Shown here in pieces: positions 1-64,000 of a stretch of DNA of 64,000 nt. The notes under the pieces were generated by a model. The model had not been told where the DNA came from. It made no database searches and was given only the letters and a program-made list of their open reading frames with translations. A program made the position numbers and the translations under genes. Positions within the stretch are counted from its first letter, which is position 1, and each line of letters starts with the position of its first letter. This DNA comes from Mobula hypostoma (Eukaryota), in contig NC_086108.1 of assembly GCF_963921235.1 (NCBI RefSeq), forward strand, positions 71,736,001-71,800,000, in the 5' to 3' direction.

Positions 1-75
1 AACACCAGATTCCCGAAGTCGACATGCATTTCTGAGCTCTATTGTGGATAGAGTTTTCCATGCAGAAGGATGTGC

Positions 76-347
76 TCAAAACCTCCTGGAAGTTGTGCAA
101 CATTCCCATGGACTCTTGGGTGTCTTTGATCCCAGTCCATTCAGAAGCGTTGAAAAAGCATTCTGCGTTGTACTTAGAACCTTAAGTCTGAACTGTGGGA
201 GGAGGACTTCAGTTTGGAATGTATCCACCTTCCTGCTTTGTTGGTATTTTCCTACCCGATGTACGGTGTCTAAAGAAGCCAATAGATTTTCAATGTTGAC
301 TATGTCAGCCACTTTGTAACCCACAAAACGTGAAGTCATCATCAATT
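76..347 (-). CDS. Candidate terminal exon of an unidentified minus-strand host gene; frame unresolved (ELMMTSRF...TTSRRF* to 76, or IDDDFTFCGLQSG* ending at 305)
   Basis: Strong minus-strand acceptor ttcttcctcctttgccttag|AATTG at 348/347; non-repeat sequence; 90-codon open frame starts right at the acceptor. Confidence 0.4.
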
Positions 348-774
348 CTAAGGCAAAGGAGGAAGAAGTATATATAAAAATATTTAAGAAATCTCAACTT
401 GAGTTAATAATTTGTGAATATATTTACACTCAATCTGAACTCTATTTTATTACAGTCTGCCCTTGGTTACAAGTTGCATGGAAACTCATTTGGCTCATGT
501 TGTAATCAAATACAATCACGCAGTGAAATTGTATTATAGGCATAGTTTGAACAAGCCAGGTAATATCGTTATGGTCCGTAAAATTCCATTGTATTATTAT
601 GTGGAAACACAACTCAGCTGTATTTCAGACGCATTGATTGTAGTTAAGATTTCATTCAGTGCCACAGTTTTTGACCCAAGACTTGTAGGGAGGTTGTTTT
701 TCCTCCCCAGCTCTGATTTGATGTCACTGTATTGCTAGATAGCACTTTGCTAGTGTCTTTAATACCGGTTTCTT

Positions 775-1190
775 AAGTTGTACTGTGAAAATTTCTACAG
801 GTGTACCGTGGAAAGCAGTCTAATTGACTGCATCACCTTCTGGTATGGAAGGGCCTCTGCAGCAGATCAGAAAAAGCCGCAGAGGGTTGTACACTCAGCC
901 AGCTGGATCCTAAGCACGAGCCTCCCTACCATTGAGGACCTCTTCAAAAGGTAATACCTCAAAAAGGCAGCATCCGTCATAGAGGGCCACCAGCACCCAG
1001 GACGTGCCCTCTTCTCATTGCTACCATTGAGGAAGTGGTACAGGAGTCTGAAGACACTTGCTGAACATATTAGGAACTGCTTCTTCCCTCTGCCATCAGA
1101 TTCTGAATGGACGATGAACCCATGTACACTACCCCACTATTTTTTCTCTCTTTTTGCATATATATACATTAAAAAATATCCTTTTCCTTT
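775..1190 (+). mobile_element. Rex1/Babar-type LINE 3' fragment, degenerate
   Basis: Translates to FYRCTVESSL...ITFWYG...LQRVV-like and RNCFFP motifs; similar to 40640-41187. Confidence 0.7.
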
Positions 1191-1204
1191 TTGTTTCCAG
1201 AAAC

Positions 1205-4200
1205 ACAGCCATGATTGGGATCTCTTCTGGGGGAAGTATGACCGGTTCACAAAGGACAGGTTACACCTGAGCCCGAAGGGGACCAATATCCTGGCAGGAA
1301 AGTTTAATAGAGCTGTTAGGGAGGGTTTAAACTAATTTGGCAGGGAGATGGGAACCAGAATGACAGAGCGGAGGAAGGGGAAAACAGAAATAAATCTAAG
1401 ATAGTGAGCAGTAAAGATGTCAGGAAAGACAGGCAGGTGATGGGGCAAATTTGTAGCCATTGGGATGAGTTGCAGTGCAATAAAGTTGCAGTGAAATCAA
1501 AGCAAAAAGTATCAAATACTGGTCTTAAGGTGTTGTACTTAAATGCACGCAGCATGAGGAATAAGGTGGATGATCTTGTTGTACAGCTACAGATTGGCAG
1601 GTATGATATTGTGGCCATCACTGAGACCTGGCTAAAGGATGCATGTCTCTGGGAGCTGAAAGTCCAAGAACACACAGTGTATCGGAAGGATAGGAAGGTA
1701 GGCAGAGGGGGAGGCATGGCTTTATTGGTAAGAAATGATATTAAATCATTAGAAAAAGGTGATGTAGGATCGGAAGGTGCAGAATCTTTATGGGTTGAGC
1801 TAAGAAATCACAGGGGTAAAAGGACCCTGATGGCAGTTATTTATAGGCCTCCAAACAGCTGCAGGGATGTGGACTACAAATTACAACTGGAAATAGAAAA
1901 GGCTTGTCAGAAGGGCAGTGTAATGATAATTGGGGAATTTAACATGCGAGTGGATTGGGAAAATCAGGTCGGCACTGGATCTCAAGAGAGAGAGAGTTTG
2001 TAGAATGTCTGTGAGATGGCTTTTTAGAACAGCTTGTTGTTGAGCCCACTAGGGGATCGGCTGTACTAGATTGGGTATTGCGTAATGAACCGGAGGTGAT
2101 TGGAGAGATTGAGGTGAAGGAACCCTTAGGCGGCAGTGATCATAACATAGAAACATAGAAACATAGAAAATAGGTGCAGGAGTAGGCCATTCGGCCCTTC
2201 GAGCCTGCACCGCCATTTATTATGATCATGGCTGATCATCCAACTCAGAACCCCGCCCCAGCCTTCCCTCCATACCCCCTGACCCCTGTAGCCACAAGGG
2301 CCATATCTAACTCCCTCTTAAACATAGCCAATGAACTGGCCTCAACAGTTTGCTGTGGCAGAGAATTCCACAGATTCACCACTCTCTGTGTGAAGAAGTT
2401 TTTCCTAATCTCGGTCCTAAAAGGCTTCCCCTCTATCCTCAAACTGTGACCCCTCGTTCTGGACCTCCCCAACATCGGGAACAATCTTCCCGCATCTAGC
2501 CTGTCCAATCCCTTTAGGATCTTATACGTTTCAATCAGATCCCCCCTCAATCTTCTAAATTCCAACGAGTACAAGCCCAGTTCATCCAGTCTTTCTTCAT
2601 ATGAAAGACCTGCCATCCCAGGAATCAATCTGGTGAACTTTCTTTGTACTCCCTCTATGGCAAAGATGTCTTTCCTCAGATTAGGAGACCAAAACTGCAC
2701 ACAATACTCCAGGTGTGGTCTCACCAAGGCCTTGTACAACTGCAGTAGTACCTCCCTGCTCCTGTACTCGAATCCTCTCGCTATAAATGCCAGCATACCG
2801 TTCGCCTTTTTCACCGCCTGCTGTACCTGCATGCCCACTTTCAATGACTAGTGTATAATGACACCCAGGTCTCGTTGCACCTCCCCTTTTCCTAATCGGC
2901 CACCATTCAGATAATAATCTGTTTTCCTATTTTTGCCACCAAAGTGGATAACTTCACATTTACCCACATTAAATTGCATCTGCCATGAGTTTGCCCACTC
3001 ACCCAACCTATCCAAGTCACCCTGCATCCTCTTAGCATCCTCCTCACTGCTAACACTGCCACCCAGCTTCGTGTCATCCGCAAACTTGGAGATGCTGCAT
3101 TTAATTCCCTCATCCAATTCATTAATATATATTGTAAACAACTGGGGTCCCAGCACTGAGCCTTGCGGTACCCCACTAGTCACTGCCTGCCATTCTGAAG
3201 AGGTCCCGTTTATTCCCACTCTTTGCTTCCTGTCTGCCAACCAATTCTCTATCCACATCAATACCTTACCCCCAATACCGTGTGCTTTAAGTTTGCACAC
3301 TAATCTCCTGTGTGGGACCTTGTCAAAAGCCTTTTGAAAATCCAAATATACCACATCCACTGGTTCTCCCCTATCCACTCTACTAGTTACATCCTCAAAA
3401 AATTCTATGAGATTCGTCAGACATGATTTTCCTTTCACAAATCCATGCTGACTTTGTCCGATCATTTCACCGCTTTCCAAATGTGCTGTTATCACATCCT
3501 TGATAACTGACTCCAGCAGTTTCCCCACCACCGACGTTAGGCTAACCGGCCTATAATTCCCCGGTTTCTCTCTCCCTCCTTTTTTAAAAAGTGGGGTTAC
3601 ATTAACCACCCTCCAATCCTCAGGAACTAGTCCAGAATCTAACGAGTTTTGAAAAATTATTACTAATGCATCCACTATTTCTTGGGCTACTTCCTTAAGC
3701 ACTCTGGGATGCAGACCATCTGGCCCTGGGGATTTATCTGCCTTCAATCCCTTCAATTTACCTAACACCACTTCCCTACTAACATGTATTTCACTCAGTT
3801 CCTCCATCTCACTGGACCCTCTGTCCCTTACTATTTCTGGAAGATTATTTATGTCCTCCTTAGTGAAGACAGAACCAAAGTAATTATTCAATTGGTCTGC
3901 CATGTCCTTGCTCCCCATAATCAATTCACCTGTTTCTGTCTGCAGGGGACCTACATTTGTCTTTATCAGTCTTTTCCTTTTTACATATCTATAAAAGCTT
4001 TTACAGTCCGTTTTTATGTTCTCTGCCAGTTTTCTCTCATAATCTTTTTTCCCCTTCCTAATTAAGCCCTTTGTCCTCCTCTGCTGAACTCTGAATTTCT
4101 CCCAGTCCTCAGGTGAGCCACTTTCTCTGGCTAATTTGTATGCTACTTCTTTGGAATTGATACTATCCCTAATTTCTCTTGTCAGCCACGGGTGCACTAC

Positions 4201-6445
4201 ATGATTGAGTTCACTGTGGAATTTGAAAAAGAGAAGCCGAAATCTGATGTGTCGATATTTCAGTGGAGTAAAGGAAATTACAGTGGCATGAGAGAGGAAC
4301 TGGCCAAAGCTGACTGGAAAGGGACACTGGCGGGAAAGACAGCAGAGCAGCAGTGGCTGGAGTTTATGTAAGAAGTGAGGAAGGTGCAAGACAGATATAT
4401 TCCAAAAAAGAAGAAATTTTCAAGCGGAAAAAGGATGCAACCATGGTTGACAAGAGAAGTCAAAGCCAAAGTTAAAGCAAAGGAGAGGGCATACAAGGAA
4501 GCAAAAATTAGTGGGAAGACAGAGGATTGGGAAGTCTTTAAAACCTTACAAAAGGAAACCAAGAAGGTCATTAAGAGGGAAAAGATTAACTATGAAAGGA
4601 AGCTAGCAAATAATATCAAAGAGGATACTAAAAGCTTTTTCAAGTATATAAGGAGTAAAAGACAGGGGAGAGTAGATATAGGATCGATAGAAAATGATGC
4701 TGGAGAAATTGTAATGGGAGATTAGGAGATGGCAGAGGAACTGAACGAGTATTTTGCATCAGTCTTCACTGAGGAAGACATCAGCAGTATACCGGACACT
4801 CAAGGGTGGCAGAGAAGAGAAGTGTGCGTAATCACAATTACGACAGAAAACGTACTCAGGAAGCTGAATAGTCTAAGGTAGATGAATCTCCCGGACCAGA
4901 TGGAATGCACCCGCGTGTTCTGAAGGAAGTAGCTGTGGAGATTGCAGAGGCATTAGCGATGATCTTTTAAAAGTCGATAGGTGCTGGCATGGTTCCGGAG
5001 GACTGGAAGATTGCAAATGTCACTCCGCTATTTAAGAAGGGGGCAAGGAAGCAAAAAGGAAATTATAGACCTGTTAGCTTGACATCGGTGGTTGGGAAGT
5101 TGTTGGAGTTGATTGTCAAGGATGGGGTTACAGAGTACCTGGAGGCATATGAGAAGATTCCTTAAAGGAAAATCCTGCCTGACAAACCTATTACAATTTT
5201 TTGAAGAAATTACCAGTAGGCTAGATAAGGGAGATGCAGTGGATGTTGTATATTTGGATTTTCAGAAGGCCTTTGACAAAGTGCCACACATGAAGCTACT
5301 TAACAAGATAAGAGCCCATGGAATTACGGGAAAGTTACATACGTGGATAGAGCGTTGGCTGATTGGCAAGAAACAGAGAGCGGGAATAAAGGGATCCTAT
5401 TCTGGTTGGCTGCCGGTTACCAGTGGTGTTCCACAGGGGTCCGCGTTGAGGCCGCTTCTTTTTACATTGTACATCAACGATTTGGATTATGGAATAGATG
5501 GCTTTGTGGCTAAGTTTGCTGACAATACGAAGATAGGTGGAGGGGCCGGTAGTGCTGAGGAAACGGAGAGTCTGCAGAGAGACTTGGATAGATTGGAAGA
5601 ATGGGCAGAGAAGTGGCAAATGAAGTACAATGTTGGAAAGTGTATGGTTATGCACTTTGGCTGAAAAAATAAATGGGCAGATTATTATTTAAATGGGGAA
5701 AGAATTCAAAATTCGGAGATGCAACGGGACTTGGAAGTCCTTGTACAGGATACCCTTAAAGTTAACCTTCAGGTTGAGTCAGTAGTGAAGAAGGCAAATG
5801 CAATGTTGGCATCCATTTCTAGAGGAATAGAGTATAGGAGCAGGGATATGATGTTGAGGCTCTATAAGGCACTGGTGAGACTTCACTTGGAGTACTGTGG
5901 GTAGTTTTGGTCTCCTTATTTAAGAAAGGATGTGCTGACGTTGGAGAGGGTACAGAGAAGATTCACTAGAATGATTCTGGCAATGAGAGGGTTAACATAT
6001 GAGGAACGTTTGTCCGCTCTTGGACTGTATTCGTTGGAGTTTAGAAGAATGAGGGGAGACCTCATAGAAACATTTTGAATGTTAAAAGGCATGGACAGAG
6101 TGGATGTGGCAAAGTTGTTTCCCATGATGGGGGAGTCTAGTATGAGAGGGCATGACTTAAGGATTGAAAGGCGCCCATTCAGAACAGAAATGCGAAGAAA
6201 TTTTTTTAGTCAGAGAGTGGTGAATCTATGGAATTTGTTGCCACGGGCAGCAGCGGAGGCCAAGTCATTGGGTGTATTTAAGGCAGAGATTGATAGGTAT
6301 CTGAGTAGCCAGGGCATCAAAGGTTATGGTGAGAAGGCGGGGGAGTGGGACTAAATGGGAGAATGGATCAGCTCATGATAAAATGGCGGAGCAGACTCGA
6401 TGGGCCGAATGGCCGACTTCTGCTCCTTTGTCTTATGGTCTTATG
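1205..6445 (+). mobile_element. CR1 LINE (ORF1 C-terminus, ORF2 endonuclease-RT, 3' tail), decayed; split by an antisense CR1 at 2145-4198
   Basis: ORF1 esterase end DRLHLSPKGTNILA; APE motifs YLNARS, ITETWL, IYRPP; RT motifs DFQKAFDKVPH, GVPQGS, FAD; tail ttatggtcttatg; SDHN|MIEF frame resumes across the insertion. Confidence 0.95.
2145..4198 (-). mobile_element. Young 5'-truncated CR1 LINE nested antisense in another CR1
   Basis: ORFs 2848-4389 and 2245-2844 are in one frame separated by a single stop; full RT (QHGF, DFQKAFD, GVPQGSVLGP, FADD); (CTATGTTT)n tail at 2145-2170. Confidence 0.97.
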
Positions 6446-6621
6446 ATTTCTTGCAGTCCCACCTTGATTGCTACCTAAAGAAATTATTTGATAAACATTC
6501 TGCAAAGGATTCAGTCAATAAACTCAGTTTAAATTTGACATACTATACCCAATTTTAACAAAAGGTGTCCTAGTTAAATAGCACCCAAGCCTCCATGTTT
6601 ACAAAACCTTATTAAATGTTT

Positions 6622-6690
6622 AAACAACACACATCAAAGTTGCTGGTGAATGCAGCAGGCCAGGCAGCATCTCTAGGAAGAGGTACAGTC
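6622..6690 (-). mobile_element. Fragment of young PLE terminal repeat
   Basis: caacacacatcaaagttgctggtgaatgcagcaggccaggcagcatctctaggaagaggtacagtc is near-identical to the arms at 12036-12101 and 20365-20430. Confidence 0.85.
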
Positions 6691-7806
6691 TGTGATATTA
6701 ACCTTCTTTTCTCATAGTGATGCAATAATTTATCACTGACTAAACCCTCGAATTTAACCAATTAAAGTACACAAAATATTTGTTATTTAAAACAAAGCTG
6801 GATATAAGCTGCAGGAACTAGCAGATTCTGAAAGCTTTTGTGCCTCCATACTAGTTTTAAGTTGTAGATATGTAACAGAAACAAAACAAAAAGATGTTAT
6901 ATTGATCACCTGATATCTCAACTAGTTAATATAATGAGCATGTTCAGCCACACTGAAAGGAAAGTCCAAGATTATGTCTGTAAATGTTACATTTGTTTTA
7001 TTTCAGCCTGAGAGGCTGCAAGGAAGTAAAACTGGCGTAAGGAATTCTTCTCAAATAAACCGCTTTCCTTCCTCATAGCTGTTAGGCAATTTACTGGAAC
7101 ACAGACTTGGATTAAGATATAACTGGGTATGTTTATAATAACAGAGCTCATGAACTTGCGTTCCTTTTGAGCCGTGCTTCCCACTGCTGGTTGTTGGGTT
7201 TATCTCATCCCAATGATGCATTGCAAATGTTCAGAAAGTGATGAATTTCCCATGCCTAAATATTAGTTCATGGTGTTTGGCTGTGATCTGGGATTAACCA
7301 CTGAAAGGCACATCATGACTAATTGTGACATGATTTCCTTTACCTGATTTGGCATATGTAACTGAACAATGGCAGGGATTAATCCAGGACTGTGCTCTAG
7401 TACTTGGTACTTTTAAATTAGCAGTGAGCATTTATCTATGGAACTCTTGTCTGGTAAACTGTATTCTGGCTCCTTGTTCATACATTAAACTATTAAAAAA
7501 AATATAGTCAAGGCCACTTAAGATGATAGTGCTGTGAGATTAATCTTAAATTAGCAACTATCATAAGCTTAATCATTCTAACAATTGTTGTGGCTGCAGA
7601 TTCATTGTATCTCCTGTTCACTCGTCAATTTCATCGACTTCACTTCAAAGTTCCACCAAGCCCTCAAATTCACTTCCTTTATCTCAGACACTTCTCTCCC
7701 CTTTCTCGATGTCTCGGTCTCCATCTCTGGAGACAGACTGTCCACTGACATCTTCTACAAGCTCACTGACTCTCATAACTACCTCAACAATACCTCTTCC
7801 CACCCC

Positions 7807-8005
7807 AAACAACAGGAATTCTGCAGATGCTGGAAATTCAAGCAACACACATAAAAGTTGCCCAGGCAGCATCTCTAGGAAGAGGTGCAGTTGATGTTTC
7901 AGGCTGAGACCTGACGAAGGGTCTCGGCCTGAAACGTCGACTGCACCTCTTCCTAGAGATGCTGCCTGGCCTGCTGCGTTCACCAGCAACTTTTATGTGT
8001 GTTGC
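7807..8005 (-). mobile_element. Short inverted-repeat PLE terminal-repeat insertion with 14-bp TSD
   Basis: TSD cctcttcccacccc at 7793-7806 and 8006-8019; tail at left; inverted arms; hammerhead core at 7911-7943 (+). Confidence 0.92.
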
Positions 8006-9040
8006 CCTCTTCCCACCCCGCCACATGCAAAAATGCTATTCCCTATTCCCAGTTCCTCCGTCTCCGCCACATCTGCTCCGAGGATGAGGCTTTCCATTCC
8101 AGGACATCTCAAATGTCCTCTTTCTTTAAGGATCGTGGTTTCCCTTCTACCATCATCAATGATGCCCTCACCCGCATCTCCTCCATTTCCCACACTTCGG
8201 CCCTCACCCCATCCTCCCGCCACCACCACAGGGACAGGGTTCCCCTTGTCCTTACCTACCACTCCACCAGCCTCCGGATCCAGCACATTATCCTCCGCAA
8301 CTTCCGCCACCTTCAACAGGACCTCACCACTAAGCACATCTTTCCCTCTCCGCTATCTGCAGGGATCGGTCCCTCTGCGATTCCCTTATCTGCACGTCCA
8401 TCCCCACGGATCTCCCACTTGGCACTTAACCCTGTAAGCATAAGTGCTACACCTGTCCCTACACCTCATCTCTTGCAACCATTCAGGGCCCCAAACAGTC
8501 CTTCCGGGTGAGTCAACACTTCACTTGTGAGTCTGTTGGGGTCATCTATTGCATCCGGTGCTCCTGGTGCGACCTCCTCTACATTGGTGAAACCTGACGC
8601 AGATTGGGGGACCGCTTCGTCGAGCACCTCCACTCCATCTGCCACAACAGACAGGATCTCCCCGTAGGCATCCACTTCAACTCTGCTTCCCAATCCCATT
8701 CAGATATGTCCATACGTGGCCTCCTCTACTGCCATGATGAGGCTAAACTCAGGTTGGAGGAGCAACACCTCATATACTGTCTAGGTAGTCTCCAGCCCCT
8801 TGGTATGAACATAGAATTCTCCAACTTCCAGTAATTCCCTCCCCCTCCCTTCCTCTATCCCTATTTCATTCTGTCCCCTCCCCCAGCTCCCTCATGGTTC
8901 CGCCTCCTTCTTCTACCACCCATTGTTTTCAGGGCTATGACATCAATGCTTCCCCTCCCCCACCCTTTGTCTTTCAAATTACTGGTCTTTCAACTGAAGC
9001 TACAAGCATTCTACAAATCCTTCCCCATCTTTCATTCTTC

Positions 9041-9076
9041 AGTCCTGACGAAGGGTTCCGGCCCGAAACGTCGACT
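9041..9076 (+). ncRNA. Minimal type-I hammerhead ribozyme motif in PLE 3' repeat
   Basis: agtc-CTGACGA-a-ggg-ttccgg-ccc-GAAA-cg-TC^-gact; stems I and II pair; palindromic ACGT stem III. Confidence 0.85.
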
Positions 9077-9231
9077 CATCGTTTCTAACTGATGCTGCCC
9101 GACCTGCTGAGTTCATCCAGCATACTGAAAGTGTTACACTGATTGGAACGTTGTTGATGAGGAAGCCACTGTTTAGTGCATGAGGACCAGGTGTTGAAAT
9201 TGTGACATTCAATATAATATCTGTCGCAAAT

Positions 9232-9441
9232 AAAACAAACTGCTGGAGGAATTCAGCAAGTCGAGCAGCATCTGTGTTGGCAACGCGATGGCTGAAGTTT
9301 CTGATTGAGACGCTGATGCAGGGTCTCGACCTGAAATATTGACCATCCCTTTGCATTTACTGATGCTGCTTCAGCTGCTGATTTCCTCTGGCCTTTTGCC
9401 TTTTTTTTTGCTCCTGATACCAGCTTCTGCACATTCTTCTG
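9232..9441 (+). mobile_element. Old inverted-repeat PLE terminal-repeat element with decayed hammerhead
   Basis: tgctggaggaattcagcaagtcgagcagcatc ... ctgatgcagggtctcgacctgaaatattgac ... gatgctgcttcagctgctgatttcctc; tail-like ccagcttctgcac. Confidence 0.7.
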
Positions 9442-9499
9442 TATGAAATAATGTCTGTCTCCTTTGAAATAGCAAAGTGATGGCACATAATTTCTCCCC

Positions 9500-9706
9500 A
9501 GCATGGTGTTTAGCATAAGGCTGTTACAGTTCAATTCCGCCGCCATCTGTAAGGAGTTTACACATTCTCTCTGTGCCTGCATGGGTCTCCTCCCACTTCC
9601 AAGAGAGGTACAGATTAGTGGGTTAATGGATGAGTGTATGGATAAAAGTGGGTGGCACCAGAAGGGCACGTTACTGTGTTTTTTCTCTAAAATCTAAAAT
9701 CTAAAT
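9500..9706 (+). mobile_element. Degenerate tRNA-derived V-domain (HE1-like) SINE
   Basis: B-box-like gttcaattcc; V-domain-like tctgtaaggagttt..attctc...tgcatggg; short-repeat tail ctaaaatctaaaatctaaat. Confidence 0.6.
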
Positions 9707-9846
9707 CAATCCTCATTATTCTGCAAATATTTTATAGAAATTCATTTTCTGTAGAAACAAGAACCTATTCTTTTTTCCATAATCCTTTTTAAATTTAGTT
9801 CATTCTGCTGGATTGTTGCACTTGATGGTTTTGCATATATTGCTAA

Positions 9847-9981
9847 CTAGCAATAAAACTGTTGTGTGGGCTTGGATTCTTTGTAGGATGGTGACTTTAC
9901 AGAGGTGTCTTGGGAATGGCTTATTAGAAATTCTCTCCATCTCCTTTGGCTCCTGCAATTCATCTTCTCCTCCTCCAGAAC
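9847..9981 (-). CDS. Candidate host coding exon VLEEEKMNCRSQRRWREFLISHSQDTS...; gene not identified, 3' boundary uncertain
   Basis: Strong acceptor ttctttttgcccctgtgtttgcag|GTTCTG; purine-rich, protein-like phase-0 frame; non-repeat sequence. Confidence 0.5.
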   Translation of the reverse strand, partial: VLEEEKMNCRSQRRWREFLISHSQDTSVKSPSYKESKPTQQFYC

Positions 9982-10484
9982 CTGCAAACACAGGGGCAAA
10001 AAGAACAGCTTTGTTGTATCTGCATAGTAATGAACTATCCTTGGGTATACAAAGGATAATTGACTGAAGGTGTAAGATCCAACTTTAGGTAACTCTTGAA
10101 AATGAAATCTTGTTACTTTTGTTCCAAATTTTCCACCTTGAGATCTATTCTGCCTTGGAAAATGGACAGATTATTCATAACTGGTAGTTGTGTTCAACAG
10201 CTTCCAAAAAGTATTTTATTAAATTGGGCACATGAAACAAAAGAGAAGTAGGACTAGGTCATACAGCTCTTTGAGCCAGCTCTACTGTCTAATTAGATCA
10301 TCAAGACTATTTTCCCTCCTGCTTCCATGCCCTTTGATTTGCTTAGAGTTGAGGTTGGGGAACTGGACACACATGCACAATTCATTTTAATTTTTTGAAC
10401 GAAGATCATTTACCAAGGCTATTAATCCAACCCACACTTTGGTATCTGAGTCATCTCCTCCCAAATTTCCCAACAACAGAGAGC

Positions 10485-11047
10485 TGAAAGGGTTCTTCCA
10501 GATGAGGCACCACTTCACGTAAACCTTTTGGAGTTCTCTATTATATCTGATGCGCCCGATGCGGCCTCCTCCGCATTGGGGATCATTTTGTCAAGTACCT
10601 CCGCTCTATCTGCCAAAAGCGGAATTTAGTGGAGGAGCAACACCTCACATACTGTCTAGGTAGCCTTCAATCTGATGGCATGAACATTGATTTCTCCTTC
10701 CTGCGATCTTTCTCCCCCTTCTTTCCTCTTCTATTTCTCTGTCTGGTCTTTGATCTCTTCTTTTCACCTGTACATCACCTCCCCCTGGTGCCCCTCCTTC
10801 TTCCCTTTCTCCTATGGTCTACTCTCCTATCAAATTCCTCATTCTCCAGCCTTCCGCCTCTGTCTACTTGGCTTCACCTATAACCTTCCAGCTAGCCCCC
10901 TTCCCCTCCGACTACCTTTTTATTCTGGCATCTTCCCCCTTCCTTCTCAGTCCTGAAGAAGGATCTCAGCCCAAAACATCAGCTGATTATTCATTTCCAT
11001 AGATGCTGCCTGACCTGCTTAGTCCCGCCACCATTTTGTGTGTCTTG
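10485..11047 (+). mobile_element. PLE 3' fragment (GIY-YIG end, pyrimidine-rich UTR, decayed hammerhead at 10948-10985)
   Basis: EEQHLTYCLGSLQSDGMNIDFS; cagtcctgaagaaggatctcagcccaaaacatc. Confidence 0.85.
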
Positions 11048-11334
11048 CATTAAAATGAGCAGGTTTATCTTCCAAGAAATTTGACTGAATCTTCTCCATT
11101 GCAGCTGGTTTTAATAAAAGCAAATGTTAAATCGTATTTACATTTAAAAAAAATTAACAATACATGCTTATGCTGTGTGAAAGACTTGTCATTGGCACAA
11201 AGAGTGAAAAAGGGTTTAGGAATATGATCACGTGCTATACGAGTAAGTAAGGCCAATTGAAAATGTGAGAACATGAGATTGTACATTAGAGAAAGTTACA
11301 CTAACATTTCATTTATTTCTGGAGAGACTATGCT

Positions 11335-11736
11335 TCTCCGTGGTTTGTCACCCTGTCGTGGTGGAGAAGCTTGTGTGGTCCTGAGATCCCAAGAGCAATG
11401 TCGTCTGGAGCTATGCTCCTGGTAGGGTCACCCATGGCGGTACGGTCGAGGGTGAGGTCCCTGACCAAGAACAATCCAACCAAGACCTCAACGGTGGAAC
11501 AGGCGGACGAAGTTACTTCGAACTCAATGGCTGTGAAGGCAGATGAAGGCTGCAACAAATCCATCAGCTCCAATCGTCGTGGTTTCCATGCCATTGGAAT
11601 CAGTTGGTTGATCTGTGAAGTATCGTGTGCTGCTTGGAGTGCAACATCAAGTACACGTTAAACAAATACACACACTTCTTCGGTCTGTACGGAACGAAGA
11701 CCATCATCCTCGACCTCGAGGGATAGCCACGACGAC
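11335..11736 (+). mobile_element. Non-autonomous RTE-derived element (Expander/BovB-like 5' end)
   Basis: caccctgtcgtggtggag...gctatgctcctggtagggtcacccatggc resembles RTE 5' ends as I recall them; (GAC)n-like end; no RT ORF. Confidence 0.6.
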
Positions 11737-11998
11737 ACTTTGATGTACAGTAGGTGTTTGATTTACAATCTGAAGTAATAGAGTTCTGCCCATGTCAACA
11801 GAATTTCTAAATAAATAAAGAGCCTGGTCATTTTGAGGCCTTAGATGAAAAATACTTTACAACAGAGCAAAGAAGAAAAATTTAGTGATGTTGTATATTT
11901 CAGTGCTCATTAGCATTTAAAATATAATTTAAGTATTTTGACTGTTTTGGTATTAAAGATGATGTAAGAGGAAAGAGATCTGTGAAAGTCTTACCCTG

Positions 11999-12167
11999 CA
12001 AACAACAGGAATTCTGCAGATGCTGGAAATTCAAGCAACACACATCAAAGTTGCTGGTGAACCCAGCAGGCCAGGCAGCATCTCTAGGAAGAGGTACAGT
12101 CGACATAACACACATCAAAGTTGCTGGTGAACGCAGCAGGCCAAGCAGCAACTTTGATGTGTGTTGC
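11999..12167 (-). mobile_element. Short rearranged PLE terminal-repeat insertion with 13-bp TSD
   Basis: TSD aagtcttaccctg at 11986-11998 and 12168-12180; tail, arm, tandem partial arm, short inverted arm; sits in a minus-strand CR1 relic. Confidence 0.9.
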
Positions 12168-12547
12168 AAGTCTTACCCTGGTTGGTCCTCCTGAAGTGCA
12201 ACACCTCACACTTGTCTGCACTAAATGCCATCTGCCATTTTTCAGCTGGTCCAGATCCTGCTGTAAGCTTTAATAGTCTTCCTCACTGTCGACTACACTC
12301 CCAGTCTAGGTATCAGCTGCAAACATGCTGATCCATTTCACCACATCGGTTATGGTTAGGGAGGTGTGTGCTGACATTCCTGAGTACATCTGTACATGGA
12401 AGGAGGAGGGGCCAGAAACCAGTGGAGCGGATTTAGGTCAATAAATTTGCAGGGCATGATGGAATCCATCTCCGGATATTCAGGAATGAAAGGGAGCAGA
12501 ATTTTACACCTTCATTGGCCACAGTTGAAATACCAGGGGTCCAAGGA

Positions 12548-13000
12548 CAGAATCAGAATCTTTTTTTAAAATATCAGTGGTATATGTCATGAAATTTATT
12601 GTTTTGCATCAGCAATACATTGCACTACATTATAATAAACAAGATAAATTGTAATAAGAAAGAATATATGAAAATAAATTGACAGTGCAAAAAGAGAGGG
12701 AAAATAATGGGTAGTGTTTATGGATTTGTTGTCCATTCAGAACCTGATGGTGGAGGGGAAGAAGTTGTTCCGAAATGTTGAGTGTGTGTCTTCAGGCTCC
12801 TGCACCTCTTCCTTGATGGTAGCATTGAGGAGAGGGCATCTCCTGTGTGATGGGAGGGCCCTTAATGATGGCTGCATTTTTTTCCATTGCCTTTTAAAGG
12901 TGTCTTGATGTTGGGGAGGCTAGTGTTCACGAAGGATCTTGCTGAGTTTACAACTTTCTGCAGATCCTGTGCAGTGGCCTCTCCACATCAGACAAGTGTC
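12548..13000 (-). mobile_element. Rex1/Babar LINE 3' fragment
   Basis: aatcagaatc tail and reverse complement of the Rex 3' motifs seen at 775-1190. Confidence 0.65.
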
Positions 13001-13094
13001 ATCCCCTTGTTGAAACAAAACAAGTGGGTTGAATGTGCTGTGACATGTGGACAGGATGATGTGGATGCCCTGAGCCAAAAGGGATGTCTGGGCA

Positions 13095-14515
13095 TCCTAA
13101 GACTTTATTCTTTGGAATATATGACATTGGTGACGCTTACTTTGGAGTATTGTGTGCAGTTTTGGTCACCTAACTACAGAAAAGATGTAAATAAGATTGA
13201 AAGAGTGCAGAGAAAATTTACAAATTTACAAATTACCGGGACTTGAACACCTGGATGATAGGGAAAAGTTGAACAGGTTAGAACTTTATTTCCTAGAATG
13301 TAGATGAATAAGGGGAGATTAGATAGAGATGGATTGGTGTGAGAAGAACAACCTAAGTCTGAACGTAGAGAAGGCAGAGGAAATCATGGACTTCAGGGAG
13401 ATGTAGATGAACCACCCCCCCCCTCCCCCAGTGAATACATGGCTCCTCCATAGACAGAATTAAGTGCACCAAGTTCCTGGAAGTTCATATCATGGATGGC
13501 TTCATCTGGTCCCTTCATATCACCTCCCTGAACAAGAAGGCACAGCAGTGCCTCCACTTCCTAAGAAGATTGAGGCAAGCAAGGCTCCCTCTCTCATCTT
13601 AACTGTGTTTTACAGGAGCACCACTGAGATTGAGAGTTGCATCTCCATCTGGTAATGGGAACAGTTGAGCATTGGACCTGAAATCCCTATCAAGGACTGT
13701 GAGAACAGCTGAGAGGATCATAGGGGGTCTCTCTGCCGTCCATTAGGCACATTGATCAGGAGCACTGCGTATGCAGGGCCCTTAGTATTATTAAAGATCC
13801 CACTCATCCATCCAGCATCCTCCTTGACTTTCTACCATCAGGCAGGAGACTGTGATGCATAAAAACAAGAACAATCAGGAAGAAAAGTAGTTTCTTCCAC
13901 CAGGCCATTAGGACTCTGAACTCCCTGCCTCATTGTATTCAAACTGTCACTGATTAATCTGTTCTGTGCACAGTATTTAATATTAATACACTTTAGTTTG
14001 TTATTTATGTGTGATTCATCTGTAGGTTTTATCCTTGCCTTCATAAGTTATCGTGTGTTATGTGTACTACTGTGCCTTACACCCTGGTTTGGAGAAATGA
14101 TTCTATATTCATTATATACATGTGCATAGTTAAATGAAAATAAATTTCACTTGACTTGACTTGATACAAAATTATGTGAGGTATAGCTAGGGTAAATCCA
14201 AGCAGGCTTTTTCCACTGTGGTGACACTAGAACTAGAGGTCAGGGTTAAGGGTGAAAGGTGAAATGTTTAAGGGGAACGAGGGGGAGCTTCTTCACTCAG
14301 AGGGTGGTGAGAGTGTGGAACGAGCTGCCAGCGGAAGTGGTAGGTGCGGGTTTGATGGCAACATTTAAGAGAAGTTTGGATAGGTATAAGGATGAGAGGG
14401 ATATGGAGGGCTGTGGTATGGGGCAGGTCAGTGGGACTAAGCAGAATAATAGTTCAGCACGGATAGATGGGCCGAAATGCCTGTTTCTCTGCTGTAGTGT
14501 TTTATGGCTCTATCA
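13095..14515 (+). mobile_element. CR1 3' fragment interrupted by a Rex1/Babar 3' fragment (about 13325-14163)
   Basis: LEYCVQFWSPNYRKD and FFTQRVVRVWNELP flank the insert, which ends in (TTGAC)n. Confidence 0.8.
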
Positions 14516-15619
14516 TCCAGATGGTTGATAGAGATAACAAACAATAATCGACCAGCACTGATCCTGGTCCCTGCGGCATTCCACTAGTCATAGGCCTCTG
14601 GTCAGAGAGGCAACCATCTACAACCATTCTCTGGCTTCTCCCGCAAAGCCAACATCTAATGCAATTTACCACATCATCTGGAATTCTGGAATGTCAAGCA
14701 ACTGGACCTCTTGACCAACCTCTCATGCGGGACCTTGTCAAAAGCCTTGCTAAAGACCATGTAGGCAACATCCACTGCCTTGCCTTCATCAACTTTCCTG
14801 GTAACTTCCTCAAAGAGCTCTGTAAGATTGGTTAGACATAACCTACCATGCTCAAAGCCATGCTGCCAATGCCTAATCAATCCCTGTCTATCCAAATACT
14901 CATATATACGGTCTCTTACAATATCTTGCAGTAACTCTCCCACTACTAATGTCAGGCTCACTGGTCTATAATTTCCTGGTTATTCTTAGAGCTTTCTTAA
15001 ACAGCAGAACAAAATTGGCTCTCCTCCAATCCTCCCGTACCCCACCTGTTGCTAAGGATGATTTAAGTATCTCTGCTGGGGCCACTACATTTTCTGTACT
15101 TGCCTTCCACGGGGTCCTTGGAAATACCTTGTTATGTCCTGGGGATTTGTCCATCCTGATTTGCAAACACCACCTCCTCTGCAATCTGTAGAGGGTCCAT
15201 GACCTTGCTGCTGATTTCATTCACTTCTACAGGCTCCGTGTCTGTTTCCCAAGTGCATAAAATTTATTTTAGATCTCTCCCATCTGCTTTGGCTCTACAT
15301 ATAGGTTACCATTCTGATCTTTCAGAGAACCAATTTTGTCCCTTGCAATCCTTTTGCTCTTAACATATCTGTAGAATCTATTAGGATACTTCTTCACCTT
15401 GCCTTCTTCATACCCTTCAGATTTCTTTTTTACATTTCTTGTACTCCATAATCACCTCATTTGTTCCTACCTGCCTGTGCCTGCTATACAGCTCATTTTT
15501 TTTCTTAACCAGGGCCTCAATATCGCCCCAAAACCAGTATTTCTTAAAACTGTTATCCTCGCCTTTTATTCTGACAGGCACATCCATGCCTTGTACTTTC
15601 AAAATTTCACTTTTGAAGA

Positions 15620-16432
15620 AAACAGGAAACAAGTCCTGTGGACTGATGAAGTTAAAATAGAACTTTTTGGCTGCAATGAGCAAAGGTATGTTTGGAGAAA
15701 AAAGGGCGCAGAATTTCATGAAAAGAACCCCTTTCCAACTGTTAAGCACGGGGGGTGGATCGATCATGCTTTGGGCTTGTGTTGTAGCCAGTGGCATGGA
15801 GAACATTTCACTGGTAGAGGAAAGAATGAATTCAATTAAATACCAGCAAATTCTGGAAGCAAACATCACACTGTCTGTAAAAAAGCTGAAGATGAAAGGA
15901 GGACGGCTTCTACAACAGGATAGTGATCCTAAACACACCTCAAAATCCACAATGGACTACCTCAAGAGGTGCAAGCTGAAGGTCTTGCCATGGCCCTCAC
16001 AGTCCCCCGACCTAAACATCATTGAAAATCTGTGGATAGACCTCAAAAGAGCAGTGCATGCAAGATGGCCCAAGAATCTCACAGAACTAGAAGCCTTTTG
16101 CAAGGAAGAATGGGTGAAAATCCCCCAAACAAGAATTGAAAGACTCTTAGCTGGCTACAGAAAGCATTTACAAGCTGTGATACTTGCCAAAGGGGGTGAT
16201 ACTAAGTTCTGACCATGCAGGGTGCCCAAAATTTTGCTTTGGGCCCTTTTCCTTTTTTGTTATTTTGAAACTGTATAAGATGGAAATAAAAAAGTAATCT
16301 TGCTTAAAATATTAAAGAAAGGTGTCATCTTTAAATGTATGCTTTTTAGAAATCAGTTCATCTTTTACTCGCTTAGCTATTCACAGTAACAGAAATTTTG
16401 ACCCGGGGTGCCCAAACTTTTGCATGCTACTG
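15620..16432 (+). mobile_element. Tc1-family DNA transposon, 3' half (DD34E transposase with frameshift, right TIR)
   Basis: VLWTDE, QQDSDPKH-(34 aa)-E in WPSQSPDLNIIENLW, AKGG.TK; direct repeats ggtgcccaaa.ttttgc at 16221 and 16407; ends ...ctg|TA. Confidence 0.95.
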
Positions 16433-19400
16433 TACCTTTCTCTCTAATTATCTTGAAACTAATAGCATTATGATCACTAGATGCAAAGTGTTGCACTGCA
16501 CAAACTTTTTTCAGCTGCCTATCTCATCCCTTAATCGGAGATCAACGTTTGCACACTCTCTCATTGGGACTTCTATCTACTGATGAAGGAAATTTTCCTG
16601 AATGCATTTGACAAAAACCATATAGTCCTTTTATGGTATGGCAGTCCCAATAAATATGTGGAAAGTTTAAAATCACCTACTGTCATGACCTTATATTTCT
16701 TGTAAGTCTGTGATCTCTCTACAAATCTACTCCTCTAAATCCCACGGACTGTTGGGTGGTCTATAATATAGTCACGTTAATCCTCAGTTCCATCCATAAA
16801 GCCTCACTAGGCAAATTCTCCAGTCTATCCTGACTGAGTAATGCCACAACATTTTCCCTGACTAGTATTGCCACCTGTCCTCCTTTGATCCCTCCTGCTC
16901 TATCACATCTAAAACAATGGAACCCCAGAATATTGAGCTGTCAGTCCCACCCCTTCTTCAACTATGTGTTGATCCGTGCCCTGAGCTTATCTGCCTTTCC
17001 TACAATAATTCTTGTACTGAAATATATGCAGCTCAGAACATTAGTGCCACCATGCTCAACCTTTTGCTTCCCGACTTTGTCTGAGGTCTTAACATCTGCT
17101 TCCACAACCACTCTACTACAACTGGTGATGAGGCTCTGATTGGGGACTTTCAAAGCTTTGGGGAAAGTGGAGTTACCCCTTAGTCATTCATTGCTCCCAG
17201 GGCCGCTCTGACCCAGAACAGTAGTACCTGCAAGGGTTCCTGCTCAGGATTCGAGCAAAGGCCAACGGCAGATCCGGCAGGTTCAGTAACTGAACTTATG
17301 ACGGAGAAGGTGGATGAGTTAGGACCTCAAATGTCAACGGCTATAGTACAGGCGGATGAACATTTGGGAAGAGAAATGGTGATTTCTTTAGTTCACCGTT
17401 GCTAGATACTAGGTTTCCTAGAATCGATTTGCTAAGAAAACCATGGTCAAACTCACCAAATGTATCACACAACAACAGCGTCAAGAGGATCTTCAAGACA
17501 ATTCTGAAGATGCTTCGCTTGGTAGGGTTGATTCTAGGCAGCAGGGGATCCACGACCGTCATCAAGCTACTGCTCATAAAATTAAAGTAACACAAAAGAA
17601 AATTACTGCCACTTGGAATGTAAGAACCCTATATCAAGCGGGAAGATTAGACAATGTGATAAATGAAATGGAAAGACTAAAGATTAACATCATGGGAATT
17701 AGCGAAGTTCGTTGGATAGGTGCTGGAACATGTCAGAATAGAAATAAAACACTAATTTATTCTTATGGAACATCCCATACTAATGAATACTTATGGTTGA
17801 AAACGTGGCAAAAAATGCTTTAGGACATTGGGCAATATCAGAAAGAGTGCTCCTTTTTAGGTTCAGAGGACAACCATTTGAGTTAGCAATTATACAGGTA
17901 TATGCACCAACAACAGATGGAACAAATGAGGATAGAGATAAATTCTATGAAGAGCTTGAACAAGCAAAGAATGGATGCAAATCTCAAGATATTGTTATTG
18001 TCATGGGATATCTAAATGCTAAAGTAGGACAAGGTGCTGATGGAAATACCATAGGAAAATTTGGACTAGGGGAAAGAAATGAAAGAGGTGATAAATGGGT
18101 AGAATGGTGCAAGATGAATAATCAGGTCATTACGAATACCTACTTTAAAAACCATCCAAGTCGCTTGTAGATCTGGAAAAGTCCAGGTGATAACACCAGA
18201 AATCAAATTGACTTTATTACTATAAACCAAAGACCAAGAAACTCAGTGACTCAATGTAAAACATATCCAGGTGCAGACTGTAATAGTGACCATAACCCAG
18301 TAGTATGTCATGTAAAAGTAAAACTTAAAAAACTAAAGAAGCAAAAACCTGAACAATCCCTTGACGACTTGCAATTAGTTAAAGAAGAAAACTGAAGACA
18401 AAAATTTACAATTAAAGTAAGGACTAGATTTCAAAGTCTAGAACTAGAATCTGTTGAAGATGATAGCAATCATGTAGAAATGAAATTTAACTCTCTAAAG
18501 GATGCCTTGGTAGAATCAGCAAAGTCAGTGATTCCTAAAAAAGGAAAAAGCACAAAGAATAAATGGATGACAGATGAAATCAAAAATCTAATGGAAGAAA
18601 GGAGACAGAAGAAAGCCAATCCTATAGAATAGAAGTCCTTAGATAGAAAAGTTAAAAGCTTATGTCAAAAAGCCAAAGAAGAATGGTTAAACCAGGAATG
18701 TGAGCAAATAGAAAGAATCCCTATTACTGATCCAAAAAGGTTACATCAACAAATCAAGAATATCACTGGTAAAAAGCTCCTCTGTTCTTCAGGTGGATGT
18801 TTGAAAGCAACGGATGGTACCATTATCATGGAAAAAGATGAGATTATGAACAGGTGGACTGAGTATATTCAGGAATTGTTTGAAGACGATCGAGGCAAAA
18901 AACCAGAAACTAAGAAAAATATTGAAGGTCCAAGTATTTTAAAATCTGAAGTTCGTAATGCAAAAAATAATATGAAGAAAGGAAAGGCAGCAGGTCCTGA
19001 TGAATTTGTAATAGAACAAATTATTACCCTTGAAGATTATGGAATTGAAAAACTTACTGATTTAATCAATGACATTTATGAGACTGGAATAATACCAGAA
19101 AAGATGGAAAATATCAGTATTTATCACTCTTCCTAAGAAACCTGGAGCAAAAGAATGTGAATTAAATAGAACCATAAGTTTAATGAGTCATATCACCAAG
19201 ATACGTCTAAGAATTTTGATGACAAGAGCTAAAAGTAAGATACAAGCTGAGATAGGTAAAGAACAATGTGGTTTTGTGAAAGACAAAGGTACAAGAAACG
19301 TAATATTGATGTTAAGGATACTATCAGAACGAGCTATTCAAGTGCAAAAAGATTTGTTTGTTTTATCGACTACACAAAAGCATTTGATAAAGTGAAGCAC

Positions 19401-20363
19401 AATAAGTTATTTGAAATATTACAGAAAACTCTAGATTTAGATTCAAAAGACCTCTGCCTAATCAGAAATCTGTACTGGGAACAGACTGCCGCTGTAAGAA
19501 TAGATGGAGAAGTGAGTCAGTTTACGAAAATCAAGAGAGGCATTAGACAAGGGTATGTTTTCTCCTCTGATTTATTTAATGTGTACAGTGAAACAATATT
19601 ACAAAAAATAAGAGATATCTTGGGAATCAAAGTTGGCAGTGAAAACATCAATAATTTCAGATATGCAGATGTTACTGTGTTAATTGCAAGTACAGAGGAA
19701 GAACTACAAAACTTAATTGATATAGTTGTTGAAGAAAGTGCAAAAATGGGTCTATCTATCACTTGCAAAAAGACAATGTATGGTGATATCCAAAAAGAAG
19801 GAGAATCCTATCTGCAGGCTGAGAATAAACGAGGAAGACATAAAACAAGTACAGAACTTTTGCTACTTAGGAAGCTGGGTGAGATCAGATGGCAGGTGCG
19901 ACATGGACATCAAAAGAAGAATAGGGATGGCAAAAGACACCTTTACGAGAATGAAGAGTATACTGACCAGTACTAAACTAGGCATGACAACCCACCGCAG
20001 AGTACAGAAATGTTACGTTTATCCAGTTATGTTGTATGGCTCAGAATGTTGGACACATACCTAGTAACATGAGGAAATGAACTGAAGCAGCAGAGATGTG
20101 GTTTTTGAGGAGGATGCAAAGAATATCATGGATGAAATAAATATCTAACAAAGATGTCATGAACAGAGCAAACACAAAAAGAGAAATAATGTATGAGATC
20201 ACGAAAAGGCAACGTAACTTCATTGGACATGTGATTAGGAAAGAAGAGTTAGAATGCACGGTAATTATGGGAAAGATTGAAGGGAAGGAAGCACGAGGAA
20301 GACAAAGACAAATGATGATGGAGACAGCAGCCAGAGCATTGGAAATGAATACCAATGAACTGA

Positions 20364-20589
20364 GCAACACACATCAAAGTTGCTGGTGAACGCAGCAGGC
20401 CAGGCAGCATCTATAGGAAGAGGCGCAGTCGACGTTTCAGGCCGAGACCCTTCGTCAGTCCTGACGAAGGGTCTCGGCCTGAAACGTCGACTGCGCCTCT
20501 TCCTATAGATGCTGCCTGGCCTGCTGCGTTCACCAGCAACTTTGATGTGTGTTGCTTGAATTTCCAGCATCTGCAGAATTCCTGTTGTT
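20364..20589 (+). mobile_element. Perfect hairpin PLE terminal-repeat insertion with 14-bp TSD
   Basis: TSD taccaatgaactga at 20350-20363 and 20590-20603; arms 20364-20458 and 20461-20555 are exact reverse complements; ~34-nt tail. Confidence 0.95.
20456..20493 (+). ncRNA. Minimal type-I hammerhead ribozyme motif with intact core
   Basis: cagtc-CTGACGA-agggtctcggcct-GAAA-cg-TC^-gactg; 5-bp stem I; predicted cleavage after 20488. Confidence 0.85.
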
Positions 20590-21954
20590 TACCAATGAAC
20601 TGATCCACTTGACCGGAAACAGGAGTGTGTGGGCCATGGCAGTCAAAGATCAAACTGGGCACGGCACCTGATGATGATGATGATGATGCCTCAGGTTTCC
20701 ATCCCCCTGAAACTCTGGTTTAATCCTCTCAATGCAATAATAGCAAACCTTCCTGCTAGGATATTTGCCCCCTTCAGTTTAGGTGCACACTGCTTCTTCT
20801 GTACAAGTCCCACCTTCCCTGGAAGAGAGCCGAATGAACCAAAAATCTGTAGGCTCTCCTTCCTACACCAACTCCTGAACCATGTGTTAAACAGTATGAT
20901 CTTCCTACTTCTGGCCTCACTAGCACGTGGCATGGGTCGCAGTCCTGAGATCACAACCCTGGAGGGTTAACTTTGCATCTATCTCTCTGAACTCAGTTTG
21001 GACCTATATTGACAATGACCTTTGGCTGCTCATCCTCCCACTTAAGAATGCTAAGGACTCAATCCAAGATATCCAGGACCTTGGCTCATGGGAGGCAATG
21101 TACCATCTGGGAATCTTGTTCTTGTCCACACAACCTTCTTTCTGTTCCTCTTACTAACGAATCCCCTATCACCAGAGCATGCCTCTTCTTCACCCCTCCC
21201 TCTCTTCTAAGTCACAGAGCCAGACTCAGTGCCTGAGACCTGACTGCTGTGACTTTCCTCTGCTAAGTCATCCCTCTCAACAATATCCAAAGTGATTTAC
21301 CTGTTGTTGAGGGTTTCGGTCATGAGGAACACTGCACTGGCTGTTTAGCCCCTTTCACCGTCCTGACTGTCACCCAGTTTCCCGTGTCTTGCACCCTGGT
21401 TGTAACTACCTCTCTATATGTCCTTCATATCACCCCCTCAGCCTCCCCAGTGATCCAGAGTTCATCCAGTCCAGCTTCAACTCCTTAACACAGGTTGTTA
21501 GAAGCCGCAGCTGGATGCAGTTCTTGTAGTTGTAGATGTCAGGGATACTGGAGATCTCTCTGCCTTCCCACATCCTGCAAGAAGAGCATTCGACTATTCT
21601 GCCTGACGTCCCCACTGCTCTAACTACGATTATAAATAAGGAAGCAATAAATAAACTGAAAAAAATCTACCTACTGCTTTTTGCCTCTTCCTACTCAATC
21701 CTCTCCTTTCTGAAGCCGTGAATAGTTAAAACCACAAAATCCCAATTTTAACTCTGCCCTCTTGAACAAAGGCCGCTCTGCTTGCCACTGCCTTACTTTA
21801 ATTTGCACTTGCTAATGCGTCTGATCTCTGATTCGCTGAATGCTCTCATGAGGTGCTGATTTTTAATGCACACTGGCTGACCTCAGTGAGTCACTCCTCT
21901 CGCTTCCAATTTCAGATTCGCCACCGTTCAAGAACAGTGTGCATTGTCGCCGCA

Positions 21955-24900
21955 GGCTTCAATGCAGTCACCCTCATTCCCATGCCCGAGAGAGTGACAG
22001 TAGTTGCCTAAATAATTAACTTCAACAATCATGAAGTCTTTTGAGCAGCTGGTAATGGATCATATAAAATCGCACCTTTCAGCTACATTGGATCCCTTCC
22101 AGTTCGCCTACCGCTCAAACCGGTTCACTGATGACGCCACATCATCGGCCCTCCACTCCGTCCTGTCCCCCCCAGAAAACAATGCCTCATATGGCAGGAC
22201 GTTGCTCGTTGACTTCAGCTCGGTGTTTAACACAATCATTCCTCAGAGGCTGGTGAGTGAACTGTGCTCAGGACACAATGCCCTCTCTGTAACTGGATCT
22301 TTGACTTCGTAATGGAATGACCCTGGTCAGTCCAAGTTGACAGCAACATCTCAAGCTCCATCACACTGAGCACTGGTGCCCCCCAGGGTTGTGCGCTCAG
22401 TCCGCTGCTGTTTCTACTGCTGACTCACAGCTGCTCTGTCAGATTTAGCTCAAACTGCATCAGGTTCGCTGATGATACCACAGTGGCTGGCCTCATTGGG
22501 AACTTTGAGGAGTCACCATATAGAGAGGAGGTAGAGAGGCTTGTCAAATAGACCGTAAGACCATAAGACATAGGAGCAGAATTAAGCCATCTGGCACATC
22601 GGGTCTGCTCCACCATTCAATCAAAGCTGATCCTTTTTTTCTCTCCTCAGTCCCAGTTTCTGCCCTTCTCCCTGTAACCTTTGATGTCATGTCCAATCAA
22701 GAACCTATCAATCTCTGCCTTAAATACACCCAGCAACCTGGCCACCACAGCTGTATGTGACAACAAATTCCACAAATTCACCACCATTTGGCTAAACAAA
22801 AATTCTTCGCATCTCTGTCTTGAAAGGGCGCCCCTCTATCCTGAGGCTGTGCCCTCTTGTTCCAGACTCTCCCATCATGGGAACATCCTTTCCACATCTA
22901 CTCTGACTAGGCCTTTCAACATTCAAAAGGTTCTATGAGATACCCCTCATCCTTCTGAATTCCAGTGAGTACAGACCCAGAGCCATTAAACGTTCCTCGT
23001 ATAATAACCCATTCATTCCTGGAATCATCCTTGTGAACCTCCTCTGGACCCTCTCCACTGCCAGCACATCTTTTCTAAGTTGAGGGGCCCAAAACTGTTC
23101 ACAATACTCAAGGTGAGGCCTCACCAGTGCCTTATAAATCCTCAGCATCACATCCCTGCTCTTGTATTCTAGACCTCTTAATATGAATGCCAACATGGCA
23201 ATTGCCTTCCTCACCACCGATTCAACCTGCAAGTTAACCTTTAGGATGTTCTGCACAAGGACTCCCAAGTCCCTTTGCATCTCAGACTTGGATTTTCTCC
23301 CCATTTAGAAAATAGCCAGCACATTTCTTTCCACTACCAAAGTGGATGACCATGCACTTTCCAGCATTGTATTTCATTCAGCCAATGCTCTAACCATGTT
23401 AGTAACTTTCCTGTAATCCCATGGGCTCTTAATGGTAAGCAGCCTCATGTGTGGTACCTTGTCAAAGGACTTCTGACAGTCCAAATATACAACATCCACT
23501 ATATCCCCTTTATCTATCCTACTTATAATCTCCTCAGAGAATTCCAACATGTTTGTCTGGCAGAATTTTCCCTGAAGGAAACCATGCTGACTTTGTACTA
23601 CCTTGTCCTGTGTCACCAAGTACTCCATCACCTCATCCTTAATAATAGACTCTAACATCTTCCCAACCACTGAGGTCAGGCTAACTGGTTTATAATTTCC
23701 TTTCTGCTGCCGTCCTCCTTTCTTAAATAGTGGAGTGACATGTGTAATTTTCCAGTCCTCTGGCACCATGCGGTGTCCAATGATTTTTGAAAGATCATTT
23801 CTAATGCCACCATAATCTCTAACGCTGCCTCTTTCAGAACCCTAGGGTGCAGTTCATCTGGTCCGGGTGACTTATGTATCCTTAGGTCTTTTAGCTTTTT
23901 GTGCACCTTCTCTCTTGTAATGGTAACTGCACTCACTTCTCTTCCTTCACACACTACAGCATCAGGCATACTGCTAGTGTCTCCCACTGTGAAGACTGAT
24001 GCAAAATACTAATTTAGTTCATCAGCCATCTCCTTACCCCATTATTATTTCTGCTGCCTCATTTCTAGTGGTGCAATATCCACTCAAATTTCTTTTTTGT
24101 TTTAAAATACTTGAAAAAACTTTTACTGTCTACTTTGATATTATTTGCTAACTTGCTTTCTTCTTTTCCCTTCAAATGATTTTTTTTAGTTGCTTTCTGT
24201 AAGTCTTTAAATTTTCCCAATTCTCTATCTTACCACTAATTTTTGCTTTGTTGTATGCCCTTTCTTTTGCTTTTACAATAGCTTTGACTTCTCTTGTCAG
24301 CCACGATTGTACTATTTTACCATTTGAGTATTTCTTCATTTTTTGAATACATAAGTCCTGCACTTTCCTCATTTTTTCCCAGAAACGCACGCCATTGCTG
24401 CTCTGCTGACATCCCTGCCAGCAGCTCCTTCCAATTTACTTTGGCCAACTCCTCTCTCCTACCACTGAATTTCCCTTACTCCACTGAAATACTGCTACGT
24501 CAGACTTTACTTTCTCCCTATCAAATATCAAGTTGAACTCAATCTTATTGTGATTACAGGGCTCTTTTATCTTAAGCTCCCTAATCACCTCCAGTTCATT
24601 ACACAACACCCAATCCAGTATAGCTGATTACCTTGAAGGCTCAATGACAAACTGCTCTAAAAAGCCATCTCTCAGGTAAGAACAACAACCTGAGTCTCAA
24701 TTTTGACGAGACAAATGAGATGATTGTGGATTTCATGAAGGTACAGGTTGACCACTCTCCATTACACATCAATGACTCTGCCATGGAGAGAGTGAAGAGC
24801 ACAAAGATTCTTGGTTTGTATATAACAGATGATATAATCTGAACCCACAATATCTCCTCACTAGTTAAGAAGGCACAGCAGTGACTACACTTTCTGATGA

Positions 24901-25430
24901 ATTTGTGCTGTGACCCATTCTAACAACCTTTCTCGGGAGCATCATTGAGAGGGTCCTGTCTGGCTACATCATTGTGTGGTACAGAGACTGAAAGGTGTCA
25001 GACCACAAGACCCTACAGGGGACAGTGAAAACTGCTGAGAGGATCATGAGGGTCTCGCCCCCTACTGTTTGTGACATTTACTGGGAACATTGTAGACAAA
25101 GGGCCTAATGCGTTGTTGAGGACCCCTACCACCCGTCCATCAATCTCTGTGACCCACTACTGTCAGGAAGGAGGTACAGAAGCATCAGACTAGGACTGTC
25201 AGGCTGTCAGACAGACTGCTGAATAGGAGGTCCCACCACTAGGACTGCGAGCTGCTTACTATACAGTTTCCTGTTTACCTGTGCTGTGCTATTATATTTT
25301 ATTAACTTATTTATCGTATAATATTTTGGTTTATGTGCTGTGTGTGATATTGTTCTGTGGGTGCACCATGGTCTGGGAAAACATTATTTCCTTCGGTTGC
25401 ATAGTCAGATAACTATAAACGTGAATTTGA
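21955..25430 (+). mobile_element. Rex1/Babar LINE RT region, split by a CR1 insertion
   Basis: MKSFEQLV, LDPFQFAYR, VDFSSVFNTI, STGAPQGC, FADDT; continues after 24675 with NNLSLN...EMIVDF. Confidence 0.88.
22552..24674 (-). mobile_element. CR1 LINE, 5'-truncated and decayed
   Basis: ORFs 22933-23304, 23374-23769 and 23676-23987 with CR1 RT motifs; (TCTTATGG)n-type tail. Confidence 0.93.
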
Positions 25431-26269
25431 GCTGTCTGTATGCTGGGAGTAGAAATCCGGTCAAGTGATCAGACTTGTCAAAGTGCGGCAGTGAGATGGC
25501 ACGGTCGTGTAACAGTCATCAGGTGAGTTGGCTCCTCAGATTCCACAGGTGACATGTTGCTGGTGGTTGTTGAGAGACTTTTCCAAGTTGGCTTGGTTGA
25601 AGTGCCCTGTGATGATTGGACAGGCATTAGGCTGTGCTATCCCATGACTGCTAATCACAGTGTTTTGCTCCTCCAATGCCAAGACTCCGAAGATATTTTG
25701 TAACCATGTGAATCTGACTGAATATCATTGTCTGCCAGAAGGGATCTGTCATATGACACTATCTCAAGATCTTTGGCTTTCTATTGATTGTCAGTTATTG
25801 AGGATGTCTTGTGCCTACTTATCTTCCCCTACAGGCTTGCTTCCTGTGGCTGTCTGGGAGACCCAGTGGGCTGCTGGCTGCACCAAAGCAGAGGGCAGAC
25901 ATAGCCCACTGCAGCAGGATGATAGGAGAGCACTGGTTCCAGGCTCCATGCTTCCCTTCCACTTAGACCAGAATGATTGAAAATTCATTTCCTAATTTCA
26001 ATGTGCTGACTATGTAAATCAATTAATATAGCATATGACAAAGCCAAAAGTAATTTCCCAGTGAGTCATCCTTATCACCCCGGTAACCTAAGCCGTCACT
26101 GGCAAATAAAGAGCTGGTAAAACCAGTACTATTAAATAGAATTGCAAGTGCTCTTTAGATTAAGGAAGAAGTTACGAGAAAATTGCTTAGGTCAACTACA
26201 CCCAAACCTAATCCTTTACTTATTTGTGCATGATCATGTAGTCTGTGTTAAGAATATTTTCAAAACACG

Positions 26270-29088
26270 TGGAATTATGACGTTATAGCAATTAGTGAAA
26301 CTTGGCTACAGGAGGGGCAGGACTGGCAGCTTAATATTCCAGGGTTCCGATGTTTTAGATGTGATCGAGGCAGAGGAATGAAAGGTGGGGGAGTAGCATT
26401 GCTTGTTGGGGAAAATATTACAGCAGTGCTCAGGCAGGACAGATTAGAGGGCTTGTCTACTGAGTCCTTATGGGTGGAGCTGAGAAACAGAAAAGGTATG
26501 GCCACATTAGTGGGGTTGTATTACAGACCACCAAATAGTCAACGAGACTTGGAAGAGCAAATCTGCAGAGAGATAGCAGAAAACTGCAGGAAACATAAAG
26601 TTGTGGTGATAGGGGATTTTAATTTTCCACATATTGATTGGGACTCCCATACTGTTAGGGGTCTAGATGGTTTAGAGTTTGTAAAATGTGTTCAGGAAAG
26701 TTTTCTAAATCAATATATAGAGGGACCAACTAGAGGGGATGCAATATTGGATCTCCTGTTAGGAAACGAGTTAGGACAAGTGACAGAAGTCTGTGTAGGG
26801 GAGCACTTTGGTTCCAGTGATCATAACACCATTAGTTTCAATTTGATCATGGACAAGGATAGATCTGGTCCTAGGGTTGAGGTTCTGAACTGGAAGAAGG
26901 CCAAATTTGAAGAAATGAGAAAGGATCTAAAAAGCGTGGATTGGGACAGGTTGTTCTCTGGCAAAGATGTGATCAGTAGGTGGGAAGCCTTCAAAGGAGA
27001 AATTTTGAGAGTGCAGAGTTTGTATGTTCCTGTCAGGATTAAAGGCAAAGTGAATAGGAATAAGGAACCTTAGTTCTCAAGGGATATTGCAACTCTGATA
27101 AAGAAGAAGAGGCAGTTGTATGAAATATATAGGAAACAGGGAGTAAATCAGGTGCTTGAGGAGTATAAGAAGTGCAAGAAAATACTTAAGAAAGTAATCA
27201 GGAGGGCTAAAAGAAGACATGAGGTTGCCTTGGCAGTCAAAGTGAAGGATAATCCAAAGAGCTTTTACAGGTATATTAAGAGCAAAAGGATTGTAAGGAA
27301 TAAAATTGGTCCTCTTGAAGATCAGAGTGGTCGGCTATGTGCGGAGCCAAAGGAAATGGGGAGATCTTAAATAGGTTTTTTGCATTTGTATTTACTAAGG
27401 AAACTGGCATGAAGTCTATCCAATTAAGGGAAACAAGTAGTGAGATCATGGAAACTGTACAGATTGAAAGGGAGGAGGTGCTTGCTGTCTTGAGGAAAAT
27501 TAAAGTGGATAAATCCTCGCGACCTGACAGGGTGTTCCCTTGGACCTTGAAGGAGACTAGTGTTGAAATTGTGGGGGCCCTGGCAGAAATATTTAAAATG
27601 TCACTATCTATGGGTGAGGTGCCGGAGGATTGGAGAGTGGCTCATGTTGTTCCGTTGTTTAAAAAAAGATCGAAAAGTAATCCGGAAAATTATAGGCCAG
27701 TAAATTTAACGTCGGTAGTAGGTAAGTTATTGGAGGGAGTACTAAGAGACAGAATCTACAAGCATTTGGATAGACAGGGACTTATTAGGGAGAGTCAACA
27801 TGGCTTTGTGTGTGGTAGGTCATGTTTGACCAATCTATTGGAGTTTTTCGAGGAGGTTACCAGGAAAGTGGATGAAGGGTAGGCAGTGGATATTGTCTAC
27901 ATGGACTTCAGTAAGGCCTTTGACAAGGTCCCGCATGGGAGGTTAGTTAGGAAAATTCAGTCGCTAGGTATACATGGAGAGGTGGTAAATTGGAATTAGA
28001 CATTGGCTCAATGGAAGAAGCCAAAGAGTGGTAGTAGAGAATTGCTTCTCCGAGTGGAGGCCTGTGACTAGTGGTGTGCCTCAGGGATCAGTGTTGGGTC
28101 CATTGTTATTTGTCATCTATATCAATGATCTGGATGATAATGTGGTAAATTGGATCAACAAATTTGCTGATGATACAAAGATTGGAGGTGTAGTAGACAG
28201 TGAGGAAGGTTTTCAGAGCCTGCAGAGGGACTTGGACCAGCTGGAAAAATGGGCTGAAAAATGGCAGATGAATTTTAATACAGACAAGTGTGAGGTATTG
28301 CACGTTGGAAGGACAAACCAAGGTAGAACATACAGGGTTAATGGTGAGGCACTGCGGAGTGCAGTAGAACAGAGGGATCTGGGAATACGGATACAAAGTT
28401 CCCCAAAAGTGGTGTCACAGGTAGATAGGGTCGTAAAGAGAGCTTTTGGTACATTGGCCTTTATTAATCAAAGTATTGAGTATAAGAGCTGGAATGTTAT
28501 GATGAGGTTGTATAAGGCATTGGTGAGGCCGAATCTGGAGTATCGTGTTCAGTTTTGGTCACCAAATTACAGGATGGATATAAATAAGGTTGAAAGAGTG
28601 CAGAGAAGGTTTACAAGGATGTTTCCGGGACTTGAGAAACTCAGTTACAGAGAAAGGTTGAATAGGTTAGGACTTTATTCCCTGGAGCGTAGAAGAATGA
28701 GGGGAGATTTGATAGAGGTATATAAAATTATGATGGGTATAGATAGAGTGAATGCAAGCAAGCTTTTTCCACTGAGGCAAGGGGAGAAAGAAACCAGAGG
28801 ACATGGGTTAAGGGTGAGGGGGGAAAAGTTTAAAGGGAACATTAGGGGTGGCTTCTTCACACAGAGAGTGGTAGGAGTATGGAATGAGTTGCCAGATGAG
28901 GTGGTAAATGTGGGTTCTTTTTTAACATTTAAGAATAAATTGGACAGATACATGGATGGGAGGTGTATGGAGGGATATGGTCCGTGTGCAGGTCAGTGGG
29001 ACTAGGCAGAAAATGGTTCGGCACAGCCAAGAAGGGCCAAAAGGCCTGTTTCTGTGCTGTAGTTTTCTATGGTTTCTATGGTTTCTAT
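26270..29088 (+). mobile_element. CR1 LINE, near-complete ORF2, lightly mutated
   Basis: APE 26378-27073; RT 27337-29005; tail ttctatggtttctatggtttctat. Confidence 0.96.
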
Positions 29089-29354
29089 TGAGATAAAGAA
29101 ACATGATTTTATTTTTGAGATTAGTTTGGATGGGGGTTGTGTATAGGAATAATTTAAATTTACCATGTATCTATGATCTCCATGTAGGTGAGAAGGTGAT
29201 TCTAAGAAATGGTATTGGTGCTTAAGCGTGATCATTATTCTCTGATGACATCATAATGTCTGACGTTAACCTGAGCAAGGAAAACATGGCTCATTTCCTG
29301 TCAGCCCAACCCATGGCCAGCGGTAGATAGCAACTTGCAAACAATTCTGTAAAA

Positions 29355-32250
29355 CTATAAGACAGAGGAGCAGAATTAGGCCATTCAGCCCATTGAATCT
29401 GCTCTGTCTTTCCATCATGGCTGATTCTGGATCCCACTCAGCCCCGTGCACCTACCTTCTCACTATATCGTTTGATGCCCTGACCTCCTTAAATATAGTC
29501 ACTAACTTGATCTCTACTGCAGTCTGTCGCAGAGCATTCCACAGATTCTCTACTCTCTGGCTTTCCACCTTACTTCTGTTCTAAAAGGTCGCCTCTCAAT
29601 TCTGAGGTAGTACCCTTTAGTTCGGTATATCCCCACCAGAGGAAACATTCTCTCCACATCTACCCTATCTAGTCCTTTCAACGTTCGACAGGTTTCAATG
29701 AGATCTCCACACATTCTTCTAAATTCAAGTGAGTACAGGCCCAAAGCTGCCAAATGTTCCTCATCTGTTAATCCTTTCATTCCTGGGATCATCCTCGTGA
29801 ACCTCCTCTGGACTCTTTTCAATGACAGCACCTTTTCTGGATATGGAGCCCAAAACTGTTGACAATATTCCCAAGTGGGGCCTGACTAGTGTCTTATAAA
29901 GCCTCAGCATTATCTTCTTGCTTTTATATTCTATTCCCCTTGAAATAAATGCCAACACTGCATTTGCCTTCTTTACCACAGATCCAACCTGTAAATTAAC
30001 CTTCAGGGAGTCTTGCATGAGGACTCACAAGTCCTTCTGCACCGCTGATGTTTGAACCTTCACCTATTTAGATAATAGTCTGCACTATTGTTCCTTTTAC
30101 CAAATGCATTGCCAAACATTTCCCAACACAGTATTCCATCTGCCACTTTTTTGCCCATTCTTCCAATTTGTCTAAATCCTCTGTAATCGCATTGTTTCCT
30201 CAGCACTACCTACCCCTCCACCTATCTTTGTATCATCCGCAAACTTTGCCACTATGCCATCAATTCCATTATCTAAATTATTGACAAACAATGTGTAAAG
30301 TAGTGGTCTCATTACTGACCCCTGAGGAACACCACTAGTCACTGGCAGCCAACCAGAAAAGGCCCCTTTTATTTCCACTTGCTGCCTCCCACCTGTCAGC
30401 CATTCCTTTATCCATGCCAATATCTTTCCTGTAACACCATAGGATTTTATCTTATTAAGCAACCTCATATGTGGTACTTTATCAAATGCCCTCTGTAAAA
30501 CCAAGTAAATGACATCCACTGCCTCTCCTTTGTCCACCCTGCTTGTTATTTCCTCTAAGAAATCTGAAAGGCATGGCATCCCTTTACAGAAATCGTACTG
30601 ACTTCAACTGATTTTATCAGTAGTCTCCAAGTTCCCCGAAACCCCTCCTTAAAAATAGACTCCAACACTTTCCCAACCACTGAGGTTAAGCTAACTGGCT
30701 TATAATTTCCTTTCTTTTGCCTTCCTCTCTTCTTAAAGAGTGGAGTGACATTTGCAATTTTCCGGTCCTCCGGGGCCATGCCAGAATCAAGTGATTCTTG
30801 ACAGATCATGACCAATACATATGTTATCTCTTCAGGCACCTCTCTCACAACTCTTGAATGTTGTCCATCTGGTCCAGGTGACTTATCCACCTTAAGACCT
30901 TTGAGTTTGCCCAGCACTTTTTCCTTCGTAACAGCTCACTCCTGCTCCCTGACACTCACGGACCTCTGGCACACTGCTAGTGTCTTCCACAGTGAAGACA
31001 GATGCAAAGTACCCATTAAATTCATTTTCCATTTCTTTGTCCCCCATTACTACCTCACCAGCATAATTTCCCGGTGGTTCAGTATCAACTCTCACCTCCC
31101 TCTTACTCCTATATAACTGAAAAAGCTTTTGGTATTCGCATTTATATTTTTGGCTAGTTTGCCCTCATATTTCACCTTTTAAGTTGCCTTATGTTGGATT
31201 TTAAAAACTTCCCAATCATCCAAATTCCCACTCACTTTTGCGACTTTATATGCCCTTTCCTTGCCTTTTGTGCAGCCCTTAACTTCCATTATCAGTCACG
31301 GTTGCCAACCCTTGCCACTTGAGAACTTCTTCTTCTGTAGGACATATCTATCTTGTGCCTTGCGAACTATCCCCAGAAACCTCAGCCATCTCTGCTCTAC
31401 CTTCATGCCCACCAGTATCCTCCTCCAATCCACCTGGGCAAGCTCCTTTCTCATGCCTCTGTAATTCCCTTTATTCCATTGCAGCACTGATACATGTGAC
31501 TTGTGATTCCCCTTATCAAATTCCATTTCTTTACATTAAGCTCCCTAATAAAATCTGGATTATTACACAACCCCCAATCTAAGATAGCCTCCCCAAGGAG
31601 GCTCAAGCACAAGCTGCTCTAAAAAGCCATCTTGTAGGTATTCAACAAATTCCCTCTCTTGCAATACGACACCAGCCTGATTTTCCCAATCGCCTTGCAC
31701 ATTGAAGTCCTCCATTATAGTTGTGTCATTACCCTTATTACATGCCTTTTCCAGCTTCCTTTGCAATCTCAACCCCACATCTTGACTACTATTTGGAGGC
31801 ATATATACGATCCTCATAATTTTTTTTACCTTTGCAGTTTCGTAACTCCACCCACAAAGCTTCGACATTCTCTGACCTTATGTCATCTCTTTCTAAAGAT
31901 GTAATTCCATCTCTTAACAACAGAGCCACACCACCACTTATGCCTTCTTGCCTGTCCTTTCAATACAAAGTATATCCTTTAATGTTAAGCTCCCAACTAT
32001 GGCCTTCTTTCAGCTATTACTCAGTGATGCCCACAATGTCATACCGACCAATCTCTAATTGTGCCTCAATTTCATCCACCTTATTCCAAATTCTATGCGC
32101 ATTTAAATACAGCACCTTTAGTCCTGCATTCTTTGCCCTTTTGAATTTTTCCTCAGTGTTATAGTTTAACTCTTTTTTTCAGTCTGCATTTGTACCCAGT
32201 CATTGGCTTGTCCTTCCTTACATTAATGTTACATTCATCATCTATTTGTA
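29355..32250 (-). mobile_element. CR1 LINE ORF2, decayed
   Basis: Fragmented minus-strand ORFs with KSPGPDG, GVPQGS, FADD and APE motifs. Confidence 0.93.
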
Positions 32251-32954
32251 AACGTGTATATTTACTTGTTGGCAGTAGCAGGAATAAGGTCACTCCTTCC
32301 GGCCAAGAAAGGAAAGTTTAATTGTTTCTAGCCTCAGGCACTTATCCATCCCAAATGGTTACGTGAGTGTTGGGATGTGCTTGTTTGGTTCCTAGCGGTG
32401 GTCTCCTGCTGTTTCAAATTGTGCTTCTGATCTCTGCTGTTCTATTGAATCATAGAGTACACAACTGGCATGTAAGAGCTTCCTTTTGGAAAGCAACCCA
32501 GTCAATCCCATTCATTTCCTCCCCACTTCATACCTGAAATCAATTATGTCCTGGAAATTTGATGAATCACATATATCTGCAGAGAGCAGATTGCAATGAG
32601 TTGCCATGCTCTTTTTCACTCATCTTATCAGATCATTCTGTACCATAACCTATAATCTAAAACAATCTACTTTTGACCAGTTTTGGTTCTTTACCTTAAA
32701 CCTATGCCTTTCTCTTTAATCTAGTCTTTCTAAATTATTCACCAGTTTAAAATCCTGCTTCTCTTCTTATTTGGTTGCTGGTCTAAGAGAAAATCCGCAG
32801 ATGCATTTGCCCATCCACATAATAATAAATGCTTGATTTTGAAACTATTCAAGAAATATCTTGGATTGAAAATCTTAATGATCTTCCCAGAGTGTGATTA
32901 CTGGAACTAGACACAATATTCCATTGGGGCTGACTTCATCTCCGCTGTACCCCC

Positions 32955-33327
32955 ATGAAGCCCTCCATTGGCCGATGTCGACCATGGATATTGCATCCTA
33001 GCTGTCGTTGTGATACACAAGCCAAGACAGTATGAAAGGAGACAAAGTTGTCGCCCATGCATCAGGTTTGCCTCTACATGGAGCTAATGAGTCCAAAGGA
33101 ACGGCGGAGACCAACACAGTTTGGCACCAGCGGCATCGCAAAAGTTGCCATTTAGCACTGAGCTCAAAATATAACTGCCTTAGGGACTCCAGCTCTGGAT
33201 CGTTCCTCAGGGTTTATTGCCAAAGACTTCCCTATGAGTGTGTATAGTTGCAAGTTAGTGAAGGTTTGAGATCAGAGTTTTCCTTCTAGATGAGCTGCCA
33301 CCCGTGGCTGACGAGCACATCTGCCCA
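32955..33327 (-). mobile_element. RTE 5'-UTR-derived element
   Basis: Minus strand gggcagat..gctcgtcagcc...ggcagctcatctagaaggaaaactctgatctcaaacc resembles RTE 5' UTRs as I recall them. Confidence 0.5.
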
Positions 33328-34320
33328 ACGTCTTTGTATCTCATGCCTTTATATATCCTTAGCTTTATATAAAAAAAATCATAGTTAAATGTTTCTCTTC
33401 ATCACCTACATTCATTATTTTGGATGTATTTAGACATTACTATTATGAGGGAAGTCCCAGTATTTAAAAGCATTGAAGCAGAAAAAAGGTTTTAATTCAT
33501 ATACTGCTTTTCTCAACACTTTCATAGTATTGCCAAGTGCTTTATGATTATTGAAATACTTGTGAAAGTATTGTTGCATCTGAGTAGACAAAGCCAGGAA
33601 TGAAAAATTGGAGAGGCTAAAGAATTGGCTGTGTAATCCTCATAAGATCTGGTTTTGCTTTTTCATGCTTTGCTGAAATTAGTGAAGTAAACCTGAATGG
33701 AGGAATGACAAAACCTCTATCTGATGCTGGAAATTAAAAGCAGGTTGGATGGCATAAGGAAAAAAAAAAAGAAAAAATAGCTAAACATTATGGTTCAAGG
33801 ACCTAGCATTAGAGCTCTGCTTCACTCTCTACAAATGGTGCCAAACTGCTGAATATTTCTAGTGGTCTTTTCTTCATTGGCGATCCACCTCCCAAGCATT
33901 GATAGGCTCTTTTATCTGTAGTTTTCAAAATGAAATCAATTACATTGTATTGATTATCTCAGTGTTTCATCTGGAACCACAAGGCTAGATGATTCCCACT
34001 TCAAAGTTCTAAAGAAGGTGGCTGAGGAAACAAAGGAAGGTGTACCCATAAACTTCCTAAGATAATTATTTTTGGAATTGTTACCATAGATTGTTAAATT
34101 GCAGATTGAATGCCATTATTTTGATAAAGAGAACAAGAAACCAGGAAATTACAGTCTAACACTAGTTCTGGGGAAGTGATTCCTTAGTAATCTATAATTA
34201 AAATGACTAAGTGCCAAGCAACTTGAGCCGAAGATAGAACTTGTCAGGTAGATGTAACGATTAGGTCGTACTCAAGATGCTTATTGAATTTTTGAGGAAG
34301 TACAAAAGAAGTAATTAATA

Positions 34321-35275
34321 AACATGAGAAATTCTGCTGGTGCTGGAAATCCAAAGAAACACACATAAAATCTTGGAGAGACTCAGCAGATCAGACAGCA
34401 TTCATAGAAATGAACAGTCAACATTTCAGGTTGATGCCCTTCTTCAGGGCTGAAAAGGGGGATGACGCCAGAATAAAAAGATGGGGGTGGTGGTGGAGAG
34501 AAAGGAGGATGGCTAGAAGGTGGATAGGAGAAGTAGAGGGCTGGAGAGGAAGGAATCTGATAGGAGAGGAGAGTGAACCATAGGGAAAAGGGAAGCAGGA
34601 AGAGCCCAGAAGGAGGTGATAGGCAGGTGAAAAGAAGTAAGAGGCCATAGTGGAGGCTACCCAGATGGAATATAAGGTGCTACTCTTCCACCCTGAGTCT
34701 GGCCTCATCATGGCATGAGGAAGCCTTTGTCTGATGTGTCGGAAGGGGAATGAGAATTGGAATAAAGATATTTCGCCACTGGGAAATTCTGCTTTTGGTG
34801 AATGAAACAGAGGTGCTCTACGAAGCAGTACCCCAATTTACAATGGGTCTCAGCAATGTAGAAGAGGCCACTGTAGGAGCACTGGACACAATAGACGACC
34901 CCAGCAGATTCGCAGGTAAAGCGTTTCCTCACCTTGAAGGACTTTTTGGGTTTTTGGGGCCCTGAATGGAGGCGATGGAGGAAGTAAATGGGCAGGTGTG
35001 GCATATTGGTTGCTTGCAGGGGTAAGTGCTGGAAGGGAGATTAGTGGGAAGGGATGAATAGACTAGGGAATCATGGAGGGAGCAATCCTCGTGAAAAGCA
35101 GAAATGGGTGGAGGTAAAGTGTTTGGTGGTAGGATTCTTTTGGAGATGGCGGAAGTTGCAGATGATGATGTGTTGGATGCGGAGACATGGGGTGGTAGGT
35201 AAGAACAAGGGGAACTCTATCACAGTTAAGGTAGTGGGAAGATGGGGGAAGTGCAGATGTTTGGAAAGAGGAGGA
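34321..35275 (-). mobile_element. Penelope-like element 3' part with hammerhead motif at 34415-34452
   Basis: FTCESAGVVYCVQC...YIAET GIY-YIG; minus strand cagccCTGAAGAagggcatcaacctGAAAtgttgactg; tail. Confidence 0.88.
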
Positions 35276-35279
35276 GAGA

Positions 35280-36352
35280 TTTATTAAGATCTAAACTACA
35301 TATATTTTCTACTAGCCCGGATAAGAACATAATAGATGTAATTTTTAATTTAAAGCCTTTTGATAATGGCTCAATATCTTATATTTATGGTCTGTTGTTG
35401 GGACTGAGAATGGCTCCTTTAGACAAAATTAAAAAAGATTGGGAAAAGGATTTACAGACTTCATTATCTGATGAGACCTGGAGGGCTATTTTCAAAATGG
35501 TTAATTCTTCATCATTATGTGCTCGTCACTCCCTCCTACAACTTAAAGTGGTACAGAGGGCTCATATGTCTAAAGACAAGCTCTCTCGTTTTTTTGCAGA
35601 TATATCTCCTTATTGTGATAGATGTAATAATGGAGAGGCTTCATTAATTCATATATTTTGGTCATGTTCGAGCCTTGAAAAATATTGGGAAGATGTATTC
35701 CGAACTTTTTCTGTACTTTTTAAAGTTAATTTTAAGCCCAATCCTTTGACTGCCTTATTTGGTATTGTTGAGGAAAGAGCTATAATTTTGGAGCCTTCTC
35801 ATTTGCGGGTATTGGCTTTTATTTCTCTTATGTCTAGGAGGGCGATCTTGCTTAAATGGAAGGAGGTTCCCCACCCCCCCCACACATGCTCAATGGTTAT
35901 GCGATGTTATATCATGTTTAAATTTAGAGAAGATTCGTTGTTCGATTTCTGATTCTAATCAAGATTTTTAAATGTTATGGGGACCCTTTCTGAACTATTT
36001 TGAAAATCTTTGAATTGTTGTTGTTATTGAAATATAGATCTGGGCTATTATAAAACACTAAATGGTAAAGTACTCTTATTTTTTCCTTTTGTTTTTTTAA
36101 CCAAGCCGCTTTGTCTTGGTAATGGGTGTAGATTTTTTTATAATATAATTAAAAATATTATTGTATTTCATAATTCAATTTATTTTATTTTATTGATCAT
36201 GAATACAAGATACCGTGAATGTATCAGTGTGATTTATATATAGTGCATTTTGTGCTACCTTATTTTGATTTATAATAAGTATGCTTATGTATTCTGTATT
36301 TGTGTATATGAAATTTAATAAAAATATTGGAAAAAGAAAAGAAAGAAAGAAA
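35280..36352 (+). mobile_element. L1-clade LINE 3' end
   Basis: KKDWEKDL, QLKVVQR, CCHC knuckle CDRC...SLIHIFWSC, YW; AT-rich 3' UTR; AATAAA and A-rich tail. Confidence 0.9.
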
Positions 36353-36794
36353 TTAAAGATCTTGCATTTGGGCTCTTTCCTCTAAGGAACAGTTTAATAA
36401 TGTTACATTTGTGGATAAACTTTGGCTGCCAAGTTTATTCGAAGATGTGGAGCTACGACAGGTGGATAGAGTTAAGCTCGCATTAGAGCATCTATTCCTA
36501 TATCCGTCACAGAAGTGGCATCCAAAGTTCTCCTTGGCCTTAAACTGATTTATTGTGATATAACAATGACAGTGACTGAAGCACAATCTCCTGTTACCAT
36601 TTAACCGTAAATGATTCCTTTGTAACTGAGGACTGAACAAAGCAGAACATTCAATAAGTCAGACTGCCTCTGCGGGGAGAGAAGAGTGGTCATTTTAGAT
36701 CATTGATCTTCTTTGTCAGAGCTATTGATAGAAAGTCATTGTCTGCAAATGTTAATTCTGTTATTCTCTCCACAAATGGTGCCCTGAGCTAATA

Positions 36795-38650
36795 TAGAAT
36801 AAGCAAGCACAAGAACAGGCTCTTTGGCCCATCAGGTCTGTACCAACCATGACAACAAACTAATTAATGCAATCTGCCTGCACCTGCTCCATATCCCTCT
36901 ATTTGCTGCATGTTTATGTTTGTCTAGTTTCCTGTAATATCAGCCTCTACCACCTCCCTTGGCTGTGCATTCCAGGCAGATCATTCTCTGGATAAAGCTA
37001 AAACTTGCCTTACAACGTCTCCTTTAAACTTTCTCCTTCATTGCTCTAGAGAAAGCAATGCTTGCTTGACCAACCACTCTATGTAGTTAATGCACTTTCA
37101 TTCACTCTTGTGACCCCTCCTGCACTCTTTCCAAAGCCACCACATCCTTCCTACAGTGTGGTAACCTGAACTGCACACGCTACTCTAAATGGTGCCCAAC
37201 CAAGGTTTTGTACTACTTCAACATGACTTGCCAAGTGCTTCAGATCCATTTGTATTGCTAATTTTAGCCAGATATGGACTTGCTACTGGGTACTTCCAGT
37301 TTTTCCCATTTTGTTTTAGACCCTGGAGCGAGGAGAATGATAGGAGATATTCAAGGATTTAGGGATATAGATAGGGTAAATGCAAACAGGCTTCTTCCAC
37401 TGAGGTTGGTGAGATGAGATCTAGAGGTCATAGGTTAAGGGTGAAAAGTGAAATATTTAAGTGGAACCAGAGGGAACAGGCTTCCAGCAGAAGTGCTGGA
37501 TGTGGGTTTGATTTTAACATTTAATAGAAATTGGATAAGTACATGGATGGGTGAGGTATGGAGGATTGTGGTCCTGGTGCAAGTCTATGGATTAAGCAGA
37601 ATAACAGTTCACCACCCTGGAGGTTCTAACCTTTAACTAAGCACCTCATTCCCTGAACTCACTTTGCAGGACCTCGTCACACTTCCTGGTACAGATGTAG
37701 ACCATGACTTCTGGCTACTCACTCTCCCTGTTAAGAATGCTGTGAACTCAGTTTGAGATGTGCCTGACCCTAGCACCTGGGAGGCAACATACCATCTGTG
37801 AACCTAGTTCTCGTCCACAGAACTCCTATCTGTTTTCCTTACCAGTGAATCCTCTATCACGACTGCTCTCCTCTTCTCTTCCCCTTGCCTCCTGAGGAAT
37901 AGAGCCAGCTCAATGGCAGAGACCTGGATGCCGTGGCCTTCCGCTGGTGGGCTGTCCTCTCAACAGTATCCAAAGCAGTATACCTGTTATTGAGGAGAAC
38001 GGTCACGGTGGTACCTGCACTGGCTCTCTAACCCCTTTCCCTCTCCTGACGGTGACCCTGTTATCTGTGTCCTGCACCTGAGATGTAACAACCTCCTGTA
38101 TTTCCTGTCAATTCTTCCCTTCAGCCTCCCAAATGACCTGGAGTTCGTCCAGCTCCAGTTCTGTAATGTAAGAAGCTGCAGCCGGATTTACTTCTTGCTG
38201 GGGTAGCCATCAGGGACACTGGAATTCTCCCTGTCATACCACATCCTGCAAGAGGAGTTCTCTACTGTCCTGACTGTCATCCCCGTGTCTCCACCTATGA
38301 AATAAGACCGTAAGGCTATGAGACATAGGAACAGAATTAGGCCATTCGGCCCATTGAGTGCTCTGTCATTCCATCATGGCTGATCGCAGATCCCACTCAA
38401 CCCTATACACCTGCCCTCTCACCATGTCCTTTAATGGTCTGACTAATCAGGAAAATATCAATGTCCGCCTTAAATATACCCATAGACTTGGCTTCCACTG
38501 CAGTCTGTGGCAAAGCATTCCACAGATTCAGTAGAAGTAAGAAAGAAACTTCCCAGAAGCTTACCTTTGCTTCCATGTCTTTCTATTGAAGCCTCTTAAG
38601 CCAAAGCCTCAATTTTTCCACTCTTACTCTAGCCCGCACTAAGACTGTCC
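36795..38650. mobile_element. Cluster of old CR1 fragments (3' ends on both strands; minus-strand ORF1 remnant 37620-38650 with a CR1 3' end inserted at ~38305-38530)
   Basis: Similarity to CR1 3' ends and to the ORF1 region at 20950-21750. Confidence 0.7.
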
Positions 38651-38699
38651 TCTCTGCTTTAAACTAACTTCTTTTTATTGGCACTTGCCAAGTGCCTAA

Positions 38700-38985
38700 T
38701 AACTCCACCATGGATGGTCCTACGCCTGACTGAGAAAGGAGTGTTGGGCATGGGGCGAGCAACCCCATCTTGTAAAAGCCCAGAGCTACAGAAACACCAA
38801 CAGGAGCTCCAAAGATCCCATCCCTGGGAGAGAAGAATCTTTGCCTAGAAGCCGTAGAAGTCATGTGATGAAAGTGGAAGCCACAGGGTCAATCGACCTT
38901 CGGCCCAGGCCAGAGGGCTCTGGTGTGCTGCTGTCGGCAGCCTATGCCCCAGTAGTGTTGATAGACTTATGAAGAAGAAGAAGAA
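38700..38985 (+). mobile_element. Bipartite RTE-derived SINE-like element
   Basis: 5'-UTR-like ttgggcatggggcgagcaaccccatc..gtaaaa joined to an RTE-like 3' end (gcccagg.cagagggctctgg...cctatgcccc) and (GAA)n tail. Confidence 0.6.
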
Positions 38986-40199
38986 TTGCCTAATACCCCA
39001 AACCATCTCAAGCTCTGCCAAAATATTTTCCAGTAAGATGGTGGCGCGTTTGGTCACAGCGGCTTCTACGGGGTCAAAAAAGCATGTTACTGTCCTATTT
39101 AAACGTATTTCTAATGATCGCAAGATCTTGCTTTACGTTAAGAACTTACGGCACTGCAGGTCTACGCCATCAGTAAGTTGCTTGCTGGTGGAGAGAAATG
39201 AAGGAGCTGTGCAAGGTGCTGCTGCTGGAGTCGATGGAGGCCTACAGTGAGTGGTTGTCATGGTCGCTTTTCTTGTGATCCTAAGACCATTTTGGACATT
39301 GTTAATCTGGTATTCAGCAAGTTCAATTCGCTGATTTATTGGCTGAGAGCAGGGGTTTGAGGATGGCGGGGTAGTGCGTGGCCTCGGTCGTAGCAAGGAG
39401 TAGGCCTCAAACCATGAATATCACCCGTTTCCAGCCACTCGGAGATAGGCGTTGAAGCCGGTGCACTTCACCAAGGGTGGCATGGCCCAGCATCCTGGCT
39501 GGAGTCATGCTGTCCCTCTCCAAAGCTCGCTCAGCTGAGGACAAGCTCTATTGTGATCGACTGAAGACTTCAATGGACTGAAGGCTCTGGACTATATACC
39601 TATATATTTTGCATGGTTGTATTTTCACTGATATGTTCTTGTTACCTGGTAAATGCGAGGACCGCGGCGTTGCCTGGGGAGGCATCGGGAGCGGTGTGGC
39701 GCGGTGTCCAGGCTGGAGTCCGTGCTGCCCTACCGCTGTCCGCTCAGCAGAAGACAGGATCTATAGTGGTTGACTGAAGATTTGATGGGCTGGGGACGGG
39801 ATTATATACATGTATATTTGTATTTTATGGATATTCTGTATGGGCTTGTTATCGTGTATGTACGAGGACTAGGCCCCACGCTGTGGTGTTGTCTGTGGTC
39901 AGGGCTGGTTCACTCCCCTGGGTGTGGTGTTGGGTAGCGTCCGGGCTGGAGTCGCTGCTGGGTGGGTGGGCATGGGGGATGATAAGTAGCTGGAAGGTGA
40001 TAAGTGAAAAAGGTGAAGGGCTGAGGAAGGAGGAATCTGATAGAAGAGGATAGTGGAGCATGGAAGAAAGGGAAGCTGGGTAAGGGTGGAGTTGGTGTGG
40101 TACCAGAGGGAGCTGATGGGCACGTGAGGAGAAGACAAATAGTGAGGAGGGAATGGAAGCAAATCATATCTGGGAAGAGCAAAGAGCCAAAATTCGAGT

Positions 40200-41187
40200 A
40201 ATGCAGTTAACGTGGAGGAGCTGGAGATAGTCTTAGTCATAGGGAGATACAAGTCTGTGAAGGAATTTGGAGGAATTAGAATTCTGGGCCACTGGTATGA
40301 TGTCACCCTTTTGAAGCACGTGGAAATCTCCAACTACAGCAGTGAGATATTGAAGATGTCCTTGAGTGGTCCTGCCAGTTGGTTGGCACAGGTTTTCAGA
40401 GCCCTGTCAGGTACACCATCAGGGCCTGATGCCTTGCGAGGGCTCACCCTCTTTTAAGATGTTCTGGTGTCAGCCTCTGAGACAGAGGTCATGAAGTCAC
40501 CAGATGCTGTAGGGATTTGCACAGGTGCAGTTTTATCCTCCCTTTCAAGGTATGCATAAAGGATGTTCAGCTCATCTGGGAATGAAGCATCTCTGCCATT
40601 CATGCTGTTATCTTCACTTTGTAGGAAGTAATGGCCTATTATAGCATCTCCATCATGAGCACTAGTCTCTCCAGCATTCAGGACACCTTCAGAAGGCAAA
40701 ACCTCAAAGATGGCGGCATCTATCATTGAGAACCCTAATCACCCAGGACATGCCCTCTGATCACTGCTGATCACCCAGGACATGCCCTCTGATCACCTAG
40801 GAGATGCCTTCTGATCACTGCTGATCACCCAGGAGATGCCCTCTGATCACTGCTGTTCACCTAGGAGATGCCCTCTGATCACTGCTGATCACCTAGGAGA
40901 TGCCCTCTGATCACTGCTGCCATCAAGGAAGTGGTAAAGGAGCCAGAAGACACACACTCAACATTTCAGGAACAGCGTCTCCCTCTCCGCCATCAGATTT
41001 CTGAATGGACAATGAATCCATGAACACTACCTCAGTGTACCTTTCTCTCTCTTATTCCACTAATTATTTAAGTTTCTTTTTTATCTATACTTCTTATTGT
41101 AACTTACAGTTTTTATTATGTATTGTTGCTGCAAAACAACACATTTCACAACATAGACTAGTGATATTAAACCCTATTCTGATTCTG
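40200..41187. mobile_element. Rex1/Babar fragments in opposite orientations (minus ~40200-40630, plus ~40640-41187)
   Basis: Minus: [21 protein letters not shown]; plus: 3' end with ctgattctg tail. Confidence 0.7.
40738..40919 (+). repeat. 32-bp minisatellite, 6 units (one shortened to 22 bp)
   Basis: Unit atcacc(c/t)agga(c/g)atgccctctgatcactgctg starts at 40738, 40770, 40792, 40824, 40856, 40888. Confidence 0.95.
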
Positions 41188-42589
41188 AGGGAAATATTTA
41201 ATATTCAGTTCTAGTTCAATCTAGTTACAAAAGCTGTTTACTGTTGACAGTTTACACAGAGAAGTACTGTTGTAGTTTTTGATACCTCAGAGAACACTGA
41301 GACCTTGTATTTACAGTATACCTACAGAATGTACTTGCCACTATATTCAATGTTGAATCATTTATCAGATGATTAATTCAGCATGCCATACTCAGATGGA
41401 ACATTTAGTTTTCTGTATGAAGTAATTATTTGGCAGCATATGACCTGCACTTAAAACCTGATGTGCATTGATAAAAGCCTTCCATTTAACCATTACACAG
41501 TATTACATATTGTTAAGGTTAAGAGATGCCTTAGCTGCGAAGTGCAAGTGCAAGTGCAAGTGTAAACAAATTATCACCAACTGCATAAAAAGCTTATTGT
41601 CAGAGTGTGGCCTGGAAACAGGTTTCCTTTAGCCCAAACCTAATCCTGTAGGTAACTTCACAATAAATAAGGATATGCAGGTCATTATGATTTTAACCTT
41701 AGTTGAGTCAAATAGATGCTGAAGTGAATAGTAAATTGTCTGTTTCTGCACTAAGTCTCTTAAGTCCAGATTCTCATCTACATGGGCTCAGTCAGGCTCC
41801 CAAATCTCATGGGAAACAATAGGTGTCCAGTGATTGTGTGTGGGAATTTGAGCGAGTTCACACTCTGCATACCCTTGGCACAGGGCAGGATGGCTACTTC
41901 AAAAGGTTAGGTAGATATATACCTAAAATATAATAACCCTGGGCTTGGTGAAGAACCTGATTATGATTGTGTCTTAGTGAAGCAGTGATAGATACTATTT
42001 CCTCTTCTGTGTAGTTAATCCAAGCTCAGTTCAGGGAGCATACACTATTTCTATTTCAGTATCTCAACAGCTTCCTGGAATAAAGATTTTTCAGTTGTTT
42101 TAACAGGACAGGTGTAGGGAAGATTTGTTATTAATTCTGGCATTTCATGAATGCAGGCTGTCCCAGAATTGGTTATGAAGTTCTTTAGAAGGACCCGCTG
42201 TTATATATGAGATGTGACACCAGATTTTAGCAGTAGAAGCTCATGGAGCTATGATGGGTACTTTATTCACTTACTGTGGGATGGAAGGAGACCAATTTGT
42301 GCATTGAGTCATGCAAGCTTTCAGCAGAGCAATTCCGTGTCCCAGCAACCTCTACTTACTTCCTTGTACCTTTGTACCTTTGTACCTGTGCTGTTACATG
42401 TACATACTCATCAACCCTCTTCTGGCTCTTTATTCTCCAAGTTCAATTCATCCATTCCTTATCCATCCCAAATCGCCCCTTGAACCGAGCATTTATGAGG
42501 CCATTTCGACCTGTAGATAAGTGACAAACATTATTATTATAGCTGCTGTCACGGCAAGCCAGATCAGATAAAGAAATGCAGATTTCTTC

Positions 42590-45500
42590 ATCAAAAGCAG
42601 AACATACTGGAAGCACTCAGAGATCACAGAGCATCCATGCAGAGAGAAAATACGTTAATGTTTCAGGGCAATGACCTTTCTTCAGAACTGAAAAAGAGAA
42701 AGCAAGCGTGTTGTAAATTGAAGGCTGTAGGAGAGGAGAACAAAAGAATGCTTTGATTGGGTAGAGACCAGTTTATATACAAGGAAGTAAGGGAGAGGGA
42801 GGGGGAGGGGTTGTGGAGATAAAAGAGAAACCAGGTTGTACAATTATACATGATAGAAAAAGGCCTTTCATGTTGATCTTTTTGCCCATGTACACTAATC
42901 CTACTAACCAGCATCAAAATGTTATCTGTGTGTGTCTTCAAGTGTCTGTACAATGTGTCTTTTAAATGTGGTTAACTGTATCGGATTCCACCAACACTGA
43001 TAATGCATTTCAAATATTAACAACTCAGTGTAAAATCAAAATTCCACAGATTCCCTTCAAAAGTCCATTCTTAAACCAATGCCCTCTTGTTTTGATACCC
43101 CTGCCATGAAGAAAATGTGTATTGGGGAGGGTATAGTCCCTCCAGAATGCTGAAAGGGAAGGGGAAGTTGTGCCTAATGGCAGAAACCACTAAAGATTGC
43201 AAAAGTTACAGAGAACGATTCGTTAGTTATTAAGGCTGGTATGACAGAAGGTAAGGACAAAGAGAACTCTCTTTCTGGGTGGGAGAACAGAGTGTCAGAT
43301 CAGATGTGCAGGACCATTAGTTTGTGGGTTTGTAGTGGATACTGGTAGCTAACATTTCCCTTGTGTTAAGAAAAGGAGGGAAAGAGTTAGAGATGGACCA
43401 TTAATTAGTTCCCAAGGGTTTAGATGGGGCAGAGTTTGTTAAGTGTGTCCAGGACGGACTCCTGTCACAGTATGTGGACAGGCTGACTAGGGGGAAATGC
43501 CATACTAGATCTAGTACTAGGCAATGAACTGGGTCAGGTCACAGATCTCACATTGGGTAAGCATCTGGGGGACAGTGATCACCGCTCCCTGGCCTTTAGC
43601 ATTATCACGGAAAAGGATAGAATCAGAGTGGACAGGAAAATTTTTAATTGGGGAAGGGCAAATTATGACGCTATAAGGCTAGAACTTGCGGGTGTGAATT
43701 GGGATGATGTTTTTGCAGGGAAATGTACTATGGACATGTGGTCAATGTTTAGAGATCTCTTGCAGGATGTTAGGGATAAATTTGTCCCGGTGAGGAAGAT
43801 AAAGAATGGTAGGGTGAAGGAACCATGGGTAACAAGAGAGCTGGAAAATCTAGTCAGGTGGAAGAAGGCAGCATACATGAGGTTTGGGAAGCAAAGATCA
43901 GATGAGTCTATTGAGGAATATAGGGAAACAAGAAAGGAGCTTAAGAAGGGGGTGAGAAGAGCAAGAAGGGGGCATGAGAAGGCCTTGGCAAGTAGGGTAA
44001 AGGAAAACCCCAAGGCATTCTTCAATTATGTGAAGAGAAAAAGGATGACAGGAGTGAAGGGAGAACCGATTAGAGATAAAGGTGGGAAGATGTGCCTGGA
44101 GGCTGTAGAAGTGAGCGAGGTCCTCAATGAATACTCTCTTTGGTATTCACCAATGAGAGGGAACTTGATGATGGTGAGGACAATATGAGCGAGGTTGATG
44201 TTCTGGAGCATCTTGATATTAAGGGAGAGGAGGTGTTGGAGTTGTTAAAATACATTAGGATCGATAAGTCCCCGGGGCCTGATGGAATATTCCCCAGGCT
44301 GCTCTATGAAGCGAGGGAAGAGATTGCTGAGCCTCTGGCCAGGATCTTTATGTCCTTGTTGTCCACGGGAATGGTACCGGAGGATTGGAGGGAGGCGAAT
44401 GTTGTCCCCTTGTTCAAAAAAGGTAGTAGGGTTAGTCCGGGTAATTATAAACCGGTGAGCCTTACATCTGTGGTGGGAAAGCTGTTGGAAAAGATTCTTA
44501 AAGATAGGATCTATGGGCATTTAGAGAATCATGGTCTGATCAGGGACAGTCAGCATGGCTTTGTGAAGGGCAGATCATGTCTAACAAGCCTGATAGAGTT
44601 CTTTGAGGAGGTGACCAGGCATATAGGTGAGGATAGTGCAGCGGATGTGATCTATATGGATTTCAGTAAGGCATTTGACAAGGTTCCACATGGTAGACTT
44701 ATTCAGAAAGTCAGGAGGCATGGGATCCAGGGAAGTTTGGCCAGGCGGATTCGGAATTGGCTTGCCTGCAGAAGCCAGAGGGTGGTGGTGGAGGGGGTAC
44801 ATTCAGACTGGAGGATTGTGACTAGTGGTGTCCCACAAGGATCTGTTCTGGGACCTCTACTTTTTGTGATATTTATTAACGACCTGGATGTGGGGGTAGA
44901 AGGGTGGGTTGGCAAGTTTGCAGACGACACAAAGGTTGGTGGTGTTGTAGATAGTGTAGAGGATTGTCAAAGATTGCAGAGAAACATTGATAGGATGCAG
45001 AAGTGGGCTGAGAAGTGGCAGATGGAGTTCAACCCGGAGAAGTGTGAGGTGGTACACTTTGGAAGGACAAACTCCAAGGCAGAGTACAAAGTAAATGGCA
45101 GGATACTTGGTAGTGTGGAGGAGCAGAGGGATCTGGGGGTACATGTCCACAGATCCCTGAAAGTTGCCTCACAGGTGGATAGGGTAGTTAAGAAAGCTTA
45201 TGGGGTGTTAGCTTTCATAAGTCAAGGGATAGAATTTAAGAGTCGCGATGTAATGATGCAGCTCTATAAAACTCTAGTTAGGCCACACTTGGACTACTGT
45301 GTCCAGTTCTGGTCACCTCACTATAGGAAGGATGTGGAAGCATTGGAAAGGGTACAGAGGAGATTTACCAGGATGCTGCCTGGTTTAGAGAGTATGCATT
45401 ATGATCAGAGATTAAGGGAGCTAGGGCTTTACTCTTTGGAGAGAAGGAGAATGAGAGGAGACATAGAGGTGTACAAGATAGAGGAATAGATAGAGTGGAT

Positions 45501-46090
45501 AGCCAGCGCCTCTTCCCCAGGGCACCACTGCTCAATACAAGAGGACATGGCTTTAAGGTAAGGGGTAGGAAGTTCAAGGGGGATATTAGAGGAAGGTTTT
45601 TTACTCAGAGAGTGATTGGTGCGTGGAATGCACTGCCTGAGTCAGTGGTGGAGGCAGATACACTAGTGAAGTTTAAGAGACTACTAGACAGGTATATGGA
45701 GGAATTTAAGGTGGGGGCTTATATGGGAGGCAGGGTTTGAGGGTCGGCACGACATTGTGGGCTGAAGGGCCTGTACTGTGCTGTACTATTCTATGTTCTA
45801 TATGTGAAAGTGAGGGTGGGGTGGAAATTGTCAGGAAGGAGAAAGACATTTTTGAGATCTGTGCAAGTGCAGAGAATGGTACCAACAGAATCATAAAAAT
45901 AACGGAAATATAATTAAAGTTGGGGGCTTCTGAGTATTTGTGCTGAAGATGAGTCGGATGAAACCAGGTGAATGGAAAATATCAAAGTGGTTGAGGGCAT
46001 CAGAGGTGTTAGAAATGTCAATGGGATAGAGCTGAGCAAGTGGACAGAGAATAGAGACAATGTATGTGGAAACAAATTCTATTGGGTGGC
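42590..46090 (-). mobile_element. Old PLE remnants (terminal repeat with hammerhead 42653-42690; RT remnants 43120-43401 and 45802-46090) split by a CR1
   Basis: Minus strand cagttCTGAAGAaaggtcattgccctGAAAcattaac; NFHPTLTFT|WSIS continues across the CR1. Confidence 0.65.
43402..45801 (+). mobile_element. Young 5'-truncated CR1 LINE
   Basis: ORFs 43553-44188, 44140-45489 (449 aa RT) and 45495-45740; tail ctattctatgttctat. Confidence 0.96.
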
Positions 46091-46374
46091 AATGGACTCA
46101 AAAATTACCTACTTCTTTTTATCTCTTCTCTTCACAGTCTCCAACATATAGCTTCCCATCCAAACACAGATCTCTTTTACCCTCTCCCTGAGATACCCAA
46201 GCAGGCCTCTCCCTTCTATTACTTCCAAGCTAGAATGGTCCGTGTCATGAAGTTGAATTGGGTTTGATAGGGTTGTATGATAGTGTTTCACTGTAATCTC
46301 AACTTAATTATTTCAAATATATTTATCTATCTTGAAGTAGATATCATCACGATGTCACTGTTTTATGATGTTAC

Positions 46375-46600
46375 TTGAGAGATGAATGTTGGACAGATCA
46401 CCCACTCTGGAATGTTATCACCGAATCTCTTATGTTAACCAGAGGAATCAGGGAGATCTTGATTTAATGTCCTCCAAAATATAACATTTTTGACAGTGTA
46501 GCAACCTCATAGTACTGGAGCTACTGAACCAGGGTATCAACCTCGATTTTTATGATCGAGTATCTGGAGAGAACATGAATCCAAAACCTAGTTCAAAGGA
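46375..46600 (-). mobile_element. Ancient Deu-domain SINE relic
   Basis: gatttaatgtcctcc...tgacagtgtagcaacctcatagtactg...tctggagagaacatgaatcc resembles the DeuSINE reverse complement; related relics near 46810-46950 (-) and 54765-55050 (+). Confidence 0.5.
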
Positions 46601-47344
46601 ACGTCTACTCCAACAATAGATTGAGTTTAGATAGCCAAGACTAGAATTCATCATGGTTTCACCAAGACCACTGGGACATATTTGTTAGTGGCATAGTTAC
46701 TTTACAAATTGTGTGGGCTGCATTTATTAATACTTTGGAATGGTAATAAAAATGTTAATTAATGATGGCAGCATTAACAAACATTTTTGATGCATTGTCA
46801 ATGAGGTAAGTAAGGGGAAAAGGTGGCCAATATGCACATAGCAAGTCCCACATGTAATAGTCTAGTTTTGCACAGTTAATAACATTTAGATTCAGGAGTG
46901 ACAATTCCCCCGCACTTCAAGATAATACCAAATGATCTTTTACATTCACCTTGTATGTTGATGATTGCTGCACTAGTTAGTTATAGAAAGGACACATTTA
47001 TACACATTAGTCAATGATTTCCAACTGAATATTTATTGGAATATTTATTAATATCTAGATGATGGAAATGATATAGGGAAGGAGCGTATTTCTGGCAGTT
47101 GAGTTACATGCGATTTTTCCAAACAAGAGGCGCTAGAGTCATGTATCAGTTACTGATTGTAACATACAACGAATAAAATTTGCATTCGGAACCCAAAATG
47201 ATTACAACCACTTGGATTCATGACAGTTTTAAACTTGAAACTAAACAGTATTGCCTTAGAAATATGCATTAGCTAAAGACATTCCGTTGCAACCAAGTTT
47301 AATGGGGATCACATAGGAATCGGTGGAGATTTTAAAAATTACAG

Positions 47345-47890
47345 AGCTTAATACAAACTGCTGGGGGATCTCAGCAGGTCAAGCAGCATCTCTGGAGGCA
47401 AAGGTGTGGTTGGTGTTTCAGGCTGAGAAGATAATCAGTGCAAAAAGGTGAAAGGAAGATGGGAGACAGGTACTAGGTGATTGGTGGGACCAGGTGAAGT
47501 GGTAGGTGATAGGCAGATAGAGCAGGAGGGAAAAGGGGAGCAGTGGGCAATAGCTGGAAACAGATAAAGAAAATAATTTGGGTAAATGGAGTCAGGTGGG
47601 GGAGAGGACAGGAAAGGATGGCCAAGAGAGAAGAGACCAAGGATCATATGTGCGGGAGCAGATATGGAATCAGGTAGGAGAGGGTAAAAAATCTAGGGAA
47701 TTTAGGGGTTTGGTGGGGGAAGGAAAGAGCAGAAGAGGAGAACAGAAGGAGTAACAACTTAGGAGGACCGAGAAAGGAACAAATATATGAGTTACTTAGA
47801 ACTGGAAAGGTCAATGTTCATACAATTAGGTTCTTGCTACCCAGGTGTAAAATGAGGCATTGTTCTTCTAGTTTGCACTTGCCTTATCAT
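47345..47890 (-). mobile_element. Old PLE 3' fragment
   Basis: Terminal-repeat motif tgctgggggatctcagcaggtcaagcagcatc; purine-rich UTR; KLEEQ.LI...G....MNID-like end. Confidence 0.7.
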
Positions 47891-48842
47891 CTCTCAAGTG
47901 CTTTGCAAGAGCAGAAGCAGGAAGCTTGTAGCTATGACATGCTGGCCCTTGTTATGTTAGATTGGATTCAGTAGGAACTTCAGGGGCAATCCATTTTGGA
48001 ATTCAGAGCTGATGCAAACAGTTAACTTTTTTGCCACTTTCTTGTTTTTGATTTAGTTTTCTTTTTTTTTGCAAGGAGGGATGATGTTAGACTTACTCAC
48101 CCAACCCTCAGGGTATCCTTCCCTCCATGAGAGCTGGAATCTTTTTATGCACACTTGACTGGGTGTTGACCACCACGACATGTTCTATTGGTACCAGCTT
48201 GTCATTTAGAATGGCTGTGAAGCAAGTCAGCAGTGAACATGGATTCAGAAAAACAGCTTACATCCAGTTACAACAGATGAATTCCAAACCTATCCCAAAA
48301 TGTCAGGCAGAGTTAATATCAATGTCCACAGATGTTCATGGTAGATACCAGATTCTTGCTTTAATGGAGAAAAGATCTTAGAGAATGGGGATGGGATATA
48401 TGGAGATGCCATAAGATGCACGCTCCTTTGAATTATGTCTGTAAGATTAGAATATAACAATGTACTGTATCTTACTGATGTCCTTCACTGTCGTTCAGAA
48501 TGTTGAGAGGCTATTTTCAGTGAGCTGGTCCTGCAATTTCATGTGAGCCACATAATTATCTTCAGAATGGAAATATCTGCCAGGATTCCCCCTTTCACAT
48601 TTATTTATTTTCATTATGTTATTAGTAATCCATGAATAACACAGCATGGTTTCTGATGATCTTAATCCCAAATAATTGAACACAGCTCAATAAAGTGACA
48701 CAGGTCACAAAGCAAAAGAACCATGTAATTTCCTACGTCAGTCAAGTTGTCATGTCAACCATTCATCATCATGTAGCTTCCTCCACACAGATTGCTGGAG
48801 GCTGAAGATACTCATCTTTCACTGGAAGAATTTTACAACAGA

Positions 48843-51800
48843 TAGAAACATAGAAAACCTACAGCACAATGCAGGCCCTTCAGCCCATAATGCTGGGCTG
48901 AACATATACTTACTTTAGAAATTACCCAGGGTTACCCATAGCCCTCTATTTTTCTAAGCTTCATGTACCTATCCAGGAGTCTCTTAAAAGACCTTATCGT
49001 ATCTGCCTCCACCACCGGCACCGGCAGCCCATTCCACACACTCACCACTCTCTGCATAAAAAACTTGCCCCTGGCGTCTCCTCTGTACCTACTTCCAAGC
49101 ACCTTAAAACTGTGCTCTTTTGTGCTAGCCATTTCAGCCCTGGGAAAAAGCCTCTGACTATCCACAAGACCAATGCCTCTCATCATCTTGTACACCTCTT
49201 ATACATATCAGGTCACCTCTCACCCTCCATCTCTCCAAGGAAAAAAGGCCAAGTTCACTCAACCTATTCTCATAAGGCACGCTCCCTAATCCAGGCAACA
49301 TCCTTGTAAATCTCCACTGCACTCTTTTCTATAGTTTTCACATCCTTCCTGTAGTGAGGCGGCCAGAACTGAGCATAGTACTTCAAGTGGGGTCTGACCA
49401 GGGTCCTATTCAGCTGCAATATTACCTCTCAGCTCCTAAACTCAATCCTACGATTGATGAAGGCCATTGCACCATATGCCTTCTTAACCACAGAGTCAAC
49501 CTGCGCAGCAGCTTTGAGTGTCCTATGGACTCGGACCCAAGATCCCTCTGATCCTCCACACTGCCAAGAGTCTTACCATTAATACTATATTCTGCCATCA
49601 TGTTTGACCTACCAAAATGAATCACATCACACTGATCTGAGTTGAACTCCATCTGCCACTTCTCAGCCCAGTTTTGCATCCTATCAATGTCCTGCTGTAG
49701 CTTCTGATAGCCCTCCACGCTATCCATAATAACCCCAACCTTTGTATCATCAACAAATTTACTAACCCATCCCTCCACTTACTCATCCAGGTCATTTATG
49801 AAAATCACCAAGAGTAGGGGTCCCAAAGCAGATTCTTGAAGCACATCACTGGTGATCGACCTCCATGCAGAATATGACCCGTCTACAACCACACTTTGTC
49901 TTCTGTGGGCAAGCCAGTTTTGGATCCAGAAAGCAATGTCCCCTTGGATCTCATGCGTCCTTACTTCTCAATGAGCCTTGCATGGGGTACCTTGTCAAAT
50001 GCCTTGCTGAAATCCATATACACTACATCTACAGCTCTTCCTTCATCACTGTGTTTAGTTACATTCTCAAAATATTCAATCAGGCTCGTAAGGCATGACC
50101 TGCATTTGACAAAGCCATGCCGACTATTCCTAATCATATTATGCTTCTCCAAATGTTCATAAATCCTGCCTCTCAGGATCTTCCCCATCAACTTACCAAC
50201 CACTGAAGTAAGACTCATGGTCTATAATTTCCTGGGCTATCTCTACTCCCTTTCTTGAATAAAGGAACAACATCCGTGACCCTTCAATCCTCTGGAACCT
50301 CTCCTGTCCCCATTGATGATGCAAAGTTCATTGCCAGATCATCTCCACCCTCGCCTCCCACAATAGCCTGGGGTACATCTCATCTGGTCTCGGTGACTTA
50401 TCCAACTTGATGCTTTCCAAAAGTTCCAGCACATCCTCTTTCTTAATATCTACATGCTCAAGCTTTTCAGTCTGCGGCAAGTCATCACTACAATCACCAA
50501 GATCCTTTTCCATAGTGAATACTGAAGTAAAGTATTCATTAAGTACCTCTGTTATCTCCTCCAGTTCCCTACACACTGTCACACTTGATTGGTCCTATTT
50601 TCTCATGACTCATCCTCTTGCTCTTCACATACTTGCAGAATGCCTTGGGGTTTCCCTTAATCCTGTTTGTCAAGGCCTTCTCATGGCCCCTTCTGGCTAT
50701 CCTAATTTCATTCTTAAGCTCCTTCCTGCTAGCCTTATAATCTTCTAGATCTCTATTATTACCTAGTTTTTGAACCTTTCGTAAGCTTTTATTTTCTTTT
50801 TGACCAGATTTTCAACCGCCTTTGTACACCATGGTTCTTGTACCCTACCATCCTTTCCCTGTCTCATTGGAACGTACCTATGCAGAACTCCACGCAAATA
50901 TTCCCTGAACATTTGCTACATTTATTCCATACATTTCCCTAAGAACATCGGTTCCCAATTTATGCTTCCAAGTTCCTGCCTCATATTTCCACTTAATCCA
51001 ATTAAACGTTTTCCTAACTTGTCTGTTCCTATCCCTCTCCAAAGCTATGGTAAAGGAGATAGAATTGTGATCACTTTCTCCAAAATGCTCTCCCTCTGAG
51101 AGATCTGACACCTGACCAGGTTCATTTCCAATATCAGATCAAGTACAGCCTCTCCTATTGTAGGCTTATCTATATATATATTGTGTCAAGACACCTTCCT
51201 GAACACACCTAACAAACTCCACCCCATCTAGACCCCTCGCTCTAGGGAGATGCTAAACGACATTTGGGAAATTAAAATCTCCCACCATGACAACCCTGTT
51301 ATTATTACACCTTACCAGAATCTGTCTCCCTATCTCCTCCTTGATATGCTTGTTACTGTTGGATGGTCTATAAAAAACACCCAGTAGAGTTATTGACTCC
51401 TTCCTGTTCCTAACTTCCACCCACAGAGACTCCGTAGACAACCCCTCCATGACTTCCTCCTTTCCTGCAGCCGTGACACTATCTCTGATCAACAGTGCCA
51501 TGCCCCCACCTCTTTTGCCTCCCTCCCTGTCCTTTCTGAAACATCTAAATCCTGGCACTCGAAGTAACCATTCCTGCCCCTGAGCCATCTAAGTCTCTGT
51601 AATGGCCACAACGTCATAGCTTCAAGTACTGATCCATGCTCTAAGCTCATCCACTTTGTTCATAATACTCCTTGCATTAAAATAGACACATCTCAAACTG
51701 TCGGTCTGAGCGCCTCTCTTCTCTGTCATCTGCCTATCCTCCCTCTCGCACTGTCTACAAGCTTTCTCTATTTGTGAGCCAACCACCTCTTCCTCTGTCT

Positions 51801-52930
51801 CTTCAGTTCGGTTACCACCCTCCCAGCAATTCTAGTTTAAACTCTCCCCAATAGCCTTAGCAAACCTCCCCGCCAGGATATTGGTCCCCCTGGGATTCAA
51901 TTGCAATTCATCATTTTTGTACAGGTCACACCTGTCCCAAAAGAGGTCCCAATAATCCAGAAATCTGAATTCCTGCTCCCTGCTTTAATCCCTCAGCCAC
52001 GCATTTATCCTCCACCTCATTGTATTCCTCTACTCACTGTCATGTGGCACAGGCAGTAATCTCGAGATTACTACCTTTGTGGTCCTGCTTCTCAACTTCC
52101 TTCCTAACTCCCTGTAGTCTGCTTTCAGGATCTCCTCCCTTTTCCTACCTATTTCATTGGTACCAATATTTACCACGACCTCTGGTTGTTCTCTTTCCCA
52201 CTTGAGGATATTGTGGACACATTCTGAAACATCCCGGGTCCTAGCACCCGGGAGGCAAACTACCGTCCGTGTTTCTTTCCTGTGTCCACAGAATCGCCTG
52301 TCTGACCCTCTAACTATAGGGTCCCCTATCACTGCTGCCTTCCTCTTCCTTTCCCTACCCTGCTGAGCCACAGGGCCGGACTCTGTGCCAAATGCGTGGC
52401 CACGGTTGTTTCCCCCTGGTAGGCCGACCCCCCCCGCCCCCCAGCAGTACTCAAGCAGGAGTACTTATTGTTAATGGGCTGCCACTGGGTACTCTCTAGC
52501 ATCTGACTCCTGCCCTTCCCTCTCCTGACTGTTACCTACTTATCTGTCTCCCGAGGCCCCGGTGTGACCACCTTCCTATAGCTCCTTTCTATCACCTCCT
52601 CACTCTCCCTGACCAGACGAAGGCTATCGAGCTGCATCTCCAGTTCCCTAATGCGGTCCCTAAGGAGCTGCAGCTCGACGCACCTGGTACAGATGTGGCC
52701 GTCCGTGAGGCTGGGAGTCTCCACGGGACCTCCCACATCTGACACCGAGCACAGAACACCAGCCTCACACACAGAGTTCCTGTCTGAATTCTACACAGGC
52801 AACCTACCTCGCCATGACCCGTTACCACCGAAAGCCCTCTTGCTCTGTCTCCCTCTACTCTGTCGCCCACTCCTCTGGCGTCCGCTCCGTGAAGCTGTCT
52901 CGCTTGTTCACCCGCTTGCACAGTCGTGCC
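48843..52930 (-). mobile_element. Full-length CR1 LINE (5' UTR, ORF1 zinc finger and SGNH esterase, ORF2), inactivated
   Basis: CARCQMWE and CTRCVELQLL; VIGDPIVRG, NIGTNE; APE 51253-51588; RT fragments; (CTATGTTT)n tail. Confidence 0.94.
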
Positions 52931-53639
52931 TCGATAAAACCACTGAAGAAGTACCAAATATGGAGTTTCTATTAATATGAAATATTTATTTGAAAAAAAC
53001 CCAGTAAATTTATGAAATAACTTGGTAATTCTTTTCGATATACTTATATAATCAATTTCTTAAGAAGAATGATGACAGGTTTATTTTGCTTTGACAATAA
53101 TTTGGATGGGATTCCACAGCAGTAGCTCAGGATTGTGTTCAGGTGCCCAAGTATGTATGTCAGACTTGATTACAGATTGGCGTTCAATGATTGCACACAA
53201 TTTATGATGACTAGTTGCAAGGTGTATAACCTTGGTCATTTAATCTTGAATGAACATTCATATCCAAGAAGATTTTAGTATTTCCCTCCTACATTTTTGT
53301 GGCTTTGTTCGTGTCAGTAGCTTTGTACGTGTAATGGGGGTGAAATTCGATGTCACGGAACAGAACCACCAAGATGAAATCGAGAGGTCTAATCTCTTGC
53401 ATCTAATCATTGATGCAAATGTATCCAAAATTTTTTGTTTGAGTGTTCTGAAAGCACTCTTGTTATTGATCTAAAATAAGACTAAGATGCAAATAAAAGT
53501 CTTATTAGTCAAAACCCTGGCCAAACTTTTATACCAGGAAGCTCTGTTACATTTGTTCAGTCTTATGGTAACCTAACCAGCAGTGCTTAAAGGATGTCAC
53601 AAAAGCATCCACAAATTCAAAGTGTCTGCTTCTTGACCT

Positions 53640-53852
53640 TGTTAGAACAGCCTAAAGATGTGAGGGTTTATAAGTTAATTGCTCACTGTAAATTGTCTAT
53701 ATTGTACAGATAAATAGTAGAATCTTGTTAAGGGGAGTGGAAGAGCTGATGGGAATTCTGGGAGAATAACGTGGGATAGGGTGGTATTAGTGTAGAAACG
53801 GATGTGGATCTGTTGGACCAAAGGGCCTACTTTTGTGTTGTGTCTGTCTATG
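53640..53852 (+). mobile_element. HE1/V-SINE 3' half, degenerate
   Basis: aaagatgtg...taagttaattg.tcactgtaaattg followed by a CR1-like tail ggaccaaagggcct...tctatg. Confidence 0.55.
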
Positions 53853-54334
53853 CACCGATCAGCCTAATATCAGAAGAGCTGGAACATACCTCTTCCCAGC
53901 ACAACAATGTAGTAACATGTCTTGCTCTGGTGTCTAGCTGAACGTTACTGCTGGTGACCGTTGCCCAGAATCGCTGCTCTGCTAGCAGACTGCCTGAGAT
54001 TACAAGGAGGTGAAGCCGTCTCATCAGGCTCATATGGAAACATGGCTCGTTAGCCAGCTCTGCTAATAGTCCCTGGGCTCGGTGGTGAAAAGGCCACCTT
54101 TCATAAACAATACACGTCTAGGGTTGGTATGACTTGGGTCCAACCAGAAAGGAAAGTTAGGATGTTTCAATTAACAGAACCCTGATTTGAGCGAATACTG
54201 TGTAAATACTGCCCATACACAATTATCCATCAGCAAGAAATAACAGATCTTACACCACAGACTGTACAATTAGAAAGGAAATGTATTTTCTAATTTTATC
54301 TTTATCAACCAATTATTATTACTGTTACAATTGC

Positions 54335-54750
54335 CATGGAGAATTTCAATATGCAGGTAGATTGGGAAAGTCAGGTTGGTGCTGGATTACAGGAGGGGGA
54401 ATTTCACAAGTGATCATAATATGATCAAATTCACCCTGAAATTTGAGAAGGAGAAGCTAAAGTCAGATGTATCAGTATTACAGTGGAGTAAAGGGAATTA
54501 CAGAGGCATGAGAGAGGAGTTCACCAGAATTGATTGGAAAAGAACACTGACAGGGATGGCTGGAATTTCTGGAAGCAATTTGGAAGGTATAAGATATATA
54601 CATCCCAACAAGGAAGCAGCATTCTAAAGGCAAGATGACACAAGGGAAGTTAAGGCCAACATAAAAGCCAAAGAGAGGGCATATAATAGCTAGTGGGAAG
54701 TTAGCAGATTGGGAAGCTTTTAAAAACCAACAGAAGGCAACTAAAAAATG
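54335..54750 (+). mobile_element. CR1 ORF2 internal fragment
   Basis: SDHNMIKFTLKFEKEKLKSDVSVLQWSKGNY, similar to 4200-4560. Confidence 0.85.
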
Positions 54751-56227
54751 AGCTATGAGACTAAAACCCTGCCTGCTCTCTTAAAACAATTCTATAGTAT
54801 TATTTCAATAAAAAGCAGGGGAATTATCCCCTCGGATCTGGACAATATCTATACCTCAACATTACTGAAAGTAGCATTTGTGCTTATTTTCATATTACTG
54901 TTTATCTAATCTTGTTGTATGCAACTTGGCAGCCATGTTTCTCTCATTACAATAGTGACTATTTTGAAAATGTCTTGCTAGCTGGGTGGTGCTCTGGGTC
55001 ATTCTAGAAGAGATGTGATAGGTACTGTGAAGGGGAAGTTGCCTTTTTTTAAAAATCCAACTAGCTCAAATAACCTTTCTTCTTGTTGCTTAATCACTCT
55101 ATTCCATTAGGTAAAAAGGAGAAGGACAATAACAAACAAATAATGCGGTAATGATATCTGGGTAAATCATGAGTATGTTTTTAGTAATTCAGTTTTTCCC
55201 AGATTTGCTCATGTTGTTTCTTCTTCTCCTGTGGAATGAAGAGTTTGCACTTTCTACCTCTCGATTTCCCCTTCCTTTCATGTTTCATAAATTATTGTTC
55301 ATTTTACCTGAGGCTTATCTTGCAGGGTAATAGGATGCTGCTCTGTAACTGTGATTCTACTGATTTGAATGTCTTGCCAGGTTCCTCCTCAAAGGGAATA
55401 GGGAAAAACTGTAAATATAGAGCAGACCTGTCTGTCGACTGGTTTTCTGGATGTGGACGTTAATTTTGCAGTTTAATTGATATTCTATGTTGCATTTTAA
55501 TGTCAATTGAGAGGTTAAATAGAAGTATTCATGTCTCATAAATCAACATCCCACTGCCTCGTAACACACAAATAGAAGAAAATGAGATTGTGACTACTCT
55601 GATCCCCACAGGTGAAGCGAAAACTCACAGCAAATTACTGAATATTATTATCTTAGCACCAATGAAACACAATAATTGGTGTATTAATTTATTTTAAAAA
55701 TTAATTTGCAGGATATGCGCGTTGCTGGCTAGGCTAACATTATTCATGCATCTCAAGCTGCACTTGGTGATGATAGGGATGGATAGGCATTTTTGAAGTA
55801 TCTCCAGGGTTCCTCTGGGTGAGGCTTACCCTTGGGTTATTCGGTGGGGTGTACTAGGAGTTAGAGTCAGGGATAAAGAAGGAGCAGCAGTATATTTTCA
55901 CATTAACGTGGGACACAAATTGGAAGAGAGCTCTGGCATGGTTCTTCTGGAGGTACAGTTTGTGGGTTTTGTGAGGTGGTGAATGCCATTAAGTGGGATG
56001 ACTTGCCCTGAATGGTGCTGTTGAAAATGGATCCATTCAAGCTTCTGGAACTTCTGGTTGAAAACAGTTGCAGTTCCATCTCCCTTTTCTGTTTGGAATT
56101 CATCTGCTGGGATTTGGAGGTTGACAATTTTTTTGGAAACTCTTCCTCCAGTTAGCTGTTCAATTATCAACCACGAATTGTGACTAAATGTGGTAGGACA
56201 TCGGAAGCTTAGTTCTGTCTATCGCAG

Positions 56228-56560
56228 GATGTTTCCCATGGTGAGAGAGTCTTGGACAAGAGGGCACTGCCTCAGGATAGAGGGGCGCCTTTCAATACAG
56301 AGATGCGGAGAAATTTCTTTAGCCAAAAGGTGGTGAATTGGTGGAATTTGTGGCCACAGGCAGCTGTGGAGGCCAGGTCTTTGGGTGTATTTAAGGCAGA
56401 GATTGATAGGTTCTTGATTGACATGGCATCAAAGGTTACAGGGAGAAGGCCAGGAACTGGGGTTGGGGAGGAGATTGAAAAAAGGATCAACCATGATTGA
56501 ATGCTGAAGCAGACTCGATGGGCCAGATGGCCTAATTCTGCTCCTATGCCTTATGGTCTA
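56228..56560 (+). mobile_element. CR1 3' end
   Basis: EMRRNFFSQKVVNWWN; ttatggtcta tail. Confidence 0.9.
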
Positions 56561-57079
56561 TTAGCTAACGTTTCAATTTTGTCTGGTTAACACCTCATTT
56601 TATATACAACTATCGTTCCTCATTCCTCATTGAAACAGGGCTGATGGGAATCAGGGAGACGTTGGGTCATGGGGTTATACGGGTCGATGAGATTGCTGTT
56701 GGTAGTCCATAATACCTCACAGATGCCTAGTTTTTGGACTGTCTGATGTCAAGTTAGTTTGCTACATGTAATGTTAGCCACATAGTATAATGACCTGAAG
56801 ATGAAACTTGGTCCCTACAAGTACTGTATTGTGGTTATTCAAACCTATACTTCTATGGTAGATGTTTCTATAACTTTCTTCTTGATGAAGACATATTGAA
56901 ATATTTTTTGCAATATAGCATTACTATGGGGGCCAAGGTGCTGGAACGCATTACCAACAGTCACACACAAGATCACAACCATGGAATAAGAGTCCCTATG
57001 CATCGCACAACCCCCCGCCCCGACCCAGAAACACTGTGTCTTCAAGCCCAGCCCTCACACATACAAGTCAACAAACCCA

Positions 57080-57960
57080 TATAGAATATCAATAAAATAC
57101 AACAATGCAGATTAAGCGTGTATATATTCCAGAACAACACCCCCAGCTCACCGATATCATCTGCTGACTCGCCTTGATGCCCACTAAGCGATACCGTGGC
57201 TTAGTTGCCCAGTGCTCGCATATACAAGCACGGTAGAATGTTAGTAACACCGCAAAAACGCAGAATATGCATAAAAATATAGTCCAGCCCCAGATAATCT
57301 CACGGTCAGCCCTGACTCCGACGCCCACTACGCGACACCGCAGCTTAGGGGACCAGTGCTCACATATACAAGCACAGGTTGAACAAGTTGGGTCTTTATT
57401 CTTTGGAGCGTAGAAGGTTGAGGGGGGACTTGATAGAGGTACTTAAAATTATGAAGGGGATTGATAGATTTGATGTGGATAGGCTTTTTCCATTGAGAGT
57501 GGGGGAGATTAAAACAAGAGGACATGAGTTGAGAGTTAAAGGGCCAAAGTTTAGGGTAACATGAGGGGGAACTTCTTTACTCAGAGAGTGGTAGCTGTGT
57601 GGAACGAGCTTCCAGCAGAAGTGGCTGAGACAGGATCGATGTTGTCATTGAAAGTTAAATTGGATAGCTATATGGACAGGAAAGGAATGGAGGGTTATGG
57701 GCTGAGTGCAGGTCGGTGGGACTAGGTGAGAGTAAGAGTTCGGCACGGACTAGAAGGGCCGAGATGGCCTGTTTCCATGCTGTAATTGTTATGTGGTTAT
57801 ATGGTTATATAGAATATTAGTAAAAACACAACAATGCAGAATATCAGCCCCATATCATCACGTGATTGGCCCCGACGCCCACTAGGCGACACCATGGCTT
57901 AGAAGCACAGTGCTCGCGTATACAGGTACATATAGAATATTAGTAAAAACACAACCAGAC
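57080..57960. repeat. Diverged tandem repeat (unit ~130-150 bp, about 3 units) interrupted by a CR1 3' end (57376-57810, +)
   Basis: Recurring gacgcccacta.gcga.acc...gcttag...cagtgctc.c.tataca...tagaat.ttagtaa near 57175, 57320 and 57875; CR1 tail ttatatggttatat. Confidence 0.8.
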
Positions 57961-59129
57961 AAATATATATGTATATAGTCCAGACCCCTCAGTCCAACTG
58001 AAATCTTCAGTCAGCCACAACTATGCTGCACCACCCCCAGTAGAACAAGATGGCCCGGATGCCTCTCTCATGGTCCCTCACCAGTTGCAGCAGTTTAGGT
58101 TTTGCTGCCTGGTCATTAAGGCCCATTGATCCTGTCTTATTACTACAAAGAAACCCCTTCATCCTTAACCCATGATACACTCCATACCCTTGTTAGTCAT
58201 GGAGGTATACTCACTGAACCAGCAGCTGAGATGAGAAAGTAGGTTTGATTCAGTGTCACCTAAATTCAAGAGTCAATGTTGAAGACTTTTCTGCCTCTAT
58301 AAACTACCTGTAATGGGTACCCAGAAATTCTGGAGGAGGAATCTGTGGGAGAAGTCTGACTTGTTGGCTGTGAGATCTGTTGGATATTTTTTGAACAGAG
58401 TTTGAGATCATGCTCCCAATTTAGACTGCAGTCTCCATATATCAATTAGGAGGGTAGAAATGTGCTAAAAACAACACTTTTTTTTTCTGATTCCAGTGAT
58501 TAATTTGATGCCAGGTTGCCCAGTTGTTTTCATTTTATCTAATAGCAGTTTTGATATTATTAAATAGCTTGAATGTTACCTGCCCATTTCAGAGGACATT
58601 TGTGAGGCAGTCAGATAACTGTCGATCTGGAGCTGAATACAGGCCAGACAGGATAATAATAGAAAAGAACCCTCCATAAAATTTGTTGGTGAATCAGCTG
58701 GGTTTTTAAGATGATCTAACTTTGCTTCAAAACATAACCAGATGAGCAGAATTAAAATTCCTCAGTGTCAGAGTGAGAATAGTAGAACTCGTATCTCCAG
58801 ATCAGTTACTAGTTAGGCTGCGTACAAACTACTTATTTCATGCATTCTGTTGGCAATACTCATATAGTTTTCTTGCAATTCTTGCACTTGTCTACTTCCT
58901 GTTCAAGTTTTTGTTGTGCCAACTCTTGATTGTAGTTATGATTTTGCATAGTTGATATATGAAATGGAACTTTCTAAGATTAAAACTTACTCCACACAGT
59001 TTCTCCATCTTTGGTGTTCTGGTTATCAAGTGATGTTTTATTCTCACAACAATGCCTACTTTCAAAAAGCAGTTGATAGGCTGAGATGGGTGGCTTACCA
59101 GAGGTGTTTCTGAGGGAGAAAATACACAA

Positions 59130-60375
59130 GCATTTTGGAAAGTGCTTGTATTAATGACTAAAGATCGTCAGCACATCTTTGTGTATGGGAGATTATCTCT
59201 CATGAATTTGCCTGAGTTTTGTGAAAAAGTAATTCAGAAGGTCAATGAGGGTGGGGGGTATATATGATCTATATGGGCTTCAGTAAGACCTTTCTTTGAT
59301 AAGCTTTTGCATGGTAGACTACTATGAAGAGTTAGCTCAAATGGAGCCCAGAGACAGCTAGCTCATCGGATATTAAATCGGCTTGTTGATAGGAAGCAGA
59401 GAGTAATGGTGGTTTGTTTTGGGGAACGGAAGCCTGTGACTAATGGTGTTCACCCGGGCTCAGTGCTACCCCTGTTGCTATTTATCATTTATATTTATGA
59501 TCTGGATGAAAATGTACTAGGTATTGTTAGTAAGATTGCTGATATCACTAAAGTAGGCAGTGTCATTGACAGTGTGACAGTTATTAGGGTTTACAGAGGG
59601 ATCTTGATGAGTGGTCCAAGTAATGGAAAATGGAGTTTAATTTAGATAAGTGTGAGGTATTGCATTTTGAGAAGACAAATGAAGTTAGGATTTTTACAGT
59701 GAACATTAGGGTTCTCAGAATTATTTTGGAACAGAGGGACCTAGGAGCGCACGTGCATCATTCTTCAACATGGCATCATAGGCAGACAAGGTGTTGAAGG
59801 ATGAATTTGGTATGCTGATCATCATTGATTGGGACACAGAATAAAGAAGTTGGAATGTAATGTTGTTGTTGTGCATTACATTGGTGAGGCCATTAAGTTA
59901 GAAAGAGTGGAGAGGAGACATGAGATCGTTGCAGTAATCTGGGTGACTGAGTTAGGGGAGACAGTGAGCAAGTTGGGACGTTTTTCATTGGAGTATGGGA
60001 GAATGAAAAGTCGTTTTATAGAGGAACATATATATGAGGAACATAGATAGGGTGAATGCCCACTGCCTTTTTGCCAGGGTTGAGGAACCAAGAACTGTTG
60101 GGTCTAGGTTTAAGTGAGGAGGAGAAATTTTACAGGAACCTGAGGAACAACTTTTTCACCCAGTGAGCGGTCAGTCTGTGGAATGATCTGCCAGAGGGAG
60201 CAGTTGAGACAGGTATATCAACATTTAAAAATTACTTGTACTGGTAAATAGATAAGAATGGTTTAGAGTGATATGGGCCAAACAATGGCAAACAAACCAT
60301 GCTTTGATGGATATCTTGTTTGCCACAGACGAGATGAGCTGGACGGCTTGTTTCCATGATGTATGCTGCTGTGAC
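59130..60375 (+). mobile_element. Old CR1 RT-to-3' fragment
   Basis: PVTNGVHPGSVL, IYIYDLD, KIADITK; CR1 3' end remnants. Confidence 0.85.
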
Positions 60376-61356
60376 TACTGGGCAGTTCATTTGTTTTGGT
60401 CCAGCTTTACTTTGTTCTCCCTTTATCTCGATTACTGACTGAGGCATAAATATCATTAAGCCAGAGGGAGAGAGGAATGGGAAGAAAATAAAGAGGAGAA
60501 AATGAATGTAGAGGGAGAAAGAAGTAAAACAGGAGAAGGTGTGACATGAGGAAAACAGCAGAAAGAGAAAGTGGAAGAAGAGCATGGGGAGGGATAGTCA
60601 GGCAGAGGGAGAGAGAGACAGTTGGAAACAAAACATAAATTTGAATCATTAGTGGTGAATTTTTTTGTGACTTGGCAATAGAACTGTGGCAATCTCAGAA
60701 GTTTCAGTGCCCATTGCTTGGTTAGAACTTATGTCAATTATAGTTTCAGTAGTTGCCTGAGATAACCAGCCCAAGTCAAACAGTGAAACCTATACACCTC
60801 ATAAAAGCATAAAATATTGTCTTGACACAATGAAAGTACAGAGGAGGCTGTACTGTAGCTATTGCAGCTGTGTGCTTCTCATGGAAATTCAATATTTACA
60901 CAAACTTCAATGCATTAGCTAAAGTAAAGAAGTTGCTGGGTTATTTGCATAGCTATAAATCTTTGCAGTGAAATTGTATGACATGCACTGCCTGATTGTG
61001 CTACTGATTAATTTTGAAGGACGAGAATTTTCAAGGTCAAGTTTAATCAAGTTTCATGAATCATGCTGAGAACAGTAAACAGTTGTGAAAACTGGTGAAA
61101 TTTATCATGTACACATTTTTACTACACAATTCAATCCCTAAGTCAGACTCATTAGTTTGCTTAACAAAGAGCCTTATTCTGGTTGTAAAAAGTAGATCAC
61201 AGGGTCACCAGATGCTACAGGGATTTGCACAGTTTTATTCTCCCTTCCAAAGCATTCTTATCGATGTTGAGCTAATCTGGGAGTGAAACATCAAAACATT
61301 ACAATGTACATGAAAGAAATAAAGCTAATTTTATTTTAAAAATCCTTTATATTATT

Positions 61357-62720
61357 CAAGGTTCAAAATTCAAGAATGTTTATTATTATGCTTTAGTACA
61401 TGATTGTAAAGGAGAAAGAAATGATTGTAATTCCAGATCTGATGCAGTTTAAAAAGCACAATAAGCATAAAGAACACAATTAAAAAAACAAAAAAACCCA
61501 CATTAAATATAAATATGAAAGCAATCCTATAAAGCACAATGTACAAGTAACTGTTACATATAGATTGATTGTATGTTCATAAAGTGACACAAGGTGATGT
61601 GTCCTCCCTTCCAAAACGTGTTGATGGTGGTGGTAGTGGCAGTGGGGGTGGTTAACGGCTGGAAGTGCTAATCAGCCAGACAGCTTGTGGGAAGTCACCG
61701 ACAAGAGAAAATCTGCAGGTGCTGGAAATCAAAGTAACACACACTAAATGCTGGAGGAACTCAGCAGGCCAGGCAGCATTTCAGCAAAATATAGAAACAT
61801 AGAAAATAGGTGCAGGAGTAGGCCATTCAGCCCTTCGAGCCTGCACCGCCATTCAGTATGATGATGGCTGATCATCCAACTCAGAACCCTGTACCTGCCT
61901 TCTCTCCATACCCCCTGATCCCTTTAGCCACAAGGGCCATATCTAATTCCCTCTTAAATATAGCCAAATGAACTGGCCTCAACTGTTTCCTGTGGCAGAG
62001 AATTCCACAGATTCACCACTCTCTGTGTGAAGAAGTTTTTCCTAATCTCGGTCCTAAAAGGCTTCCCCTTTATCCTTAACTGTGACCCCTCGTTCTGGAC
62101 TTCTCCAACATCGGGAACAATCATCTTGCATCTAGCCTGTCCAATCCCTTTAGAATTTTATATGTTTCAATAAGATCCCCCATCAATCTTCTAAATTCCA
62201 ACGAGTATAAGCCTAGTCGATCCAGTCTTTCATCATATGAAAGTCCTGCCATCCCAGGAATCAATCTGGTGAACCTTCTTTGTACTCCCTCTATGGCAAG
62301 AATGTCTTTCCTCAGATTAAGGGACCAAAAGAGTAAGCAGTTGACATTTTGGGCCGAGACTCTTCATCAGGATCTGACAAAGGGTCTTGACCCGAAACAT
62401 CGACTGTTAACTCTTTTCTATTCTTGCTGCCTGGCCTGCTGAGCACCAGCAGCATCTTGTGTGTGTATTAGCTTGTGTGCAGTAACTGTTTTTGAGACTA
62501 GTGGGTCTGGGGTGGATGCTGCATAGTCTCTTCCTTGATGGGAATGGGGCAAACTGTCCAAATGCAGAGTAGGTGGGAACCTTTATAATATTGCTGGTCT
62601 TTCTCTGGCACCATTCTGTATATAGGTCCTTGAAGGCGGGTAGGTTAGTGCTGGTGATGATTTGTACATCATTATATATTGTATGCTTTTGCAATATCAA
62701 CATTGTCTTCTTAGACCTAA
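61357..62720 (-). mobile_element. Three-level nest: Rex1/Babar 3' fragment containing a palindromic PLE element (61701-62468), which contains a young CR1 3' end (61791-62327)
   Basis: Degenerate TSD agcttgtg.g.agt.ac near 61682 and 62470; oppositely oriented decayed hammerheads 62338-62406; CR1 closely matches 2157-2692. Confidence 0.85.
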
Positions 62721-63399
62721 TGACATGGATTTCCATAAATGCCCAAATGTTGTACTTTTATCATTTATTCATTTTCCAGGATATGAAGGTCACTCACAAA
62801 ACCAATATTTATTGTCCATCCCTAATTGCCCTAGAGACATTATGCCATGAGTCACTTTCTGGGATGCATTCCTTAGATCTCTATTCTCACAGTGCTGTTG
62901 AATTGAGGGTTTCAGGTTTTAGGTCCAGTGTTGATGAAGAATAAGGTATATGCTTAAATCAGGATGTTGTGCACATTACGTGCAGATGGCTGTATTCCCT
63001 TGGGTCTGCTGTTCTTGAACCTCTTAGTGCTAGAGGATGAGGACTTGGAAAGTGACGTCAGAAGACCCTGTGTGAGTAACTGAAGTTCCTTGCGTACATG
63101 GTAGCCACAGTGCGCTGCTAGAGGTGACAATGAACACTTAGGGTGATTGATGTGATGGCAGTCAAGCTTCCTGAGAGTTGTTAGAGTTGCATTCATTCAG
63201 GCAAATAAGGGTAACATCTTCAGTATTAAAACAGGTCACTTATATTAATGCGTTAATAACATTTGTGCTATTTCCTTTTTCTGTTAAGGCACTTTTGCAC
63301 ATTATTTAAGTAAAATATTAAGGATTCTTTCCAGCTTTATAGTTTTTTTTCATGAAAAACAATTCCATATTTTTAACTACTCCACTATTTCATCTTTTT

Positions 63400-63505
63400 T
63401 TTCTCCAGTGCTGCCTAAGAGTCTTGGTTTGAAACGTCAGCTGTACTTTTTTCCATAGATACTGCCCGTCCTGCTGATTTCTTCCAGTATTTTGTTTGTG
63501 TTGCC
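63400..63505 (+). mobile_element. Decayed PLE terminal repeat
   Basis: gtcttggtttgaaacgtcagctgtac...atagatactgcc..cctgctga...ccagtattttgtttgtgttgc. Confidence 0.65.
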
Positions 63506-64000
63506 TCCATATTTCCAAAAGGTTTTTTGAGATTTGAGATATTTAAAAAGTATTCTATTTATATATCTCAGATGCCTTCTGATACTCTACTAAACCAAAC
63601 CTACATCTTGTCCCTAGTTCACCTCATGAATTTCATCAGTGTGACAACTACGTTCATCGTCTACTTCAAGCCTTCTCTTGTTCCCTTAAATCCCTGAAAT
63701 GCCTGACAATACAGATTTTCTTGCTCGATCAAATTGTCTTGTGTTCTCTTTCAAGACTACCGTCATTAATTGTGTTCAAAAAATGCCCCTTTGTCTCTGC
63801 AGTCCTTCTCCCACCACCTTTTTTAAAGTGACTCCTTCCTCCACGGCTAACAATGTAGCTGTGTTTTATGATTAGCATTTCCTCCCTCCCCACCCACTCG
63901 CATTGTGACACTCCAGGCATATGAAACACATGACGTGAGAATTATCAGTGCCGCCATTTCCTTCAAGACTACGGACAGGTAAAGTTGAGTGGTAATGTCA

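Follow-up and report, generated by a model that had tools for sequence, protein, structure and literature searches.

How a perfect, non-coding hairpin bearing a hammerhead motif came to lie inside a decayed LINE of Mobula hypostoma is the question raised by this locus, found in a window (the whole stretch of DNA analysed) of 64,000 nucleotides. The insert is 226 bp long (20364-20589) and is bounded by an exact 14-bp TSD, past which the flanking bases differ on both sides. Its arms (20364-20458 and 20461-20555) are complementary at 95 of 95 positions around a 2-nt TC loop, or read as 96 nt long if one TSD base is counted in, and an unpaired tail of 34 nt follows (Table 1), all in agreement with the original prediction. 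The fold energy of the insert is -211 kcal/mol (z = -30 against 200 shuffles). The prediction had placed the insertion in the 3' end of an RTE element, and its position near the 3' end of a decayed LINE holds: the host matches RVT_1 at 19260-19973 (E 2.8e-18), has a (GAT)n end at 20670-20688, and its C-terminal frame is continuous across the site once the insert and one TSD are removed. The RTE label itself is a presumption, based on the RT match and the (GAT)n end.

All parts of the hammerhead announced for the apex were found by inspection, namely stem I, the CUGACGA core, stem II, GAAAC-GUC and a loopless stem III, which we take to be the minimal form that works as a dimer. Rfam gave no hammerhead match for the insert, either at the gathering score or at E <= 10. 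A match of the hairpin to mir-3926 (E 3.7e-9, under the family cut-off) was rejected as an identity, since it reflects the perfect stem only. In transcripts of the locus, if there are any, the 95-bp duplex is predicted to sequester the hammerhead. Exact matches to the apex, 36-38 nt long, were found in short-read contigs of other runs (X5/X6), and one contig (X1) matches the left junction exactly over 68 nt, with only 19 nt on the insert side, less than our 31-nt bridging rule. An assembly artefact was rejected on account of the TSDs, the varied junctions across loci and the short-read apex contigs. When the orthologous site was sought in short-read runs, the best runs contained less than half of the words, and the empty-site joints observed there probably derive from paralogous LINE copies.

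Table 1. Features of the insertion and its host (window coordinates; pLTR numbering has +1 at 20461, the first base of the CUGACGA core).
Feature	Position	Strand
Left TSD copy, 14 bp (13 bp if the 1-nt overlap with the tail continuation is element)	20350..20363	+
Untailed arm A: PLE pLTR +95 to +1, outer end at internal start site A	20364..20458	-
AG, 2-nt microhomology joining the arm 5' ends (arm A +1, arm B -3)	20457..20458	.
Tailed arm B: pLTR -3 to +129	20457..20589	+
Minimal type I hammerhead motif; predicted cut after 20488	20457..20493	+
Site of the first ATG of the parent ORF (as in L202); GTG allele in the insert	20549..20551	+
34-nt tail: early parent-ORF codons between start sites A and B; small stem-loop fold	20556..20589	+
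Right TSD copy	20590..20603	+
Host: decayed LINE (RT match, (GAT)n 3' end), broken near 3' end; 5' limit approximate	17422..20688	+

The two variants shared by both arms (ctatagg and gcgcagtc) are absent from the other copies in the window, as had been noted, but they are not private to the insert: the 32-nt core that contains both has 19,072 exact matches in the 3.48-Gb genome. They mark a PLE subfamily and, being subfamily alleles, give no evidence that one arm was copied from the other. Many of the core matches extend upstream into a 3' UTR and an ORF. The sequence past the tail, continued from locus L104, has 581 exact genome matches; a guessed extension of the tail was discarded, as it had only 11 matches with unrelated flanks. 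One locus, L202, holds a full-length tandem PLE with a period of 3,516 bp and an open frame of 1,043 codons (L202:788-3916, minus strand) that encodes, in this order, an RT, a CX4CxxC linker and a GIY-YIG domain. The matches to RVT_1 (E 6e-5) and GIY-YIG (E 1e-3) are both under the Pfam curated cut-offs, and the frame has the DKG and YIDD motifs. The linker, of the CX2-5CxxC type, lies at residue 910 between RT and EN; according to the accessible part of PMC8557442, such linkers are common to Neptune and Nematis and absent from Penelope/Poseidon. As judged from sequence, it marks the parent as a putative member of Neptune or Nematis and not of Penelope/Poseidon. As in EN+ PLEs, a single ORF with RT and then a C-terminal GIY-YIG was found together with tandem pLTRs, a tail and a hammerhead motif. 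The ORF of L202 looks intact, and RT/EN and ribozyme activities are predicted. These features bear out the proposed PLE origin, with retro-insertion by PLE RT/GIY-YIG.

The tailed arm differs from the L202 pLTR at 2 of 133 positions, +56 and +89, both of which are polymorphic. The parent ORF has its first ATG at +89, the tail being early ORF sequence; the A/G polymorphism at +89 toggles this first codon between ATG and GTG. Partial tandems of the PLE were found at L184-L186, L198 and L199, and a short stretch ahead of the linker is in a different reading frame in L202 than in L131. Retrozyme-like head-to-tail arrays of pLTR and ORF start are present at L203 (G000:C2:157816000-157818500), L204, L192/L193 and L104, with periods of 310, 262 and 435 bp; they are non-autonomous retrozyme-like derivatives of the young PLE family.

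The insert is a very short head-to-head insertion of a young, putatively Neptune-type PLE, and neither a MITE nor a master element. Since an inverted pLTR, a one-sided tail and a TSD make up the published typical PLE layout, the locus, which is real, young and PLE-made, belongs to a known kind and is not a new element class. In the accessible part of PMC3846280, a shorter inverted pLTR with a one-sided 31-bp tail inside the TSD is described as the typical Penelope structure; that of PMC8557442 describes this layout as well, explains the tail by endonuclease resolution and regards the PLE cycle as undefined. As far as these two texts go, Pen2a of Adineta vaga (PMC3846280; scheme in PMC8557442) resembles the insert in its shorter inverted pLTR on the 5' side, its one-sided tail of 30-40 bp, the overlap of pLTR and tail with the ORF start, and the enclosure of the whole unit within the TSD. 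The insert differs in having no ORF between the repeats and a TSD of 13-15 bp instead of 8-10, and the M. hypostoma PLE differs in its thousands of young copies. Non-LTR retrozymes, as described in the available portion of 10.64898/2026.07.22.740005, are likewise non-coding and PLE-derived with a type I hammerhead; however, they form head-to-tail tandem arrays, whereas the insert is one head-to-head unit with no head-to-tail repeats. Like a MITE or foldback DNA transposon the insert is short and non-coding, with a long inverted repeat and high copy number, but ragged ends, the lack of a short fixed TSD, the asymmetric tail and the RT-element sequence set it apart. The accessible portion of PMC12910113 contained nothing relevant, and neither this family nor twin priming as a source of PLE inverted repeats is described in the accessible literature as a whole, from which most subscription papers, older PLE reviews among them, are missing.

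The behaviour of the family was followed in a consecutive sample, in which the first 100 core matches on contig C1 gave 80 loci, or 79 after removal of L159, a duplicate of L158 (G000:C1:13257000-13265100, a tandem segmental duplication of ~4 kb that carries the same insertions twice). This sample spans the first 14.6 Mb of one contig and is biased to loci with two intact cores, and all our counts are from a single assembly. Head-to-head two-arm insertions make up 36 of the 79 loci (23 short and 13 long, with arms up to 2.6 kb), which extrapolates to ~15,000 loci, ~6,900 two-arm insertions and ~4,400 short hairpins in the genome. In a DNA search with the 226-mer, 40 of 1,182 candidates were scored and all of them were 97-100% alike; each of the 30 matches fetched lay within a TSD of 12-17 bp, was ragged at its 3' end and carried the same substitutions, mirrored, in its two arms. 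Arms that are perfect across the pLTR were seen in 8 of 30 sampled pairs and are therefore not exceptional.

That a fixed 226-bp master, of MITE or SINE type, had spread as a unit could be argued from the 224 genome copies of the exact 24-nt apex and from the 9 of the 30 best 226-mer matches, query included, that show no difference across the aligned part; some re-mobilisation of hairpin transcripts may also occur. However, this apex accounts for only ~5% of the estimated short hairpins, and among the first 30 exact-apex copies 12 carry a TC-side tail and 18 a GA-side tail. Mirrored alleles are seen in all four combinations of two sites, the ends are ragged, and the TSDs are neither short nor fixed. 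The master reading is largely refuted and we give it hardly any credence. Because all 36 two-arm loci have different junctions and the apex carries its tail on either side, the hairpins must be made anew at each insertion, with recurrent stop points. The proposal that the unit was mobilised as such is not supported, given the same 36 junctions.

Both outer ends of these insertions are ordered. Of 40 single-arm copies, 22 end at site A (+86 to +97) and 18 at site B (+128 to +134) (L095, L104 and L126 are excluded from these counts and L119 and L147, which run off the stretch, also from the single-arm TSD count). The untailed arm of two-arm loci terminates where single insertions begin, at site A, and the A-end distributions of the two classes are alike (KS p = 0.30). 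Exactly one arm is tailed in 34 of the 35 consecutive two-arm loci with both ends seen, the remaining one (L139) being A/A and none B/B; under independent site choice at the single-copy ratio of 22 A : 18 B this has P = 8e-10. The same holds for 30 of 30 loci selected on the apex alone. A broader set of 114 two-arm loci, from which 7 duplicate pairs were dropped, includes ~30 loci found by means of the full query and some found by means of the tail; the A+B test is therefore based on the consecutive and apex-only sets. In this broader set a TSD was detected in 105 loci and was 12-18 bp long in 102, with a mode of 14 and no fixed sequence (a 30-bp call at L117 was treated as no call). The genome copies thus have neither a fixed short TSD nor fixed ends, in keeping with the earlier view that this is not a DNA transposon.

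TSDs of 12-17 bp were found in 32 of 36 two-arm loci against 11 (exact) to 18 (lax) of 38 single-arm copies (p = 1e-7 to 2e-4). Moreover, the two strands show one and the same nick motif beyond the TSD (T at +3 and +6 to +8, n = 102), with a stagger of 13-14 bp, and the overlap with the element continuation averages 1.5 nt at A ends and 1.4 nt at B ends, compared with 0.4 and 0.3 in shuffles. The A/B pairing, the TSDs, the common motif and the equal overlap together indicate that both outer ends behave as priming sites. The non-tailed arm stops before +80 in 13 of the 114 two-arm loci, among which L103 is only a fetched-edge cut.

At the inner junctions, arm 5' ends were placed by strict mapping, since BLAST over-extends palindromic apexes (-12/-12), and L031 and L059 were left unmapped. 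Among the 36 junctions, 14 show 1-5 nt of microhomology, 7 are blunt and 15 contain filler, some of which is mapping artefact. Arm A reaches further 5' in 14 of the 36 loci, by up to 1.7 kb, arm B in 19, and in 3 they are equal; the 5' ends of paired arms are correlated (rho 0.64). In exact-apex copies the untailed arm has sequence absent from the tailed arm in 18 of 30. An untailed arm that is the longer one on the 5' side cannot have been copied from the tailed arm, so the earlier idea that one arm was templated from the other does not stand as a general rule; the young age and the origin of both arms from one template are supported. Paired arms carry the same allele at 534 of 569 diagnostic calls, the 6% that disagree being mostly CpG, versus 65% agreement in permutations, and they usually come from one source. 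Non-CpG differences between arms occur in 4 of 94 short pairs and in 6 of 10 long pairs, where for two they are confined to the region near the ends; the arms are unlike at non-CpG sites in L072, L102, L124, L140 and L160. In L072 and L160 the two arms have minor alleles in common upstream, but their pLTR alleles are different. The arms of L102 and L124 are as divergent as unrelated copies, which means that origin from the same RNA is not universal.

Some loci record the template more directly. In L095, where both arms lie inside a single 14-bp TSD, arm B covers 29 nt of tail (+130 to +102) and after a jump resumes at -1110, while arm A spans +93 to -1140. Arm B stops at +55, +71 and +86 in L100, L137 and L113, respectively. 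The L137 filler carries, in antisense, a piece of the ORF from beyond the tail, and thus its template was a sense RNA extending past site B. These four loci fit two RTs working on one sense RNA that reaches beyond site B. The same ORF stretch (~+155 to +190) was captured beside the junction in L137 and in L197, which suggests a favoured RT jump site or a third start site. L080 and L081 share an identical complex palindromic junction with the tail on opposite arms, a sequence-directed recurrence. Of the arm ends lying between -40 and +35, 14 of 66 fall at -4 to -2 (p = 2e-7), a position that we take to match the initiator consensus; on this sequence likeness the hot spot may be the RNA 5' end. 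Hammerhead cleavage as the main 5' boundary was rejected, since no more than 4 of 110 ends map to +29 to +31.

In L1 twin priming both nicks prime cDNA on one RNA, and the products are joined by microhomology within a full TSD; the second primer is set at a variable internal site and the two parts barely overlap. For the PLE insertions, we consider it likely that each 3' overhang primes a cDNA on a single shared RNA, one at each of two internal start sites, and that the cDNAs join by microhomology. A probably dimeric GIY-YIG would nick both strands 13-14 nt apart and leave two 3' overhangs, one of which would prime at site B, the tail end (+126 to +138), and the other at site A (+91 to +96), usually on the same RNA. 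Both cDNAs would head for the RNA 5' end, often halting near the 5' edge of the hammerhead, and their 3' ends would join via 0-5 nt of microhomology or filler, each being copied into the other strand. Single-arm copies would then be events in which one cDNA was lost. At our insert, B would have run to -3 and A to +1, giving the AG junction. Copying one stretch of RNA twice might proceed by strand displacement or on two pLTR copies of a tandem transcript. In this scheme the pairing rule, the TSDs, the motif and the junction counts are observed, and we infer that a dimer acts, that one RNA is used and in which order the steps occur. The two-arm loci would thus share with L1 the single RNA, the microhomology join and the full TSD, L095 resembling it, and would differ in their fixed sites ~35 nt apart, with near-total overlap that yields a palindrome.

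Biochemical data on a related element point in the same direction. In the accessible part of PMC11167929, the Poseidon PLE PAc of Anolis carolinensis nicks and extends both strands in vitro, is modelled as a dimer, and starts RT at two internal sites bounding the tail. As far as that text goes, PAc resembles the insert family in its pLTR hammerhead, its two tail-bounding start sites, its extension of both strands and its uncleaved RNA template, and differs from it in that our family has a Neptune/Nematis-type linker and a first ATG at +89, downstream of the hammerhead and not at stem II. The same portion of the paper makes no link between both-strand extension and inverted insertions and pairs no strand with a site; its sole use of "inverted" refers to a blocking nucleotide. 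Against twin priming, it also reports that start sites do not differ between strands and that primer homology is absent, whereas 1-2 nt are seen here.

Twin priming on one RNA is favoured by the A+B pairing, the shared nick motif, the fuller TSDs of two-arm loci, the arms in which A is the longer, and loci L095, L113, L100 and L137. Less easily accommodated are the need for both cDNAs to copy the same RNA segment, the A/A locus, the early-ending untailed arms (13/114), the discordant L102 and L124, and the correlation between arm 5' ends. This correlation is also expected from fold-back, in which a tail-primed first cDNA would snap back, copy itself and stop near the stem-loop of the tail. Fold-back would also give the alleles common to both arms, the near-equal 5' ends of L102, L108, L133 and L148, and the longer B arm of 19 of the 36 loci, our insert, with A nested in B, being of that form. 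However, it cannot supply the sequence that A holds and B lacks (14/36, and 18/30 of the exact-apex copies), nor the non-CpG arm differences of the five discordant loci. A-primed cDNAs, to judge from 22 of 40 single copies, should fold into tail-less hairpins, but only 1 of 35 was found, and at our insert the process would require a 2-bp stem with a 2-nt loop. As a general rule fold-back is refuted by the A-longer loci and we regard it as unlikely, although it may explain a minority such as L133.

The inverted repeat might instead be built before integration by self-priming of an antisense transcript, as proposed for Pen2a in the accessible part of PMC3846280, with a tail left by endonuclease resolution (PMC8557442, likewise in part). 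Matched arms and head-to-head polarity are accounted for in this way, as are the palindromic junctions at L063, L121 and L080/L081. But most of the 36 junctions are blunt, filled or overlap by 1-5 nt, discordant arms exist, and the L137 filler and the L095 jump suit a sense template. Moreover, both ends coincide with two start sites of a type that RT uses in vitro on sense RNA, according to the available text of PMC11167929. Our counts disfavour antisense self-priming, to which we assign about the same small probability as to fold-back. A further possibility is that two separate RNAs are held by an asymmetric dimer and both nicks prime, the arms matching because the RNAs usually share a source locus. 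No double copying of one RNA is then needed, L102 and L124, whose arms differ throughout, are well explained, and the evidence from the ends is the same as for twin priming. Against it, the B arms of L095, L113, L100 and L137 halt shortly after entering A territory or jump over it, and only 4 of 94 short pairs carry a non-CpG difference despite the many subfamilies; we consider two RNAs unlikely.

Twin priming may also be taken further. There is in our view an even chance that the inverted pLTR with its one-sided tail is the footprint of obligately asymmetric twin priming, in which every insertion begins as an A+B pair. On that reading a dimeric PLE protein would prime both nicks on one RNA, one per start site, and some long arms, as in L072 and L160, would owe their origin to a jump from one pLTR to the other within a tandem transcript. 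If true, it would explain a long-unexplained hallmark of PLEs.

The locus itself is ordinary for its family, and its value is that of one among ~6,900 young two-arm insertions that record PLE integration. The counts tie the two start sites and two-strand extension seen in vitro, as given in the accessible part of PMC11167929, to inverted structures in a genome, and the nick motif, the length of the stagger and the nearly intact ORF of the family make PLE integration directly testable. Such hairpins are prone to mis-annotation as MITEs or miRNA precursors and, if transcribed, they could be a large source of dsRNA against the PLE.

Other insertions are present in the same window. Two further young two-arm insertions of this PLE lie at 7808-8005 and 12001-12167, with the tail on the left arm, TSDs of 14 and 13 bp, respectively, and different junctions; the former has a deletion in one arm only. 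An older, diverged head-to-head pair of a related pLTR family lies at 62337-62466, indicating that the head-to-head process is not confined to the young subfamily. In a single copy at 6619-6690, the start coincides with the predicted hammerhead cut and the end with site A.
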